A DNA stretch of 62,929 nt, the filler included, from Kipferlia bialata (taxonomy: Eukaryota), in the NCBI GenBank assembly GCA_003568945.1. It is 5 parts of 5 records of this genome, joined end to end, with 100 filler letters (N's around TTAATTAATTAA, not from the genome) between each part and the next. Parts side by side here need not be neighbours in the genome. Positions count along the whole stretch, not along the records: positions 29,791 to 47,887 come from BDIP01000493.1; 4 more parts are not named here. One strand, written 5' to 3'. Position 1 is the stretch's first letter. Each line of letters opens with the position of its first letter. Shown here in pieces: positions 1 through 62,929 of the stretch. A program made the translations under genes and the position numbers. Below the pieces are notes generated by a model that was not told where the DNA came from, did no database searches, and worked only from the letters and a program-made list of their open reading frames with translations.

Positions 1-11669: not shown

Positions 11670-14011
11670 GCAAGTCCTCTGCCCTGCGTGTGCTGTGTGG
11701 CCTGTGGGACCATGAGAGAGGCACCATCGAGAGACCCCATGCCATAGGGAACAAGGGTATGAGGATACATATATATACTAGACACATATATCCTGGAGAG
11801 AGACAGGATAATCTGAACCATGCAATCAATACCTTTTCTTTGTACGCCAATCTACCCCTCTTCTTGTTTCATATCTCCCCCTCTCTTGTTGGCTCTCTGT
11901 TATTCTCTCCGTGTAATTCTATCTCACCCAGGCATCTTCTTCGTGCCTCAGTCCACATACATTGTGCACAACAGAATTGATATATGTTAATGTATTTACA
12001 TATACAAATATATATTCCTATATACATGTATATACATCTAACTCACTAGGCATCTTCTTTGTCCCCCAGTCCACCTACATCGTGCACAACGGCAGTCTGA
12101 GGGCACAGATATGTTACCCAATCCCCGAAGGTAAGGTTGTCTATCATCTAGCATTACTAGTAGGATATGCCTGTTCTTAGCAAAAGGCGTACCCAATCCC
12201 TGAAGGTGTATATGAATATGTGTGTGTCTATAGAATTCACACTATACATTGCTTATATGCGATGATATTCTGAGGGCCCAGATATGCTACCCCATTCCCG
12301 AAGGTATATATGTATGTGTAGGTGTGTGTCTATAGAAGTCACAGTATGTATTGCATATCTGCGATGATTTTCTGAGGGCACAGATATATGCTACCCAATC
12401 CCTGAAGGTATGGTACTCTCTACCCATTGAATATATGTCCCATTGTCAATTCTTTAATCAACATGACCATTCCTCATACTAGGCACTGTCTGCAACACCC
12501 CTGACTATGTTTAAGTCTGCCATTTGGCTCTCTCCGTCCCCTCTCTCTATTGTATTATTATATCATCTATGTATATGAAGTAATATATTTACACTTACCC
12601 CAGGCACTGTCTGCAACACCCCCGACTATGTGTTTGAGTCAGCCATGGGTCTGTGCAACCTGGACTATCTGCTGGGGAGGTATCATATATATATATATAT
12701 ACACATGTATCTACATATACTCCTTGCGGCTATATATATATATATGTAGAGAGAGAGAGAGAGCGAGAGAGTATTGGTAGTCTACCATGGGGTTGTGCAA
12801 CCTGGACTACCTGCTCGGGAGGTATATTATTCATACACATACACTAGCTAGATGTTGGCAAGTATGGTTGCCCGTGAGCTGAGAGTCTCTAATGTCTATG
12901 CGATGCTATCAGTATCACCTCTTACCCTTAGGTGCCCTCTCGAAGAGTATACCGAAGTGTGTGGGGATATGTATCTTTATAGAGAAGAATATGTGCTAAA
13001 TAGTTACTAACCCTTCAGGTTCACTCTGGACTCCAAGGAGCCCTGGGCCGAGATCCTGTCAGGTATGTGGTGTCATATCTCCTTCTCTCTCTCTCTCTAC
13101 ACCCTTTATTCACTTACCCTCCAGGTGGAGAGAGGCAGCGTCTGGGTCTTGCCCGTCTTCTCTTCCACTCCCCTGCCTTTGCTGTGATGGATGAGTCAAC
13201 AGCGGCTCTGCCTATTGACATAGAGGCTAGGTACAGACAGAAGTTCATATACATACCGTAAATATGTGTATACGCTATAGTTGTCCGAGGGTCTCCAGAA
13301 GTATCACTATCTGTCCCAGAATGTATTCTTTATATGTACATTGTGTGTATGAATGGTATATCTCTAACCCCCAGCATTCTCTCCGAGTGTGTCTCCTGGG
13401 GCATCACCCTACTCTCTCTCTCTCTATCTCCCACTGTCCCTCTTTCTGACTATATGACTATATTATGTATCATGAGTATCTAACACTAGCATCCTCTCCG
13501 AGTGTGTCTCTAGAGGCATCTGTCTCTCTCTCTGTCTATATATATCCATATAGGTATATCCATAGTATCTAACACTAGCATCCTGTCCGAGTGTGTCTCC
13601 AGAGGCATCACCCTACTCTCTGTGGCACATAGACAGACAGTGTACAGGCACCACAGATACAACCTGCACGTCACAAAGTGAGTATAGACCATTGACACCA
13701 TTGACATAATTACACTATATCATTGCATAGACAGACAGTGTACAGGCACCACAGATACAACCTACATGTCACAAAGTGAGTATACACCATTGATACAATT
13801 GACACAATAACACTATATCATTGCATATACAGACAGTGTACAGGCACCACAGATACAACCTGCATGTCACAAAGTGAGTAGAGGCAGACATTTCACCACA
13901 ATACTAACTCCCAAGTCTTATAGAGGTGCTGTGCTGATATATATCCGTGTACATCTTTAGCTTACAGTCAGGGAGGGATGGGAGCTGAGGGAGTTTGTCA
14001 ACCAGGATTAA
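11670..14011 (+). CDS. ABCD-subfamily half ABC transporter, C-terminal nucleotide-binding domain (5' truncated)
   Basis: Spliced exons give GKSSALRVLCGLW (end of Walker A), IFFVPQSTYIVHNGSLRAQICYP, WAEILSGGERQRLGLARLLFHSPAFAVMDESTAAL (signature and Walker B), GITLLSVAHRQTVYRHH and KEGWELREFVNQD*. Introns contain echo copies of exon ends. Confidence 0.85.
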
Positions 14012-14601
14012 GAGAGAGAGAGAGAGAGAAAGAGAGAATGAATGAGTGAAGTATGGAGAACAGCACCCTTTCAGTCGATGATAGTTCCTTGTGCGTGTGT
14101 GGACTTTCAAAGATTAAGGAGGGTTAGCCTGTCTCTGTGTGTAATGAATAGAATGTGTACTTGACTCAGTCTTCACTCTTGACCAAGGACCTTGGCAAGG
14201 CCAGAAAGGGAAATGAGACTCATTCACTGCCATAATGATTGTGAATTATTGGTTTGGTTACGGTTACAGTGTTTGGTGCCACATCATACTTTCTGTGAGT
14301 GTGAATCAAACACAACACACATCTATTGCATACAACCATTCCTTTCAATTCGGCGCTTCTCTGACTCTGTCACACACTCTCTCTCTCTTTCACGCAGATC
14401 CCTCTCTTTCTCTCTCCCTCTCTCTCACACACATTCTCTCTCATCTCTCAAGCAGATGCATCCCTCTCTCCGTCTCTCTCTCTACGTCTCTATCACTCCC
14501 TTTCAAGCAGAGGCCTCCCTCTCTATCTGTACATAGCCCAGGGTGCCATCAACCAGAGAGAGAGGAGTCCCTCTCTCTCCCTTTCTATCAGCCATTCGGT
14601 C

Positions 14602-17600
14602 TCACACTGATACCTCCCTCTCCTCCCTCTCTATCTGCACATAGCCCAGGGTGCCATCGACCACAACAGTGTCACCGTCCTAATGATTAGACTTATGGAT
14701 ATATGGATATGTGCTGTATACTAATTGATATTGAATACATATGATATACAGATGTTATACAGGGTCCCATCCACCACAACAGTGTCACCGTCCTATTTCA
14801 TTAGAAATACACTAGAATAGAGCATATACAATTATGAAGATCGATTATGTTGTAGTACAAGTAGCCACTGCCACGAACACCCCCCTATCTCTCTGTCTAT
14901 ATGTCTATGTATACATGTACAGTATATTGACACACTACCTTGATCTGTGTACATGCAGCTGCCACTGAGACCACACCTGGCAGGCCCAGCTCCCTGAGGT
15001 GAGGAAGTATTAATAATTCTCATAGTATGGATTACAAGTGTTTCATATGAATAGAGTATGTATATATAAGTATTGTCTCACCTAGCCACGACTGATCCGT
15101 GTGTGAGGTTTCCCCCCACCTCCAGCACAATGGCAGAGGCCAGAGAGAAGACAGAGGTCCAGCCTGTTAATAAGGGGCTAGAGAGAGAGAGAGAGAGAGA
15201 ATGTAGGACAATGGCAGACGCCAGGGAGAAGACAGAGGTCCAACCTATAATAAGGGTCTAGAGAGAGAGAGAGATTGTAGGGAGACTACAACATGAATTC
15301 GAATAAGCCCTTTGGAAGGTAAACATATTATGATTATTCAATAACAGTGTAACACACCTGGGTCCGAGAATGGAGCCACCAGGATGTCTCCCTTCTGAAG
15401 CCTGTAATGAGAAGTGGCCGAAACAAGATAAAGCGTAGAAGGCAACGCATACACAATTTCAGTGTCAGATTGGCAGTAGTATCTTGCATGTATTCCAGAA
15501 GAGTACCTGTGGGCGTCTGAGAGCTTCTTGATGACTCTCGCTGTCCCTCTCACTCTGCCGCTGGAGACACCTGGGGGTGGATAGAGGGTGTAGAGGGATT
15601 GCACTAGAGAGAACAAAGGGTGTAGAGGGAGAGAGAGTTCACAGAAGCAAATAGAAAAGTGTAGATATGGAAAGAAAGACAATTTGTCCAGGTGTAATAG
15701 GAAGAATGTGTAGGCCTATCTATACCTAGCCCTGCCAGTGCCCCCTCTGGCACATTGGCACTAGTAGTATATGCTGTATAGTATCTATTAGTACACACAG
15801 CGATATATATACTTATACTATATATATGTGTGAGTATACCTAGCCCTGCCAGTGCCCCCTCTGGCACATTGGCAGTGACCAATATATATAGTATATCCCA
15901 CACATACATTCATATCCATATCCATCTATATATATACAATAGTACCTGGCCCTACTACTTCATGAGTGTATATGAATATTATATACACGGTTACCTAGTC
16001 CAGGCAGAGCCCCCTCTGGCACATTGGCACCCCTGCCAAGGGCACCGTCATGCACACAGCTAGGGTTAGGATATATACATATATATTAATATATATATAC
16101 ATATATATATCGATACTAGGGCCCATGTGGGCCTAGTACTAGTATATTTAGGATTCCCATATGTCAATTGATATTGCATCACAATGGATATATACACACA
16201 CACATACATTGGGCCCCGACTATGGCTACGATGCCATTATTATCAGGTATGATGCATATGCACTTAAACATCGTGTGTTGTTTCCACATTTCTATACTAC
16301 TGTGCAATTCGCAGGTATACAACCTCGTTTGTCACTATTGCTCATACACATACCCATCCAGTGTTGTTATCACACGGCGCACAGGAGGCTTGGTCTCCAT
16401 CACATCGAGGTACCGGGCTAGCCTTCAGGTTAGTTTGCAGTATATATCGCACTTTGCAAACTCTATATCATCGAGATTATGTATGTATACTCCCAGGGTG
16501 TACATATATCTCCTACCTATCCCTAAGTGTGCCCAAGGTGGGAACCCGAGCTAGGTCAGGGGAAGGGCCGGAGTCAAGGGCTGAGAGGTAAGCTGTAAGA
16601 ACTCAAGAACCTTAATAACACGGCTGCCAGTCCATATTGTGGACGTACATAACAGTGAGGCACAATTCACGCCTATCTGTATCATACTACATACATATAC
16701 TATATCTATATATATAAATCCAACATACCTTCTGCCATTGCAATGACCTCTCTGAATGTGTAACGCTTTCGTATATATATTACATTTACTATATTACATA
16801 TTAATTGAACATATATATTGTAGTATTATACAAGTGAATACCTTCTGCCATTGCAATGACCTCTCTGAATGTGCACATGCTGGCAAGGCCCCTGGGAGTC
16901 AGAACAAGTGGATAGTATGTATACACATACATTATGGATGTATATACACTAATAGTTTCTTTTGCTGGCAAGGCCCCTGGGGTGTAAAAACAAGTGGGAG
17001 CGGAATTACACTGTGAGTGTATTCATCAGTATACTCTTCACTCTTCTCACAGTCTCTGTCTCTAGGTCCCACCCACAAACAAGTACCATATATACACAGG
17101 GGAATACCACAAATCACCACTGTTACCACTCATTCTACACTGTACCTCACAGTCTCTGTCTCCAGGTCCACATCCTCATAGATACCCTTGTCCATGCAGC
17201 CCTGGACAGCCTCCTGGGGGTCAAACAGAGAAAGTATGCATATATATATATATATATATATATCTAGCATATGTATGCAGAGGGTGAGGAGATGGTATAT
17301 AGCAGGTATAGGACACAGCCCTGGATAGCCTCCTAAGGGTTAATAGAGTGACAAAGAACACGTAAAGAAAAGAGAAGGTGAATCACCCTTTGGTAGACCA
17401 CATGACAATGGTGGATTGGGAGATGTTGGGTTGAAGGGCGAAAACGAAAGGAGCAATCATCATATGGGTAACAAATGTACCCACCTCCGCCATGAGAGAT
17501 ATCTCCACAATGTGAGTATGTAGAACAAGAACTATGGGAGTACATTCATACTACACTATACTATGTATTTCTATCATAATATACCCACACACCTCCGCCA

Positions 17601-20600
17601 TGAGAGATATCTCCACAATGTGCCTCATGATGACGTTCTTGGGCACCTCTCTGCAGCCTTAGGGTCAGAAGTATGGTGTCAAACAGTATACTTCATATTC
17701 ATACTATTCATACCTCCACACTCCCTCAGGATGGCACAGTCCCTGTGGAACTTGGCCCTCTTCCTGCCAGACAGAGACGCGCTGATCCTAAGGGTGAGTC
17801 ATGTAGAACTAGAATACATACCCGACTACAATAGATGTCTATGAATACATATATCAACGTCTCAGAATATAGAGCATATACTACTAATCTATGTCGCCCA
17901 TATATTAGTATACCTCTCCATGGCCTCCAGGCACTGAGACTCGAGACTGACATATATATACACACACACATATATATATATACATATGTACTTCTATTGT
18001 ATACACTGCGTCCTCATATGTATACAAATCATATAAATCTATATGTATACCTCTCCATGGCGTCTATGCACTGTGACTGGTGGCTGGCAAAGTCAGTCTC
18101 GCCCTGAGAGTTAGTAATAGCACTAAAAACAAGTGTGTGTGACAGAGAGTGGGAAAGAGACTGTGACTAGAGAATAGGAAGGTCAGTCCCGCCCTACAAG
18201 ATTGAGAGAGAGAGAGAGAAAAGAAGGATATATGTACCTTGAGTGTATGAACTTCACTCTACAAATATACGTGTATACATACATAATAGTATCTATACCA
18301 TTGTCAAATACACATTAACATGTATATGCGTGACTCTACCTGCTTCAGGATGGCCACAGCCTCAGGCGGCAGGTCAGTCCATGCCCAGTCGGCCTAGTGT
18401 AAGACAGAGAGATACAGTATACACATATTGACACTCTGCATCCAAGTCAGGCTATTGTTAGACAACACAAATACATGAATATACATAGATATAGATATGA
18501 ATACATATATATATATGCTGTACCTCCCCCTCCTCACAGTGTGTCTGCACCCTCTTGAGCATGCCAACAACGGTGGTCAGAATGCTAAGATTAGAAGAGA
18601 GTCAACAGATATATATGTGGATACATATTGTATATATATACTGACACTACACCCTCTTGAGCATACCAACACTGGTGGTCAGGATACTGGAAAGTGAGAA
18701 GATGGATGCTACTTGAATAATGTAGATGTATAATTATGCTATATACATCCATACCTTGTTGGGTCCTCGTTGAGCCTTGGCCTCCCAATGTCAAACTCAC
18801 AGGGGCCACGGTGCATCCAGGTCTGCATGACCCTAGGGGTAAGTATATATACATGAGTGCATAGAACACATGAATCTATGGTATATATATACAAATGCAT
18901 GTAGGTAGACACACTGTGCACCCAGGTCTGCATGACCCTAGGGATTAGTAACACTATCGTATAGTATACGCATGAAGGTAGGAATAATACATATACTGCA
19001 TATACCTCTTTACAGCACTGTGGAACTCAGGGTATTCTGTCTGCAGGGACCCCACAAACTATACAGTATATATAGTATATCTATATATATCTATATATAT
19101 ATATAGTATATAGTGATATCATACCTCTTTATGGATGCATGGAACTCGGGGTACTCAGTCTGCAGTGACTCCACAAACTCCACAGTCTGTCTGGCCTCGA
19201 GGAAGATGTCTGGGGTGCCTGTGGCCTAATGGTTAGGACACACTGGTGGGAATAGTAACACAATATCAACTATACACACACACTAATTCATAAAAGCAAT
19301 ATACTGAATCGTGTACTCTATACACACCTCCCTGACCCATGGTGTCTGTAACAGCGGTATACACATATAAACTCACTATATATATATATAGTATATATAT
19401 AGTATACATATATATATCTATATATATATACTACATACACACCTCCCTGACCCATGGTGTCTGTAGGAGCAGTGGCACCAGGGTGGGGTTGAGGGTGTTG
19501 CATCTGACGGCCTGGGGTTACGTATAATATGGGATATCAAATGATATATGTATACAATAGGAGTACTGTACCTCAGTGGCTAGTGCAGCTATATCTCTGT
19601 TCATCTCTGCCGTTGGGTTGTGGTCCATGGCCATCACAAGTATATGCTATANNNNTCATCTCTGCCGTTGGGTTGTGGTCCATGGCCATCACAAGTATAT
19701 GCTATATATACATATACTATATACATATACTATACACATATATATACACTATGTACCTCTAAGGCCAGAGCTGCAATGTCCCTGTTCATCTCAGCCGTTG
19801 GGTTGTGGTCCATGGCCATCACAAGTAAATATATATGTATACAACACATCTATACACACACACATATATATATATATATATACTACACTACCTCTACTGC
19901 TAGGGATGCTATGTCCCTGTTCATCTCTGCCGTTGGGTTGTGGTCCATGGCCATCACTAGCAGGGCAGGGTCAGCACCGATGGCCTCAAAGAGAGGGGTG
20001 ACCCTCTTCTAGAGGGTTAGCCCACGAGTATATACACATATATATATTTAGGGGCAGGGTCAGCTCACCATATACGAATATATATATGTGTAAGCATGAA
20101 TATACTTACGCATACCTTGCATGCCATCTTGCATATGAGTGGTCCAACGTCATCAACAACATATATACATATACATTAAATGCAGTCTAGATATCTATAA
20201 ATACACAAGCACTGTGTACACAAGCATATATATGTGTGTAAGTACACTACCTTGCACGCCATCTTGCATATGAGTGGTCCAACGTCATCAGCAACAGCTG
20301 AGGCACTATCAAGGGAGGCCTCGAATGCTACTCTGATATATTAGGGGTGTAGGGGGAGAGAGACAGAGAGAGAGAGAGAGAGGCAGAGTCAAGGGAGGCC
20401 TGGAAGGCAACTCTGATATATATGGGGTGTAGAGAGAGAGAGAGAGAGAGAGAGCACTGTCAAGGGAGGCCTCGAAGGCTACCCTATGTATTAGGGGTGT
20501 AGAGAGAGAGAGAGAGAGAGACAGAATGGCACTGTCAAGGGAGGCCTCAAAAGGTACTCTATGTATAAGGGGTGTAGAGGGGGAGAGAGATAGAAAAGGG

Positions 20601-20730
20601 AGCCAAGAAAGGCCACACTATGCATAAGGGGTGTAGACAGAGAAGAGAGAGATATACCCACCTGAGCCTGTCTGAGAGAGAGGCCTCGGGGAGCAGGGCC
20701 TCGACCTGGAGGGTAAGATAAGTATACAGA

Positions 20731-20761
<31 letters not shown>

Positions 20762-21299
20762 TGATAGAGAGAGAGAGAGAGAGAGACTGAGGCCTTGGGG
20801 GCAGGGCCTGGATCTAGGTGTTCAATACGAATATGTGTATGTGTAGACCTATCACGGTAAAGATGTGCATATACACAAATACACTATACCTGTGCCACCC
20901 TGCACTCCTCCACATGGCAGAGGTAGTTGGCCCTCGGCTAAATGTATACTAATATGTATATATATATATATATATATATACNNNNNNNNNNNNNNNNNNN
21001 NNNNNNNNNNNNNNNNNNNNNNNNNNNNNNNNNNNNNNNNNNNNNNNNNNNNNNNNNNNNCCAATTGATTAACTGTATATATTACCTGTGCCACCCTGCA
21101 CTCCTCCACATGGCAGAGGTAGTTGGCACCAATGGGTCTGGCGGCTATGGTAAGTAGAGGGATGACACGTAAATATATGGTTATAGGTATAGATATAGAC
21201 ACCTCTATGTACAGAGCTGTGCAGAGAGGGTGAGTAGGTATGAAGATGACAATGCGTAGTTGGCACCAGTGTGTCTGGCGGCTATTGTTAAGAAGTGAT

Positions 21300-21331
<32 letters not shown>

Positions 21332-24300
21332 GTATATATAGATATGATCCCATACCTGCGAGTGACTCCTCCAGAGTGTCCTGCAGCATGTCCTGAGGGT
21401 GAATAAAGGGCGTAGAGGGAGAGAATAAAGGGTGTAGAGGGAGATAATAAAGGATGTAGAGGGAGAGAATAGAGGGTGTAGGAAAAGGGCATAGGTCATC
21501 ACACCTTGTTGTTTCTGACCCTTCTGATACTCTTGACTATGTATGTATATTTATATACACACATACAATCACATATGTACTTATAATGAACTGACCTTGT
21601 TGTTCCTGACACTTCTGATACTCTTGACTATGCCCCACAGTCTCCTGAGGGGGGATGGTATATATATATACACATACATACTCATATATATACATATATA
21701 TATATATATATTGAACTGACCTTGTTGTTTCTGACCCTTCTGATGCTCCTGACTATACCCCACAGTCTCCTAAGGGGGGCAGCCAGGAAGAAGGAGTGGG
21801 TCTTGTCGATCTAGTCATAAGTCATAAGCCATGCAACAATATATAGAGTATAGTAGGTAGTCCGTAGCACAAGTAGTATGAGTAGATGACAAGGAAGAAG
21901 GAGTGGGTTTTGCCGATCTAAAGCGTTAGTGGGGCTATTCTATGAATATGGAACAGAATACTGAAACCATAGATTCGACTCACTCATCAAAATATATATC
22001 TCCGTTCCTCCCCTCTGTCTCTCTCCATCTATTAATTGTCTTTACATATATGGGTACAATGTACATGTGTATACCTTCCCGTTCCTCCCCCTTGGCTTGT
22101 ACCTCTTACTCCATGTCATATATGCATATCGCATTAATTACCTAGACACCTATGGAGTGTGTATATACGTTGTTGTTTGAGAGTATATACCTTTCCTTTC
22201 TTCCCCCTTGGCTTGTACCTCTTGTATAAGTGTACCCCTTATCTCTCTCCATCTATTAATTGTATTCACATATATATGCATGAATATATGTGTCATACCT
22301 TCCCGTTCCTCCCCCTTGGCTTGTACCTCCTACTCCATGTCATATATACATATCATATTAAGTACACCAAGAGTGTGTATACACTGTTGTTTGAGAGTAT
22401 ATACCTTCCCGTTCTTTCCCCTTGGCTTGTACCTCTTACTCCATGTCATATATGCATACCATACTATTTACAGTGACACCTGCAGAGCGTGTATATATGT
22501 TGTTGTTTGAGAGTATGTACCTTCCCGTTCTTGCCCCTTGGCTTGTACCTCTTCCACAGGGGGGACTGCTGGGCAGCAGCAAGGGCGGCATCGACCTTTA
22601 GTAAGGTGCTATTACACTATACACATCTACATGTACATAGTGTATTGAAAATAGTATATAGTGTATAAATAGGACTGCTGGGCAGCAGCTAGGGCGGCAT
22701 CGACATTCAGTAAGGAGTATAGTACTATAACACACTATACATGATTAATGTATAGTAGCACAAATCTATCTGTATATGTACATATATATCCATCATGAGC
22801 AGTGAATATTGGCAATAGAATAGAGTATATATGTGTAATAATAGTATGAATGTATCTATATACACCTGTGGGTCTGATGCAGCTCCTATGTCCATCATGA
22901 GGAGTGTATATTGGCACTATTTTTGACAATACTTGTATAATAGTAACAGTAATACATATATCTCTATACACCTGTGGGTCTGATGCAGCCCCGATATCCA
23001 TCATCAGGAGTGTGCTTCTGAGGAGACGGTTGTGGGTGAGCATGCCTATTGTTACAAGAGAAAATGGGAGAGAGGGAAAGGGAATAGAGAAATCAATGTG
23101 TAGAAAGACTTGAGGTGTGCGTGTTTGCCTAAGACACACAGGAAAAGAATGAGAGAGTACTTGCCTGACACGTCGCACCACAGGTTGAACTGGTCATCCT
23201 GGGGGGTGAGTTGATCGTAGTATAGAGAGTATATATAGTGTAAATCGTATTAATAATATATAGTATCAGTATCAGTATATACTGAACGGTCATCCTGGGC
23301 GAGAAGAGCATATTGATCCGAAGACGTAGCGGAGTCCTATTACTATCATATGCGTCTGCATTTAGGTATACCTGCAATGTGCTTGGGAACCTGTCCACCC
23401 CTGTGCCTGTATCTAGACCCCTCAGGGCAGACATGAAGGAGGCACCGCCTAGAGTAAGAGACTGTATGGGAAACATACACGTACTGATATATACATATAT
23501 GGAGAGTATATGTCGTATATATGTATCTAGACCCCTCAGGGCAGACATGAAGGAGGCACCGCCTACAGGGTGAGAGATAGACACACATACACACACACAC
23601 ACACATATATATATACACAAATATAGAGAGAGAGAGAGAGAGAGGGACAGAGAGACGTACCGAGGGGTGTGATGGGGTCACTCATGTTCAGTATCAGTAT
23701 ATACTCTCTCATATACGTATATACACATATTTACACACACATATATACATACACATTAATAGATAGAGAGAGGGAGGGAGAGACGTACCGAGTGGTGTGA
23801 TGGGGTCACTCATGTTCTGGAGGGGGCCTGACAATAAGGGTGTAGAGAGGGGGAGAGATACTAGACTCATTCATATACAAAGGATAGTAAATTGGAAGCT
23901 ACGGTAAGGGTGTAGTGGAGAGAGGAGTAGTTTCAAATGTCATTGACAAAGACATGGCAAATAATAGTTGTGAAAAGCTACCATTAATGACACGGCAAAC
24001 AATAGTTGTGAAAAGCTATTGATGATGACGCACCGAAGTTGAATAGAGAAAGAGAGAGAGAGAGAGAGACGCACCGAAGTTGACTAAGATGTGCTGCACT
24101 GTGTGATCTGGTGTCTTGCCAGTGGCCACGATGTCCATGAGCTGGGGGTGGGATATTGCAATTCAATATTGNNNNNNNNNNNNNNNNNNNNNNNNNNNNN
24201 NNNNNNNNNNNNNNNNNNNNNNNNNNNNNNNNNNNNNNNATACGTATTATACATTATAGTATTGTATGCCAGTGGCCACGATGTCCATGAGCTGAGGGTG

Positions 24301-25330
24301 GGGTGATGAAGTGAAATATAGAAGTGTAGAAAGGAACATAATCTACAATAGAATATTTCTATTCATTGGGGTGCGCCATGGAGACAATATGTACACACAC
24401 ATGTACATATACATCGATGGATATATATATGTCTATATATGCATATGCACTATATACTCACTACTACCTCCATCCTGACAGCCTGAGTTGAGTGTAGCAT
24501 GGAGTATATCAACTACTAACAATACTGAACTTACATATTCGTACTCATATACTGCACACATGTCTCATACAATGTACTGTACCTCCCTCCTTACAGCCTG
24601 TGTGGGGTGCATCATCGAGACAATATACACTAAGGTATATATATGGCTGTGTACTATATACTATATACCTCCCTCCTGACTGCCTGTGTGGGGTGCATCA
24701 TGGAGGACGGGACAGGGCTGAAGGTGATCCTGAGGGTCGGAAACGTATGTATTCTCACATGACCCATTAGCAATAATTGTTTCTAGTAAAAACTATATAT
24801 ATCATTGATACATCATGTTTGTATCATAAAAGACTGTTACTAGTATAGTATACACATATATATATATATGCTCACATATACATACCTCGGTGCATCGAAG
24901 AGTGATGTGATGGGCCGAGACTCCCTCTCTACACTATCTCTCTGTCTAAACATATATATAGTATCTCTCTGTCTAAACATATATATAGTATCTCTCTGTC
25001 TAAACATATATACTATTATAGTGTTCCCTGATATATATAAATGTATGTGTTTACACATATGTACCTAGGTGCATCGAAGAGTGATGTGATGGGCCGGGAC
25101 TGCAGGATGTACAGCTCTCTGTCGTTGCCTGAGGGTAAGAGTATGTATGAAGTGAGTATAGGGGCACTATCAATAGTATCTCTCATGTTACGGCAGATGT
25201 CTGTTGATATATATGGACGTGCCTGTTACCTGAGGATTAGAAGTATATCTCAAAAAGTCTCCGTATTTACAGAGATACCCTCGTGTCCCTTGTCCACACA
25301 AACTCGATGTCCTGGGAAAACTCATCTCTT

Positions 25331-25370
<40 letters not shown>

Positions 25371-37838: not shown

Positions 37839-38216
37839 ATGGGATATGCACTGGGTACGAAGGATGTGGACGCAGGCACCTGGTACTGGCTAGATGCTGG
37901 TGAAGCGATCAGGCTAGACACGGGGAACACCCCCCGATACCAAGGTTATGAGAAGCAGGGTGATCCCGTCCACGTCGTGAAGGACTGGAGTAACGGCGGG
38001 TCGTGGACCGGATACAGCTACGGTACTGTGTCCTTCACAGTGCCAGATGGCCAGCAGAGGGGTTGCATAGTTGTCCGAGCCTCCAAGGGCCTGTACTACA
38101 TGTTCAAGAGTGGTGACATGGGGCATGATGAGGGGGACACCACCACCATCCAGATGTGCACTGGCCTGGCCAGGTCGGGGGAGGCCCGTGTGGAGTTTTG
38201 GCACTGGGGGAAGTAG
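37839..38216 (+). CDS. Hypothetical 125-aa intronless protein (Gly/Trp/Tyr-rich)
   Basis: Clean ATG-TAG ORF with C/G-ending codon bias like real genes here and AT-richer flanks; no recognised family. Confidence 0.55.
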   Translation: MGYALGTKDVDAGTWYWLDAGEAIRLDTGNTPRYQGYEKQGDPVHVVKDWSNGGSWTGYSYGTVSFTVPDGQQRGCIVVRASKGLYYMFKSGDMGHDEGDTTTIQMCTGLARSGEARVEFWHWGK

Positions 38217-38672
38217 GTGCGATCATTGGCAGTCCATTATGATTGGAGGCAACCGTCACACCATGGGGCTGAGCCAAAACAGGGCTTAGACCGAACTAGG
38301 GCCTTTCTCTTTCTCTCATCTCGGTCTTGGGAACATACACTTGCTGCTAGAGGGGACGCTTGGTGTGAATGTGCCGTTGATACATAGATACAAGTACACC
38401 CAGTATATGCTTATGGTTAGTATTATTCACTCTCATTTGCGACAAATGTTACTGTAGTATGTGTTGGTTCCTCTTTGTGTGAACATGGGAACAACCACAC
38501 CATACCTTGATGTATGTCATTACACTGTCGGTCACTCGAGTATGTACTAGGCCCAATAACAAATGTCAGGGACTTACGACTAAACGATCAAGCGATTTAA
38601 TACACTTTGCTTTCCATTCTACACTCACGAATACTCACCAATACTAGACGGAGACTATATCTCGGGGTCTAT

Positions 38673-39668
38673 TTAGTTGGTGTCCATGTTGGTGTCGAAC
38701 ACAAACACGCGGCCGTCATCGCCACCAGCGAAGAGACGGTGTCCGTCGTGGGAGAAGCGGATAGCGTGCACGGGGATCTGCACGGACACACCCTCGTCGT
38801 TGTAAGCGAACTCGTGGTGAGCAGAGTCGTAGAGGGGCTGCTTAGCGTTGTCGATGTCAACGATCCTCATTCCGTTGGTGGTTCCAACGGCGATCCAGTA
38901 CTTCATGGGGGAGAACTCGAGGGAGTTGACCTCAGCACCCACGTTGAACTCACAGTGCACGGAGTTGTCTGGCAGGGAGTAGATCACAACGGATCCGTCC
39001 TTGCATCCAACAGCCACAAGGGATCCGTTGGGGGCAACGGAGATGCAGTTGATGAAGGAAGGGGCCTTGGCGATCACAACCTCCTCAGTGAGGGTGTTGC
39101 CCTCGGTGGGGAGCTGGTAGTACTTGAGGGTACGGTCCCAGGAAGCGGTGATGACGAACTCACCCTCCTTCTCGGGGATAGAGGTGTGCTTGACAGCAGT
39201 GACCCAGTCCTCGTGAGCGGGCTTCTCAGACACAACCTTGCCCTCAACGTTCCAGAGGATGACCTTCTTGTCGCGGCCTCCAGAGATCACCTTGTAGATA
39301 ACCTTGCCCTCAGCCTCCTCCTCGCAGATGTCCACGCAGGTGACATCTCCGGAGTGGCCAGTGAAGGTCTGGCGGCACTCGCCAGACTCCAGGTCCCACA
39401 TACGGAGGGTGCTGTCCCAGGAAGCAGAGAGAGCGAAGCGGTCGTCCTTGGTCAGCACAACGTCCTCAACAAAGTGGAAGTGTCCCAGGAGAGACCTCTG
39501 GGCCATGCCAGGGTGCTCGGGCTCCTGCTGCTCGAGGTCCCACATAACGAGGGACTTGTCGCGGGATCCAGAGACGAGGGTGGTGTCGTCAGCGGACATA
39601 GCGAGGCATGTCACACGCTTGTTGTGGGCCTCAAGGGTTCCGAGAAGGTGGAGAACTGATCCGCTCAT
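38673..39668 (-). CDS. RACK1: RACK1/Asc1 WD40 ribosome-associated scaffold (331 aa)
   Basis: MSGSVLHLLGTLEAH...LVSGSRDKSLVMWDL...RSLLGHFHFVEDVVLTKDDRFALSASWDSTLRMWDL...F.GH..DV...SGGRDK...HEDWVTAV...VNSLEFSPMKYWIAVGT. The coding region is intronless; a 5'UTR intron spans 39670-39782. Confidence 0.92.
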   Translation of the reverse strand: MSGSVLHLLGTLEAHNKRVTCLAMSADDTTLVSGSRDKSLVMWDLEQQEPEHPGMAQRSLLGHFHFVEDVVLTKDDRFALSASWDSTLRMWDLESGECRQTFTGHSGDVTCVDICEEEAEGKVIYKVISGGRDKKVILWNVEGKVVSEKPAHEDWVTAVKHTSIPEKEGEFVITASWDRTLKYYQLPTEGNTLTEEVVIAKAPSFINCISVAPNGSLVAVGCKDGSVVIYSLPDNSVHCEFNVGAEVNSLEFSPMKYWIAVGTTNGMRIVDIDNAKQPLYDSAHHEFAYNDEGVSVQIPVHAIRFSHDGHRLFAGGDDGRVFVFDTNMDTN

Positions 39669-39782
39669 CCTGTTAGTGAGTATTGAGGCAAATACACGCA
39701 CCCAACCGACCTGACGGGACACACGAAACCCCACAACTCCCACAGCTCCCCCAAAACATAGCCTAGCATCCACCCCACTTAC

Positions 39783-40215
39783 TTGTGTTGATTTGCTGAC
39801 GAAAACAGGCCAATTCCAAGCACTCTCCTCCGAGTCACTCCCCACAGCCGGAGATTCCGGTTTGAACTCGGAGATCACTGTTCACATTAGTGAGAATCTC
39901 CGAAAATCTCCGACGGTCATTTGCACGCTGAGCTCGAAAAACAATGTTTTTGAATGGATATCTCAAAGTTGGAGAAGGAGCTCGAGTAGAGTCACCGGTA
40001 GCACCCCTGGAGCCTGACTCCAAGGATAGGTTGTCAGGTTCGATGATTAGGCTTCTATTGGGCGAGGTCCAATGACAAGTGTTTCACAGGTGGACCCAGA
40101 TTCAGAATTGCAATAAATAGCGAACCCAACAGCCAAATCTCCGAAAATCTGATCGATTCTCCGAGTTTCAGTCAGAGATTTGGCTTGTGAGTGCATCAGT
40201 CGACGGTTTTGAGAG
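39783..40215. promoter_or_regulatory. RACK1-Ran bidirectional promoter with repeated AATCTCCGAAAATCT
   Basis: AATCTCCGAAAATCT occurs at 39895 and 40136, with further CTCCGA/TCGGAG copies, in the head-to-head spacer. Confidence 0.55.
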
Positions 40216-40931
40216 ATGCAGCAGCCGCAGCTCCCCCAGAACACTCCCCAGTTCAAGGTTGTGCTTGTCGGTGATGGTGGCACAGGTAATTCGAGTGGTC
40301 GGTGGTTTTTGTAGCGGTATGTGTGGTTTAGGCGCTCATTTCAGGAAAGACCACCTTTGTGAAGAGGCACAGGACCGGTGAGTTCGAGAAGAGGTACTAC
40401 GCCACTGTTGGCGTTGAGGTCCGTAACCTCGACTTCTACACCACTGGTGGCCCCATCGTTTTCAACGTTTGGGACACTGCTGGACAGGAGAAGTACGGTG
40501 GCCTCCGTGATGGGTACTACATCAACTCCCACGCCGGAATGATCTTCTTCGACGTCACCTCAAGGATGACCTACCGTTCCGTCAAGGAGTGGTACACTGA
40601 CCTGCACAGGCTGTGCCAGAACATCCCCATTGTTCTGGTCGGCAACAAGGTTGACGCCAAGGACCGCAAGGTCAAGGCCCGCATGGTGACTTTCCACAGG
40701 CTCAAGAACATCCCCTACTTTGAGATCTCTGCCAAGTCTAACTACAACTACGAGAAGCCATTCCTCGCTGTTGCCCGTGCCCTTCTCCGCAACAATGAGC
40801 TCCAGTTCACCGACGCCCCCGCTCTTCTCCCCCCTCAGATCCCCGTCAACCACGAGTACCTGCAGGCTCAGGAGAGGGAGCTTAGGGATGCCCAGAACGT
40901 GCCCCTGCCCATGGACGAGGACGGATTCTAA
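40216..40931 (+). CDS. RAN: Ran GTPase (2 exons, 218 aa)
   Basis: Exon 40216-40285 ([12 protein letters not shown]), intron 40286-40344, exon 40345-40931 ([61 protein letters not shown], acidic tail DEDGF). Confidence 0.98.
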
Positions 40932-41559
40932 GTGAATCGATAAATGTTTATGTTATTGCAATAAGTCTGTTGATGCCTGTGTTTGTGTAGGTCTACTTCA
41001 GTATGTTCTGGCTAATGGTGTAGTGGTCTAGTGGCGTTTGTTTGTAATAGTAGGGTAATACTCTCGTTGCGTTAATATGATACACTGCTATTATAGAAGT
41101 AACACTGGAGAATAGAGTACATGATTTACTTCTGTTCCCCTTACCAGTATCCACGGAACTAGGTAGGACTGACTCAAGAGACGTACTCTGAACCCAAGTA
41201 CACAACGACATGTGCTCCGATGTACTACGTTGTACCTGAGAGACAAGGCTGTTGACTCTTACCCTAGTCTACCCATCCACTCAACCACTCAGCCACTCAA
41301 CCACACACCAGCCCTGATGTACTCCATGGAATGAGAGGGTGTAGCTTGGGGTGCCTTCCCCCAGAGGTTCTCTGAACCATACACGGGCGGATGTGAAACA
41401 GCCCATGACAAACGATGTTCAGCACTCGTGCCATACACAATGCCTCGGAATCGCGGTCCCTCGTCGAGAGAGGTACCTGGCAACTGGACACAGTGAAGCC
41501 TGAGTGCGTCTCCATGCCGGACTCTGAGAGAGGTTTCCTTGACATCACTACAGCCTAGC

Positions 41560-43203
41560 CTACTTGCCAGTGGCGTCCATCTTGGCGAGAAGGGTGGGCG
41601 CAATGACTACGTCTCCGCCCTCACTACCCCTGCCCTTCCCACGCCTGTTCCTCTTGCGCTTACCTCCCTCCCCTTGTCCCTTGCCCTGTCCCCCTCCGTT
41701 GGGGTTGCTCTGCTTGGCAGGACGGGCGGTGGAGGGCCTCCCCTGCCCCTGCCCCTGGGGTTGGGACTGGGCATTGGCCGCAGACTTGGCCTTGGCCGCA
41801 GCCTCTGCAGCGCGCTCTCTCTTGCGACGCTTCTGCCTCTGGTTCTTGCTCTCGGTAGGGGGGGCACTCTGCACTGCAGGAGCAGTCACCTGGGCTGGGG
41901 CGCCCTGGGGTCTAGGCCGCACCACAGGGGTAGGCTGAGGCACAGCTGTCTCTGCCTTGCCTCTCCCCTTCTGGGGTGGGGCAGCAGTGGCAGGGCGGGG
42001 CTTGACGGTGACAACGGTAGGCACGGCCTGGGGAGCCGGTGCCTGTCCCTTACCTCCTCTGCCCTTACCCTTACCCTTCCCCTTCCCCTTCCCCTTCCCC
42101 TTGCCGGACTCCTTCTCCTTCTTCTTCTCTCTCTCCCTCTCTCTCTCCCTCTCCTTCCTCTTCTTCTGCTTGGACCCACCAGAGCCACTGGCAGCGGCAC
42201 TTGCATCCCTGGAATGAGACGTAACAGGTGTGTCTCTATCTCTTAGTACACACCACTGATACGGATACTGATGCATACCTGCACAGGGCCAGAAGACTGT
42301 CGTTGACCTCGGTCCTGTCATGTCCCTCTTCCACCTAACAGTAAGAGAGAGTCAGTCAGTGAGAGAGACAAGAGTCTGACAAGCAATGATAACCTTAGGT
42401 GGCTCGGGGTCGGCCACGCCGTGCTCAAGGAATGTGCGGAAGGTGGGGGCTAGGGGTAAATAGACTGGGACAATAGTGTGAGAGACTGCAAACACATATG
42501 ATTATGAGTGAGGGAGAGTATATATCATTGTGTCACTCACATGCACACATGGGGTTGAGCTGGGGAGGGTTCCTGGCGAGCAGGCCACCGAGCTTGTGGA
42601 CCTAGGAGTGAGTGACAGGACGACACGAATATGACCGGAAGAAGGTGGGGGAGGGAGAGGAATGGCAACACAGAGTAAGGGCCAAAGAGGGCGAGTACCC
42701 CATAAACCAAGCTGCTGAGTAGACTGATGACCAGTATATACAAGTGCACAAGGGAAAGGGTAACTCACTGTACACAGTCAGTGGATACTCACATATACTA
42801 CACCAACCTGCTTTGGGGCCTGCCACCCACAGGCAGACACATGCATTCCGCTGGGGCGATCTGGTAGGTGCGTGCAGTTCTGGGCTGCCTGCACTGCTGC
42901 CTTGTGGTTGAAGTACTGGACAACAAGGGAGGTCTGGACAGAAGGGTGACGAATCAGGCTGGAATAGGCCGCACGCCCACCCAAGCTCGACACAAATGAC
43001 TTAATATCCTCATCCTCGGGTATTTTGGTCACCAAGAGCCTGGACGGGTTTGTGATGAAGGCGGGAGGCCTCTTTTCATCCCTCCTCGACCTATTCGAAC
43101 CACCTCCACGACCCTTCCTAGGGGGCTTCCGGGCGCCCTCTTTTGGCTTGCCCGCACCCTGTGCTGGTGCTGCAGGCTCTCCATCCTTCCCCCCCTTTCC
43201 CAT
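41560..43203 (-). CDS. RRM-like + basic/low-complexity protein, tentatively UPF3 (Smg4)-like
   Basis: Five spliced exons: SRLLVTKIP...VVQYFNHKAAVQAA...APKQ | VHKLGGLL | SPTFRTFLE | NDSLLALCR | KQKKRKERERERE.... The order of elements resembles UPF3 (KVVIRRLP...GTI..DPEY.KFLE...TPLL.FL...K/E/R-rich). The start codon is uncertain. Confidence 0.45.
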
Positions 43204-43434
43204 GACTGCTAGGGGCACAGTATGGAGAGGCCCTTCAGCCCACCTCATCAGAGTCTGATTCAGACTGCACCCCTTCAAGAGCTTGACCGGTGTTTTTGTT
43301 CTATTCCTCAGAGTGGACTCTCTTTGCAACATAGTACAAAGGTGGGCCACACACGGGCTCTGGTGCCTTACACATTGTTCTGTGCCTTCCACTTACTCAC
43401 CCTAGCTCGTTAGACTGACCTTGTTGCGGCTCAC

Positions 43435-44379
43435 ATGGCACAAGACAAGAAGGGCAAGGGCAAGGCCAAGTCACAGGGTACGAGTAATCTATTACGCTTG
43501 TCGCCACACACTTGGGCTCAGGGCTGAAACATCCTTTGTATTGTGAGCAGTGACTCTGCCTCTGTTGGTGGCATTGTTCGTTATTTCTCTCCCTCTCCCC
43601 CTGTCTTGGCAGTGTCTAGTATATCCTCTGACTCTAGTATACATATATCCTCTGACTCCAGATGTGACCAGGCAGTATGACGATAAGGACCATGCCAAGA
43701 GGATCAGACGGGCCCAGATCCTGCCAAGGTATAGTGATACCTCTCATGTCTCTATGTCTATCCCTCTCACTCTCCCTGACCCCCCAGACAGAGGGTGACC
43801 TCGGAGATTGACCTCTTCTCCCACCTGGCACAGGACGTGGTGGAGGTGGGCACACTCTATCACTATTGTCTAGAACTGATCTTTGTTACTGGTAGGCACC
43901 CTTCTCCTCTGCATAACTATGCGTGACTCCTCTCACCCCAGACCTCCTACACCGCCCCCCTTGGTCTGGGCACCCTGCCTGACCCCTGTCTGCTGCATGG
44001 GAGACAGGTGGCCAAGGTGGACGGCACAGAGCTCGGGGCAGGGGCTAGGTACTCAGACTCATGGATACAAAGTAGTATTGATACATTATACACACATATA
44101 CCAACATTCCTGCTCGGGCTCGGCAGGGCTAGGTCAGGGATATATATGCAGGGTTACAGATTCATCCATCCTGTCTCAGTACCCCCTTACCCCAGGACAT
44201 ACGGACAGATGCTGGGGACTGGTCAGATTGACTCCCCAAGTGCACAGGTATGGATGGTATAGTATGACTATATATGAAGTGTTCTATTTGTGCACTCTTA
44301 GGGGAGAGGTCAGATTGCCCATTCTCTCTCTCTCTCTCTCTCCCTCACCCCAGGTGACTGCCTTTGCCCAGTCCCTCCT

Positions 44380-44415
<36 letters not shown>

Positions 44416-44517
44416 CCCAGGTGACTGCCTTTGCCCACTCCCTTCTACTCTCTCTCTCCCCACTCCCCCCCCCTCTCCCTCACCCCAGGTGACTGCCTTT
44501 GCCCAGTCCCTTCTGCT

Positions 44518-44557
<40 letters not shown>

Positions 44558-46300
44558 ACCCACCAGGTGACTGCCTTTGCCCAGTCCCTCCTGCTCAACC
44601 TGTCCACCCTGGAGCTGAGGAGGGCACAGTCCAAGGAGGAGGCATCGGAGGCCAGGACACTCTTGAACAGGTATATATGTATTTATATATCTGTATATAT
44701 ATATATATTATATTGGTGATATATATGTATATATGAACAGTCCAAGGAGGAGGCATCGGAGGCCAGGACACTGCTCAACAGGTGCATATCCATATTTGTA
44801 AATATGTGCCATTTCATTTGCGCATGCCTCTCAAGTCGATGCAGTTATTTATCTATCCCTCTTACACGATAGGGCAGACAAGGAGCGCCGCAACAGCACC
44901 CTTGGTGACAAGCAGGTCAGGGTCGACACAACAGCCATGCCATGGGACAGGTGGGGAATGCTTGTCACACTTGTATCTCCTCTCCTCTTGTCTGTTCCCG
45001 TTGTGGTCCTATATCATACTTCGTGTCTCTATTTGTGTGTATCTCTCTGGATCCACCTTTCTGACTGTACCTTGTTCATATATATATATATGTCTGTCAT
45101 TTCCCTGTGTCTATATCTCTGTCCCGTCTGACTCTATCAGGGCGTGCCTTGTGCAGCTCAATGTCTACCATCTCTCTCTCTCTCTCCATCTATTCTTTAN
45201 NNNNNNNNNNNNNNNNNNNNNNNNNNNNNNNNNNNNNNNNNCATCTATTCTTTACATATGATATATCTTTGTGTCTGACTATAGGGCCTGCCTTGTCCAG
45301 CTCAATGTCATCAGCCAGTACACCAGGGACTGCCACGCGCCACTCCCCATCGGTATGGCCCAGATCAATGCCCATGCTACTATTTGTGACAGTGTCTTGT
45401 GCTATACTCTCCCTCTCCCTCACCCCTCAGCCACTGGCAACTTCATCCGGTCTGTCAAGTCCATGATATCACAGGTCCAGGCACAGGCACCAAGACTATC
45501 TCTGAATGAGGTGGGGTATATGTATATATATATATATATAGGTCCAGGCACCCAGGCTGTCCCTCAACGAGGTGGGGCACTGTCTCATACAATACAGATG
45601 TGTGCATTTATATACATGTGTATTGATGTCTATCTTTCTCCTCCCTCACCCCAGGAGGGATGCTTCAAGGCCCTCAAGGGAGGGGTGGAGAGGTATCTGG
45701 ACCGTCACGTGTTTGCAGCTGGCAGGTACTCAATGGTTGTTGTATTGACTAATTGTATATCTATAATAATCCTTGAGAGTGGTGTCTTTATACCATGATA
45801 AATGTATCCATTTCTGTATATAGGATATGGGTCTTTTCATGGTTAGTATGTCTCTATGTCGCTCACCCCCAGGGACATTGCCGCCACCGCTGCTGCCCGT
45901 ATCGTACCTGGAGACACCCTTCTTCTCTATGGAAACTCCAGGTACATTAGTATATTGTTCATCATGGAATCCCTTGTTACACTACAGAGCTGATGAGTGT
46001 ATGTGTGCACGTCGGTTCTCACCCTAGGATGGTTGAGCGTGCCTGCCTGATTGCCTGGCAGAGTCTGAGCCTCACCCACCTCCAGCCATTCTCAGTGGTC
46101 GTGGTGGACTCTAGGCCCCAGGACCTGAGGTATATAGACAACACACACACACATATATATTGACAGCACATACATATATGTAAATACAGCCTGAGCACTA
46201 TCAACCCCAGGATTGCCAAGACCCTTGTCCAGGCTGGCATCTCTGTCTCGTACTGCATGCTCAGTGGGCTCCACCACGTCATGGCATCGGTGTCCAAGGT

Positions 46301-46342
<42 letters not shown>

Positions 46343-46383
46343 GTATTATATCCGTCATGGCATCGGTGTCCAAGGTGTGTACA

Positions 46384-46414
<31 letters not shown>

Positions 46415-46582
46415 TCTCCCCTTACCCTAGGTCATCACTGGCACCTTTGCCGTCCTTGGCAGTGGGGCAGTCATGAGCAGGGCAGGTACCACATACCATG
46501 TACCTCCCATACGTCTATGTATCTGACTATATCCTCACTGGTGCAGGCACTACCCTGATCTGTTCCGATGTCTGTATAGTCA

Positions 46583-46620
<38 letters not shown>

Positions 46621-47559
46621 CTAACTGTGNNNNNNNNNNNNNNNNNNNNNNNNNNNNNNNTCTCTATATATATATCTAACTGTGACCTCACTAATGCAGG
46701 CACCGCCCTGATCTGCTCCATGGCCAAGGAGAGGCACATCCCTGTCCTGTGTCTGGCAGAGACATTCAAGGTAACCCACTGTATACTATATATACTATAC
46801 ACTGTGTATACCCCACTCACTCTTTAGTTCACTGACCGTGCCTGCTCTGACTCTCTTGCCTTCAATGAGGTCGGGGACCCAGCCGTGATTGCACACATCC
46901 CAACCCGCATCGGTATCATCCAGGTACACAGCCATACTCAAACAATATACGTATAATATTATGTATATAAGTATAATTATTACTCATCCGGACTTCCCTC
47001 ACCTCAGGATGTGGCTGTGGCCCCCAAGGCCAACACCATTGTGTCGGAGGATGAGGTATTACTTAGGGGACTTACAATCAGTATGTTTCCAGTATCTCTT
47101 CTATTCTCCCTCTCTCTCTCTCTCTCTCCATATATATATATAACCCAACACCAGAATGCCCCCACCCATGAGGCCCCCCTGGCTGAGACCACCGATGACC
47201 TCTGGGCCAGACCCAACGTGTCCATCGCCAACATCAGACACGACCTCACACCCCCAGACCACGTACGGTGCTATATACATATATATATATATCAATACAT
47301 AGTCTGCTCTATGTAGTTATGAGTTAGATACCACAGGTATCATTGGATTATGTAGGTAGTACCATATCTATGTCTCAGCTGACCCCTCAGGTCAATGTGC
47401 TCGTGACAGAGAACGGAGAGGTGCCACCATCTAGTGCAAGGTGAGAATGGGTGTGTGGATGATTGGTCTTGTTGTTGGTCTGACCCCAGATACATTTGGG
47501 GATCCCTTGCCGGCCAGGACTACATCGACTGGCGCACCTTTGGAGGCAGGGAGACCTAA
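43435..47559 (+). CDS. EIF2B4: Translation initiation factor eIF2B delta subunit
   Basis: YDDKDHAKRIRRAQILPR, IDLFSHLAQ, RIVPGDTLLLYGNS, FSVVVVDSRP, VSKVITGTFAVLGSGAVMSRAGTALICSMAKERHIPVLCLAETFKFTDR..SD..AFNEVGDP, NIRHDLTPPDHVNVLVTENGEVPPSS; stop at 47557-47559. Confidence 0.88.
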
Positions 47560-47887
47560 GCAGACCCTATGACCTATGGAGAAGAACATCGTTTGCACAC
47601 TGCCGTGTCTGTTATGTCATGTATACACAGCTCCCTATCATTATGGGGTTGGACAGAGTGGGCACTAAATTTAGCTATATTGTTGCGTATCCTCAGTGCC
47701 CCTCTAGCACACACTAGTACAAGGAACTGTGATATACTAGTACCAATGCGTGGCTGGTGTTCACTGGTGTACAACGGTGGCAGTCGTGGGAACCATACGA
47801 AAAAGCTTTTGCACGGTCGCACTCTGAACCAAGGGACAACAGAATCAATAATCAGTGGGTGTCGAAAGACACCGTTTGGGGTTTGCT

Positions 47888-47987
47888 NNNNNNNNNNNNN
47901 NNNNNNNNNNNNNNNNNNNNNNNNNNNNNNNTTAATTAATTAANNNNNNNNNNNNNNNNNNNNNNNNNNNNNNNNNNNNNNNNNNNN
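47888..47987. other. Artificial scaffold linker
   Basis: N44-TTAATTAATTAA-N44. Confidence 0.98.
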
Positions 47988-48341
47988 TAATACTCCCCCT
48001 CGGGGCCCCCCCCCCCCCCCCCCCCCAACTCCCTCTCTCTCTAGATCTTGACCTCCATTCTCAAGGCATACCTCTGCACTTATCCCCTTCTTTCCTAAGT
48101 CTTCCAATGTGCATTGCAACCACTCTTTATTAGCCGGTGTTCTTCCATGTGTATCCCGCTCTCTATTTACCATCTCTTCTGTCTTTAACATCCTCTCCTT
48201 ATTCCTGTCTCTCGCTCTCTCTCATCCAGAGTCACACTTCTAACCCCTCGTATACCTTTGAGTGATATCTCCATAACTCTCTCTCTCTCTCTCTCTCTTG
48301 CTCCACCTATCTTTGTGCCCCCCCCCCCTCTTCTCACCCAA

Positions 48342-49788
48342 GTTCTATTATGCCTCTATGCACCATGTGGAGCTATGGATGGCATATCCCAAGAGGAGGG
48401 GAGAGAGAGAGACATAGACAGTGTGTCTGGAGGATGCGAAGGGGGGAGAGAGAGAGAGGCTCTTCAAGTGAGGAGAGGAGGAGAGAGAGAGAGAGAGACC
48501 ATGCTAGACATGGGGGTCAAGTCCTGGCCCAGCTGTGTCACCAGTAACACACTGCCATTCAGCTATGGAGACAACGCACACTATGCGACAGGTAGGTTTA
48601 TACTACTAGTATATTATGTGGAATTTGTAGTAATCCATATTTCATACTAAATCGGTGAAGGGCTTACCAATGCATCCACAACAATCTATTTATTTCTCTC
48701 AGTTTCTCTCTCTCTCTCTCCCTGCGCCCTTATATTAGGCCATGGCTATGACTCTGGTGTGACCCATGCCTCCACTCTGAGTGTGGATGACACCCCATAC
48801 CTATCAAGCACTGGCATATCGGTAAGTATAGTATATATATATATATATATGTGTGTGTATATAGTATTATTATATGTATATAGTATATATATACTACACC
48901 ATACCTATCAAGCACTGGCATATCGGTATGTATAGTGTAGAGTGTATAGTGTATAGTTCTACGCTAGTCATGTGACCTCTGTCTTTCTTTCTAGGCCCAT
49001 TTATATATATGTGTATACTATATCTCACCCCTAGGTAGCTGATGACGCTGGAGTATAAATATATTTATATATATACAGATATTGTAGCTGGAGTGATATT
49101 GTAGGTGGTATTTCGCTCTCTAAATATCTCTCTCTATTCCTGTATATATACCTCTGTCTCACTCCAGCTATCCGATGACGCTGGTGTGTGTGTATATTTA
49201 TACGGAAATTCCTATGTATATATCTGTATATTTATGCAAATATAGCTATGCTCACCTATATCTATATGTCTACTACAATACTATTCTTTATACCTCTGTC
49301 TCACCCCCAGCTAGCTGATGACACTGGAGTGTTTGCTCCATCCCCTGCTGACCTCGGGAAGGTATGTATCCCGCTCAGTGGATTTTCTTCTTTCCCATTC
49401 ATCTGTCTCCCTCGCTCTACACCCTTAATCCTCTCACCCTACACCCTTAATACCCAGGTTGTGGGTGTGGAGGCAGGGGACAACGTGTCATTTGTGTGGA
49501 CAAGGTATGTTTATATACATACACACATATATTATATGTTAATCTTTCGAGGGGGTGGAGAGGGAGAGAGAGAGTGCTTTGGAGATATCAGAGAGTTCTT
49601 TCCTTCTTGTCTATTCCATATACTCTCTCTCTCTCTCTCTCCTCATTCCCAGGTCAGGCAATCTCCTTGTTGTTGGGTCGACATCATACGGGCTGACAGG
49701 TATGTACCATCAATATTATTTCATATCCCTGCATGCCTTGCATCGGTAGATAACGACACTGCCACCACCTCCCTGTCTGCCTTCACTA

Positions 49789-49826
<38 letters not shown>

Positions 49827-62929: not shown

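Follow-up and report, generated by a model that had tools for sequence, protein, structure and literature searches.

The eIF2B-delta locus

Kipferlia bialata, a free-living fornicate, has 124,912 introns (PMC5874029). The window, by which we mean the whole stretch of its DNA analyzed here (62,929 nucleotides, filler included; assembly GCA_003568945.1), consists of five scaffolds joined by spacers, and all the counts given below are those of this window only. The third scaffold (29791-47887, 18,097 bp) contains the gene in which the original prediction had flagged an unusual repeat (Table 1); its assignment to eIF2B-delta was correct, as indicated by an IF-2B domain (Pfam PF01008, E 3e-37) and by best named relatives that are mostly delta subunits (26-34% identity, in a protein search rather than a tree). 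A deposited K. bialata protein for initiation factor 2B, found in a protein search with the flagged exon, matches the gene model letter for letter, and no relative above 36% over long stretches was found in the protein search. Two N gaps in the gene (45200-45241 and 46630-46660) are bordered by overlapping sequence, and the first is probably no true gap, a contig of the DNA run X1 crossing it.

Table 1. Genes, exon-end copies (echoes) and splicing features located in the window
Feature	Coordinates	Strand	Details
ABC transporter gene, 3' part	11670-14011	+	10 echoes, 5/6 introns; own model, open frame; PF00005 hint, E 0.001
PEP-utilising enzyme gene	14900-29211	-	46 echoes, 29/43 introns; own model, about 1,000 codons open; PF00391 hint, E 0.003
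Proteasome subunit gene (part)	29857-31123	-	2 echoes, 3 introns; own model, Pfam hint
Dynein heavy chain exons	35246-37238	+	2 echoes, 10 introns; own model, Pfam hint
eIF2B-delta gene	43435-47559	+	20 exons, 494 aa; own model, equal to deposited protein P0001
Three acceptor-side echoes of exon 44567	44354-44518	+	30 nt each; 0, 3 and 1 changed codons
Donor-side echo of exon 44567-44670	44737-44781	+	45 nt; two synonymous Leu codons
Acceptor-side echo of exon 45285	45141-45165	+	2 synonymous
Working exon	45431-45510	+	last 27 nt (45484-45510) are the first copy; X2 contig piece 45430-45508, 0 other letters
Possible internal donor CAG/GTCCAG	45472-45480	+	rank 5/102; use not seen
Intron enclosing flagged echo	45511-45654	+	144 nt, from RNA contig offset arithmetic; depth of bin 45505-45651 is 4 covered bases
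Intron part of 61-bp unit	45511-45541	+	donor GTGGGG, TA run, AG at 45540-45541 (weak acceptor, rank 5/102)
Flagged echo	45542-45577	+	exon-end copy 45542-45571 (27-nt match from 45545) and unused donor GTGGGG
Donor-side echo of exon 46211-46298	46353-46374	+	identical, 22 nt
Acceptor-side echo of exon 46700	46547-46566	+	2 synonymous, 1 Ala/Thr
RCC1-repeat gene	48739-57990	+	34 echoes, 16/21 introns; own model, 560 codons open; PF13540, E 6e-8

The peptide QAPRLSLNE is encoded twice, 61 bp apart (45484-45510 and 45545-45571), each copy being followed by GTGGGG, and the second copy, termed here an echo, differs from the first by six consecutive third-position changes (CCA/CCC, AGA/AGG, CTA/CTG, TCT/TCC, CTG/CTC, and AAT/AAC), as originally described. 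The accompanying statement that no residue is replaced holds for these 27 nt but not for the codon immediately upstream, where either an in-frame 6-nt indel or an Ala/Val exchange has to be accepted. The probability that all six changes in 27 nt are synonymous is 4e-4, or 6e-3 if the exon is allowed to drift silently too. Regarding the proposal that the echo uses the codons favored in highly expressed genes, all six are indeed commoner in RACK1, Ran, and RPS3, but this is a local property, since the preferred codons are divided 99:95 between exons and echoes over the whole set, with no overall direction.

As to which of the two copies is present in mRNA, a check that had been called for, the first copy is the one used both in the single RNA contig available and in the deposited protein, and the echo is intronic. 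This contig derives from run X2, which was taken as RNA by guess and in whose contig 12 GT-AG joints are spliced; its offset from the eIF2B-delta model is a constant 29 at 8/8 checked places, and therefore neither the echo nor a 6-nt shorter form is contained in it, although minor use of the echo would escape this contig, assembled RNA contigs losing rare isoforms.

Distribution of echoes in the window

A blind repeat search returned 173 pairs, distributed as 0, 92, 22, 59, and 0 over the five scaffolds. The six genes with junction-type pairs were modeled, all with open frames and one exon of each with a Pfam hint; eIF2B-delta is the one with RNA support, and the other five models are our own, made without RNA. 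A search anchored at GT or AG identified 102 echoes (55 of donor and 47 of acceptor ends) in 60 of the 102 introns of these genes, against none in 1,999 trials of a mismatched exon-intron control. No echo was detected in the 54 introns of 11 other machine-modeled genes, so that 60 of 156 modeled introns (38%) bear echoes, with strong clustering by gene. Echoes are thus a real, window-wide feature, and the flagged one lies at the tail of about 100 of them, which does not agree with the idea of a singular or directed recoding. With changes at six of its nine third positions it is the highest of the 102 (0.2 such cases expected under a binomial and 0.4 under a beta-binomial), and its unit is both the shortest (61 bp) and the most diverged.

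The units span 61-196 bp (median 107), with about 33 nt of exon and 67 nt of intron, and make up 44% of the intron bases in the six genes, in arrays that carry up to four different echoes. All are partial exons with one splice site, never exceeding 80% of the exon. Their splice sites score on par with working ones, only six further matches lacked GT or AG, and a frameshifting indel was found in 1/102 echoes. A pairing of acceptor and donor echoes as the halves of one split exon looked good by eye and was rejected by permutation (p 0.96-0.99, 20 exons).

Several observations on the scaffolds may be added. The first and last (1-11489 and 58153-62929) have mostly short introns and no repeat pair, and scaffolds 2 and 4 contain 151 of the 173 pairs. 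Pieces at 30704-30748 and 56860-57010, which, relative to the exon, carry an insert or a shared 2-nt shift and were left uncounted by the anchored search, look like older or rearranged echoes. The dynein heavy chain exons (347 codons) do not obviously continue to the left or right on the scaffold and are possibly a fragment, or part of a gene split by long inserts. In the PEP-utilising enzyme gene, at least 43 introns interrupt about 1,000 codons, and at 23046-23164 (minus strand) the frame is best kept open by a GC-AG intron, the sole one among the 102 modeled. The encoded protein may resemble the bacterial PEP synthase or rifampicin phosphotransferase types, a likeness that would imply many intron gains subsequent to a transfer.

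Protein-level constraint on the echoes

Differences between echoes and exons amount to 64/1198, 47/1203, and 227/1204 at codon positions 1, 2, and 3, respectively, and 200 codons are changed silently and 99 with a residue change; the echo at 57256-57310 in the RCC1-repeat gene has eight synonymous and no replaced codons. By site class, non-degenerate sites differ at 101/2299 (4.4%) and fourfold sites at 147/654 (22.5%), the corresponding figures for the four conserved genes being 4/431 and 28/122. After correction the ratio comes to 0.17 (0.12-0.23 in a bootstrap over 75 splice sites; 0.16 when each splice site contributes a single echo), whereas a neutral echo beside a constrained exon, simulated under the same detection and allowing for the under-detection of older, more decayed echoes, gives 0.50-0.62. 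The original judgment that neutral decay is inadequate is thereby upheld, and the echoes carry a signature of protein-level selection that decay within an intron cannot give.

The signature is present in the echoes themselves. Changes private to one echo fall at 31/289 fourfold and 28/1009 non-degenerate sites (p 2e-7), and differences between echoes at 53/200 and 42/710; this shared silent bias indicates that the echoes' own histories have passed under protein selection. Replacements in echoes are milder than random (65% conservative, against 48%), and 4/111 serine codons cross between the TCN and AGY classes. Echoes farther along an array are no more diverged at fourfold sites (0.23) than the nearest ones (0.26), and the intron flanks of echoes are homologous yet far diverged (0.50 near donors, against 0.35 for random sequence). 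Identical echoes number 13, against 5 expected, and their flanks are as diverged as those of the others.

In donor echoes, synonymous-class sites differ at 100/352 (28%) within 20 nt of the GT and at 38/303 (12.5%) beyond (p 5e-7, on both strands); acceptor echoes show no distance gradient in synonymous-class differences. Base composition was rejected as the cause of the donor gradient, the expected heterozygosity being equal near donors and mid-exon (0.72). Composition at fourfold sites is itself skewed in the six genes: the last 20 nt before donors have 34% A and 12% T, against 16% A mid-exon (p 1e-9), and in the first 20 nt after acceptors pyrimidines reach 76% and A falls to 8%. The A-richness is greater in exons that have a donor echo (42% versus 27%), and divergent echo letters track the splice-side bias (p 0.004), which may reflect nothing other than transitions and is left out of the evidence.

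Origin of the echoes

The reading towards which we lean, by a modest degree, is that each echo was until recently the working exon end of a deeply diverged allele and was put in place by one-sided recombination running into non-matching intron. In a very diverse species, only the short exons would be expected to remain alike in the two homologues. After a break within an exon, the broken end would invade the homologue, and synthesis would copy the rest of the homologue's exon end, its splice site, and some 70 nt of its non-matching intron; the copied strand, left without homology to return by, would join the remaining broken end through microhomology, in many cases next to a microsatellite. 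This would leave a unit of about 107 bp: one allele would contribute the functional splice site, on the outward-facing side, and the exon end of the other allele would be left behind inside the intron. Old echoes may be renewed afterwards by conversion from working alleles, and the echo itself would be functionless.

Under this reading, echo and exon would differ silently because both had been selected as protein-coding before they met, and the lack of a rise with rank, the lack of direction, and the diverged but homologous flanks form the pattern expected of copies sampled from a variety of diverged, working alleles. Fewer than 15 nt of exon are left uncovered in 2/102 echoes, against 23% in simulation; that the far 15 nt are so rarely covered is as predicted by the need for invasion homology, although it could alternatively result from selection against near-whole exon copies. 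A microsatellite lies within 12 nt of the junction in 41/102 cases (23% in the background), and microhomology is indistinguishable there from the end of the match. In the fornicates examined in one paper, Rad51A and NHEJ are missing, whereas Dmc1 is present twice and meiotic genes are retained, and sex is unobserved in metamonads (PMC8516963); exon-favoring crossovers occur in a fungus with a synonymous diversity of 0.20 (PMC4209137, PMC4576712). The available parts of PMC5783719 and PMC6679479 offer no direct support for the mechanism by which echoes would form.

Ordinary allelic variation had been considered too small to account for the repeat, and rightly so, although the favored explanation is nonetheless allelic or between-lineage variation of an extraordinary extent. 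Several points count against it. No allele with the letters of the flagged echo was found, either in the runs (none of X5, X6, X7, and X11 covering the exon) or in the protein search; X1 shows no second allele, sex is unobserved in metamonads, diversity among the sampled lineages is uneven, and a fourfold diversity near 0.22 would be at the top of the known range. The donor gradient and the excess of identical echoes are left unaccounted for, as are the clustering by gene and the small spread in unit length.

The strongest of the alternatives, although an unlikely one, is that echoes are exact self-copies kept by second-order selection, deletion or conversion between copies moving echo letters into the working exon, so that echoes with replacements are a load. 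Such selection yields the same low ratio, and the excess of identical echoes and the long identical distal tracts in donor echoes fit an exchange between copies. It predicts, however, that non-degenerate differences should rise away from the splice site, and by thirds they are 0.056, 0.040, and 0.038; moreover, an exchange frequent enough to be selectable would be expected to erase the silent differences unless diversity were already very high, and no collapse joint at 3% was found in run X1, whose contigs lose rare forms.

Somewhat less probable still is alternative splicing, in which the flagged echo is, or was, a 30-nt microexon reached from a donor at 45475 through an acceptor at 45541, giving a protein two residues shorter with both copies translated. 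The route, which the original prediction had raised, is possible in frame, and in its favor the flagged echo begins directly after an AG, has C-ending codons like exon starts rather than A-ending ones like exon ends, and belongs to the most extreme unit in length and divergence. Both sites are nevertheless the fifth weakest of 102 (1/102 modeled donors begins with GTC), and the RNA contig and the deposited protein contain the first copy. Among the echoes at large, an exact GT/AG route of this kind, with acceptor, donor, and frame, exists for 10/102 and a loose one for 60, and 42 have none even within 12 nt; since these 42 show the same bias (38/850 non-degenerate versus 46/261 fourfold), alternative splicing cannot be the general cause, and the echoes at large do not fit duplicated alternative exons.

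We regard as improbable, more so than the preceding alternative, an error-prone copying in which inaccurate synthesis makes a new working exon end, only silent or mild errors survive, and the echo is the displaced earlier version. It would account for echo-private silent changes without diverse alleles, and for the enrichment of conservative replacements. It would also require about 20% error per base, and we know of no polymerase with such a rate; the spectrum has no base specificity (each of the twelve types of substitution is found at fourfold sites, 4-24 times), and the intron flanks are diverged far beyond 20%.

An assembly artefact, with two haplotypes interleaved at microsatellites, is very improbable. 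The TA run is not spanned by any X1 contig with 31 letters to either side of it, and X1 is possibly the source of the assembly and so not independent of it; but in X1 both copies reach the depth of their flanks (493 and 498, compared with 497-507) without any alternative letters, and neither a second version of any exon, at 85% likeness, nor a second allele was found. The flagged echo is at the start of X1 contig 5, which continues into RNA-confirmed exons, and arrays of up to four different echoes are not what interleaving would give. Equally improbable is an old self-duplication with a neutral echo, from which the working exon has drifted or been driven to recode silently; the six exon codons are all the rarer ones at the flagged locus, but the window-wide data already contradict this account, with a ratio of 0.17 where neutral internal tandem duplication expects at least 0.5, with echo-private changes that are also silent, and with a 99:95 division of preferred codons that led us to reject directed recoding of the exon.

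Relation to known systems

Tandem exon duplication with mutually exclusive splicing also results in two nearby copies with silent divergence; echoes differ in being partial, in having a single splice site, and in their absence from the RNA contig. In diversity-generating retroelements, the differences between template and variable repeats are confined to adenine positions of one copy, and adenine-specific mutagenesis or a template of this type was rejected given the unspecific spectrum of the echoes. Internal gene duplication, reportedly a subject of Gao and Lynch in 2009, likewise copies exon-intron junctions head to tail into the adjoining intron, and the main feature of the echoes is the protein-level constraint on such copies at 38% of modeled introns.

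Tandem duplication of splice signals is already known, as described in Hellsten et al. 2011 (PMC3265369) and bioRxiv 051292, where intron gain of the AGGT type proceeds, as in the echoes, by a local duplication that doubles splice signals. In that case a purely exonic segment becomes a new intron, whereas in Kipferlia an exon end and its intron flank are doubled inside an existing intron, with silent differences and without the creation of a further intron; an AGGT-type gain was rejected for the flagged locus because the spliced intron holds the whole echo and does not run from the GT of the first copy to the AG of the second. Meiotic tandem duplications at mouse hotspots involve offset breaks, aborted repair from the homologue, and end joining, with both homologues at one junction, as proposed here, but in the available part of that report (bioRxiv 2020.06.23.168138) the events are rare, seen by PCR, and mostly without ATM, the inter-homologue products are deletions, and neither a link to exon ends nor genome-wide accumulation is described. 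In Schizophyllum commune, a synonymous diversity of 0.13-0.20 accompanies recombination confined to locally similar exon sequence, again as proposed here; the crossovers are clean and no stranded exon-end copies are reported in the parts of PMC4209137 and PMC4576712 available, and the Kipferlia reading rests on the DNA of one strain. Neither Kipferlia echoes nor silent-only divergence of intronic exon-end copies appeared among the titles and abstract openings listed in the searches, a set lying largely outside subscription journals.

Untranslated DNA with a signature of protein-level selection in 60/156 modeled introns calls for an explanation. Should the letters derive from other alleles, the diversity of a population would be recorded in one genome, as evidence of outcrossing and extreme diversity where sex is unobserved; the length of repair tracts could be read directly from the units (about 107 bp), and introns would have a way to grow longer. 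Selection of the echoes in place would be a rarer thing still. A bolder proposal, to which we give somewhat less than even chances, is that in Kipferlia, which according to a published fornicate survey has neither Rad51A nor NHEJ, exon ends are regularly exchanged among lineages with a silent divergence of about 25% and the displaced ends are parked in the introns, in which case tens of thousands of echoes genome-wide would constitute an allele archive, point to cryptic metamonad sex, and represent a main engine of intron growth. The unused splice sites of the echoes, which are intact and match the working ones in strength, provide a natural test of how the first donor and the last acceptor come to be chosen by the spliceosome. 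Echoes can also mislead gene finders, and our own model took several of them as microexons.

Relatives in public runs

Eight of the 11 listed runs were compared (X8-X10 were left out). In the natural relative X7, 43/434 bases differ in six eIF2B-delta exon pieces (at a depth below 3), close to the 18/229 by which the echoes of this gene differ from its exons; the seven X7 differences listed amount to five silent codons and one Ile/Val, and X7 may be a separate, non-interbreeding species. The flagged exon (45431-45510) is covered by none of X5, X6, X7, and X11; the cover by X5, X6, and X11 is confined to Ran, except for a 31-nt piece of X11 on a repeat, and X3 and X4 give no cover of eIF2B-delta, a lack that is no evidence either way. 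A metagenome scan with RACK1 returned one distant locus, which was left out of the comparison.

For Ran (40220-40940), X6 and X11 are nearly identical to this strain (1/151, 0/268, and 1/209 differences), whereas X5 differs at 12/563 and X7 at 28/599 positions; the near-identity of the former two against the distance of X5 indicates that diversity among the sampled lineages is uneven. In this gene, environmental RNA runs contain close relatives at distances of about 0.3%, 2%, and 5%, which points to several Kipferlia-like lineages in public data.
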